A stretch of 64,000 nt of DNA, taken from Haliotis cracherodii (lineage: Eukaryota). A program made the translations under genes and the position numbers. Below the pieces are notes generated by a model, which saw only the letters and a program-made list of their open reading frames with translations, was not told the origin of the DNA and did no database searches. The DNA is taken from contig NW_027266319.1 in NCBI RefSeq assembly GCF_022045235.1, positions 22,444,001 to 22,508,000 of the forward strand, read 5' to 3'. Below, piece by piece: positions 1 to 64,000 of this stretch (its first letter is position 1; every line of letters starts with the position of its first letter).

Positions 1-97
1 CATATAGCGGGAATATTGCTGGGTGCTTCGTTTAACAACAAGTAAATAAACACACAAAAACATGGTTAAAGTGTGAATTTGGCTTTTCAAGATGAAA

Positions 98-3000
98 AGT
101 TTCATCTGTTTACTCCAACCCCAACAAGGGTTAATCTACAGGAGCTAGACTATTCCAGCAGAAAGGTTTCATGTGTTTACTCCAGCTCCAGCAAGGGTTA
201 ATCTACAGGAGCTAGACAATTCCAGCAGAAAGGTTTCATCTGTTTACTTCAACCCCAACAAGGGTTAATTACTGCAGGTAGACAATTACAGGAGAATAGT
301 TTCATGTGTTTACTCCAGCTCCAACAAGGGTTAATCTACAGGAGCCAGACAATTCCAGCAGAAAGGTTTCATGTGTTTACTCCAGCTCCAACAAGGGTTA
401 ATCTACAGGAGGTAGACTATTCCAGCAGAAAGGTTTCATGTGTTTACTCCAGCTCCAACAAGGGTTAATCTACAGGAGGTAGACAATTCCAGCAGAAAGG
501 TTTCATGTGTTTACTCCAGCTCCAACAAGGGTTAATCTACAGGAGCCAGACAATTCCAGCAGAAATGTTTCATGTGTTTACTCCAGCTCCAACAAGGGTT
601 AATCTACAGGAGGTAGACTATTCCAGCAGAAAGGTTTCATGTGTTTACTCCAGCTCCAACAAGGGTTAATCTACAGGAGGTAGACAATTCCAGCAGAAAG
701 GTTTCATGTGTTTACTCCAGCTCCAACAAGGGTTAATCTACAGGAGCCAGACAATTCCAGCAGAAAGGTTTCATGTGTTTACTCCAGCTCCAACAAGGGT
801 TAATCTACAGGAGCTAGACTATTCCAGCAGAAAGGTTTCATGTGTTTACTCCAGCTCCAACAAGGGTTAATCTACAGGAGCTAGACTATTCCAGCAGAAA
901 GGTTTCATGTGTTTACTCCAGCTCCAGCAAGGGTTAATCTACAGGAGCTAGACAATTCCAGCAGAAAGGTTTCATCTGTTTACTTCAACCCCAACAAGGG
1001 TTAATTACTGCAGGTAGACAATTACAGGAGAATAGTTTCATGTGTTTACTCCAGCTCCAGCAAGGGTTAATGTACAGTAGGTAGACTATTCCAGCAGAAA
1101 GGTTTCATGTGTTTACTCCAGGTCCAACAAGGGTTAATCTACAGGAGCTAGACTATTCCAGCAGAAAGGTTTCATGTGTTTACTCCAGGTCCAACAAGGG
1201 TTAATCTACAGGAGCTAGACTATTCCAGCAGAAAGGTTTCATGTGTTTACTCCAGGTCCAACAAGGGTTAATCTACAGGAGCTAGACTATTCCAGCAGAA
1301 AGGTTTCATGTGTTTACTCCAGGTCCAACAAGGGTTAATCTACAGGAGCTAGACTATTCCAGCAGAAAGGTTTCATGTGTTTACTCCAGCTCCAGCAAGG
1401 GTTAATGTACAGTAGGTAGACTATTCCAGCAGAAAGGTTTCATGTGTTTACTCCAGCTCCAACAAGGGTTAATCTACAGGAGGTAGACTACTCCAGCAGA
1501 AAGGTTTCATGTGTTTACTCCAGACCCAACAAGGGTTAATCTACAGGAGCTAGACTATTCCAGCAGAAAGGTTTCATGTGTTTACTCCAGACCCAACAAG
1601 GGTTAATCTACAGGAGCTAGACCATTCCAGCAGAAAGATTTCATCTGTTTACTCCAACCCCAACAAGGGTTAATCTACAGGAGCTAGACTATTCCAGCAG
1701 AAAGGTTTCATGTGTTTACTCCAGGTCCAACAAGGGTTAATCTACAGGAGCTAGACTATTCCAGCAGAAAGGTTTCATGTGTTTACTCCAGGTCCAACAA
1801 GGGTTAATCTACAGGAGCTAGACTATTCCAGCAGAAAGGTTTCATGTGTTTACTCCAGGTCCAACAAGGGTTAATCTACAGGAGCTAGACTATTCCAGCA
1901 GAAAGGTTTCATGTGTTTACTCCAGCTCCAGCAAGGGTTAATGTACAGTAGGTAGACTATTCCAGCAGAAAGGTTTCATGTGTTTACTCCAGCTCCAACA
2001 AGGGTTAATCTACAGGAGGTAGACTACTCCAGCAGAAAGGTTTCATGTGTTTACTCCAGACCCAACAAGGGTTAATCCACAGGAGCTAGACTATTCCAGC
2101 AGAAAGGTTTCATGTGTTTACTCCAGACCCAACAAGGGTTAATCTACAGGAGCTAGACCATTCCAGCAGAAAGATTTCATCTGTTTACTCCAACCCCAAC
2201 AAGGGTTAATCTACAGGAGCTAGACCATTCCAGCAGAAAGATTTCATCTGTTTACTCCAACCCCAACAAGGGTTAATCTACAGGAGCTAGACTATTCCAG
2301 CAAAAAGGTTTCATGTGTTTACTCCAGGTCCAACAAGGGTTAATCTACAGGAGCTAGACTATTCCAGCAGAAAGGTTTCATGTGTTTACTCCAGACCCAA
2401 CAAGGGTTAATCTACAGGAGCTAGACTATTCCAGCAGAAAGGTTTCATGTGTTTACTCCAACCCCAACAAGGGTTAATCTACAGGAGCTAGACCATTCCA
2501 GCAGAAAGATTTCATCTGTTTACTCCAACCCCAACAAGGGTTAATCTACAGGAGCTAGACTATTCCAGCAGAAAGGTTTCATGTGTTTACTCTAACCCCT
2601 ATAAGGGTTAATCTACAGGAGCTTAACTATTCCAGCAGAAAGGTTTCATCTGTTTACTCCAGCTCCAACAAGGGTTAATCTGCAGGAGCTAGACTATTCC
2701 AGCAGAAATGTTTCATCTGTTTACTCCAGCTCCAACAAGGGTTAATCTACAGGAGGTAGACTATTCCAGCAGAAAGGTTTCATGTGTTTACGCCAACCCC
2801 AACAAGGGTTAATTACTGCAGGTAGACAATTACAGGAGAATAGTTTCATGTGTTTACGCCGGCTCCAACAATGGTTAATGGAGCCAGACAATTCCAGCAG
2901 AAAGGTTTCATCTGTTTACTCCAACCCCAACAAGGGTTAATTACTGCAGGTAGACAATTACAGGAGAATAGTTTCATGTGTTTACGCCGGCTCCAACAAG

Positions 3001-3855
3001 GGTTAATTACTGCAGGTAGACAATTACAGGAGAATAGTTTCATGTGTTTACTCCAGCTCCAGCAAGGGTTAATCTACAGGAGCTAGACTATTCCAGCAGA
3101 AAGGTTTCATCTGTTTACTCTAACCCCTATAAGGGTTAATGTACAGGAGGTAGACTATTCCAGCAGAAGGATTTCATGTGTTTACTCCAACCCCAACAAG
3201 GGTTAATTACTGCAGGTAGACAATTACAGGAGAATAGTTTCATGTGTTTACGCCGGCTCCAACAAGGGTTAATGGAGCCAGACAATTCCAGCAGAAAGGT
3301 TTCATCTGTTTACTCCAACCCCAACAAGGGTTAATTACTGCAGGTAGACAATTACAGGAGAATAGTTTCATGTGTTTACGCCAGCTCCAACAAGGGTTAA
3401 TCTACAGGAGCCAGACAATTCCAGCAGAAAGGTTTCATCTGTTTACTCCAGCTCCAACAAGGGTCAATCTACAGGAGCTAGACTATTCCAGCAGAAGGCT
3501 TTTATGTGTTTACTCCAACCCCAACAAGGGTTAATCTACAGGCGCTAGACTACTCCAGCAGAAAGGTTTCATGTGTTAACTTCAACCCCAACAAGGGTTA
3601 ATCTACAGGAGCTAGACTATTCCAGCAGAAAGGTTTCATGTGTTAACTTCAACCCCAACAAGGGTTAATCTACAGGAGCTAGACTATTCCAGCAGAAAGA
3701 TTTCATGTGTTTACTCCAACCCCAACAAGGGTTAATCTACAGGAGCTAGACTACTCCAGCAGAAAGGTTTCATGTGGTTGTTCCTCACACAACAAGGGTT
3801 AATGTACAAGAGTTAGACTATTTAAACAGAAAGGTTTCATTTGCTTGTTCCAGCT
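98..3855. repeat. 67-bp tandem satellite, about 56 copies, with a second variant unit
   Basis: Unit aaggtttcatgtgtttactccagctccaacaagggttaatctacaggagctagactattccagcaga; variant unit contains ttaattactgcaggtagacaattacaggagaatag. Confidence 0.97.
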
Positions 3856-4594
3856 CTTTGGAAAATCAATAAAAGATGAAAGAAGAGATTAAATTTTCAA
3901 AGGTTGATTATCACTCAATGAATTGAAGGCCAGGGCCAGGTCATCACCTGGTTCAGTATTTTCAAAGTGTAACTATAGGATAGAACCTGAAATTTTAAGA
4001 TAGCGTGTTTCGGTATGTATATTCTGTGTAGGAAATACCAGAAAAGGAGATGTTTTACTGCTAGAGGAATCGCACCATATAGAAGTTGAAGCGTCAGGCT
4101 GTGATCTCAAGGGGTAGAAAGATTGATGGCAGTCCTTTGAATTATTCGTAAATAGGTCCTGAAAAGCTAGGAAGGGAAATATCTCTCAAGGGCAATGGTT
4201 AGCAGCAATCTGAATTTCATTTAGAATAGTGGACTTTTGTCTCGGTCTATTTTGCTGGTTACCATGGGCGTTGATAGCCAGGACGTTAGGATAATATGGT
4301 CAAGGCAAGTTTGGTCGTCTCACAAAAGCAAAAGATGCCTTGAGTCTTTTTCGTTAAAGTAGATTGGTTATGCAAGAGATTGTATCAGTGTTTATGGTAC
4401 CACTGAGGGATTCGGTCCAATGATTGATCCTTCTTTGATCATCTGAAGCATATAAATATTTATATCCAGATAAATGTACTGCAGGCTATTTAAGAAGATA
4501 AGCCTACTGTGTTGGAGATAGAGAGCTATGTTTGGATGGTTTCTTGGAAATGGGTAGGGTCATCGCTAGTGGTGGAAAGTATTGTAGTTTACTA

Positions 4595-5030
4595 AACAAT
4601 GTGTTATTGTGATTTGAAACCTCTGATGACCAATCTAAATTAATATTCTAAAAAATGATATGTACATGATACTGTATTCTACTGGTTATGAGAAACAATG
4701 TGTTATTGTGATTTGAAACCTCTGACTAAAAAGTGTTATGTACATGATATTGTATTCTACTGGTTTAATGAGAAACAATGTGTTATTGTGATTTGAAACC
4801 TCTGATGACCAATCAAAATTGGTATTCTAAAAAGTGATACTGTATTCTACTGGTTATGAGAAACAATCTGTTATTGGGATTTGAAACCTCTAAAGACCAA
4901 TCCAAATTAATATTCTAAAAAGTGATGTGTACATGATACTGTATTCTACTGGTTATGAGAAACAATCTGTTATTGGGATTTGAAACCTCTGACTAAAAAG
5001 TGATATGGACATGAAACTGTATTCTACTGA
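4595..5030. repeat. Degenerate ~80-100-bp tandem repeat, about 5 copies
   Basis: Recurring aaacaatgtgttattgtgatttgaaacctct...tgtattctactggttatgag. Confidence 0.85.
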
Positions 5031-6280
5031 GAACAAGAGAAATCAGTTTGTTACATGCATTGTTCATTATATACGTTTATTCGCTCAAAAACGTCTGCCA
5101 TTTTGGCTTAAACAAAACTCAATACATACACATCCCGCATCTACTGGTGATTCACTTAAAAAGTACCCAGTGATACACCTTCAAAACATTTTGATGCTAT
5201 GGTCGGAAGAACTTGTATCTGAAATTATCATTTTATCAGAATAATATATTCCAATATCATGTTATTTTAGTTACAGCTTTCACTATATATATAAAATAAT
5301 AGGAACCATTAGCGTAGCACTTTAGTACAGGATATTTTTATGAATGGAACAATTTGACCAGTCACCGTAGGGACTTCCTGCACTACATGTATTTCAATTT
5401 TGAAAATGTCATGTTGACATTTAATAGTCAAACTGCCTCAAATATGACTTTTAACTGGTCAAAGTATGGCATTTATGATATATGTATCCATTTTCTTGCA
5501 ACTTAAGTTTGTTTCAAGGCATCAATAACAGTAATCTGACCGTGGTTGCTGTAAATAATGGTGAGTTGTGCGATCTACGGATCACTTCCAGACATGATTC
5601 GTAAATGAAATTTAGTCGTTTTACAGACAAGATAAGTCCACTTACATGGACAGGTTAGAGTAACAAAATGCAAGTTTAACAAGGTTGAATCGTCACCAGT
5701 GATTGTGTTGATTCGCGTCTGATTGCATACAGCCAATAGTCAGTGACACTTGCCACTGAGTGAGATTTCTCAGTACGCTATACATGTCATTAATTAGTGG
5801 TAGATAGGCTTGTCAGTGATCGGATATCAGTTTGCCATATACGTTAGTTCGCCAATATATTCGCGAATATATAGGAGAAAAATCAGGGATTTTTTAACAG
5901 TTTGTTGTCTCCGTTTGTTCGCTCTAACTGTGTTCATTATATCTGTGTTCTACTGTATAGGACAAATATATATATATAACAGGAGTTTTAATTGGGATGC
6001 TGACATATGACATAAGCATCCGAAGTATAATATCAATTTCTATATTTCTTTATTTGTTTGTTTGCTTATTCATTCATTCATCTCTTTATTTCAAAATTAT
6101 ATTTATTTATATGCTTATGAGATTAAGAAAGTATGTTGTTTAAATTTCAATTATATACTTCCTTTTTCAACCATGGCCTTGAATGGTTTTTGAAAAATTT
6201 ATCAATAATCCAGTGATCCAGAAAGAGTCACCAGTGGAGCCTATCCATACTTTACATTTTTATATCAATAACTTTACTTT

Positions 6281-6542
6281 ATCCAGAATAGGTCTTCAGC
6301 AACCCATGCTTCCTGTAAAACATGACTTACTAATGCTTGTCGTAAGACGCGACTAACGGGATCGGTTGGTCAGGCTCGCTGACTTGGTTGATGCATGTCA
6401 TCGTATCCCAATTGCGTAGATTGATGCTCATGTTATCAATCACTGGATTGTCTGGTCAAGACTCGATTATTTAAAGACCACCATCAAATAGCTGAAATAT
6501 TGCTGAGTGCTGCGTTAAACAACAAACAAACAAACAAACAAC
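6281..6542 (+). mobile_element. SINE family C
   Basis: Core catgcttgtcgtaagaggcgactaacgggatcgg...tggattgtctggtccagact with (caaa)n tail; homologous to 11726-12419 and 43202-43475. Confidence 0.85.
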
Positions 6543-7261
6543 ATAATAAGAAAAACACATGTATGTAACAAGTATTAAATGATGTTTATTTCATTTCATG
6601 TAAAGTTACAATTTAAGGAAGGACTAGTCTGTCATACAGACCCTGAAACAAATATATCCAATACGGCCCAAGTCTATAATGTTTGGCAAGTCTAGATTAA
6701 AATGAAGAAAGTCTCTAAGGCTCCATTGAGCTGTATTTTATAACCATAATTTAACAACTGTTTTCTCCGTAAAATATGTTCATTTCAGAGACTAGATGTT
6801 AGTCTAGGGAAGGAAGGATAGGAAGAATAATGAAGATAGGTTTCCTATTGCAATCAGCACAAACCAGACATGACAAGCTTATAAAGCATTCTGTTGTGAG
6901 TCCCACGTGTGTCCAGCCATCAGTGTCTGGTGGTGACTGTGAGGCGGGAGAGGGATGCCACCCACCCCCGCATCTTTACATTAGTGTGGAATGTCACAAC
7001 ACTCCACAGACAGACCGAATTAGTTCAACAGATATGACAGGCAACAATAATAAAACATTTACATACAAAGTGTCCTGTCATCTAGCCTTAATAGGCTTAT
7101 GAGACACTGACGATAAATTACATTATGTACATACACATGTATAGACATGCTAGAAGTTGAAATAGAATACAGTGACTTCATCGTCAATACTGTGCAATAG
7201 GTGCGCCAGCTAGCCTGAGGTGGCCCAGTGACAGCAGAGTGCATGGCTCTGCAGAGTGTCA

Positions 7262-7424
7262 GGGGCGGTCGGGTAGCCTAGTGGTTAAAGCGTTCGCTCA
7301 TCACGCCGAAGACCCGGGTTCGATTCCCGACATGGGTACAATGTGTGAAGCCCATTTCTAGTGTCCCCCTCCATGATATTGGTGGAATGTTGCTAAAAGC
7401 GGAGTAAATCCATACTCGCTCACA
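7262..7424 (+). mobile_element. tRNA-derived SINE family A
   Basis: A box (tagcctagtgg), B box (ggttcgattcc), ACTC tail, TSD ctgcagagt; many near-identical copies in the window. Confidence 0.9.
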
Positions 7425-7746
7425 CTGCAGAGTATGTGTCAAGATGGAATCCCATGCTGACTCACGGCCCTTTGCATTGTGTGTGCTGAGATGGTAAATG
7501 TGTGGGTTTGACTGTTAATCATCATGCTGGGGCACTCCTGTGAGACTCTGTAGTATGGCTCATGCATTAGGCGAGAGAATAAAGACAAAAAGGCTTGTGG
7601 AGAATATAAGGAATTTTAATAAATAACAAAATAAGAAATTTAGAAATTCAACAATCACCCAGAAGAGAGCCTGTTAACTGTCTATGATTAACTGAATATA
7701 TACCTATCCCTCAGCCCACTTAGTGCTAAACCTACCTCTCCCCCAA

Positions 7747-8018
7747 GGGGGTACGGGTGGCCCAGTCGTCTAAGGCGCCGCGATTTGCTGTGCAGAGTTG
7801 CGTCCCTTGGGCATGCCAGAAACCTATGATTGTGGGTTTGAATCCCGGTTCGCCCCGATTATGTTTCTAGGTTTTTCAGCACCATACCCGTGCTCGTGGG
7901 TTTCACCGAAGTGGTAAACGTCAAAGACCTGCATCACTTCGGGCTTTCCTCCCACATTACGCTGACATGCCGCGATATGACTGGAATACTATTAAGAGCG
8001 GCGTTAAACTCATTCACT
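7747..8018 (+). mobile_element. tRNA-derived SINE family B
   Basis: tggcccagtcgtctaaggc and ggttcgaatcc-type boxes, ctttcctcccac core, TSD ctctccccaagg. Confidence 0.9.
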
Positions 8019-10444
8019 CTCCCCAAGGAAACTCTAAACAAACTATATTAAAGAAATATGCTATTCTGCTTACATGCTAATTTCTCCCCCACCAAGCTGC
8101 ATAACAACCTATTCTTCAACTAAATATAGAGGCGTCTGGTTGGTGAAGAGTCTGTGTAAATTATCCCCGTACTAGAGGATTACTCATCAGGAAACCGCTC
8201 AGAAGACACTGAATGCTGCAGTACTAGGTCCTAATATACCACTAGGCTGACCCATTGGCCAGTAACACTGTTCGCTACCAACCAGGATGTTCCTACTATT
8301 TTGTGCTTGACGCATAAGTCGTGGCGAAACATAAAACATGATAAACATGTGACTCAAGCACTGAAGTAGGAAAACGCCCACCACCAAACAACCAACGGGA
8401 ACTATATACGTCCAAAACATGTTTTAAGAGAGACAACTGACTACAAGATACATACAACTTCAAGACATAATTATAAGAAATTTATAGGGTGATTCTTATA
8501 GATCTAAAAAAAAAGCCACCCAATGAAAAAGCTCATCCTCCATCACCCATGAGTACAGCTGGCTGCCTTGTTGTGTTGTTGCTATTTTTTACCAATGAAT
8601 CAAGCCCCAGCCTGCTATTGACAAGAGGGAAACCAACAAATTCTCTGATCAATGACTGCTCATATTACATCGCACGAACAGAAGTATTACTTGTGCAACA
8701 TCTGCTACAGTCTTGCAGCCACCTTGTCTACATAGGAACAGTTGGGTTCGCCCATAGTTCATTCACGGGGTAGGGCTTCCCTGAGTTTTAGATGGCCTCA
8801 TTTAATTGCCTGTATTCATGGGTGATGGTGTGTCAATGTGTCAGCTGAATGTGGTATGAAAATTTGCGTGCACTGTAATGTGCTGATGATCCAAGGATCT
8901 TAATTGGGGTGGATCTGAACCACGTTGACCACGTCCTGAAACTCTCCTCCTAGAGTTCTGTGCAGTCAATGTGGTACCCGTACCTCTGCCACAGGCCAGC
9001 ACGATATGAAGATGCGTCACATCCTACACAGTCCATTTTACAGATTTTGTCATACCTCGTTTAAGAATCTTACAATTCCATTGGTTAATCCGTATCATGT
9101 GATGAAAGAATACATTTCAATGTCGACCCCCAAATCATGTGACTGACACTAACCTCGAATAATGACACGTCACATGATCAGTATGGACCTGTCACGTGAT
9201 GAATATTGAGTCATCTGCTAGAAAACAAAATGGTGCCTTTTATGAACAGCTAAGTTACTGTAAGGAAACAGAGGATGGTTTAAAGACTTCATAAACTTTG
9301 AAGTGAATTTCGGTATAAAAAGATGAATGATTACTCTTGACGGGGTAAATATGCAAAAACAAGGACCCTCTGACCCAAGGCCTTCTGCAGTCTGACCAGA
9401 CCTCCACAGGGGTTGGGTCCTTGGGTCTTTGTTTGCATATATTGACCATATTGATTGCTTTTTAGCTGTTTCATTTAATTTTTTTAGATGAACAGATATC
9501 ATAAAATGGTTAACTTTGAATGAGAAAATATCCTAAAATTTGAAAAACTTTTTCCATTTACATATTTATCCTTTGTTTACATTGGTTGTACGGCTCCACG
9601 TGCAGTCATCAAAGCTCTACAGAGAGCTAGTGATATGGTCACTTGTCATACCCTCACTGTCGCAGTTATAGTAGCATCCCTAAATAATTATGCTAAAACA
9701 ATCTGTAAGTCTCACAGAAAGGCTTGCTATAGGCCAATATGCTTTGATATCAGAATAACTGTGTTTGTTTACAAAGAAGATAAAAGTCTACTTATGTGAT
9801 ATGCAAATTAGCTTGTAGCAATGGTGTAGTGCGAAGCCATCACTGTGCTGGGGTGGATCACACAATGAGTAATGTCTTCACTCGCTGAATACTCTATGCA
9901 ACTGGACCTTGTCAGTATGAGGCATCATCAGAATTAATTAATCACAATGTATATAATAATAAACTTGAACGCCAGAAAATAATCAATCTCGATTATCCAA
10001 TGAAACAGATTCTATTGGGAGTAATTATTATAACGGCAAAATGGTAGTGAAAGTTATATGAAAGGATCGCTGAAAATCAGTGATGACACATATGTTTCCT
10101 AAAAGGGTAAGCATGTATAATAAATGCCAAAGTGGTTTGTTGTCAGGAAAATAGTACCAATATCAAACTGTAAATATACGAAAAAGTTTTTCTCAATCAG
10201 TCTCCATGTTACATGTATATTTATTTCTTGACTGTCCTTAGTACGTTCCCTCCCCAACCAGGCCCTATTCACCAGTAGTTATCCTGTGATTTGAAACATT
10301 TATACTTTAATAGTGTTACCGCTTTATATAACAATCACTTCTCCCTGTCAGTGTAACACATAACAATATCACAATTGATAATTCAAGTGTTCAAGTATTG
10401 TGTTCTTATTAAAAGTAAGTAAATGACACACGAGAACTTAACCG

Positions 10445-10604
10445 AGTGAATGAGATGGGTTTTACTCTGCTTTTAGCAATATTCCAGCAATATCACGGGG
10501 GACACCAGAAATGGGCTTCACAGATTGTACCCATGTGGGGAATCGAACCCTGTCCTTCGGCATGACGGGTGAACGCTTTAACCACTAGGCTACCCCACCA
10601 CTCC
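10445..10604 (-). mobile_element. SINE family A
   Basis: Reverse complement of the family A consensus. Confidence 0.85.
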
Positions 10605-11725
10605 AGAATTAAAAGGAATGGAATATTGGAGTGCATAATCCCCAATCTCCTAAATCTGTAATCAACGTCTCTATGAATGGTGTGAGTTAGATATAATGAT
10701 ATGTTGAGCAGTATTTTGGTTATATCATGTCACGTCAGCTTAGTATGGTAAGAAATAAAAGTGATGAAACCATTTCCATATTCATTACAACTCTGCTTAA
10801 AGCTAAACACCCTGAAGTGACACAGGTAAAGACGTTTACCAATTTTGGGAAAATTCATGAGCAGAGGAATAATGTTGACAACTATTTATCTTTCAATCTG
10901 ATGTTCCGTTTTGGTACAGATGCTAGTATCTTCATAGATACATCTACTAAAATACCACTTACAGAGATATATCATAAGATTCTGGCACACCAAAGGGATG
11001 CAACTCTGCATGTCAAATGGTAAACCATTAGACAGCAGGGTCATCTGTGCCATGTATTATGTATTTTGTCAGAATGGAAAACGGCACCAAGAAACAGAAT
11101 GGAACTCAAGCACAAAATTCTCAGTTACCGCAATCTGGTACCCCCTGCAGCCCCTCGTCAAAGTTGGTCATTGGAGGATTTGTCTATTATTCAGCAGCCA
11201 CCGCATCATATTAATTAGCTTCCCAAGAGTCTCCTCCTCACTCAGCATACATCCTCCCCACTCTCCCCCAGGTGTCTGACTTAGTTAGTAGATGTCGCTG
11301 ACATGCTTTGATCGCCCTCCATTAGGGCCGTCATGTCGTCCTCGGTCAGCTTAATGGACAGTAATGTAGTGTATAATTTGGTAACATCTAGAAGATAGGT
11401 CAGATTTAATCTTATCTTCATAATAGAAGGAGACATAAAATCATTACTATTTGGAGCCATTTCATTAGCATTTTTACTTGATTAGACAATAGAAGCCACA
11501 AAATACTTTCAATAATCCAGAGAAATCTATGTTGTATGATTCCGACTTTATCATAAGCATGTGTCCATGAATCAGTATCCAATAGTGAAGACGCCAGGTG
11601 ATCGGGAAGCTGTCCTTTGATGTGCTTATCTTGGTGATGTGAGTTGCATCTATAATCTACAATCAAGGTTGTTAAAATGTTAATGAATTTTAGTTGTTTA
11701 TTCTGTCAAATGCACTAAGGTGGTG

Positions 11726-12419
11726 ACCCGTGAAGATTCCGGAGCAGAATAGGTCTTCAGCAACCCATACTTGCTAAAAAAGGCGACTATGCTTGTCGTA
11801 AGACGTATGATGTGCCTGTTGCGATTAAGTGAATTGCCTATACGGAGTAATCTGGGCAGAAGAGAGGATATTGATTCTTCACAACGCTTTTGTCGGCTAT
11901 GTAACAATGGTTGTATTGAGGACGAACTCCATTTGGTGTTTGTCTGCCCGTTTTACGCAACATTAAGACAAAAGTATATTCCTGTAAGATTCTATAACAA
12001 TCCATGTATTAAGACTTTTAGTAATCTCTTAAATAGCAAAAATGACTGTATACTCAGAAATGTAGCTAAGTATGTGAAGGAAGCCCTATCATTACGTACC
12101 AAGTCCTAATATTATACCCTTAAGATTGTTTGCAATGTAAATTGTCTCAATTGTATATTACTATATATAACTGAAATGTACATGGGCCTATGGCCTCCCA
12201 TACATGAATAAACACACGTACTAACGGGATCGGGTGGTCAGGCGCGCTGAGTTGGTTGATACATGTCATCGATCCCAATTGCGTGGATTGATGGTCATGA
12301 TGTCAATCACTGGATTGTCTGGTCCAGACTTGTTTATTTTACAGACCACTGTCATATACCCCCCGGTAGCTGGAATATTGCTGAGTGCAGCGTTTAACAA
12401 CAAACCAACACAACCCAAC
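11726..12419 (+). mobile_element. SINE family C interrupted by a LINE fragment
   Basis: SINE halves 11726-11807 and 12221-12419 are contiguous in the consensus. Confidence 0.85.
11808..12220 (+). mobile_element. 5'-truncated non-LTR retrotransposon (LINE ORF2 C-terminus + 3' UTR)
   Basis: RFCRLC...IEDELHLVFVCPFY is a CCHC-type motif typical of LINE ORF2 C-termini; stop at 12109, AATAAA near 12207, acgta at both ends. Confidence 0.85.
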
Positions 12420-14363
12420 TAAGATGGTATAAAAATCTTATATGCTTGGATATGAGGTGATTGCTAAAGGTAGCCATAATATCAGTGCATAATTATTCAA
12501 ATGGATGATCACTGTTGTAGTGTCTGTGGTAAGATTAAGATATACCTTCACTCAAAATGTCCTCACCCGCAAAGGACAACCTCAAAGATTGATATCTGAT
12601 TTTGGATGTTATTAAAATTTAATGCAATTATTTTCATAGAAGCTGGTAATGGAATTGTCAGCAAATTACCCTAACTGGTTTCTAATGATCTGGTTTTCAT
12701 ATCTGATGAATAATTTAGATGTTATCAAAGTATTATAAGTTGTAGCAGGATCACGAGGGGTCCCGCTTATAAAACCTAATGAGGAATACATAAAACCCCA
12801 TGTACCCTGAGTAGTCCTGCTACAAGGAATGTATCTTACCGAATGTTTAAATATGACATTCTAAAATAATTCAAACAAACTCAACATTGATGGAAAACAG
12901 CTTTTCAATTGAGATGATGTTAGCTTGTGCTATGTCATGTGACTTCATGGGAAAAAGTGTGCGGCTTTTTGCTTTGAAGCAGGGCATAAGGGATTTATTC
13001 TGCCTCTCAGAAATCCGTGTGCAGTCTGTGTTGCTCGTGGCGGGGTATAAAAGATTTATTTCCCCTTTGAGAAATGTATTCCCCTCCAAGGCGGGATAGA
13101 TAGTATTTTATCAAGATCACTTGGACCAGTCAACAAGGAGGTATGATAAATTATGATTATTTTCATAAAAGCTGGTAATGGAAATGTCAGAAAATTACAC
13201 TTACTGGTTTCTAATGATCTAGTTTTTCATAATGTAAAACCTAGGAGTGCTTGGAGCCAGTACGCACCACATCTGCAGGGGACAGGGGACCCAATTTCAT
13301 GGTTAATCACATTAGACGCATATGATCAGAGGGGACACAGGGCCTCATTGTGGTGACACATGGTCCAGTGTATAGTGCACAGGTCACAAACCAGGTGAAA
13401 TTAAGCAAAATTGGTTGGGGAGAATCCTTGGATTGGTGACTGTTTGGCAACTTGGCTCCTGAGAGTTTCTAGGGATTCGGTTCTGCCCCACACTGAAGCA
13501 CATGTAACAAATGTGGTGTCTCCTTGGGCAAGTGACTTTGTTTGAAATGTGCCTCTGTTCACCCAGCAGTGAATTTGTACCCAGTAGGATTAGATGGTAA
13601 TGTGGCTGTTAACCTTCTAGATCCTCACATGCAGCTAGGGTTGTATACTCCCTTGGCAGTTGAAAATGAAAAATTGAGTGCTCACTGATCTATTTTTACC
13701 GGGGTATTAATACAGCTTTTAAGGTATACATTGCATATGAAGTTATGAGTTTTACAAGCGACTATTATCATTATTATCATTGCTTATCGGTCATTTTATG
13801 GTACAAGTTGTAGATGTAGAAACAGTGCCCTCCCCACCACTGACTGGTTCAATTCATTGTCACATGGTTTCACATAGTGTTTCCAAATTTGACAGGTGAC
13901 AGCCTTGTTATCACGTCCCAAATTGAATAAATTGAATAACATCTTGAAATATCAAATTAGTATCTTGAATTTTCAAGAAAAAAATAAAATAACAAATTGC
14001 CCTAAAAGGCTTCCGTACAAATTTGTTCATGGTGTTGAAATAAATATTGGCAATTCTTTTATATGAAAAAAAAGTTCATTCTAGGAAATATTTAAGAATC
14101 TTCTTCTCAGGCACCACAAAGTCCATGTATCTCAAACTGTGATGTGATGTGTAGCAGCAAAAACTTCCTAGAAAAAAAGTATACATTTGAAAGTTTCATT
14201 TAACTTTAAATTACAACTACAAATTACGTTATTAAAACATTACTAGGCAGAAAAACAGTCGCAGAAAAACTGCAGTTTTAAGGTCCAAAACATAACTATG
14301 CTTCCCGTATCAAACATATCACCATCCAACAATTTTGTTTTCTTGTTTGTGTCATTTATAGCC

Positions 14364-14526
14364 GGGGCGGTCGGGTAGCCTAGTGGTTAAAGCGTTAGCT
14401 CGTCACACCGAAGACCCGGGTTCGATTCCCAACATGGGTACAATGTGTGAAGCCCATTTCTGGTGTCCCCCGCCATGATATTGCTGGAATATTGCTAAAA
14501 GTGGCGTAAAACCTCACTCACTCACT
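14364..14526 (+). mobile_element. SINE family A
   Basis: Consensus match; TSD tcatttatagcc. Confidence 0.92.
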
Positions 14527-15063
14527 CATTTATAGCCACCATAAAAAATGGGTGTATACTTTCTTTTGCACTGCAGTGTAATTGGATTGAGACCTGTCCA
14601 TGACTTTGTTGATGTTACTGAAAGGAGATATCTATCTCTGAAACTGCTTGACCAAATGAGTTGATACTTACATGAATGTTTGTCATACTCTCAAATAGAC
14701 AACATTGCAAGACGAATGAACAGCTGCACTCACCTTACTTGATCAGGCTACAGATTTCACCACCTTGACTTACCCTTGTGATCAACTGATACTAAGAAAC
14801 CAACTCACAGAAATGAACATCTGGTCTTCAGTCTGCCCCCAAAGTCCTATGCATCTATGTCCATGGTCATATTGGACTTTTCCTCTTACTTAAAGTTGAT
14901 ACACTGTGAAATAACTGACATGCTTTTCAAAACTGAGTTGAACACAACTCACTCACTCTTGTTACAAACACATCAAACATCCTCTCACGGAGACAATGAG
15001 TTCTTTGGGAGAAAAAAAGCTACCGTATCTGATTGTCAAATAGTTCTGTTTTTATATTTCCAG

Positions 15064-15214
15064 ATCATTCAAACCCGACTTCCTGCTAGTGAGACAACAT
15101 GTCCGAGATGCACATGAGGACTGGAGGAACCTGTTGCTAGGCTTCCAATATGGCGGAGTGCCTAGTGTTAATGCCCTTCACTCTCAGTACCAGTTCTTGG
15201 ACAAGCCATGGGTG
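15064..15214 (+). CDS. SYN: Synapsin coding exon, domain C: (R)SFKPDFLLVRQHVRDAHEDWRNLLLGFQYGGVPSVNALHSQYQFLDKPWV
   Basis: Boundaries tttccag|A and GTG|gtacgt; translation matches the synapsin C-domain motifs (SFKPDF..VRQH, QYGG.PSVN, DKPWV); in phase with the next exon. Confidence 0.95.
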
Positions 15215-16143
15215 GTACGTAATTCAGGAGGGAGGGCCCCCTCTAACTTCCAAAGATGACCTGTCTTTGTCAACTTGCTGATGGCGTGTTATCTTTTGTA
15301 ATAGTTTTGGTTGGAATGTCAGGATATGCCACATCAGTTTGTCTGTGTTTTTGACAGGTTATTTGACGAGAGTGTCACTTTCTGCCCTCCAGTATTTACA
15401 AACTCTGGGATCTCATTTGAAAGTCCTCATGAAAAGCATTGGTTTGAGTAATTATAAATGCTTCGATTAGTGCTATCACAAAACATCTAGGCTCTCCTTG
15501 AATGTCCAGACTTTTTCAGTTGAAACAGAATCCAAAGCATTGCGTCGTTATGATATTCAGGATCTCCTTGAATGTCCAGACTTGAGTTGAGAATCAAAAG
15601 CAATACTATCCGTCGTTATGTTATTCATGATATCCTTGAATGTCAAGACTTGAGTTCAGAATCAAAGGCAATACTATCTATCATTATGATATTCAGGATC
15701 TCCTAGAATGTTCAGACTCAGAGTTGAAACAGAATCATTGCTTTGTTTCATGTGGCAATTTAATGTTTCAAACAAATTAATCATCCTTAAGTTGAGAATA
15801 AGATAGCACAGACACTATGATGTCTCTTCAAAGCACTTCTATTTAAGTATCAAAAGAGAAAGAAGTTGGTATGGTTTGATCATGTTTGTAAATGAAGATT
15901 ATTGACACTAATAATTCTTCACCATTACTTTCGGTTTTATAAGGAGAAGTTCTTACCAATGAATTGCTATGTATATGACTATATTTTCTGAAAATGTCAG
16001 TCATGGGAAGTGATCAGTAAAGCCTTGGACCAAATGTCTATGACCAGCCTCTTTTCTTCGACCCTCACAAAGTTGACATGCCACGATATAGAGGAAATAC
16101 TATTCAGAGCCGTGTAAAACAACTCACCCCATCTCCATTTCAG

Positions 16144-16233
16144 TTTGCCCATTTGATAATGATACAGAAAAGGCTGGGAAAGGAGATGTTTCCACTGATT
16201 GAGCAAGCTTACTACCCTAACCACAAGGAAATG
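16144..16233 (+). CDS. SYN: Synapsin exon FAHLIMIQKRLGKEMFPLIEQAYYPNHKEM (alternative donor at 16249 adds VSNLW)
   Basis: Boundaries tttcag| and ATG|gtgagt; 90 nt, phase 0-0; FPLIEQ.YYPNHKEM is a synapsin signature. Confidence 0.95.
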
Positions 16234-17924
16234 GTGAGTAACCTCTGGGTGAGTTTCACATCTTCTCCTTCTCTTCTCTAAAACAGCAGGGGCTGCAGAA
16301 CCACCTCCCTCTGTCTCCCACCACCACACATACTGCACAGCAGCTGTGACACCAACTTTGTCAGGAGGGTACCGTTCGTACGGCAAGAGTAACAGTCAGT
16401 GGTCATGTTTACCTGAAAATGTTAAGCTGTGACTTGGTTGAAATGTTTTTAGTATTAGGCCACACCTTTTTTACTTGTTTTACTGATGCGCTGACCATAA
16501 ATGTTGTTGAATTGGAAAAAAATAATTTCCTAATTTGTTCTCTTTTTTTATCCTGCTGATAGCATATTGCACCAAAAAATATTTTCTAAAGAAGTACCCA
16601 TTGAACATGGGCGTCAAAATTGTTCTTTTCCCTGAAGTTGATAGGATGTATAGATGCACAACAGTATACCGGCTTCATTCATCAGGTTTGCATCGCTTAA
16701 AGCAACAGCTGATTTAATGTTTAATTCATTGTATATAACACTTTCATAAGATAGTTGATCATCAAGTTTGTGCTATTTCTGCATATCCTGAACTGCTGAA
16801 CTATGAGCAGAGCTGATGTTTCTGCACAAACTGGTGTTGTAGTTGCAGCCTATGTTTGTGCAGTGGTGTGGTGGACTGAGGCTGATGGCTGCTGCAGCTC
16901 TCACTCAAATTACATCCACAACCCCAAGAGAGCTTACTTCCGTAACTGTTCGTGTTTCATTAAATACGACTCTATGCAGTCGCAAACAGACCCTCATTCA
17001 GATTAATACTTTTGTATATTCAATGATGTTTAAAACAAAATATGTTATTTAGAAGATTGAATTTCATTCCTCTTTTTTACTCACTAGAACCAATGGTTTG
17101 TGTGAGCTAATGTCATGGCCTCTTGTCCAATGCCTGTCTCTTCATTGTCAGCCCGTGGTGAACTTTACAATGCCCGCATGTCCTCTAGCCTGATGCTGTC
17201 TGTGGCTCAGTCAAACTTAGGAGGCTATACAAGGCTATACAAGGCTATACAGACTTCAGAAAGCCATGGAATTGGCAGCCTACTTTGATAAGGCCTTTGA
17301 TTTGAATCTACCTTGAAAAGGTCTTAAAATGATGTAAAATGTTTTGCAAAGACCTTGATTGGTCAACAATTGTTAATCATTAATTATTGTTTGAATTATG
17401 TTTCCTTTAAATAATATGTAATGACATCGTTTAACAAGAGATTAACTGCTACTCAAACAATAACACTGGTAATTGACCTTGAGATGTCCATATTGCCTTG
17501 AAAAGGCCTAAAAAAGGCCTTAAATTGGTGGCTCAAGTTTTGTATGAACCATGCCATATCCAGGAGGCTAACTAAGACAGTCATTTCAGGATTTAACACT
17601 TTGTGATTTACATTAAATTGATTCAAATGCAAATCAGAGGCTTGCTAGCTTAAAAAGTCAGCCAATGTATTGTTTGTAGTTTATGCGTCATGGCAACTCT
17701 TGTCAAAGTACACTGGCAGTGGGGAAAAAGGTCAGTGACATATTTCTTACTGTATGTTTCCGTCTGTCTGATGGGGCATGTGTGTAGATTCTTCAGTCCT
17801 ATATTTTAGGTGGTCAGACTCTTTGACTTGGTTGATATTAAATCATGGCAACCATGGCAACATGGATCATTGCTCATAGTATCAATCTCTGGATTGCCTG
17901 GTCCAGACTCAGTTATTGTTTGTT

Positions 17925-18445
17925 CTGCTGTCACACAGCTGGAATAAGTATACACCGCTGTCAGACAGCTGGAATATGTATACACTGCTGTCACACAGCT
18001 GGAATATGTATACACCGCTTCCACACAGCTGGAATATGTATACACTGCTCTCAGACAGCTGGAATATGTATACACCGCTGTCACACAGCTGGAATAAGTA
18101 TACACTGCTGTCACACAGCTGGAATATGTATACACCGCTTCCACACAGCTGGAATATGTATACACTGCTCTCAGACAGCTGGAATATGTATACACCGCTG
18201 TCATACAGCTGGAATAAGTATACACTGCTGTCACACACCTGGAATATGTATACACTGCTCTCAGACAGCTGGAATAAGTATACACTGCTGTCACACAGCT
18301 GGAATATGTATACACCGCTTCCACACAGCTGGAATATGTATACACTGCTCTCAGACAGCTGGAATATGTATACACCGCTGTCACACAGCTGGAATAAGTA
18401 TACACCGCTGTCACACAGCTGGAATATGTATACACTGCTGTCGCA
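17925..18445. repeat. 30-bp minisatellite, about 17 copies, grown from a SINE C 3' segment
   Basis: Unit cagctggaatatgtatacaccgctgtcaca, directly following SINE C sequence at 17810-17925. Confidence 0.92.
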
Positions 18446-18810
18446 AGCTCCATCGTTCATACAGTTTGGCCCTCACTCTATGAAGGTTCAATAATACTCC
18501 AATGAATTGACATAAGGTGAAAGTCAACACTTACCGGGGTAATTGATGGTCTCTAGGTATTGATATTGGTACCAATACTTTGATATATTCGTTAATAACT
18601 TGTCAGTATGTGGTTGTTCTTTAATAATCATTTGGAATATGCTATCACTGTCTGGGTAATATCTAATAAAGTTGACTGTCCTAGACTGTAGGTGAGCTAC
18701 AGAGCACCAAGGGCCTTTTTTCCCAAGTTTATTTATTTACATATTAAGATGATATAGTATATTGTTTCACTGTTATAGGCTGTTATATCCTTGCATGATA
18801 CCATGATGTA

Positions 18811-19847
18811 CCATATTTTCTTGAGTATAGTGCGCACCCGAGTATAATGCGCTACACCCTCAAGCAGATTCAGTATTTTAGAAAAAAATTATCGAATATT
18901 ATGTGCAGAAAAAAATTACAACGTATCCCTTCAGCGAATTCCGTTAAACGAACGGGTGATGAGAAACTTGGTCAGTACAAATTTGAAATTAGAGCCTTGT
19001 GTATTTTCTCATAAACTAAGCCAGAAACAGCAATCAGCTGTACACACGTTTTCTTGGAATCTACCGGTGATTCGGTCAAGACACAACCTATGATATAACT
19101 TTACAGGATTTTAATGCAAGGATCGGCAAAAATTGTATCTGAAACTATTTATTTTTATCAGGAATGATATATTCCAATATTTTGTTATTTTACTTGCAGC
19201 TTTGACTCAATATGTTTAAAATAATTATAACCCTAAGCGAAGCAGCTGATCGCTATTGCCTGTTATCATTTGTCACATGGAACCAGTTTGATCAGTCACC
19301 GTCAAGGCTCCCGCGCACGTGATCACAAGAACTGCGTGTTGACATAGAATCGTCAAACTATAACAAGTATGACTTTTAATGAGTCAAAGTATGGCATTTA
19401 TGATATATGTATCCATTCTCTGTCAACTAAAGTTCGTTTCAAGGCGTCAATAGCGGTAATCTGATCGTGGTTGCTGTTAATAATGGTGAGTTGTGCAATC
19501 TTCCGATAGCTTCACACATGATTTTGCCAAAATTAATTAATAACAATATTAATTAATAACAATATTAAAAGGAATTTTTAATAAAATATATTAAATAAGT
19601 TACAAACATAAGTCCAGATATACAAAGAACACTTTTTATAGCCAGACTGTGTAATTACATGATTAATTTGCGTACTTCAGTATGGATTTGTTGACATGGT
19701 ATTTCCGGTGTTATGTGCTCAGAGCAATGTCTTCCTTTGGGGGACAAAAAACATCAAAACTCATAATTGCTTGTATAATGCGCACCCCCTTCTACACAGC
19801 TGTGTTGGTTTTTTTAAAAAGTGTGCAATATACTCAAGAAAATATGG
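18811..19847. mobile_element. Non-autonomous Tc1/mariner-pogo-type MITE
   Basis: TIRs ccatattttcttgagtata / tatactcaagaaaatatgg with TA on both sides; related fragments at about 5410-5600 and 32681-33030. Confidence 0.88.
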
Positions 19848-21810
19848 TAATCAAGTATTTCCCTATGGTGTCATATCCTTGCATGATACCTTAATGTAAT
19901 CAATATTATTCCCTATTGTGTCATATTGACTGACATAGCCTTGCATGATACCATGATGTAATCAATATTATTTCCCTATCATATCATATCGACTGACATA
20001 TCCTTGCATGATACCATAATGTAATCAAGATTATTTCTCTATTGTGTTATATTGACTGACATATCCTTGCATGATACCATGATATAACAAAAGTATTTCT
20101 CTTTCATGTCATAGTATCTGACATATCCTTTCATGATACCATGATGTAATCAATATTATTTCCCTATCATGTCATATTGACTGACATACCCTTCCATGAT
20201 ACCATAATGTAATCAAGATTATTTCTCTATTGTGTTATATTGACTGACATATCCTTGCATGATACAATGATATAACAAAAGTATTTCTCTATCCTGTCAT
20301 ATTATCTGACATTTCCTTGCATGATACCATGATGGAATCAATATTATTTCCCTATCATGTCATATTGACTGTCATACCCTTGCATGATACCATGATATAA
20401 CAAGATTATTTCCCTGCCGTGTCATACTGACTGACATATCCTAGCATGATATCATTATATACCACAGTTATGTCCTTATCATGTCATGTTGACTGACATA
20501 GCCTTACATGATATAATGATATACCAATGGATTATTAGCTAATGTATTTTTGCATGATATCACATGAGTCCCAGGCCATTTCCCTTTTCATGCTATGTAG
20601 AATGATGATATGTGATATACCAAGGTTATTTCCATATTGGCTGATATCTCATTGCATGGCATCATGATAGCAAGGTTATTTATTTATCTATAGGTTGATA
20701 TAACCTTGCATGATGCCAAAACATACTTTGCTATCATGTAATATAGGCTGAGATCCACTCATGGTTCCATAATACCATGATTATATCCTGGTCATGTAAT
20801 ATTATAAGGCTTGCATGATACAATGGTCTATTAAGAATATTACTCTATTATGATAACCTTGCATGATATCAAGATGTTTTTTCCTATGATGAAATAAAGG
20901 CTTATATATGCTTGTGTGATACCAAAACTTATAACTTCTGTATCATGCACTGCTGGTTGATACATCTCAGCATGATGTCAAGATGATCTCTCTAACCTGT
21001 AATATTTAAGCTGGTACATCCATGCATGACAACAAGATTATTTGACGATCATGCATTATGACCCGATATATCCATGCATGATGCTATGCTTATCTCACTG
21101 TCATGCATTATGGACAGAATATATCCTTGCTTGATACAAAGATTATTTCTCTATCAGGATTTATGGACAGATGTATCCTTGCATGACACTAAGATTATTT
21201 CTCTATCATGCATTATGGACAGATATATTCTTACACGTTACTAAGAATATTTCTCTATCATGCATTCTGGACAGATATATCCTTACTTTATACAGAGATT
21301 ATTTTTCTATCATGCAGTATGGACTGATATATCCTTGCATGATACTAAGATTATTTCTCTCTGATGCATTATGGACAGATATATCCTTGCATGATACTAA
21401 GAATATTCCTCTATCATACATTTGTGACAGATATATGCTTGCATGATACTAAAAATATTCCTCTATCATGCATTATGGACATATATATCCTTGCATGATA
21501 CTAAGAATATTCCTCTACATCATGCAATATGGACAGATATATCCTTGCATGATAATAAGAAGATTCCTCTATCATACATTTGTGACAGATATATGCTTGC
21601 ATGATACTATGAATATTCCTCTATCATGCATTATGGACAGATACATGCTTCCATGATACTAAGAATATTCCTCTATCATTCAATATTGACAGAATATATG
21701 CTTGCTTAATATATATATTTTTTTCTCTATCAAGATTTATAGACAAATATATCCTTGCATGATACCAAGATTAATTCTCTAAAATGTTAACCTTGCATGA
21801 TGCCATGAAT
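19848..21810. repeat. Degenerate satellite with core atatccttgcatgatac (~61-bp units drifting to ~52-bp units)
   Basis: Dozens of ccttgcatgata cores; the first unit lies left of the MITE at about 18785. Confidence 0.88.
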
Positions 21811-23585
21811 TCATTATTAAGTAATATGACACTACATGACATATTGTTTTCATATTTCTTATGATTTGTAGTTCCCATGTTTTTGTCCAACATTGTTACC
21901 AGAAAAGCTCTCTTGGGATTGTGTTTTAATTGTAATATATCATCACCGGAGTTATTAAAGATTTAACAAACTTGAATGTTACGTAACTGTTTGGAGTTGA
22001 GAAGCAGTGAAACAACCATTGTTTTGGCAAATCATTCCTACTCGTACCTCACAATTGATGTGTTTTGTGACAGTCTAAACTATGGCACACCTGGTGATTT
22101 GTCTGTTATGAAATCATCCATTTATAGCATGTTTTCACACACACAGACAACAGAATTGGTTTGTTTATATTTTTTCGTATTTTTAGTATTTATGATTTCA
22201 TATCCAATATTTAAGTGTCAATCATTCCTACTTTCAAGTGGCATCAGAAAAAGGGAGATAACTCTGTCATGAATAGTTTCACTTTGGATTAGAACAATTT
22301 TGTTGCTTGGTATGAATGTGAACTAGCTTTATGGTTACTTAATGTTAGATATTTGTTGATATTGTGATTTGATAGTTTTTATCCTGCTTGTTTACAACTC
22401 ATTATGCTATGATTAGGAGATAAATATTGTTGTGTGTTTTCAGTTTAACGGTTTCAAACGTAGATTCAATACCTGTAAATTTCATTCAAAATCAAACGTA
22501 ATAGCATGAGGTTTTGAATTTGAAATAGTTGCTTGTATCAAATCTATGTTTGAAACCTCTACATTGAAAACACACCAGATTTACCTCCCTTCTACCATGA
22601 CAAAATGACCAAATAAATGCGAACTCTTTAGCTATAGCAAAAATGATCAGTGATATGGCATCGGTTGAGCCTATTATTTTCAGAAGTTTGAAAGGGCAAA
22701 TTCAGGGATCATGGAAGAACGATTTTAATCTGTATAAATGTTTTGCTTTTTATCCCCAAAATATAACTTTCACCATAACACTTGAACAACTTCAAAAAGA
22801 CACAATAAATTTGCATAGTCAGGTATCTTGTAAGCATTATTCAAACTGACATCCCAAGAGAAAAGAATGTGACCTTTGTGATGTTTTGTTCTAAACTAGA
22901 CACCACTATCATAAAGTCATAAAGTTCTAAGGAAAGGCAGACTAAGCATTGTGACAAAATGTAATAATGTAACACCAAATGCCAAGCTGTGTTGATGATA
23001 CTGAATTTTACAATACTTTCTCTATGTATTTGTTCTTCAAGTTTTCCGTCTGAAATATATTGTTACACGTGATGTAAAGAACGTATGATCCACAACATGT
23101 TAATTAGCAATATCATCGGTATTTAAACTTTAAACAGTGCTTCTGAATATATATTTTCTTTCGCAGTTAATGCGGTCATCAGCAAGATCGTTGTCTAAAT
23201 TTAATGTAGATTTGATACCTCTGGCAAAACATTCAGAATGCAGGATTCTAAAATGTCATGGTAGAATGTTTATGTGGCTGATTGTTTATTGTCACGACAC
23301 TTGTCGTTTTATGCTTTTCTATTCTAACTACGCAATTTTTGCCTTTTTCACTTTTATTACATGTTTGATATTTTTATGCCAGTTTTCATATGATCTTTTA
23401 TATTTACTTTTATGATAATCCTTATTTATTATACATAGGATGTACATCTAAAGGTCATACTGTCACATAAGAGTAGCAGTTCTAGAAATGTGGTGATTGT
23501 CACCTTTTCCTATGTTCGTAATGTTAGCTCTGGCAACTCGGTGAAATACCACAAGATCCATTAGTCACCATTTCAGATGTTATAC

Positions 23586-23873
23586 GGGGGCACGGGTGGC
23601 CCAGTCGTCTAAGGCACCGCGATTCGCTGTGCAGAGTTGCGTCCCTTGGGCACGCCAGAAACCTATGATTGTGGGTTCGAATCCCAGTTCGCCCTGATTA
23701 TGTTTCTAGGTTTGTCAGCACCATACCCGTGCTCGTGGGTTTCACCGAAGTGGTAAACGTCTGAGACCTGCATCACTTCGGGCTTTCCTCCCACATTAAG
23801 CTGACACACCGCGATATAACTGGAATACTGTTAAAAGCGGCGTTAAACCCAACTCACTCACTCACTCACTAAC
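23586..23873 (+). mobile_element. SINE family B
   Basis: Consensus match; TSD tcagatgttatac. Confidence 0.92.
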
Positions 23874-24549
23874 TCAGATGTTATACACCATAAAACTTGT
23901 TGCAAACTTCAAAATTAATTTCTCCAGTGTTACATATAACAAACTTATCAGATTAATAAACAACTAACAAGAACTAAAATAAATAAACACCTGAATGCTC
24001 TTGTTAATTTACATTGTCATTTTATGTTGACAAAAATATAAATTGCTGATAAGTGTTGTTAAATCGCAGGATGGAATGAATAATGTCCTTGAAAGATCAA
24101 ATTTCTAGATAGGAGTGGGTTTCAGTAATAAGGCCATTGTCCCACAAACATAATATTCATTTAGAGTTACATTTAAGTGGTAAATGACTTGACCGCTTTT
24201 ATACTAACTGTTTTCTTAGCTTGTATTTTTCTAGACTAAACAACACACCAAGATAAGGTATTGTTACTGTTACATGTTAGTTGCTGATTAAATTTAGAGT
24301 TACTTGGGCACTTTGTGTAAGAGAATGGCAACATGTTTTTTCTAAGAGAGGTAAAATATGGACAGGTTAACAGAAAATGATGGTACTTGTTGCTGTGAAT
24401 GGCACTATGCATTAAGGGGATAAAACAAGGACTGGTTGGTTCGGAGTCAGGATGCAGTATCTCAGTGTCTATGTCATGTTGTTAGGAAATTTATGATTAT
24501 ATCAAAGTTTGTTTGTTGTTTCATACCGCACTCAGCATTATTGCAGCTA

Positions 24550-24977
24550 CAGTCAAATCTCGTGAATCTGACAATCGGCTTATTCGACACAAATGATGTG
24601 AACAAATTCACTCATTAATCAGTCTCGTTAATCCGACACAGTGATCAGCATACTCCGTGGTCATCTGCCTGCGAGTACACAGCCCCATGTTTTGTTGCGA
24701 GACTAGTGGGCGAGTAGCTGCATACTGTATTTCAATGGCTGCAGTGGTTAAACTTTAGTGGTTGCATGATTAGAAAACATATTCCACTGACAATGTAACA
24801 CAACAATATGAATATTTCATTTTTCATTTTCCAACGTGTTCGTATCATTATCTATGATGTAGTTGTCCAATTTTCGATCACGAACGTTTATACTACCTAA
24901 TTTCCTTTATCCGACATACTCGTTAATCCGACATAATCATATGCAACCAACAATGTCGGATTAACGGGACTTGACTG
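24550..24977. mobile_element. TA-flanked MITE (CAGTC termini) inserted in an old - strand SINE C
   Basis: Ends ta|cagtcaaatctcgt and acgggacttgactg|ta; internal cgttaatccgaca repeats. Confidence 0.75.
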
Positions 24978-26115
24978 TATATAATTGTCATTATACAAAT
25001 GAATTTGGACTAGACACACCAGAGATTGACATCAAGCTAACAGGTCCACATTATTTTGATTCAATGACTTGCAAACAAACTATTCGATAACCTTAAACCC
25101 CTTTTTGCCCCACCTCACCTCCACAATAGTGTATTGGGATATAAATGTACCGTGGATAGAGTACAGCAATACATTTTATATCATGTAGTTCATATATCAA
25201 GGGGGCGGTCGGGTAGCCTAGTGGTCAAAGCGTTTGCTCGTCACGCCGAAGACCCGGGTTTGATTGGGTACAATTAAATTTGCAAAACGTACGTAATAGC
25301 TATTGGCGATTTCATCTGTGGATTATATATTATAGCTGTGGATTACATGTATTGTTACATGTAAAGATTGTGGAGCTTATGAAGAACGATAAACTTAGAA
25401 CATTCAATTGAAAACTTATTATCGGAAGTAGTATCATGCATAACATTTTTTTTAATAATGACAACATTGGTGTAAAATAATAACTTTATTGATAATTTAT
25501 AACAATAATGGCTCTAGTCGTGGCAACTTCCAAACTTTCGGGAAGTTGTAATCTATCGGACCGTCACTCAGGCGATGTTTCTGACAGATCATGATTGGGA
25601 AAATACTATCATGAAAGTGTATCCCCTGGATAAGCCGACCCCTTTCTACAGAATCTTTTTTCTGGTCCTCAAAATTCGGCTTATACGCAGTCATATATGA
25701 TATTGTACAATATGTCAAGCACACATTTTCATGTATTTACATTAATTATAGTTTCCACATAAGATCACACTTTATTCTTGTTTTCAGATTATTTTTAAAC
25801 AAATGGCGTGTCAAAACAAAATATGATATTGTATTCAACATATTAAATACCCAGGGCACATAAACATGTCTAATTATTGGTGCTAAAGACTACTTTATAT
25901 AATTTTGATAAGGTTAAAATTCTAATTGTCATAGTTTTGATCAAACCTTATCAAACCTTGTCAAGTGAAGATCTTGATCTGTTTTGTTTATAAAAGATGC
26001 TTGGATGTGTTTTCAAAACGTTCCAGTGGATGGGAACATGATGCTTAAAATGTCATGCATGACAAAACTACCTTAGTCGTATCAGACCAACTGATCATTA
26101 AAACATTAGAATGTG

Positions 26116-26121
26116 TTTATT
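26116..26121 (-). terminator. Candidate TIMP polyadenylation signal AATAAA
   Basis: tttatt on the + strand about 660 nt downstream of the TIMP stop. Confidence 0.35.
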
Positions 26122-26783
26122 TGTTTATGAAAAAACATTTTTTTATAATTAGAGAAATAAAGTGATCAACTAATTTAATTAAAATGTCAAAAAGAAGTGT
26201 TTTTTCTCCATTGTTCCAAATATTTGTTTCCATGGAGCCATAAAACCAAGAAATGTAAACAAATATGGCCTTTTGTGTGTAGTCAGCAGCCATTATCTCG
26301 AAGAACCTTGCACTTACATGCCCATGGCAAATTCTGGCTTATGATTGGCTAATCATTGATATGTTGCTCTGTCCAATCAAAGCCAGCATGCTCGGTCATG
26401 ACAGACTTTTGTGACATGACACATGACAGGAGTCATGGTAACCAAGTATGTCCTTTGTTCATATATTACTCATTCACAAAGCAAGGGGATTTTACATCAT
26501 GATAAGCAGTCCATTAATCATATAAAACACTTCATATGTAACCAAATCAAACCAAACAGCCAACACATCAACATTTTCACAAAGTCACCAAGTGTGGATT
26601 GGTTGGCACAATGTCATCACTGCACAGCAAGTCAGTTCACCATTTGGACCAGTCCAGGTTTTTCTGTCTTAACATTGGCTACAAAGCTATGATGCCATTC
26701 ACACACATCGTTTGTGATGAAACAGTGGTACTTGAATTGATTTTGATTGGCTATGCAAACATTTCTTGTTTCCGATTGGCTGA

Positions 26784-26905
26784 TCAGCATGTCAGGTTTG
26801 GAAACTTTCGGATCATGCGTCTTTGAGGCTTGGGTATCCATCTCCATGAGTGGGCGATGTGACTACACAGCTGAGTCCATAATGTACCATCTTCCCTGAC
26901 TTCTC
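26784..26905 (-). CDS. TIMP: TIMP coding exon 4: (G)EVREDGTLWTQLCSHIAHSWRWIPKPQRRMIRKFPNLTC-stop
   Basis: Acceptor ttgcag|GA; DG.L....C......W......QRR.......C aligns with the end of the TIMP N-domain; TGA directly after the sixth Cys. Confidence 0.88.
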
Positions 26906-27408
26906 CTGCAATAGGAAAATATTCAAATAAACATAGAGAAACTCATTGACCCTCTTATGGATTCCAGGATGGAATAGGTCCAAAGGAACATAAGAGGTCA
27001 TAATATATCAGGTGATAAAGCTCAATGAATGCTTGATTGCAATATCAACTTGATTGACTGTTCCAGACTGTTGTTTACAGTCTGCTGTCATAATTAGGTG
27101 AAATATTGCTGGCATGAAAAAATGATGAGACAGCTAAATTTGTCAAACATATCAATGACTCAGTGCTATTTTTTTAAATAAAAAAATATTATTTTTTTTA
27201 GGGATTTAGGAAATGGTCTTTGTTATGGGGATGGGGATGGGGGGGGGGGGGGGGGGGGGTGTAGGGTCATGAAATATGTTGCATAAAATGGGGGGTTACA
27301 TCAAATCAAAGAAGTATACTCCATCCTCTATTTTCCAGGGTGTTATATCCTCATAACATAATGATTAATACCCTGGACCCATTCATCATAGCTTGTTTCA
27401 GAAGTATA

Positions 27409-27688
27409 GGGGGGCACGGGGGGCCCAGTCGTCTGTGCTGATTCGCTGTGCAGAGTTGCATCCCTTGGGCACGCCAGAAACCTATGATTGTGGGTTTGAA
27501 TCCCGGTTCGCCCTGATTATGTTTCTAGGTTTGTCAGCACCATACCCGTGCTCGTGGGTTTCACTGAAGTGGTAAACATCTAAGACCTGCATCACTTCGG
27601 GCCTTCCTCCCACATTAAGCTGACACGCCGTGATATAACTAGAATACTGTTAAAAGCGTCGTTAAACCCAACTACTCACTCACTCACT
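27409..27688 (+). mobile_element. SINE family B (in a TIMP intron)
   Basis: Consensus match; TSD tcagaagtatag. Confidence 0.9.
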
Positions 27689-27879
27689 CAGAAGTATAGC
27701 GAATAGGACCACAGTATTTATCATACCAGAATGAAGATTTAACATTGGATAATTAACTTCTTATTTTGTAAAATATGTTTTGTTATCTATTAACATCACA
27801 TGGTCTAAGCTATGAGCATGATGAGATTGGAACACATTGCAGTCATGGCAACTAGTATCAAATAATAAGACGACTTTAC

Positions 27880-28015
27880 CTGTGATGAAGATTGGCCTGT
27901 GTGTCTGTCTATGTTGTTGGCCATATGATGGTCTACCAGGGTTTATACCACAGAGTCCGTCACTCTCCCAGGAGCTCACTGTGATCTCAGTCTCATTAGC
28001 CAGGAAACGTGGCAT
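27880..28015 (-). CDS. TIMP: TIMP coding exon 3: MPRFLANETEITVSSWESDGLCGINPGRPSYGQQHRQTHRPIFIT(G)
   Basis: Boundaries catag|ATG and G|gtaaag; S..LCG (Cys70 equivalent) and IFITG (YLIAG-like) motifs. Confidence 0.88.
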
Positions 28016-28527
28016 CTATGTCATAAACATTGATGTTCTTTATACAAGAAATGAGACATGAGAGTCACACCATATTTAGAGAATAACATCAGAGACTTAT
28101 GGAACTATGGATCATCAGTTGGGGTGAATTAATTTTGACTGTTCTGAGCCATGAAAATACTTTCAACAAATGAACGAGTAACGAATGAGTAAATGAATAA
28201 ATAAATTCCACCATTTTACCTTTACAAGATCATTGTTCATGATCATGGGGGGTACTGAATGATGGATAGACTAGGTTTCGGGTAGATGAGTGGTAGGTTG
28301 GCTGGGACGAGTCCAATTTACTACCCAGGTACCCATCCCCCTATTACCGGACCCTACCCAGCCACCCACTGTTGATCGCTGTTGAGTCAAGAGATAGGTA
28401 AAAACTCTGAGATTGGGAAAAGTTTGACCGTAGATCTGGCAGGGATTTAGAAACACATATAAAACGATCTGGTCATGCATACCCTGATGTTTACTGCATG
28501 AAGTTTTATCTATTTTTCAAACATATA

Positions 28528-28846
28528 TCGTATTCTACGTAATAAGCGCCCCGCTCTAATAAGCGCCCACGGCGATATTTGCTAATATATTGGCACGTTA
28601 GCAATCCCAATTGGCGCCCTTTCCGATTGATCAAGGTAAACAAGGCTTATTCATTCGTGTATAATACGCACTCATGTGTTATATGCACCATTAATATGGG
28701 CAATTAAATTCTGGAAAATATATATCTGCCGTACATAAACATTTTTCAGGCTGTCAGCATAAACCATGAAATTTATCTTTCAACTCCAAGAACCCCCAAT
28801 TTCTCATTTTGAGAGCGCCCTAGGCGCTTATAACGTCGAATAAGAT
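28528..28846. mobile_element. MITE; inverted sister copy at 57887-58255
   Basis: Termini cgtattc.acgtaataagcgcc and ggcgcttat.acgtcgaata. Confidence 0.8.
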
Positions 28847-29216
28847 ACATATCAGAAGGAATGCGTGCATGGTCAGAAAGAAATGGGAACATTAGTGACT
28901 TGTAGTGTGACCATAGAGTTTTAGATAAGTTTTGTCATTAAACAATCTATGATGTGACTAACCAGGGTAGTCCTGTGGGTACTTAAAACTTAAATGAAAA
29001 TAATCTAAGCAACAAGCAGTGACAGAATATTGACAAACAGATTGTTTTCAACATTCCAGTAATTGATTGGACTGCTGTCACAGCTGTATCGGGAGTGATG
29101 GGGGTAACAGACACGTCAGTTATACCAGGTATCACAGTAACTAAAGGGAGACAACTTTCAATGACAACTTTCTCAGTTACTACCAAATCAGAAGGACTTC
29201 TTTGAGAGTCATTTAG

Positions 29217-29640
29217 AGTGATTGAGTATGGTTTTACGCTGCTTTTAGCAATATTCCAGCAATATCATGGTGGGGGACACCAGAAATGGGCTTCACACAT
29301 TGTACCCATGTCGGGAATCGAACCCAGGTCTTCGGTGTGACAAGCTAATGCTTTAACCACTAGGCTACCCGACCGCCCCGCGATTTTCTGTGCAGAGTTG
29401 CGTCGCTTGGGCACGCCAGAAACCTATGATTGTGGGTTCGAATCCCGGTTCGCCCCAAATTGGGTTTCTAGGTTTGTCAGCACCATACCCGTGCTGGTGG
29501 GTTTCACCGAAGTGATAAACGTCTGAGACCTGCATCACTTCGGGCTTTCCTCCCACATTAAGTTGACACGCCGTGATATAACTGGAATAATGTTAAAAGC
29601 TCACTCATCCTTACTGAAAACAGAAGCAGTGAGTTCTCAC
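29217..29640. mobile_element. Head-to-head fusion of SINE A (-, 29217-29379) and a 5'-truncated SINE B (+, 29380-~29610)
   Basis: Junction cccgaccgcccc|gcgattttctgtgcagag. Confidence 0.88.
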
Positions 29641-29732
29641 CTTGTATGAGTGAAGGATATTAAGGGTGAAGGTCGACTTGGCAGCTTCTAGATCATTGTC
29701 AGTGGTCCAGTTGGAAGGAATTGCCTTCACCG
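29641..29732 (-). CDS. TIMP: TIMP coding exon 2: (A)VKAIPSNWTTDNDLEAAKSTFTLNILHSYK
   Basis: Boundaries tttcag|CG and AAG|gtgaga; phase 1-0; corresponds to TIMP strands A-B. Confidence 0.85.
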
Positions 29733-30379
29733 CTGAAACAATATAGCCAGGCTTTAAATCTCACTATATCCTACTCAGGAAAATGAAGAGTTTTTGGGCT
29801 CCTTTTGTATAATATTTTTATTAAGATAAGTTAGCAACTTTCTTTTCTGTAAGATATGTTTATTTCAGAGACTAGGTGTAAGTCTACCCACTATGTTGCC
29901 CACTATATACTATTGTCAATATGGGATAAGACATGGCCCTGATCTCTCATGCTTGTTATTAGGGTACTTATTACCGCAATGGATGTTTGATGGTCTGTTT
30001 GATGGAGTATTTAATTTTTTAAAGTTTTTTTTAAAATCAAATTGATTAAGAACACAAAATGTCTTGTTTGAAAGGCATTACTTAGAAGTTGACAGATGCC
30101 AAAGTAGACACAATTTATGAAAAAATACTTCTTTCATACTGTAAAGGCGACATTTCGGTATAGATCCTTTTACCGTTGTCAAGCATGACTAAATGAGGTA
30201 CACAGTACAGAATATATACCAGTATAGTAGGTGAAGGATTAACAGTAGAGGATTAACAGTAACAACAATAGCATACATGAGTGGGTAATGACAACAGAAG
30301 GATAATACTGTATAGTATAATACTATAATACAGGGGTATGCAGGGCAGCACACTATGCAGAGTAGTTCCTATTCCTTAC

Positions 30380-30497
30380 CAAAGTCGGCTTGACAGTAGA
30401 ACTCCCTAAGAGATAGGAATTCGCACATGCATCCTTCAGTTTCCATGACAACTGACAGCATTGCCATCACGAACAATACAGCTGGTGAAAACTCCAT
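30380..30497 (-). CDS. TIMP: TIMP coding exon 1: MEFSPAVLFVMAMLSVVMETEG|CMCEFLSLREFYCQADF (signal peptide + C-x-C N-terminus)
   Basis: Acceptor ttttcag 5 nt before the ATG, G|gtaagg donor; hydrophobic signal peptide, then Cys1, Cys3 and Cys13 spacing identical to TIMPs. Confidence 0.92.
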
Positions 30498-30694
30498 TTT
30501 TGCTGAAAATAGAGGACAAAAAATACACAAACTTATCACAAAATTCCCACACTCATTTAAGAATAATATAGAAAAACACTCACTCACTCACTCACTCACT
30601 CACTCACTCACTCCTATCATGACAAGGAGCATTATGGATACAACTAATTTATTACACAGACATAATGTTTCAGGGCTGCCTCTTGCCTCTTCAT

Positions 30695-32283
30695 CAGATA
30701 ATTAGATACATGTAAGTGAAGCCAGTGATAATGAGATACATGTAAGTGAAGCCAATGATAATGAGATACATGTTAGTGAAGCCAGTGATAATGAGATACA
30801 TGTAAGTGAAGCCAGTGATAATTAGATACATGTAAGTGAAGCCAGTGATAATTAGATACATGTAAGTGAAGCCAATGATAATCAGATACATGTAAGTGAA
30901 GCCAGTGATAATTAGATACATGTAAGTGAAGCCAGTGATAATTAGATACATGTAAGTGAAGCCAGTGATAATCAGATACATGTAAGTGAAGCCAGTGATA
31001 ATTAGATACATGTAAGTGAAGCCAGTGATAATTAGATACATGTAAGTGAAGCCAATGATAATCAGATACATGTAAGTGAAGCCAGTGATAATTAGATACA
31101 TGTAAGTGAAGCCAGTGATAATTAGATACATGTAAGTGAAGCCAGTGATAATCAGATACATGTAAGTGAAGCCAGTGATAATTAGATACATGTAAGTGAA
31201 GCCAATGATAATGAGATACATGTAAGTGAAGCCAGTGATAATTAGATACATGTAAGTGAAGCCAGTGATAATTAGATACATGTAAGTGAAGCCAGTGATA
31301 ATTAGATACATGTAAGTGAAGCCAGTGATAATGAGATACATGTAAGTGAAGCCAGTGATAATTAGATACATGTAAGTGAAGCCAATGATAATGAGATACA
31401 TGTAAGTGAAGCCAGTGATAATTAGATACATGTAAGTGAAGCCAGTGATAATCAGATACATGTAAGTGAAGCCAGTGATAATGAGATACATGTAAGTGAA
31501 GCCAGTGATAATGAGATACATGTAAGTGAAGCCAGTGATAATGAGATACATGTAAGTGAAGCCAGTGATAATGAGATACATGTAAGTGAAGCCAGTGATA
31601 ATGAGATACATGTAAGTGAAGCCAGTGATAATGAGATACATGTAAGTGAAGCCAGTGATAATGAGATACATGTAAGTAAAGCCAATGATAATGAGATACA
31701 TGTAAGTGAAGCCAATGATAATGAGATACATGTAAGTAAAGCCAGTGATAATGAGATACATGTAAGTGAAGCCAGTGATAATGAGATACATGTAAGTGAA
31801 GCCAGTGATAATGAGATACATGTAAGTGAAGCCAGTGATAATGAGATACATGTAAGTGAAGCCAGTGATAATGAGATACATGTAAGTGAAGCCAGTGATA
31901 ATCAGATACATTTAAGTGAAGCCAGTGATAATGAGATACATGTAAGTGAAGCCAGTGATAATGAGATACATGTAAGTGAAGCCAGTGATAATGAGATACA
32001 TGTAAGTGAAGCCAGTGATAATCAGATACATGTAAGTGAAGCCAGTGATAATTAGATAATGTAAGTGAAGCCAGTGATAATTAGATACATGTTAGTGAAG
32101 CCAGTGATAATGAGATACATGTAAGTGAAGCCAGTGATAATTAGATACATGTAAGTGAAGCCAGTGATAATCAGATACATGTAAGTGAAGCCAGTGATAA
32201 TTAGATACATGTAAGTGAAGCCAATGATAATCAGATACATGTAAGTGAAGCCAGTGATAATTAGATAATGTAAGTGAAGCCAG
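30695..32283. repeat. Highly homogeneous 30-bp minisatellite, about 53 copies, in TIMP intron 1
   Basis: Unit gccagtgataat(t/g/c)agatacatgtaagtgaa. Confidence 0.98.
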
Positions 32284-32680
32284 TAGCAACGTTAATGCTG
32301 ACAGATTAATATGTCATGTGTTCATATGTATGTCCATCTCATTCCAAGGGGTGATTAAGAGGTTTTGATATCTATGAATGAATTTTTTTTTTAACCAATA
32401 CCATTGTAAATAACTTCCTAACTGTACGCATGATAGCCTGGAAGCTTTCGCGATACACAATATCAATTAATGAAAACAACAACAACATGATTACAGTAGG
32501 GAAGCAAGTATGGAGGTATAGAAGGGACAATTCCCATCTAAACATTTTTATTGCAGGAAAAGCCACACGGCTAGAAAATACATCAACCAAGACTAATTAT
32601 CTAAAACAGAAATCACACAAAAAAAGTTTACAACCCAAGACTGAATGTTCAACATTAGCTTTCAGTAAAGGATATGTTAT

Positions 32681-33030
32681 ACCATATTTTCTTGAGTAAA
32701 GTGCGCACTTTTTTCCAACAGAAATACCATGTCAACAAATCCGTACGCAATGTAATCTTGTAATTACACTGTTTGGTTATAAAACGTGTTCATTGTACAT
32801 CTGGACTTTGTTTATAACTTATTTCATTAATTTAATTTAAAATTCCATTTAATATTGTTTTTATTAATTTCGTCAAAATCGGGTGTGAAGCGGTCAGATT
32901 ACCACTAATGGCGCCTTGAAACGAACTTTAGTTGACAGAGAATGGATACATATATCATGATAGCCATACTTTGACTCATCAAAAGTCATATTTGTTGTAG
33001 TTTGAGGATTCTATATCAACATGTAGTTCT
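32681..33030 (-). mobile_element. One-ended MITE fragment related to 18811-19847
   Basis: ta|ccatattttcttgagta end; internal sequence is the reverse complement of about 19340-19847. Confidence 0.75.
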
Positions 33031-33079
33031 CGGTAATTTCAAGGAAGTAAATGGACATGGTTAGACTTATCCTACATAC

Positions 33080-33115
33080 CTTCTGTTGAGTGAGTGTCCT
33101 GGTTCCACTACTAAC
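33080..33115 (-). other. TIMP: Putative non-coding first exon of TIMP
   Basis: Starts about 25-30 nt downstream of a TATAAATA and ends at a strong donor AAG|gtatgt; the ATG exon is preceded by an acceptor, so an upstream exon is required. Confidence 0.65.
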
Positions 33116-33134
33116 TCATGAAATCATGTCTCCG

Positions 33135-33260
33135 TATTTATAAACCTGGCATAGATGGCAGCACTTCCTGGGTCACACTGCCGCCCACCTTCCCTGCCTT
33201 TCCATTGTGTACATCACATATTTGCGTATGTGGTATTTGAGTGGGGGATGTGATTGGCTG
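33135..33260 (-). promoter_or_regulatory. Putative TIMP core/proximal promoter
   Basis: On the - strand: CCAAT (33253-33257), GGGCGG (33181-33186), ETS-type CAGGAAGT (33163-33170), TATAAATA (33135-33142), in canonical order. Confidence 0.65.
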
Positions 33261-33498
33261 TGAAGTCTCGGAAATGTCTAAGTGCATATAAGGAGGGTTC
33301 AGAGGAAGGGGGCGATGTACTTTAGCAATAACTCTTACATTTATGAAATGTCTAAAAATGATAATAAAGATGATGATGAAATTTTTATTAAACAAATATT
33401 TTTAATAGCACTTGGTATATAGGTAATATGAATCTATAACTTTTATTTCGAGCTGTGATTTAAATCAGGACAGAGATTTGATGTCTTCCATGGATTCA

Positions 33499-33667
33499 GG
33501 GGCGGTCGGGTAGCCTAGTGGTTAAAGCGTTCGCTCGTCACGCCGAAGACCCGGGTTCGATTCCCGACATGGGTACCATGTGTGAAGCCCATTACTGGTG
33601 TCCCCCGCTGTGATATTGCTGGAATATTGCTAAAAGCGGCGTAAAACCAAACTCACTCACTCACTCA
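33499..33667 (+). mobile_element. SINE family A
   Basis: Consensus match; TSD cttccatggattc. Confidence 0.92.
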
Positions 33668-34739
33668 CTTCCATGGATTCTCAAATTTTCTGGCAGTCAT
33701 CACCTCAAAAGATTCATAGCCAATTCCTTTTCAGTTTCCACTTGGAGATATCCAACAGGATCTGAAGAATCTCTTGAGAAAAGAAAGAATTCAGACAGGT
33801 TTTACTTCATGTTTTATGAATAAGTCTATATGAAATTACAAATAAACATGATGTTTTTAATAAATAAAGTAGATAATACACTGTAATAAAAAAATATAAG
33901 AGGTTCATCAGACGTCTGTTCACAATAATTCTGTTTTCATTCTCAAATAAAGTAAGCTTCTATTCAAAAGGTATTTTCAAGGTAACATTTTGATTTTAAT
34001 GTAAATCGACTCTGATGAGCAGTCAAAACACAAGTTCAGCTCACCTTGCTTAATCTAGGAAGATAGCTTATTTCATGGCAAGATATCTGTCATCTGTAGT
34101 CATAACACATTTTCCATGTCTTCTTTAGAACTACCAGATTATTTTGAGTTTGAATTTTTTGTAGGTGTTCCCTACCCACAAGTGGTAATGTTTGCTCCAG
34201 ACATTCCTTCTTGCCATTATGTTGGGCTATCTTTTCCGTATAATTGGCATATCGGGTCACGAAGTCAAGAAAAAGAAGAAAAAATCGTCTGGCATCATCT
34301 GTTATTTGTGTGATTTCAGTTTACCTTAAGGCCAGACAAAAACAAGTGTTTTCAAAAGAGCCTACCTATTATATTGCATTTGCAAGAAATTGTTATAGAA
34401 AAAGCTGTTTTGGGTGGATATTTGGTGTTTATTGACATATTTTCGTTTATTATTTCAGGGTTTTTTAAAAGGAATTTTACATGTATTCAACTAAGACAAT
34501 ATTTTTATTATTTTTATTTTGCAAACTTATTTTGCAAAGTAATTTATATATTTACATCATCAACTGATCTATGATTTTAATTAGATCTGCTGTAAATCTC
34601 GTACCACATTGTAGAGCCACTGAGTGAATGCGGACGGACATCACATGGCATCAGGTCAAGTGACATGATGTGCCTGGTGGTGTTGCTGTATTTCACGTCA
34701 AGACTGACAACAGCAGTTTCCTGGCCATTGTTTTGTCTG

Positions 34740-35412
34740 TCATGATAGGATGGGGGTATTAACATCATAAGTCTGTGATAATAGGAAGGAGTAATCAACC
34801 TCGTAAGTCTGTGATGATGAGTTGTAGTATTTAACATTGTAAGTCTGTGATGATGAGATGGGGTTAAGAACATTGTAAGTCTGTGATGAGGAGATGGAGT
34901 TAAAAACATTGTAAGTCTGAGATGATGAGATGGAGTTAAAAACATAAGTCTGTGATAATGAGATGGGGTTAAAAACATTGTAAGTCTGTGATGATGAGAT
35001 GGGGTTAAAAACATTGTAAGTCTGTGATGAAGAGTTGTAGTATTTAACATTGTAAGTCTGTGATGATAGGAAGGAGTAATCAACATCGTAAGTCTGTGAT
35101 GATGAGATAGAGTTATGAACATTGTAAGTCTGTGATGATGAGTTGTAGTATTTAACATCGTAAGTCTTTTGATGATGAGATGGAGTTATGAACATTGTAA
35201 GTCTGTGATGATGAGTTGTAGTATTTAACATCGTAAGTCTGTGATGATAGGAAGGAGTAATCAACATCGTAAGTCTGTGATGATGAGATGGAGTTATGAA
35301 CATTGTAAATCTGTGATGATGAGTTGTAGTAATCAACATTGTAAGTCTGTGATGATGAGATGGAGTAATCAACATTGTAAGTCTGTGAGGATGAGATGGA
35401 GTTATAAACATT
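34740..35412. repeat. 39-bp minisatellite, about 17 copies
   Basis: Unit approximately aacattgtaagtctgtgatgatgagatggagtta.. Confidence 0.92.
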
Positions 35413-36703
35413 CTAAGGCTTGGGAGAAAAATTTCTAAACCTTTATGAATATTTGTACCATAGATATTTCAGTATACAGTTAAAAAGGGTTTATGTAATA
35501 TATATTACAGATTAACCTGTAATCTAAGCACAACTAAAGATCTATCCATTGCATGACCGCTATTTGATCACGTTATTATTATATCCTGATACATTACCAT
35601 GGACAGTGCATGTTATGCTTAACTCCCTAGGATGGTAAAAGTATTAAATGCTTAGACTTTTTCTAACATTGCTTTTAGCAGCACTAACTTTTTGTCCAGA
35701 TAACATATGTTGCCAGTTTACTATCTGACAGACTAATACAGCAGCCATGCGAATACCTGCTCATTCTCATTCTAATCATACAGCTTTCAGAGTCAGAAAG
35801 TTTGATATTTTATGAGTGCTTCCAGCATAGCTGAACTTTGCACTCAAAACTTGTTTGAAGATATTTTTGCCTTTCAAAGAAGCACTAGGTCGGGGTCAGT
35901 TTGCAGAAATATCATCATTCAAGTAATTCACACACCAGTTTCTTGTGTGATTTCTAAAATTTGACTAAATGATTTATTCAGTGTCTCAGTTTCACTCATA
36001 ACAATATCTGGAGCATGACTGGCAAATGGTTCCAGATCTAGGCCTAGGCAAGCAATTACCATGGCCTGTTCTAGTACAAGCAGTATGACAGAACACAATT
36101 TATTATTAGAAACAATATCAAAGGTCAACCTAACCATCAATCTTTATAAAAAAAATTTCATGGGGGCGTAAAAGGCAAAAAAGTGCTGAAAATGAAATGA
36201 CAGGGTCATTTAAAGATAGTGATGTAATACAGGTGTTTGGTATAATGGTAAGCATGTCCTGCTCTACCAGCAGAACCCACCACTCACACAATGTGCATAA
36301 GAATGTTAGTGTTTGTTCCTCGCCTGACACTGCACAGGTGAACTCCTGCAGTATGACAGTGGACTGTAAATTATCAAGTTTTGACCAGACAATAGTGATG
36401 GACCAGACGACCACTGACACAATAGCATGTTTACTAATTTAGGTAAAAATATTAAAAAAACAATGTTAATTATGAATTGTGTCTTCTGCTTACAATTAAA
36501 AAGAAACACATAAGACACATGCTTTTGGTGGAAGTTGTGGAAGACTATCAAGTCTGTCAAATAATCTGTCAATAACATCATCAGTGATTAAAAATGAGAA
36601 ACATGTTTCACCGAAAACAAATTCTCCTTGAAACCTAGTAGGAACATTACTTAAATTGTTTCACATCAACAGAAACCAATGTGTTGGGGAGTACATCTGT
36701 GTA

Positions 36704-37241
36704 CTGTCAATCTTGAAATTAACGCGAGCGTGAATTAAATGCGAAAAATGCGAGTGGTCTTTGCCCGCAATATTGAACATCGCATATATATCAACAGTAA
36801 GACATTTTGGATAGCACAAATACCAACTTAGACATACGCTGAAAACAAAACTATGTATTCCACATCACTGTTTATTCAGCAGCACTTGTAACAAGTATAT
36901 AAACAATGTCATTCAAACACTAATTACATCCTGGGAATTGTCACTGCTGGGTTGAAGATAAGCGTTCTACTCACGTATGTCATCACTGATCACACCTGCA
37001 AGTCTAGACAGACAGTACTCTACTCAGCGCTAATAAGCGGTGCTATCAGGTGTGTGATTGGATTAATGTAAGGTTGGATTAAGGTGAGGATTCTCCTGTA
37101 AACCTGACAGGACATTTTCTTTAGATATTAATCCACTGATGCTTGAGAGGAGGGGGATGTTGCATTCATATTGAGTCGCATTTTTGGCTAGGGGCCAGCG
37201 GTCGCATTCTTTTGGAGACGCATTAATTTTACGTTTTACAG
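36704..37241. mobile_element. Probable degenerate TA-flanked MITE
   Basis: Imperfect TIRs ta|ctgtcaatcttgaaattaacgcg and cgcattaattttacgttttacag|ta. Confidence 0.55.
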
Positions 37242-37930
37242 TATATGAGCAGTGGAGTGTGGGGGGATGAACCCACCCAAGGCATTACCACACACACAGC
37301 CTAGAGACAGATGGAGGGAGAGAAAGCAGGGAGTGTCTTGGGTGTTCTTCTCAAATATCAGTGTAGCAGTAAAATGGGCTCAAGTCTGTACTGTGTTTGA
37401 ATCAGTTTGTAGAATACCAAACATATTCAGATGAAAATTATGTGTACCAAAACTGTTGAAAGTATATATGCTTTACTGATATGTATTTGTGGATAATTCT
37501 AAATCGAACTAAGGGACTGGTAATTCATTATGGGGGGTTGGGGGTTGAGACTAGTCATGGGACTGTATCATACTTTGCCGATCTCCTCCCCTTTCTATGT
37601 AACATTCTTTCATGCCAATACACGTAACATGTTTCCGTGACCCTATAAGATATGACCAGTCTCTAAAAATGTTATTTGAAAAAAAAAGAATTGTGTCATT
37701 TTTCATCCTCCTGCCCTCCCACGAAAGGAACCCTTATAAATAATTAACACTCTTTCACTGTGTTATTTTTTTTCATGACACCCCCCTACCCCCAATTCCT
37801 TCACTGAAGCCAAGGTGGACATTATTGTCTGTTAACATTTACACTACTGTAAATAAGACTATCTGAAATCACATTCCAAAACATGTGTTTGACATTGAGT
37901 CATTAATGTTACTTCTTTCCTCAATATCAA

Positions 37931-38180
37931 AGGGACATGGGTGACCCGGTTGTCTAGGGCACCGCATTTCGCGATGCAGAGTCGTGCCCCTTTGTGCCCA
38001 CAAGAAACCTATGATTATGGGTTTGAATCCCAGTTCTCCTTGGTGATGTTTCTAGGTTTGTCAGCACCATACCTTTGCTTGTGGGTTTCACCAAAGTGGT
38101 AAACATCTGAGACCTGCATCACTTCGGGCTTTCCTCTAGCATCAAACTGACACACCATTATACCCAACACACTCATTCAC
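37931..38180 (+). mobile_element. Diverged SINE family B
   Basis: Similarity to the family B consensus. Confidence 0.8.
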
Positions 38181-38819
38181 TGTTCACTATAAAAAAAGAG
38201 AAATATAGACAAAGATAGGAAATCTTAGCCCTGAAACATTGTTACAAACAATAAAAGAGATGTTATCCATAAAAGCTTCATGTTTCATGTTCTTACAAGT
38301 TCTAAATGCCCGTCAAAGACGAGAAGCAAGGATCTTCAGACAGTATTAGTAGGAACGATATCAGCAGCCACTGCCGGAGCCAGACCTGGCACGTACACAC
38401 ATTCCACGTCACTTCACTCCTCCACTAGTGTGGGAACATGTAGTATGTAGGAACATGCATGTAGTATGTAGGGACATACATAGAGGATATACGCATATAA
38501 CTGCTGTGGCAGGAAATGACGACAACTTAGCATATCTTATTTAACATCGCAGTGTTTAGAATATCACTTATCTGTGCAGTAATATTATATTACTTAGAAT
38601 AGTGGGTACAATACAATTTATAGCATCAGGATTCTTGTCATTTTGTGACTTGCAGTAATACACCACATATATATATGACTTAAATGATTCAATATTCTAT
38701 TCAAATATTATTGTATTTGCTTTCTACTCTTGATTTTTATTGGCCATATTCTTTCAAAATAATATTGACCAAGTAAGTATTCTTGGTGCTAATGAGTAAT
38801 TTATAAGACACACACAGCA

Positions 38820-40130
38820 ATTATTGTTGATAATATACAGACATCATTGTTGATGTCATACAGACACTATTGTTGATGTCATACAGACACTATTGTTGAT
38901 GTCATAAGGATACTATTGTTGATGTAATACAGACACCATTGTTGATGTCATATAGACACCATTGTTGATGTCATACAGACAATATTGTTGCTGTAATACC
39001 TACAATATTGTTGATGTAATACAGACGATATTGTTGATGTCATACAGACACTATTGTTGATGTCACACAGACACCATTGCTGATGTCATGCAGACACTAT
39101 TGTTGATGTCACACAGACACCATTGTTGATGTCACACAGACACCATTGCTGATGTAATACAGACGATATTGTTGATGTCATACAGACACCATTGTTGATG
39201 TCATACAGAAACCATTGCTGATGTCACACAGACACCATTGCTGATGTCACACAGACACCATTGTTGATGTCATGCAGACACCATTGTTGATGTCATGCAG
39301 ACACCATTGCTGATGTTCCACAGAAACCATTGTTGATGTAATACAGACGATATTGTTGATGTCATATAGACACCATTGTTGATGTCATACAGACACCATT
39401 GCTGATGTCATGCAGACACTATTGTTGATGTCACACAGACACAATTGTTGATGTCACACAGACACCATTGCTGATGTCACACAGACACCATTGTTGATGT
39501 CACACAGACACCATTGCTGATGTCATGCAGACACCATTGTTGATGTCATACAGACACCATTGCTGATGTCCCACAGAAACCATTGCTGATGTCATGCAGA
39601 CACCATTGTTGATGTCATGCGGATGTCATTGCTGATATCATGCAGACACCATTGTTGATGTCATACAGACACTATTGTTGATGTCACACAGACACCATTG
39701 CTGATGTCATGCAGACACCATTGCTGATGTCACACAGACACCATTGCTGATGTCACACAGACACCATTGCTGATGTCACACAGACACCACTGTTGATGTC
39801 ACACAGACACCATTGCTGATGTCACACAGACACCATTGCTGATGTCATGCAGACACCATTGTTGATGTCATACAGACACCATTGCTGATGTCCCACAGAA
39901 ACCATTGTTGATGTCATGCAGATGCCATTGCTGATGTCACACAGACACCAATGTTGATGTCATGCAGACACCATTGTTGATGTCATGCAGATGCCATTGC
40001 TGATATCATGCAGGCACCATTGTTGATGTCATACAGACACTATTGTTGATGTCATACAGACACCATTGTTGATGTCATGCAGACACCATTGTTAATGTCA
40101 TGCAGATGCCACTGCTGATGTAATAAGACA
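38820..40130. repeat. 23-bp minisatellite, about 57 copies
   Basis: Unit cattg(t/c)tgatgtca(t/c)acagacac. Confidence 0.95.
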
Positions 40131-41375
40131 CAATGTGTTATGACATCACAGTAGTGTATGATGCCACATCCTATCACTGTTAACTAATTTTAAAGTCTTG
40201 ATAATGAAGACATTGTTTCATCTTACACACACAATACTATCGGTACATCATTGTTCAAAGATACTGTCACATGGGGCTTCTGGCTTGAATAACAATCCAT
40301 GCTTGTTTTAAGAGTTGACTAAACTGATCGGGCGGTCAGGCTCTTAGAGCGGAATGATTATACACCACTGCAGTCATATACAGTCGATCCCCTTTATCTC
40401 GAATCTTGCAGGACTTCAAGATATCAGGACTTTTGAGTAAACGAGACATGAGTAGCAATATTATAGATCAAAGCAATGCGATTGCATACACAAGAAATTA
40501 AGAACTTGTGTCTGTGATGACAAATTAAAATGTATTTCACGGCAATGTTTAATAACAATTCTGACAGGTTATGTACAATATACATGTACCTTTTGAGGCA
40601 TAGCAGCAATCACTATTTAATCTGTCCACTTGACAATGTATTGCAATGTGCTGAATTAAACAAGCAAACAAACAAACAAACAAACAAACATCGACGTTGC
40701 CATTGCTAAGATTGCTTCAATATGTCCTAGTTAAGATTTATCCTGTTTTGTTGAAGGAAACATCTCACCAGTGTGCATTTGTTCACAGTCTACTAAAATG
40801 ATTTGAAAACGTATTCCAGTATTCCAAAAAAGAAAATAGAAAGCACATCAAGTGTGCAAAAATAAGTTTTATGGAATACACTATTGAATAAATTTGATTA
40901 ATTTCCAAATCATGGTCATTCTATATAGTATGAATAAGTTGAACATTTTATATTTTTTATATAACAGTTAAGAAATTATGACATCTTTATAGTTATCACT
41001 GCATAGAGATTGCCCTTGTTTCTACCCAGGCTGATGCTTGGCATTAAGGGCTAAAACAAGGATTGGTTGGCTCGGAGTCGGTATACTGTGTCTGAGTGGG
41101 GTGTTCATGTTAACCTGTGGCAGGGTATCTCAGTGGACTAGCACTATAAGTCCAGACGACACTCACACAGGTGTATGCTCGTTGCAATGTAAGTGCAATA
41201 ATCTTGAATGCAGTGTTGAACCCCACTTCACCACACCCCACAGTTACCACTGAGCAGTGATAGTAGTCACTACAATATAAGATACTATAAAGGGACCTAC
41301 AGTATATGCTTATATTTACATATATTCACTGTTTCCACCTTCAATAAATGTCATTAGGGACTGACCAATTGATAT

Positions 41376-41500
41376 CTGTGTGTGTGTTGGGTGTGTGTGT
41401 GTTGGGTGTGTGTGTGTTGGGGGCGTGTGTGTTGGGGGCGTGTGTGTTGGGTGTGTGTGTGTGTTGGGGGCGTGTGTGTTTGGGGGGTGGGGGTGGGGGC
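41376..41500. repeat. (GT)n / G-run low-complexity microsatellite
   Basis: gtgtgtgttggg(gg) repeats. Confidence 0.9.
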
Positions 41501-41852
41501 AGGAGGGTGGTGAGTGTTTGGATTTTGTATTGAGACTTCATACTTTTCAGCTGATGATGCAAAACCAGATATTATTTTAGTTATGTTATACTTTGAACTT
41601 AAATAAAAAAATTGAAACCTACTATAAATTTGGTGGCAGACAATTTCGCTTTTTTTAAGCATAATTATTTTTTTCAATCATTTTTTGAAAGTTTCTTTTT
41701 TTCCATAAAATCCATGCACCCATATCAATTGGTCAGCTCCTTCTGTTATTCAACGTTTGTATATGGATTAAGCACACCAATAACCATGTTTCTTTCTTCC
41801 AGATAAACATCCTGTTATTGGGGATGTTTTTATCCTCTTTTTTATGTTTCAG

Positions 41853-41915
41853 CTTATAACTCCAAAGTTCCCGGTGGTTGTGAAAATAGGCCACGCCCAC
41901 TCCGGCCTGGGGAAG
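41853..41915 (+). CDS. SYN: Synapsin exon LITPKFPVVVKIGHAHSGLGK
   Basis: Polypyrimidine tract + ag at 41851-41852, AAG|gtgag donor; PVVVK.GHAHSG.GK synapsin motif. Confidence 0.95.
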
Positions 41916-42087
41916 GTGAGATAAAACAGAAGGATCTTGTCTTTGCAACTCAATTTTTTAATCTTTTTCCTTAATCTTTAAAGACAGAAAAAAAACACTG
42001 TTCCATTATTTAAATTGGTATTTTTTGTCTGTTAACTGTGAAGTTGGTATTCTATAAAGGTACTGAAGTAATATAGATATATATATT

Positions 42088-42251
42088 GGGGTGGGCGGGT
42101 AGCCTAGTGGTTAAAGCGTTCGCTCGTCATGCCGAAGACCCGGGTTCGATTCCCGACATGGGTAATGTGTGAAGTCCATTTCTGGTGTCCCCCGCCGTGA
42201 TATTGCTGGAATATTGCTGAAAGCGGCGTAAAGGCATACACACTCACTCAC
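42088..42251 (+). mobile_element. SINE family A
   Basis: Consensus match. Confidence 0.9.
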
Positions 42252-42700
42252 TAATATAAATAATACGACAGCATGCTGTAAACTTTGAAATCAGATATTT
42301 TATGAGGAGTACACACCAAATTCATTTACCTTTTTATTCAATTTTTTCATGTGATTAATCTACGATCAATAATCTCTAGTACTCAACTTTTGCTAGGGCT
42401 GTTCTGAGTGTCCTAAGTGCCTGGAGATGTTGACATATCAATAGATTTCAATGATGTCATTTGATTGACACATTTTCAATTTCATTTCAAGTCATCTAAG
42501 GTGTCACAAATCTCTGTGCAGAGTTGCTTCCCTTTGGAAATGCCAGATACATATGACCAATCATGTTTCTAGGTTTGTCTGCACCATACACATGGGTTTC
42601 ACAAAAGTTGTAACATTTGCGACCTTCATTGGGCTTTCTTCCCACATCAAGCTGACATGCTGTGATATGACTGAAATACTGTTTAACTCAGCATTAATCC

Positions 42701-42995
42701 GGGGCGGTCGGGTAGCCTAGTGGTCAATGTGTAAAGCCCTTTTCTGATTTCCCCCGCCGTGATATTGCTGGATTATTGCTAAAAGCGGCGTAAAACCATA
42801 CTCACGTCACGTCAATTATTGGGCCACTATGTTGGATGAAGTTAGTGGCTGATTGGTTATGTTGATATCTATTTAGGGAGAAATAAACTTCCAGGCAAAA
42901 AATGTATACACTTCAAATTTGGATTTGACCAAAATATTACAATCATTATCAAAACGTTTCTCGGCTGAAAACAGGCACTCACTCACTCACTCACC
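42701..42995 (+). mobile_element. Internally deleted SINE A with extra 3' sequence, inserted into the tail of an old SINE B (42495-42700)
   Basis: TSD cattaatcc on both sides; second ACTC tail at 42976-42994. Confidence 0.7.
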
Positions 42996-43005
42996 AACAT
43001 TAATC

Positions 43006-43180
43006 CAACTCTCTCTCACTCATGACAATAAACACAAGTACACATTTTTATTTAGTTGTTCACTAAATCTGTAACAGTTTGAATGTCTGGGTATCTCAAT
43101 CATTCAAACTGTTACAGATTTAGTGAACAGCTAATTAAAAATGTGTTCTTGTGTTTATTGTCATGAGTGAGAGGGAGTTG
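43006..43180. repeat. 80-bp inverted repeat with a 15-nt spacer
   Basis: 43006-43085 is the reverse complement of 43101-43180 with 4 mismatches. Confidence 0.95.
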
Positions 43181-43201
43181 AATGTCTCAGTATCTCAATC
43201 A

Positions 43202-43475
43202 ACCCGTAAAGATCCAGGGTAGAATAGATCTTCAGCAACCCATGCTTGTCGTAAAAGGTAACCATGCTTGTCGTAACAGGTGACTAACGGGATCGGGTAC
43301 TCAGACTCGGTGACTTGGTTGATGCATGTCATCGATCCCAATTGCGTGTATCAATGCTCATGATATCAATCACTGGATTATCTGGTCCAGACTTGATTAT
43401 TTACAGACTGCCGTCATATAGCTGGAATATTGCTGAGTGCGGCGTTAAACAACAAATAAACAAAACAAATAAACA
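43202..43475 (+). mobile_element. SINE family C
   Basis: Consensus match. Confidence 0.88.
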
Positions 43476-43860
43476 GTATCTCGATCATAAGTTGGGACTT
43501 ATATACAATAAAGAAAGGACTTATATACAATAAAGAAATCAAGGTAAGAGTCTTGCCCTCCTACATTTCAGACTATAACTATAGCGTGAAGATTGATTAG
43601 GAAAACTAAATTTGACATGCTTCCTATTGATTGTAAGAGCAGTTGAACATGGAACGTGTAATAGAATCCAATCAAACCAATATCAATAATCAATAACTAT
43701 CAAATAAATCAGGTGTCTTTTCGGAAATTGCTTTCAATTTGTACCCATGATAGCTGAAAAGCCAAAAGTCATGAATTATTAAAAACGTGTATTATATCAT
43801 AACCTGAATCAATCACTCATTAAGTATGAAGAAAATGTCATTCGTTTACAATGATTCAAT

Positions 43861-43987
43861 TCACTGAAGTGTTAAACGTCTAAGACCTGCATCACTTCGG
43901 GCTTTCCTCCCACATTAAGCTGACATGCCGCGATATAACTGTAATACTATTAAAAGTGGCGTAAAACCCAACTCACTCACTCACTCA
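43861..43987 (+). mobile_element. 5'-truncated SINE family B
   Basis: 3' half only; TSD acaatgattcaa. Confidence 0.85.
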
Positions 43988-44408
43988 CAATGATTCAACC
44001 TTGTATTTGAACTCAAATTTTCTCATTTCTATTTTAAGTGAATGTTTTTCAGCAAAAAATTATGTGCACAATGTATATGAGAAATGCATGAAAAGCATGT
44101 TGGAACAATACTTTCTGACCCAGTTATGAATAATATTTTCTTTCTGTCCTGTTAATCACTGTTGCAGCAGTTTCTGAGGTCATTTTGCTGTCAAATTTTC
44201 TCAGCTTATCTTGTATAAAGATGTGACAAAGTTAAACTGATGCTCTATGGTTGACCATGTTTACAAGGTATTTTGACTAAAGACGGGAGCTGTGGTATTT
44301 TCATCCTTGTGTACAATGTATCACAAAGTAGAAACGATATATGGATAACCACTTCTTTGATATACTGTCACAGCAACATTTCTGTATAGATCCCTATACC
44401 ATTATCAA

Positions 44409-44744
44409 GGGGGGCACGGGTGGCCCAGTCATCTAAGGCGCCGCAATTTGCTGTGCAGAGTTGCGTCCATTGGCCACGCCAGAAACCTATGATCGTGGGT
44501 TCGAATCCCGATTCGCCCCGATTATGTTTCTAGGTTTGTCAGCACCATACCCGTGCTCGTGGGTTTCACCGAAGTGGTAAGCGTCTGAGACCTGCATCAC
44601 CTCGGGCTTTCCTCCCACATTAAGCTGACACGCCGTGATATAACTGGAATAATGTTAAAAGGGGCGTTAAACCCAACTCACTCACTCACTCATCCTTACT
44701 GAAAGCAGAAGTAGTGAGTTCTCACCCACATACTCACTCACTCA
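44409..44744 (+). mobile_element. SINE family B with a 3' extension and a second ACTC tail
   Basis: Consensus match; the extension matches 29601-29641. Confidence 0.9.
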
Positions 44745-45408
44745 AGCAGTCACCCAATAAATGTCTAGGAAACAATAGAATGCACCAATGAAGCAGACCT
44801 TATTCAACATTTTAATGACATGCTGCCTCTGAAACCATCTTTGTGACACAGGAAGTGTCTTTGCATCATATATATTTCGTAATCACAAATCACAAGGTAT
44901 TTTTGTCCACTCGTGTTCAGTAACTACAAGAATGAAAGGCCAGTTGTCTAGGTGATCAAAAGTTTGGACTCTCTTGGTTTTTCAAGCTTGAAAATTGAAT
45001 TCAGGATGGACCAAAACTATTTTTTATATTTTTCAGAATTTGTTGTTGAATATGCCAAAAGTTGGGAAGCAAAAAGTGAAAAGAACAAAAATTGTCAGGG
45101 TCAATTTAAGGTTAAATTCTTTTGACAGTTATCAGAAAAATGCAATAACAACATATATCTGGAATATTGCCGAGTGCGACATTAAAAAACAACAAAAAAC
45201 ACACACAGAAATAAAAATAATATTAGAATGAAAAAACTTAGAAATCCAGGATATTACTTTTGGTATATAAATGTGATAAATGTTCATTATTGGGTACACA
45301 AGGGGGATATAGTTAAAGTTGTTATGAAGAAGACTCGAAAGTAATCAATGACATTATTGACAGTTGTCAAGCCTTTTTTTAACCAATCACTGCTCTGTTA
45401 TTGCCTAG

Positions 45409-45551
45409 GTGAAGATAGACTCTCCTCATTCATTTCAAGATATAGCAAGCGTGGTGGCGGTCACTAGATCATATGCCACTACTGAGCAGTTTATTGAAGG
45501 CAAATACGATATCCATGTTCAGAAAATTGGAAACAATTACAAAGCCTACTT
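45409..45551 (+). CDS. SYN: Synapsin mutually exclusive exon A: [47 protein letters not shown](L)
   Basis: Boundaries cctag|GTG and TT|gtgagt; 143 nt, open frame, phase 0-2; absent from the ORF track; paralogous to 46111-46253. Confidence 0.9.
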
Positions 45552-46110
45552 GTGAGTCCTCTAGTGTGTGTTTCCATGGCTGTTTTTTATCACCACCAGA
45601 TGTAATCGATGGAAGAATCAAGTGTCCATTCATTGAACTCTAATATGAAAAATTAATGTTTCCAAAATTTGGACAATTGAGGTTTGTAAATTTGTAAAAC
45701 TATTTGAAATAGGCATGATAGGATTCTTGGCACTTCCATCTGTCTTTTTGATCCGATTGGTGCACCTTTGTGACATAAGTTGTTCAGTCAATGGGGATAT
45801 GTGATGGGCTGATAAGGCCATATGACTTCCACCTTATCCTCAAAATGACATGATATTTTTTTTTAATTCTCGGACCTTTGGGATGTCAATAATTTTAAAC
45901 TGAAATTTATGAAAAAAAAAAAAAAAAATTATTATTTTTTGGCGGGGGGGATTAAACCAGCATTGAAAATCATGACATTTGTAAAGAACGGCCTGTTACT
46001 TTTAAAATGACATCACATATCCCAAGAGCTTTTCCCAAGTTTTGCATGGGTGCATGGGATTTTGTTCCATTATTTTGCCTTTTACATCCATATGCCTTCT
46101 CTCTGCTCAG

Positions 46111-46253
46111 GTTAGACTAGGCAGCCATTATGATTTTCAAGACATAGCAGGGGTGGTAGCAGTTACCTCCTGTTATTCCACAACCGAACCCTACATTGAC
46201 AGCAAATACGACCTTCACATTCAGAAGATAGGCAATAAGTACAAGGCATTCAT
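46111..46253 (+). CDS. SYN: Synapsin mutually exclusive exon B: VRLGSHYDFQDIAGVVAVTSCYSTTEPYIDSKYDLHIQKIGNKYKAF(M)
   Basis: Boundaries ctcag|GTT and AT|gtaagt; 143 nt, phase 0-2. Confidence 0.93.
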
Positions 46254-47398
46254 GTAAGTCACATGACTGTTTGACCTAGTTCCATGGTGAAAGGGTATGA
46301 CCTTTATGTAACCTTGACCCTAAATGACCTTGTTTTGATATTAATGCACCATGTATGGGCTTTAACTGAAAGTGTATTTTGTTTCTGGTTATTTTTGCAT
46401 GAAAGTATGGCATGGTTTCTTTGATTTCAAAGCACTAAGGGGAATATTAAGGGGGAAAATTACATTTATTAATTTGGAATCAGAGTATGTAACCAATGTG
46501 CGTGTAGATTTCAGTGTGTTGCATAGAGATACATGGCAAAGTAAATCTGTCACTTTTTTTGAAAATATATAATCAAACTCAATCATCTTCCATGCAGTAA
46601 AGGGGAATAACACTGTTCTAAAGGGGAATAACCCCTGCTGTGTCAAATAAATATGTGTTTTGTCATATTTCAATGAGATTTGTAATCAAATTGTAAATTT
46701 GTCATTTCTTTTCGTAATAATTCTCTCATGTTTTTCTGTATTTCGAATATATAGACAATTTGATCAGTTTTATCTTCAAATGATTTATTCATTAGCACAA
46801 AGTATTTGAAAAGTGATTAAAAATCTCATTCTGCATTAATTTTAACGAGATTTTTCAAATCGGGTACATGTAAGCGTTGATACTTTAATGTAATGCTGGT
46901 AATACTACAGTGTGAAAAAACTTGTTATTGTTACGTTATTTCAGTTCAAGAACTTTACATTTTGCTCTAGAGTTTTTTATTTGTTTACATATGTGTAATG
47001 AGGTGTCCTTTTCGGGGTTGTATTACTATATGCAGACTAAAAGCTGCCGGTCCTTCCTTCCTGGTATGAACGCGAAAGATGCATGATATTTATGACAAGG
47101 GTCAAGGTCGGGTCACCATTCTAGCTGCCTGTTAGTGGTGTCGTACCTGAATGCACGGTGTAGCAGTAGTTCACGTAGCGTTGTTGGACAGATTACCGTC
47201 ATTGTGGCGCCTCTAGACTAGACGAAGATGTTTGTCAGTAAAACACTTAGCTTCCTGTACTAATGAAAACATTCTCTGTCCATCTGAATGATTGGTGGCT
47301 TGTATTTGTTATAGCTATTGTTAAGGTAGGAATGTAACAAGTGTTCTGGTATGTGTCTGTTATGACCTTTGAACAACTTGTTTTCTTATCATGGGTGT

Positions 47399-47684
47399 GG
47401 GGCACGGGTGGCCCAGTCGTCTAAGGCGCCGCGATTCGCTGTGCAGAGTTGCGTCCCCTGGACACGCCAGAAACCTATGGTTGTGGGTTCAAATCCCGGT
47501 TCACCCCGATTATGTTTCTAGGTTTGTCAGCACCATACCCGTGCTCGTGGGTTTCACCGAAGTGGTAAACGTCTAAGACCTGCATCACTTCTGGCTTTCC
47601 TCCCACATTAAGCTGACACGCCGTGATATAACTGGAATACTGTTAAAAGGGGCGTTAAACCCAACTCACTCACTCACTCACTCA
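47399..47684 (+). mobile_element. SINE family B
   Basis: Consensus match; 16-bp TSD cttatcatgggtgtgg. Confidence 0.93.
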
Positions 47685-47832
47685 CTTATCATGGGTGTGG
47701 TAATGTTTTAATGTGACCTGGATCTGTGTTCAGGTTACTAAATACAAACATGTTTCAAATTTTATCAAATGCATGCCACATGTGTAAGTGCATGAACCTT
47801 TTATGCGAAATCCTGAAATATGTAATAGCTGT

Positions 47833-48630
47833 TTACTATATTCACTCTAGCTGTTAAAGGATTTCGGGGCAGAATATCCCCAGCATCTTATTTGCATTTG
47901 TGTGGGATCCTGTGGCCAAAGAGGCCCCCCACACCCTATGATTTCCTCTCTGTAGGATTTTCGGTCAGAATAGGTCCCCAAAACCTTGAATGAATGTGGG
48001 ATTCTCAGTCAGAGTAGGTTCCCAACACCAAATGTTCAATGTCTCTCTGTGGGGTTCTCGGTCAAAATAGGTCCCCAACACCCTATGTGTTCCTCTCTGT
48101 GGGATTCTCAGTCAAAATAGGTCCCCCAACACCCAATGTTCGATGTCTCTCTGTTGGATTATCAGGCAAAATTTACTTTATTCACTCTAGCTGTTAAAGG
48201 ATTTCGGGGCAGAATATCCCCAGCATCTTATTTGCATTTGTGTGGGATCCTGTGGCCAAAGAGGTCCCCAACACCCTATGTTTTCCTCTTTGTGGGATAC
48301 TCGGTCAGAATAGGTCCCCAACACCCTATGTGTTCCTCTCTGTGGGATACTCGGTCAGAATAGGTCCCCATCAACCTATGTTTTCCTCTCTGTGGGATAC
48401 TCGTTCAGAATAGGTCCCCAACACTCTATGTTTTGCTCTCTGTAGGATACTCTGTCAGAATAGGTCCCCATCAACCTATGTTTTCATCTCTGTAGGATAC
48501 TCGGTCAGAATAGGTCCCCATCAACCTATGTTTTCCTCTCTGTGGGATACTCAGTCAAAATAGGTCCCCATCAACCTATGTTTTCCTCTCTATAGGATAC
48601 TCAGGTTGAATAGGCCTCCAGCATCCCATG
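47833..48630. repeat. 50-bp minisatellite with a higher-order direct duplication (~47833-47980 vs ~48173-48320)
   Basis: Unit tgtgggatactcggtcagaataggtccccaacaccctatgtgttcctctc. Confidence 0.9.
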
Positions 48631-49224
48631 TTTGGTGCTGACTACTGAAGATCATATGGCCATGCTATTTGTTGCTCCGTGTCATTTGCATCTGACTTAA
48701 AATGAAGAAAATAGAGCAGGGTATACAGCACAATACAATCAAAACATAATATAAACAGGATATAATCCAGGATGGCTGTTGTAAAACTTTGCCCAGTTGA
48801 CTAAGCCACAGTTCACTGTAATGTGTTCCATCCCTTTTACCATACCATGTCCCAACTTGAGTGTAAAAAGTACAGCTAACCAGCTTCGGTGGCAGAGAGA
48901 CCAGTGATGTCATTTGATTGTGACATCATGGAAACTGATGATGTCACAATGGCCTGCAAAGCATTGTTATGTAATTTCATTATTGTAATATGTCCTAGTG
49001 ATCTCACCCAAGCAATATCTCCTGTGGATGGTAAATGACAATTGCAGATGTCATTAATGACATGACAAGGCTTTGGCAGAGGTCATTATCTATATTAAAT
49101 TGTAAGGTAGATGTTTGTGTACAAATAGAGTTTGTAAGGGCTCTTTCTTGAGCAGAGGCAATAGTATATTGCTGCTGTTGTTTGTTTGTTTGTTTATGTG
49201 TGATGTCACTTCTTTTAGTTTATG

Positions 49225-49260
<36 letters not shown>
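49225..49260. repeat. (CAT)12 microsatellite
   Basis: Read directly from the sequence. Confidence 0.95.
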
Positions 49261-49949
49261 ATAGTCTTGCTCTGTATTAATATACCACTGCACATGCTTT
49301 GAATCCATTTAAATGTCGATGTATTTGCCTGACTTTTTTTTAATCTCAGTTCATCTCTTCACTCATTCTACCCTGATTGATTTGACATTATCAATATTAC
49401 CTATACAATAATGTATACAATAATACATGTTATAACATTTTATCATATAATGTCATCTGTTGTGACATTTAATGTTGGATGCCTTTACAATAGTGTTTTG
49501 AATAATATTGATTCATTACCTATCATATTTCATGTTTGCTTATTTCAAGAACTGTCAGTTAGTGTTGAAATTATCTATAGAATTTAAACAATATAGCATA
49601 ACAATATAGCATCATTCTTATGTATGTGTTACACATGTTTTACCATTGTATACTTCACTGCAGATAACTCCAATGAGAATTAGAGGGAGAGATAGCACAA
49701 TGGAGAGTGTGTCTACTTGTCAGGCAGTGGGCATGGGTTTGAGCCAATGCATCATTAAAACTGGTGAAGCCAATATTTTGTATCCTCTAGCTGCAAGAGT
49801 GCTGACATGGCAAAATGCCCACCTCACTGCCTCACTGTAAACAGTGTGTAGTACAGGTTGCCCAGCTACACTGTGAGTGATGGTTTCCCTGTGCCCAGTT
49901 TTGTTCTGCTGAGCACTGCTGCCACTAACCTAGTTGTTCCTGACTGCAG

Positions 49950-50024
49950 GAGGAAGTCAATATCAGGGAACTGGAAGGCTAACACAGGATCAGCCATGTT
50001 AGAACAGATCGCCATGAATGAGAG
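49950..50024 (+). CDS. SYN: Synapsin exon [24 protein letters not shown](R)
   Basis: Boundaries ctgcag|G and AG|gtaagg; [20 protein letters not shown] is a highly conserved synapsin motif. Confidence 0.96.
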
Positions 50025-50232
50025 GTAAGGGTCATGTCATGTGAAGGGTAAAACACGCTCCCAAGGGTTTGTTTGATGTGTGAACATTAGCGAGAGGTAG
50101 CAGTGCTACACCTATTATGCTATACCTGTACATTTAACAAATATAATTAGTAGAACCTATGCAGCCTCCACCATTATCTTCAGTCTTCTATAGCAAAGTA
50201 GATGCAGACTCTTGCAGTATGTAAGGCTGGAT

Positions 50233-50743
50233 ATATGGGTACATTAATGTATATGTTCTCTGCAAAGATTCAAGGCTTGGGTACATTAATGTATATGTTC
50301 TCTGCATAGATTCAAGGCTTGGGTACATTAATGTATATGTTCTCTGCTTAGATTCAAGGCTTGGGTACATTAATGTATATGTTCTCTGCATAGATTCAAG
50401 GCTTGGGTACATTAATGTATATGTTCTCTGCTTAGATTCAAGGCTTTGGTACATTAATGTATATGTTCTCTGCATAGATTCAAGGCTTGGGTACATTAAT
50501 GTACATGTTCTCTGCTTAGATTCAAGGCTTGGGTACATTAATGTATATGTTCTCTGCTTAGATTCAATGATTGAGTACATTAATGTATATGTTCTCTGCA
50601 TAGATTCAAGGCTTGGGTGCATTAATGTATATGTTCTCTGCTTAGATTCAATGATTGAGTACATTAATGTATATGTTCTCTGCATAGATTCAAGGCTTGG
50701 GTGCATTAATGTATATGTTCTCTGCTTAGATTCAAGATATGGG
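50233..50743 (+). repeat. 42-bp minisatellite (12 units) containing the synapsin splice acceptor
   Basis: Unit gggtacattaatgtatatgttctctgc(t/a)tagattcaaggctt; the last unit's AG (50728-50729) is the real acceptor. Confidence 0.95.
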
Positions 50744-50832
50744 CAGACGAATGTGCAGAAATGTTTGGAGGGCTTGACATGGTGGCTGTGGAAGCAATAC
50801 AAGGCAAGGATGGGAAAGAGTACATCATTGAG
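50730..50832 (+). CDS. SYN: Synapsin exon [34 protein letters not shown]
   Basis: Boundaries tctgcttag|A and GAG|gtgagt; FGGLD..AVEA..GKDG..YIIE motif. Confidence 0.95.
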
Positions 50833-51095
50833 GTGAGTTGAATGTGTCTGGTTAATGTGATGAGATTAGCATGGTGAGTTTAGTGAATGTACTTAGGCTT
50901 CTACAGGTAAGACTTCAGTATACCATTAAGAAACCTTTACATCATTGTCAAAGGGCGTTATTCAGTACTGACATTTGGGCATTTAAGGATAATCAAAACG
51001 ATCTATGCTTTGTATGTTAGACTAAATTGGGTACTGGGATACTTTGTGGATTACATATCCTGTGTGGATTGTGTTCATCATATGTATCGCTGCAG

Positions 51096-51211
51096 GTGAA
51101 TGGATCATCCATGACGCTGCTGGGAGAGACGCAGGAGGAGGACCGCAGACACATAGCCGAGCTGGTTCTCGGCAAGATGCAGATCTATTGTCGACCCACT
51201 CCAACAATGAG
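51096..51211 (+). CDS. SYN: Synapsin exon VNGSSMTLLGETQEEDRRHIAELVLGKMQIYCRPTPTM(S), end of domain C
   Basis: Boundaries ctgcag|GTG and AG|gttagt; phase compatible with both flanking exons. Confidence 0.92.
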
Positions 51212-51221
51212 GTTAGTCCCT

Positions 51222-52140
51222 GAGGAGGGAGAGGAGGAAGGGTCACAGAGCCAGGGTGGAGGGAGGGGATGTTGAAACCAGGGAGGGAGATGCCAGGGAG
51301 GAGGGAGGCGATGAGAGGGCCAAGGAGGAGATAGGGGACAAGAGGGTCAGGGAGGGAGGTGTCAGGGTGGAAGGAGGCGACGAGAGGGCCAAGGAGGAGA
51401 TGGGGGCCAAGGGGGCAGGGACGGAGGTGCCAGGGAGGAAGGAGTCGATGAGAGGGCCAAGGAGGAGATATAGGACAAGGGGCCCAGGGAGGGAGGTGTC
51501 AGGGTGGAAGGAGGCGACGAGAGGGCTAAGGAGGAGATACAGAACAAGGGTGCAGGGAGGAGGAAGGCGACGAGAGGGCCAAGGAGGAGATAGAGGACAA
51601 GGGGCCCAGGAAGGGAGGAGCCAGGGAGGAGGGAGGCGACGAGAGGGCCAAGGAGGAGATAGGGAACAAGGGGGCAGGGAGGGAGGAGCCAGGGAGGAGG
51701 GAGGCGACGAGAGGGCTAAGGAGGAGATAGGGGCCAGGGAGGAGGGAGGGGACACTGGAGCCTGGAATGGAGGTGCCAGGGAGGAGGGAGATGACAAGCG
51801 GGCCAAAGAGGAGATAGAGGACAAGGGGGCAGGGAGGGAGGTGCCAAGGAGGAGGGTGACGAGAAGAAGGCCAAGGAGGAAATAGAGGACAAGGAGGCAG
51901 GGAGGGAATGATGGAAGAGAGGGCTAGAGAAGAGGGAGGAGGGAAGTGCAGGAGGGGGCAGGGAGGAATTACGAGATGAGTGGCCCAGGGAGGGGATAGG
52001 GTAACAAAGCCAAGGATGTATGGGGTGAGAGGGCCAGAGAGGAGTGAAAGGGTCAGGGAAGAGGGAGAGGATAATAAAGGAGAGGAGGAGGGATTGGACG
52101 AGAGGGCCAAGAAGGGATGAGATAGCTGGAGAGAAGGGAC
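51222..52140. repeat. Purine-rich (GGA/GGG) degenerate repeat in a synapsin intron
   Basis: Recurrent gagggccaaggaggagatag and cagggaggagggagg blocks. Confidence 0.88.
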
Positions 52141-52476
52141 TGCCAAAACGATGTCCTCACAAGAGGTTTGCTGTTTCCATTGTTACAATGCACTGTGAGA
52201 ACAATGAGCAATTGCACCCTAGTTATAAGTAATATTTGTGCAATATCATAGCCGAGGACACAAGCCCTATGCTTAACATGTTATATAAGCCCCTGAGGGG
52301 AACTGACCCCAGCCATCTCAGTTGGAAAGTTCTTACATGCATCACAGTCCAATGTTATCTTGGCTAGGGTAGAAAATTGGTTGTGATAGATTTCACTTTA
52401 TCCATTGAATCATATTCTATATTATTTGGATGATTTTGTTGTGGACACATCATGTCTGTGTATTCTGTGTTGCCAG

Positions 52477-52611
52477 CAAGACGTCAAGTACAGGAGGATT
52501 AATGCACTATGCCATGAACGGCAGCCAGGACCGCATGGGTCCCAACCAACCGATGTCACAGCAACAACAGCAGATGCAACAGAATCAGATGTCCCAGATG
52601 GCAGGCAACAA
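52477..52611 (+). CDS. SYN: Synapsin Q/M-rich domain-D exon KTSSTGGLMHYAMNGSQDRMGPNQPMSQQQQQMQQNQMSQMAGN(N)
   Basis: Boundaries tgccag|C and AA|gtgagt; 135 nt, symmetric phase 2-2. Confidence 0.85.
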
Positions 52612-52931
52612 GTGAGTGGTAACCATAGGGAAACTGACAGTATCTTTGTCATCAATTTCTGTATGCAAAGTAGTTTCCATATTGTTGACATTTTGAACAT
52701 TTTCAAAAATTATTTCATTTGGTAAAGAGGCTTCAGGAAGTTTGAATCATGTTGGACAAACAACACTTTTCTATTTATGATCTAGATCAGCAATGAACAC
52801 TGTTCCTACATACATAAATACAATGCCTAGCTCCTAGCTATTTACAGCATCGGACCTTCACTGAAAACTGGCATAAAACTATAAGGTCTGGTCTCCCACT
52901 ATCTACCCTCATGTTACCTGTGTCCATTCAG

Positions 52932-53089
52932 CCCACAGGGGAATCCTGCCAATGCTAGAGGACCAGGAATGATGCCAATCGGAGGTCAAGGTCAGACGGG
53001 CCCCTCACCCATGCCCCTGCCCCAGGTCGGACGCAACCAGAGCATGGATGAAGAGGACACCATGAAGAATTTGAGGAAGACATTTGCAG
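52932..53089 (+). CDS. SYN: Synapsin exon, P/G/Q-rich domain D plus start of domain E (...RNQSMDEEDTMKNLRKTFA)
   Basis: Boundaries ttcag|C and G|gtgggc; EDTMKNLRKTFA is the invertebrate synapsin E-domain motif. Confidence 0.9.
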
Positions 53090-53451
53090 GTGGGCCGTGT
53101 TCAGGTTCAGCTTCATGACCTAAGGGGAGGTAACTCCAGTACTTTGGATGAGTTCTTTGGAAAAGAAACAGATACTATCACTTGTTTATTGGAAACTTAA
53201 ATCAGAAATTTTATTCAGCAATTTGACCACAGAATCAGGACCTTGATCAAAACAGTGTGTGTTGTGATGGGACTATCATAGCTCCATAGTTTAACACAGA
53301 CGTCTGACTGTCGAAGAATTAGAAATACCCTGTGAATGAGATCCTGTCATGTCCTTCTCTGAAGAGAGGAAGCACTCTCAAAGGAACTGATCTTTGAAGT
53401 GTTTATGCAGATTTAGATGTATTTCATTTTCCTGTGTTTCTATATTGACAG

Positions 53452-53471
53452 GAATCTTCGGTGACATGTAA
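53452..53471 (+). CDS. SYN: Synapsin terminal coding exon (G)IFGDM-stop
   Basis: gacag|GA ATC TTC GGT GAC ATG TAA completes the domain E end LRKTFAGIFGDM. Confidence 0.9.
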
Positions 53472-56400
53472 GAAAAACACCTAGTATTACATGGAAGTAT
53501 GTCAGAAGTCCATCGGGCATACATGAAGCAAGGCCCTAGACATCAACTGTGTCACATTTATGCTGCAACAGTTCTGCAACAGTGCTGCGACAGAGCTACA
53601 CCTAAACTGCAACATGACTACAACAGTGCTGAAATAGGTTTGTAACAGGGGTGTAACAAAGCTGTGAAATGGCTCTGGTAGCCCTACAACATCCCTCCCT
53701 ATAGCAGTGCTGAAACATTAGTGCTGAAGTGCTGATGTACACCAGAACAGCTCTGTAATAGCACTGCTCCAGAACCGTCACAGTCCTGCAATACCGCTGC
53801 ATCCCAACCTGCAGAATCCCGTCTTCAGTATAACAGTTGTGTTAGACTAGCATATATTACAGATATCATGTAGTCATTTAGTCAAGGGATATCTTCAAAG
53901 GTTTTATCTTTTCAAATATGTTTTTCATCTAGAACCCTTGTGCTCACTTCATGATGATGCAAACAAACTGTGGTCAGTTTCCACTTATGTTGATGAATTC
54001 AAAGGCGTGAGATGAAAATATTTATTTGAAAACTGAACTTTGGGGAACCCATGAACCACGAGCTGATTGTGTAGTGTAGGACCTCTACTGTTTTGAAATT
54101 GTTGAAAGATGTAATCTATACTTTGGGACTGTCTCAGTCTTTGTAGAATTGATCAATATATGTCAACATTCCATATGGATTAATCTACTCTGCCACTTTT
54201 ACTGGGTTTCTCCCAATCTTGCTGTTTCTCTACTGTAACCTGTTACAGCTTATTTGTTACAGAATTCAAATTCTAAATCGCATCTTTGAAGGAAATTATC
54301 CTTTTGCCTGTAAATATAAAACCAAGGGTTCCAGCTATGCTACATCTTGTATGTTCTTTCCCGGTATACGGGAATGCTGTTGTAAATGTCACGCAATAGT
54401 GGGTGATTCCATTGTGATAGTCACGTGATATTATCGCGATAATGCATCAAAAGTGTCGCAATAATAACAAGATAGTGCCGCATTAATGGCAGAAATTTGT
54501 TGGGAAAGTACTTATGAAATGTATGCATGTAGCTAATCAAACACTGTGGTAGATGATCATGTGATACCATTCAACCTATAAATAGGATTTTGTTGATTCC
54601 TCAAAGCTCAAGTTAGCTCAAATATATTTACAATACGTCAGTTTAGCCAACATCACCAGCATGTATGGATGGCTTATTTATACTTGTGGATGTATCCGTT
54701 AGAGGAATACATTCTTGATCAAGGTGCTTCAACTGAGGTTAATTTGAACTAGAATTGTTATGTCTTCACTGTGAGAGTTTATATTAAGATGTGCTGAAGT
54801 AGGTCGACATATTGTGTAGGCGTACACTAGCTCCAGATATGTGTAGATGCTGCCAGTGTTGTACATGACGCTGGTGAGAACCAGTTAATACTAAAACCAC
54901 ACCCTACCTGGGACATATCTCATGTTTTGCAGTAGGAAATGGAGGTTCATATTTCTTTGAGTCATTGTGATTTCTTCTTTGTAAAATCTTATTTATTCTT
55001 AAGACTCATCAAGTTAATGTAACGTCTTGTTCTATGGATTTTTCTTAAACATTAAATACGCCGAGTGGCAGGAGATAAACATACTGGTTTGAGAAATTAT
55101 CTAATACCTTCTGTAGATGAGGCACATCCCTGAAACAAGGAAATTGCTACGGTAGCTTTATGTCCAAAAAAATGTGAAGAGTCTTCTCTATTGCGGTAAA
55201 TTAAAGAAGTTGTTATCTATAAATTGCGTCAAACTCTAAGAAATGCCTATCAAATAGGAGTCTTCTGCCAAACCTTATATGATAGAAACAGTCACTGTGC
55301 TGAAAGCTAATAAAATTGATCATTTTAGGAATATAAATATTATTGATACTGGTATTATTTTATATTTTGACTGCTGATTAAAATTCAATTTATGATTTTT
55401 ATATTGGTCAGTTTTGTGACATATTGAACAATGTCAATATGGTTTAAGAGTATCATGTATCTATAATCACATTAATTAACAGTTCTAGTTTCTTGTCTGA
55501 TAGCCATGGTGTAGACATATACCATTATTTGATTAAATTTGATCTTATGTTAAGCACTGACCAATTAACTACTCAGAAATTGCCCATATTATTAAACATG
55601 TTGATAACAGTAGATCAGGGGAGCTAACTCTTGAACCACCATGCTGTAGTAGGATAATTAGTAAAGGACAGTGTGTTGAAGGGTTCAAACCTACCAAATG
55701 ACAAATATCATTTATGAAATAAACTTGTTCTTTTTTATTTACATTAGTATACTGTACTGATCCCAGCAGTGTATATAAACAGATGCCAATCTTTGCTCAT
55801 AGATCTTATGTAGAAGTTGACTAGGGATAGATATATGCAACATAGATACTTCAATTATTTGCATTCAAAGTTGTATATTATGATTCCAGATATTTTGTAT
55901 ATATTTGTGTGGTCATGTGCATTTTATTTCATATGTCATCTTTTCATAATCAAATAACATGATGATTTCTTATCTCCTTATGTAGTTGTAGACAGCAGAG
56001 GGTGTAACAGTAAAAGCTGATGTGAGATTAAATACCATTGGTGTTATTATCACACTACGTAGGTGTTGTCATTTTAATAATACATGTGTAATTTAGCAGT
56101 AATTTGTATTCATTTCCCATTTTTAGTGGAACCTTTGCAATAAAATATTTGTTTCCAAATGTTTAGTGAAATCAAAAATTTCTAAACTCTCGCTACATGT
56201 GTAGGTCCCTTTAGAGAAATTGTTTACTTGAGAATAAATTTTCTTATTTATCTCCGTATCAGTAATCAACATCCTAAGGTTTAAAGAGGTTAGTTCCAGC
56301 ATTAGCATGAAAATTTGCCTATTTGCTTTCAAATTTGAAAATGTTTCCTCACCTTTTTCATAACTTTTTTTTTTTAAGTGTAAAACTGAAATTAAACACC

Positions 56401-58560
56401 TTAATGCAGACTTTCATCACTGAACCATATGTACAGAGCATTAGAAACCGTATAGCCAAATTGGCTGATAATATTTTGGTAATAAAACAAAAATGAAATA
56501 CAGAAATGTATTACAATACAAATAATAATCAGCATGTGTAAACAGTGTTACAGGTGTTAACTGCAAGTTTCATTTTCATCCTACATCTCCATAAAGTTCA
56601 AGGTCAGTAGCCACAGATAACTCTAACCCAGTACCACTTCCCCATCCATAATGCATCAAACATATCTGCTGCTGGAAACAAACCAAATGTGTATATGAAG
56701 ATACACCAACATATAGAGTAACATACAAGCACTGGAGAAATAACTTCAATATATTTCTGTATCATTTAGTTACAACTTTTTTGCAAATAACTTGAAAATC
56801 TATTTATGAACTGAATTTGAAGGCTTGGTTGTGTTATATCACTATTTATGTCTTATTAAATGTTAGATAACTGAATAAGGTGATTACCCTACGACATTTG
56901 CGCCTCTAGATATTTGATTTTCTAGCTGTCCAGTTGACAAGGGATGCAAACATGGGACCAATTTTCATTTGAACTTTGTGTAAATAAGGAAAGTTGGTGT
57001 CAACGATTGACGATAATGATAAATGTTCTGTTTGGGTGTCGTGTGTAATTTTAATAACTGAATGTGTTAATGCTTTTTATAGCTCAATGTATGCATAAGT
57101 ACTTTAATAGTGATTGAGTGCTTTTTTATTGTGTTAATGCATCAAAAATTTGCTTTAAAAGTGTTCCCTAGTGTCATTTGTGCGATGTTCCCTAGTCTCC
57201 TCCTAGAGTATGCAAAGCATTCCACTTGAAGTGTTCCTGGAACGCAGGGTGTTCCTGCAATGCAAGGTGTTCCTACAATGCTGTAGTGCCATATATTCAC
57301 AGCATTAGTTACGATTGTAGCTTCCAGATGTAGTTTTAGATTAAATCAGACAGGATTATCCCAAGTTTGATTGATCTGTTTCCTCCAGATTAAGCCCTAT
57401 GACACCATTTTTTTGTTGCAGTTGATTCTGAGCCAAGAATTCACTGGCTATTCTGAACATTCATTTTAATGAGGAAAAAACAGACACAACTATAGTTAAT
57501 TATGCAAATTATTGGGATTATATATCAACTATGACATGGTGTAATTCGGAAAAAATCACTTGAATCTTTTGATTAGGAAGTAGAATCAACTCAGCCTTTT
57601 GGGTCTCGTTGATTCTATTTCTGGAATCAAGAGATTCTCATGACTTCTCCGTTACATATATAGTATATGTCTCATCAAAGACACTGCACTGTGCTGATTG
57701 ACTATCTGTAATAATGTTTAGGGTTGACATGATACAGAGTGTGTGTTTGCAGTTATACGCTTTCAACATATTCTTTTCCCATCACAATCCATCATCAGTT
57801 CTTCAGGGGTATGCATTCACCATGTTGCTGGTGTCTATAGATCTGTGAAGTATTGAGGAAGGTCAGTCACAATCACATTGAATATACCGTATTCGATGTA
57901 ATAAGCGCCCAGGGCGCTCTCAAAATTAGGAATAGGGGGCTCTTATTAGAATAAAATTTTGGTGAGAAAAAAATACAGAGTTGAAAGATCGTAAATTTCA
58001 TGATTTATGGTGACAGCCTAAAAAGAAACAAAAGAAAAGTCTGTGCGTATTATACACGACAGATATATTTTCCAGAATTTAATTGCCCATAATTAAGTGT
58101 GCATATAACACACGAGTGCATATTATACACGAATAAATAAGTGTTCATTGATCAATCGGAAGGGGTGCTAATTGGGATTGTTCACTAGCCAATATATTAG
58201 CAAATATTGCCATGGGCCCTTATTAGAGCGGGGCAGTTATTACGTCGAATACGGTATTTCAAAACTTAAAGAAAAAATGAATAGGATATTCATGGTGTTC
58301 GATTCAGCACATCGCAATTCAAATTTACTTTATTGGAGATGTGTGTCCTGCTCTGTTGTTTGGAGGATTCTATCTAGTGTTTTCACAGCTTGATAGAGCG
58401 AACCTTTTGTACATAACTTGTTATCATTGTTGCTTTGTTATTGTAAAATATATACATATCTAAAGTTTGTATAATTATTTTGTTTGTTTTGGATTATCAT
58501 ACTTTTGTTATGTATATGTTTACTGTTTTACAATCAGAAAACAATCTGAATAAACAAGGT
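53472..58560 (+). other. Putative long synapsin 3' UTR (end uncertain)
   Basis: AT-rich and repeat-poor after the stop; AATAAA candidates near 55718, 56139, 56481 and 58549. Confidence 0.4.
57887..58255. mobile_element. TA-flanked MITE, sister of 28528-28846
   Basis: Ends ta|ccgtattcgatgtaataa and ttattacgtcgaatacgg|ta. Confidence 0.85.
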
Positions 58561-60230
58561 CACACAATAGATTGAATATAATATACATATCTGTGATGAG
58601 ACATTCCTGAAACAGATACTTATCCATCGTGGGACAACATGTACAAGAACGGTACGGAAACTGGAAAAAGCATTTACATTCCCTTCAAAGGTAAAAAAAT
58701 CAGCAAGTAATTGATATCAAATATATGATGTCCTTGTTATTTTTAATTTGTATGCTGTTTACATAAAATATGTTTCATAGAACTTCTTATCTCAGATGTA
58801 ATTCCTTTTGTTTAAATATTTACAGTATTGTTTAGATTTATGCATTTTCCATTCACTTTAAAGGTAAACACAGACAACTGTGTGTAGGTTTAGAACATTC
58901 CCTGTGAAGAAATGTGATGTGCTACAATGTGTTTCAATGCTATACGGTATAAGGAGTTTGAAGGTGTCAAGTTTCATTACTTATTTGTTGTCATACAGCT
59001 GGAATATTGCTGAGTGTGGCATTATACAGCAAACAAACAACACAAAACCACATCACCTCCTCTCAACTCAACATCACCCACACTATTAACTGTCCTGTCT
59101 ATACAAGTGTAGTGGCCATTAAATTTCCGAGTCCCGTGAGGGGATTGGAACCACGGACCTTCTGATCCGAGGTTGGACGCCTTGTCCACATGACCAAAGA
59201 GGTTAACCCTGTCAGCAAGCTGACAAGGTAAGGATGTCATCTATGGGATGACTCCACGCCCTGCTACACAAGCATTCACACATGTCAGCCACAAAAGATT
59301 ACACTACTAACTGTCCTGTCTATACAGGCATTCACTTGGCACCCACATTGGATCACACTACTAACTGTCCTGTCTATACAGGCATTCATATGTCAGCCAC
59401 AAGAGATTACACTACTAACTGTCCTACCTATACACACATTCATGCGTGTCATGATAAACTCAAGTTTGATTACATCAATTACAATAAGCACACATAGGGA
59501 AGATGCAGATTAACAAGAGATGAATATTGTCATCATTTATTGAAGCTAGTCCTTTTATCACATTGGCATTGTCCAGGCCAAACTACTTATTCCATGTATA
59601 TTTGGTGTTTCCTATGTGATAACATCCTAAGATGTTGGTGTTCAGTGATGTTCACATAGTGACTCTCACACAGCTTTATGATCAAACATTGTATACTTTT
59701 ACTGAGAGAATGTTAGCCCTTGAAACTTTGATGAAGGTCACATCTTAGGACTACTAGACACTGGGACTGTCCTGCTCAATAACAATGTGGTACACTACTA
59801 TATCATAAACATGTCCTGCCTCACTGGTGACTCTGGTCACAAATACATGCAAGGCAAGTCAAGTGTTGACCTGTTCAAACACAGAACATTAATCAAAATT
59901 GGGAATTGCATTGGATATCATTTTGGTCACTAATGCCTCAGATTTGGAAGTGTCCCCCAATTGTCTACAATTTTGAAATATTTACTAAGACCTTGTATGC
60001 TGCAACTACTTAATAGTATTATTCTTAATGTGTTTCAAAGTTTATTTCGAGTCCCAATATAAAACCAAAAATGAATTTACAATAACATTATAAGGTGTCC
60101 AAAGTAAATTAGAGGTTGGATTTACATTCTTGTGCTAATATTTTGACAAAATAGTTTGACCAACGGCAACATTTTACAGCTGGGTTGAAACAGTGATGAA
60201 AAGAATATGCATGGATCACTGAAGGTTTGA

Positions 60231-60394
60231 GGGGCGGTCGGGTAGCCTAGTGGTTAAAGCGTTCGCTCGTCAAGCTGAAGACCAAGGTTCGATTCCCGAC
60301 ATGGATACCATGTGTGAAGGCCCATTTCTGGTGTCCCCCGCCGTGATATCGCTGGAATATTGCTAAAAGCGGCGTAAAACCCCACTCACTCACT
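60231..60394 (+). mobile_element. SINE family A
   Basis: Consensus match; TSD tca(c/t)tgaaggtttg. Confidence 0.9.
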
Positions 60395-63300
60395 CATTGA
60401 AGGTTTGTGATGACACCAGGTGTTCAATAGTATGGGAATGCTTACAGGGTAGGCTTACAGTGTAAGGTCATGAGAGATGTGCGAGGGCATGACATAAGTG
60501 CATGACATCATGACATCACTCTCAGTGTATGATCACTGTTACTGTTCTCCATGTGATCAATGTTGGCTTATAGTCTCCCACCATTATTTGTATATAATAG
60601 GTTTACGACGAGCTCACAGTGCCACTGGTGCAAGGATGTTGTGTTTTTGAGTTTTATGCTAGACTGTTACACAAAGCAGCCGTTTCTGTTACCAAGTGTG
60701 TTGAACTTGAAATGACAAATATTTACCAAGTAAAGATCCAACGTGGAGATCAATAGCAAATGTGAACACAGCCATAATATTGGTGAACCAACACCACACT
60801 GAGATTAACATGGGGCTCCCATGCCTGTTTATGTTGAGAATGTATTTGTTTACGATTTGTACGTACCTACCTATTAGTATTTACGACTTTATTTAACATT
60901 CCACTTTCAATTAGTTAGCGATTTCAAAATCAATGTTTTATTTTGATTAAAAGTTTTAAATCATAGTGACAGTATTACAATTTAGATACACACATTTTAT
61001 TAGTTCTGAATGGAATTATTCCATATTTTGCTTTGTACTAGAGATCAAGTAGAGTTGTATATGTTGTGTCCAAGAGAGCATATGTGTTCTATGTTAGGCA
61101 TTCACGTTGTTGGGGCTCTCTCTATGCCCTCCAAGGCGAGCAGGTTCGCCAATATACTGTATCTTCACTACCATCGCTGAAAATATTTGCCATGGAAAGA
61201 GGTTAAGACGTTGACACCGAATACGGAAAATAAATCATTTCTTCTTATTCTTTCATTTTGTGTTTTCAATTAGTCAGTCAATTGTGTCTTCTTTTGATGA
61301 TCTCAATTTCGTAGCCGTTACCTCGTGTTAATGTTAGACTTTACATCCCCCTAATATCGGTCTGCATCAACAAGACAATATTATGTTTGATCTACACGTG
61401 GATGAACTTGTTAATTGAACACACGAACGTAATCATATAGAGAGAAGCAGTTTATTTACATGCACTGTTTGACAGATGGCAGTCACTGCTGCCTGGTGTA
61501 AGGTACACAAGTGAGGGTGGAGTGCGTGAGTTTGGTTCTACGCCATTTGTAATATAAGCAACAGTCTAGCCTTGTCTCGATGGAGACGTCAACAATTGGC
61601 CTCACTCATTGTACTCTCCTGGTAATCTAACAACGCGTTAACCAAGAATTACCGATTTTTAAGATAATTGTTGTTGTTATCAGAATGGCCATTAAAGCAT
61701 TTAGGCGCAGAAGCAGCTTCTTGGAAGGGGTGGGGGTAGATGCACATTTTTAAAAAAAAAAAAAAAGAAGCGTGAACTAAAATAAATTGAAAGGAAATAA
61801 TTCGGGAAACAACTTCCGATTGTTATCCCAAATATTGTCAGTGAAGTTTCATAATTGTTGAAAACAAACCATAAAATAACTTGGGGGAGGGGGGGGGGGG
61901 GGGACCAGTTAATTATCATGATTGAAAACTGTGAGATTCTGGAAGTATGTATAACGTCAATCACGTATCTCAAAGGTACTGATGATCTGGGAGCACTGCA
62001 AGGGTTAAAGGTTCGGATAATATATTATGAGTCGAACATAGCATTTGTGTTTAACACACGTCGTCCCAACAGGATTTGACCAGGGAAAGCAGCTGCTTCC
62101 ACATCATGTGCGTTCGGTTATATTCAACTTTATCTGTTATTTGTAAATTCACCACAATACCTCTTTGACCATAAGCGCGTACACGTAAAATGCATTTCAA
62201 CGAAGCTGCTATTAACACCATCACACGTTTCTGAAATATAACACCATTGCACAAATAGGCGCCCACCATTTTGGTTGATATATACAGTACATTGTGTGCT
62301 CATGCATAGAAGATCCGCATACACTATGTTCTAATACGGAGAATGAAACAAGGCAGTACCAGGTAGTGAAATAATCGCTGGATCAGTTTGGAAACGTCTC
62401 TCCGCTTGTGATTATCAAGAAAGTGATGACTGCTAATCACTTCATCTGCTGTGTTCAGACGAATTATACGCTTGGATTCATTATTCAAATATACGCCCCG
62501 TGGACTCTGAAATCCCAAATCCCTATTTTTAAAATATAACATTCTTTCGTCCAACTTATATCTAAGTAAAATATTGAATTCTGGAACAATAACAAGTTTC
62601 CTTTGTGCTTTGAACTGCAAAATTGTAAGAGAAACACTGATAACATATAATATGAAGAAGAAACACAAGGCTGCAATTAAGACTTGCTGTATATAATGAA
62701 TATTCAATCATAATGTATTCCAAATAATTTCAATTTGTTTCAGTTACATCTATCAGTAAAGGGACGTTATGCTCCATCATTTTGCATTGTGGCATGCTTA
62801 AGCCCACCCAAGCAGTACTTGCGAGTATGCCAAGTGTGTTTAACCTGTTGTCCTTATGAATATGGTATAACAAGTTGTTTTAAAACTTGTCTGGGTGGGT
62901 TTGAATTGACTAGGCAGCGCTTCATGGGAGGATTTCCATTCTCTGTCTGGGCTGCGTGTAGAGGGGGCAAGGGCCCTGAGATGACGATGAGCCTAATCAG
63001 CCTGACTGTGCCAGGATCACCCAGACCCCCTTTGCTGCATTTTTGTATTTTAATCTGTACATCATCATCATCACCATAATAATAATAGTGCTTCTTATAT
63101 AGGCTAAAGGCCACACATGTGTATGCTCAAAGCATATGTATATATACGTGTTGTTAGTATTGCTGCATGGCTTAACGATACAAAACTCGTATCGTAGGAA
63201 TTTTTGCTTTCCACTAAGTGTCATGGATGGCTCTATCCACAAATATAACATGCGGACATGAAGGTAGTTAATGTATAGAACCAAGCGTTCACACAGATCT

Positions 63301-63571
63301 GTACAATATTTGTGCCTCATAGAGAGCTAGCCCAACAACAAAAATAGGTCCAAACGAAACGCTCTGAAGTGTTGGTTGCCGAAGGTTCCATGTAAGTTGC
63401 TGTGTCATAGACACAGCGACGAGAAACGCGCTAACACGGTTACCACATGGTCGATCCTTGACTTCTGAAGACTTCGATAAAGATGGCCATTTGAAAACTC
63501 CAACCCCGCAACATTGTTGGTGTTTATAACGTTTGTGTCAATACATGTTGGTTTGGGAATCAAGACGTCCG

Positions 63572-64000
63572 TCAGGCCATCATTTGTGCCCCGGATGTGA
63601 CTTGTCCAAAGATGCTCTCGAGGTCCATTTCTTGAGTTGTCGCTGACGGCACGTTCGTATACACTAACTCGTGTCCCGACACCTTTATCCCGAACGCTGA
63701 GATGAAGACGTTGATTACCGTGATAAAGAGAATCATTGCCACGCTGATATTGTTCATCACTATTGCCCGTTTCTGTGCCTCGCCCGTCCGCGCTTCCATA
63801 TTGCCGAGGATGATGATGATGACGCCGACGCATATTTGCAACGTCACCGACAACCCAATGAGTACCAACTGTGGTACGTATAGGACGTCGCGGTGACTAT
63901 CCGGCGTCTGTAACAACGCCTTCAGCTGGGAACCGTTGGCGAGGAGAAGAGCGATGTCCAGCATGCCTTGCGCGACCGTCTTTCGGGTTGTGTAGGTCCT
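63572..64000 (-). CDS. NINJ: Ninjurin-family membrane protein (5'-truncated by the window edge)
   Basis: Frame is open to the edge: RTYTTRKTVAQGMLDIALLLANGSQLKALL..., the ninjurin amphipathic motif, followed by two hydrophobic helices (LVLIGLSVTLQICVGVIIIIL; NNISVAMILFITVINVFISAFG). Confidence 0.92.
   Translation of the reverse strand, partial: RTYTTRKTVAQGMLDIALLLANGSQLKALLQTPDSHRDVLYVPQLVLIGLSVTLQICVGVIIIILGNMEARTGEAQKRAIVMNNISVAMILFITVINVFISAFGIKVSGHELVYTNVPSATTQEMDLESIFGQVTSGAQMMA

What the first reader, a model, noticed from the sequence alone, without database searches (positions are those of the whole stretch)
50233..50743. Minisatellite built from an exon's own splice acceptor: 11 in-register decoy 3' splice sites, each leading to a stop
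Seen: the 42-bp unit comprises a branch-like cattaat, a pyrimidine tract, AG and the first exon bases (attcaa), with AGs at 50267, 50309 ... 50729. A 7-nt microhomology atatggg at 50233 and 50737 (exactly 12x42 apart) explains its origin. Using any upstream AG gives ...TTC AAG GCT TGG GTA CAT TAA or TTC AAT GAT TGA, a premature stop. The spliceosome must therefore skip 11 near-identical acceptors. Inference: exon definition from the downstream donor picks the last AG, and copy number could tune synapsin dosage through NMD.
Basis: partly seen in the sequence, partly recalled or inferred. Interest (0 to 1): 0.7.

Follow-up and report, generated by a model that had tools for sequence, protein, structure and literature searches.

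The report
Synapsin splice-acceptor "mirage" minisatellite
The end of an intron and the first bases of the next exon of an invertebrate synapsin gene are repeated twelve times, the spliced RNA examined joins only to the last copy, and similar repeats sit at many other exon borders of this genome, so it is likely a harmless repeat of a kind already described in lancelets.

Summary
The array is real: 12 x 42 bp at 50233-50736. It is also present in 3 of 3 DNA runs laid, from two organisms. Each unit is 28 nt of intron end plus 14 nt derived from the exon start. All 11 upstream in-register AGs give a premature stop. RNA contigs from 5 of 5 runs (three organisms) join the upstream exon to 50730; contigs drop rare forms, so low-level decoy use is untested. 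The 7-nt microhomology is overstated: 7 of 7 runs covering 50738 read C, leaving 5 nt. The acceptor sequence does not decide the choice: one decoy is identical from -28 to +6, and the last unit differs between alleles. Position next to the true exon likely does. This is the 'mirage' class of amphioxus (PMC3087553). In my survey, 10 clear cases lay at 257 kinase and kinesin exon hits of this genome (3 acceptor, 7 donor). Earlier notes of this scan report the same kind on other DNA, this genome included. Nothing supports dosage tuning. Ordinary; interest 0.15.

The parts
49950..50024 (+). Upstream synapsin exon (75 nt), GT donor at 50025
   Evidence: Pfam Synapsin_C 115-138; RNA contigs of X8, X9, X17 map 49950-50024; splice signals
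50025..50729 (+). Intron of 705 nt whose 3' 497 nt are the array
   Evidence: Loose ends of RNA contigs give the join of 50024 to 50730
50233..50736 (+). 12 x 42-bp minisatellite. Unit = 28 nt intron end (branch-like TTAAT inside a 12-nt palindrome, short pyrimidine tract, AG) plus 14 nt derived from the exon start
   Evidence: units in DNA runs X5, X10, X11
50266..50687 (+). 11 in-register decoy AGs (G at 50267+42k): 1 AAG and 10 TAG, each followed by an in-frame stop if used
50702..50729 (+). Functional acceptor (last unit); identical from -28 to +6 to the decoy ending at 50645
   Evidence: RNA junction
50233..50239 (+). Left microhomology copy (ATATGGG)
50737..50743 (+). Right microhomology copy, exonic; position 50738 reads C in 7 of 7 runs that cover it
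50730..50832 (+). True exon (103 nt), purine-rich, GT donor at 50833
   Evidence: Pfam 140-173; PDB synapsin matches; joint skipping 263 nt in X7 and X14; composition

Best explanation
This is a 12-copy tandem repeat of the synapsin intron/exon junction (a 'mirage' minisatellite); the spliced RNA examined uses the last copy, and the array is likely a tolerated by-product with no regulatory role. Origin (inferred): a 42-bp duplication at a short microhomology shared by the intron and the exon start, followed by expansion and turnover of units, before organisms A and B split. Choice of acceptor (inferred): position. Only the last AG is followed by the purine-rich true exon and its donor 103 nt away, which would stabilise it across the exon. 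Each decoy AG instead has the next unit's branch-like A 21 nt behind it, so a U2 particle loaded on the next unit would cover the decoy. Rare errors would carry a stop more than 100 nt before the next junction and would likely be removed by NMD.
For: Canonical junction in 5 of 5 RNA runs laid, three organisms. The acceptor sequence cannot be the discriminator: decoy 9 equals the real site from -28 to +6, and the exon-contiguous unit ends CTTAG in the window but reads A at 50726 (CATAG, the other decoy type) in X5 and X10. The exon has 67% purines and 4 GAA words; the array has 46% and none. Unit junctions form a series from the exon's ACATGGG (a unit in X10, loose end of 2 contigs at 0.77 agreement) through GCATGGG (X11) to GCTTGGG (window). 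The class is common here: 10 clear splice-site-spanning arrays at 257 exon hits in 900 kb, three of them at acceptors (L062, L090, L096). Published mirages are reported not to interfere with splicing (PMC3087553, PMC3902484, passages), and the downstream copy is favoured in the two-copy CBS 844ins68 case (PMC2630376, passage).
Against: All runs are assembled contigs, which drop rare forms, and NMD would hide decoy products, so decoy use is not measured. The RNA comes from animals other than the assembled one (they differ at 50738) and their array lengths are unknown; no DNA of organism C was listed. Exon size alone cannot exclude the nearest decoys, which would give exons of 145, 187 and 229 nt (lengths corrected by 2). 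The U2-masking step rests on recalled footprint data and was not tested. The array persists in two organisms about 2.5-4% apart in the flanks, which neutrality allows but does not predict. Spanning arrays were somewhat more frequent than random placement gives (10 against 4.2).
Confidence: 0.85

Rival explanations
1. Decoys are used at a real rate but the products are destroyed by NMD, so that array length sets synapsin dosage.
For: All 11 in-register decoys give stops more than 100 nt before the next junction. Some human donor-side arrays do use the nearest pseudo-sites (IFI6, CBS intron 13, as summarised in the introduction of PMC1557585). The array is present in two organisms.
Against: The stop is the TAA of the branch-like motif falling in frame, which an AT-rich intron piece often gives (inference). 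A duplication with unused copies is the only form that keeps the gene intact, so the pattern is expected by ascertainment. The same arrangement lies at kinesin and kinase exons. No result here shows dosage variation.
Confidence: 0.07
2. RNA structure hides the decoys: the 12-nt palindrome around the branch-like motif pairs between units and leaves only the last acceptor free.
For: The core is a perfect palindrome and the array folds better than 100 of 100 shuffles (z -4.0).
Against: In the predictions the real acceptor is no more open than the decoys at any of 3 pairing spans, and its pyrimidine tract has the lowest or near-lowest unpaired probability (0.06, 0.22, 0.20). Acceptor arrays in other genes have unrelated units.
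Confidence: 0.05
3. The array is an assembly artefact.
For: No long reads were listed, and the assembly has two bases (49980, 50738) that no laid run shares.
Against: Multi-copy unit contigs occur in 3 of 3 DNA runs laid, and both flank-to-unit junctions are seen in X5. The units carry several distinct variants.
Confidence: 0.02

Closest known systems
Amphioxus 'mirage' minisatellites: globin BflGb6, also BflGb9, Adh3, troponin C, PGBD5 (PMC3087553 and PMC3902484, passages read)
   Same: Tandem duplication of an intron/exon boundary. BflGb6 is acceptor-type (3' end of the intron plus 5' part of exon 2), has 6 and 3 units in two haplotypes, keeps many splice signals, and RT-PCR suggests normal splicing.
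   Different: Another animal and gene; unit 42 bp against 150-160 bp in BflGb6 (Adh3 units 10-72 bp); 12 copies. Somatic instability, reported for Adh3, was not tested here.
Human CBS 844ins68 (PMC2630376, passage read; the primary papers were not held)
   Same: Duplicated intron 7/exon 8 junction; the downstream site is strongly favoured and the mRNA is normal.
   Different: Two copies, not an array. The passage calls the sites 'donor' while the cited paper's title says 3' splice site.
Human F7 intron 7 37-bp VNTR, with IFI6, CBS intron 13, LMNB2 and PDGF arrays (PMC1557585; abstract, introduction and discussion read)
   Same: Minisatellite whose terminal unit holds the real splice site; identical pseudo-sites are functional but silent, and position relative to the exon decides.
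   Different: Donor side, the mirror image. There the exon-proximal site is the first met in transcription; here it is the last, so simple 5'-to-3' scanning cannot explain it.

Membership tests
Mirage minisatellite (as described in PMC3087553) | Head-to-tail tandem repeat whose unit spans an intron/exon boundary | tested here: met
   28 nt intron + 14 nt exon-derived, 12 copies
Mirage minisatellite (as described in PMC3087553) | The terminal unit is the authentic boundary and extra copies lie in the intron | tested here: met
   Pfam register 138/140; RNA junction to 50730
Mirage minisatellite (as described in PMC3087553) | Many copies keep the AG or GT signal | tested here: met
   11 of 11 upstream copies keep AG, 10 as TAG
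Mirage minisatellite (as described in PMC3087553) | Regular splicing is maintained | tested here: met
   Canonical junction in contigs of 5 of 5 RNA runs laid. This shows the major form only; minor forms are not testable with contigs.
Mirage minisatellite (as described in PMC3087553) | Length instability between alleles or somatically | tested here: inconclusive
   Unit variants and the terminal unit differ between the window, X5, X10 and X11, but short-read contigs give no copy number
Regulated unproductive splicing (AS-NMD switch) | Alternative acceptor used at a measurable, regulated rate, with the product stabilised when NMD is blocked | not testable with these tools
   Only contigs were listed; no raw reads and no NMD-inhibited samples
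Regulated unproductive splicing (AS-NMD switch) | Premature stop more than 50 nt upstream of a downstream junction | tested here: met
   All 11 in-register decoys; necessary, not sufficient; the 50-nt rule is recalled and untested in this animal

The most novel reading that the evidence does not exclude
The array is a heritable rheostat: a share of synapsin transcripts is spliced to decoy acceptors and destroyed by NMD, the share rises with copy number, and because about 1-3% of splice sites in this genome carry such arrays, mirages form a genome-wide layer of hidden, allele-length-dependent dosage variation.
Probability: 0.06. Interest if true: 0.6.

Novelty: new member of a known kind. Interest (0 to 1): 0.15.

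Why it matters
As a single locus it matters little: it is one more mirage, and the major mRNA is normal. Its use is as a natural test of 3' splice-site choice. Near-identical acceptors at 42-nt steps, with alleles in which the working acceptor is of either decoy type, separate position from sequence without engineering. The survey adds a rough rate: 10 clear cases at up to 514 exon edges (about 2%). If typical, that means thousands per genome (assuming some 200,000 introns, not counted here), which matters for gene annotation and read mapping and suggests that such duplications are barely selected against.

Tried and rejected
1) No RNA contig lay on array units in the 5 RNA runs laid. Contigs drop rare forms, so this is no evidence of absence. 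2) No listed holder is on record as RNA; the five used are marked 'RNA?', but their contigs skip introns at GT..AG. 5 of 7 'RNA?' runs and 3 of 11 DNA runs were laid. 4) Structural masking of decoys: not supported. 5) An exon-size limit as the sole rule: rejected, since the nearest decoys give ordinary exon sizes. 6) The 7-nt microhomology as the ancestral state: rejected in favour of 5 nt, or 6 of 7; whether the T at 50738 is a rare allele or an assembly error is open. 7) A search for full-length synapsin relatives failed on query length and was not repeated, so the taxon was not tested. 8) The myosin search was not used for the survey because one tandem cluster dominated it. 9) The primary papers on CBS 844ins68 and on Adh3 mirages were not held. 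10) Searches for a genome-wide count of such repeats gave none in the listings; one search for mutually exclusive synapsin exons in molluscs gave 0 papers; one on competing duplicated acceptors gave listings that I did not read. PMC10078293 (passages) held nothing on units that repeat a splice site. The library lacks most subscription journals. No supplements were read.

Full report
Observation. The window holds the only synapsin locus found in this genome. Between an exon at 49950-50024 and one at 50730-50832 lies a 705-nt intron whose 3' end is a 42-bp tandem array (TRF: 11.9 copies, 93% matches). Cut at 50233 it gives exactly 12 units, with an AG at 50267+42k. The two exons match Pfam Synapsin_C positions 115-138 and 140-173 and the second matches solved vertebrate synapsins, so the conserved protein needs the last AG. 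In a script, all 11 upstream in-register AGs gave an in-frame stop within a few codons; the other AGs in the array shift the frame. That script used 50834/51098 for the next intron, two bases right of the true 50832/51096. The joined sequence is the same, but its printed exon lengths are 2 too long. Unit 0 ends in AAG and the other ten decoys in TAG.

Is it real DNA? The run search listed 18 runs, all as contigs. I laid 8 of them on two stretches, each holding two units and one flank. In X5 (organism A) unit contigs have depth 191, 221 and 55 against 28-36 for unique sequence; one contig joins the left flank to a unit and another joins a unit to the exon. X10 and X11 (organism B, a few percent diverged in the flanks) also hold several unit variants at raised depth. 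The array is therefore real and shared by two organisms. Its length in those animals is not measurable from contigs.

Which acceptor is used? In 5 of 5 RNA-type runs laid (X7, X8, X9 of organism A; X14 of B; X17 of C) one contig joins the end of the upstream exon to 50730 (loose ends), and X7 and X14 also skip the next intron at GT..AG. This shows the major product. It cannot show minor products: contigs drop rare forms, NMD would deplete decoy products, and these animals' array alleles are unknown.

Origin. That fits the data better. The inner junctions in the window read GCTTGGG, X11 has a GCATGGG unit, and X10 has a unit that keeps the exon's ACATGGG (2 contigs, agreement 0.77), a one-step series. 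So the unit is 28 nt of intron plus 14 nt of exon, made by a duplication at a short microhomology (inferred) and then expanded.

How the last AG likely wins. Shown: the acceptor sequence cannot decide. Decoy 9 is identical to the real site from -28 to +6, and the exon-contiguous unit is CTTAG-type in the window but CATAG-type in X5 and X10; both types also occur as decoys. Shown: the true exon is 67% purine with 4 GAA words, against 46% and none in the array, and a consensus donor follows after 103 nt. Not sufficient: exon size, since the nearest decoys would give 145, 187 and 229 nt. Not supported: masking by structure. The array folds well (z -4.0) through a 12-nt palindrome, but the real site is predicted to be no more open than the decoys. 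Inferred: cross-exon stabilisation of the last site, helped by geometry. Each decoy AG lies 21 nt before the next unit's branch-like A, inside the stretch that U2/SF3 is recalled to cover, so each occupied unit would mask the one before it and only the last is free. The footprint is from memory and from no call.

Is it special in this genome? I took 50 ten-kb stretches around kinase matches with short open frames (50 of 136 matches) and 40 around kinesin matches (116 of 125 matches). They hold 257 exon hits and 166 arrays with period of 15 or more and at least 2.8 copies. Thirty-six array/exon pairs lay near each other and were read by eye. Ten arrays clearly repeat the splice site: acceptors in L062 (52 bp x 17.5; 7 AG-type copies with the real one, 10 mutated), L090 (42 copies) and L096 (25 copies in the part fetched), and donors in L050, L079, L085, L090, L103, L117 and L118. 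Three more are probable (L041, L068, L111); the other 23 pairs do not span a site or were unclear. Splice sites there were inferred from homology and GT/AG, not from RNA. The rate is about 2% of at most 514 edges. Random placement predicts 4.2 (Poisson P 0.011 for 10; acceptors 3 against 2.1, donors 7 against 2.1). The null is crude and rests on two gene families, so I read it as no sign of depletion, with a possible excess at donors.

What is known. Tandem repeats of intron/exon boundaries are described in amphioxus as 'mirages'. BflGb6 is acceptor-type with 6 and 3 units in two haplotypes, and RT-PCR suggests regular splicing (PMC3087553, passages; PMC3902484, passage). Human donor-side arrays (F7, IFI6, CBS intron 13, LMNB2, PDGF) are summarised in PMC1557585, which shows by mutagenesis that position decides for F7 (abstract, introduction, discussion). 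CBS 844ins68 is a two-copy junction duplication in which the downstream site is favoured (PMC2630376, passage). I had reached the mirage reading before the look-ups in earlier notes, which list the same kind in several genomes and at least six times in this one. Those notes call this genome an abalone; I did not test that, and they are not evidence.

Verdict. It is a new member of a known kind and common in this genome. The dosage-rheostat idea is unsupported but not excluded (about 0.06). Interest 0.15.

Noticed in passing
window 45409-45551 and 46111-46253: Two paralogous 143-nt synapsin exons cover the same Pfam positions (62-115, 66-116). Including both or neither shifts the frame, so they are likely mutually exclusive. 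The contigs of X7, X14, X8, X9 and X17 begin one base before the next exon, the one base both exons share at their ends, as a graph branch would give. One paper search found nothing.
   Followed up: partly
window 50067 (run X11, organism B): The contig leaves the window's intron sequence at 50067 and continues with a tRNA-like stretch, possibly a SINE insertion in organism B's copy of this intron; the tRNA likeness is judged by eye.
   Followed up: no
window 49980 and 50738: The assembly has T at both places, while all laid runs that cover them read C (4 of 4 and 7 of 7). 50738 changes Thr to Ile. Rare haplotype or assembly error.
   Followed up: partly
L050 2025-2733, L085 4568-6889, L090 2411-5109 and 6587-7416, L096 1-1193, L062 2464-3373, L079 626-1375, L103 2013-3927, L117 8707-9464, L118 3637-6557 (gene-strand coordinates): Ten further mirage arrays at kinase and kinesin exons. 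L050 and L085 repeat about 70 nt of coding exon with its donor; L090 has one array at an acceptor and one at a donor of the same gene.
   Followed up: partly
window 50282-50293 and equivalents in each unit: The branch-like motif sits in a perfect 12-nt palindrome, which may promote slippage or inter-unit pairing.
   Followed up: partly
G000:C74 (4486-5433 and 24214-24885): Intronless kinesin and kinase matches that read through many TAA and some TAG codons; likely a contig of another organism with a ciliate-type code in the assembly.
   Followed up: no
G000:C12 about 64.58-64.96 Mb: A tandem cluster of about 15 myosin-head genes.
   Followed up: no
window 94-3856, 30697-32284, 38822-40151, 51279-51907: The synapsin introns hold many other long minisatellites (53 TRF rows in the window). 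None that I compared with the mapped exons spans an exon edge.
   Followed up: partly
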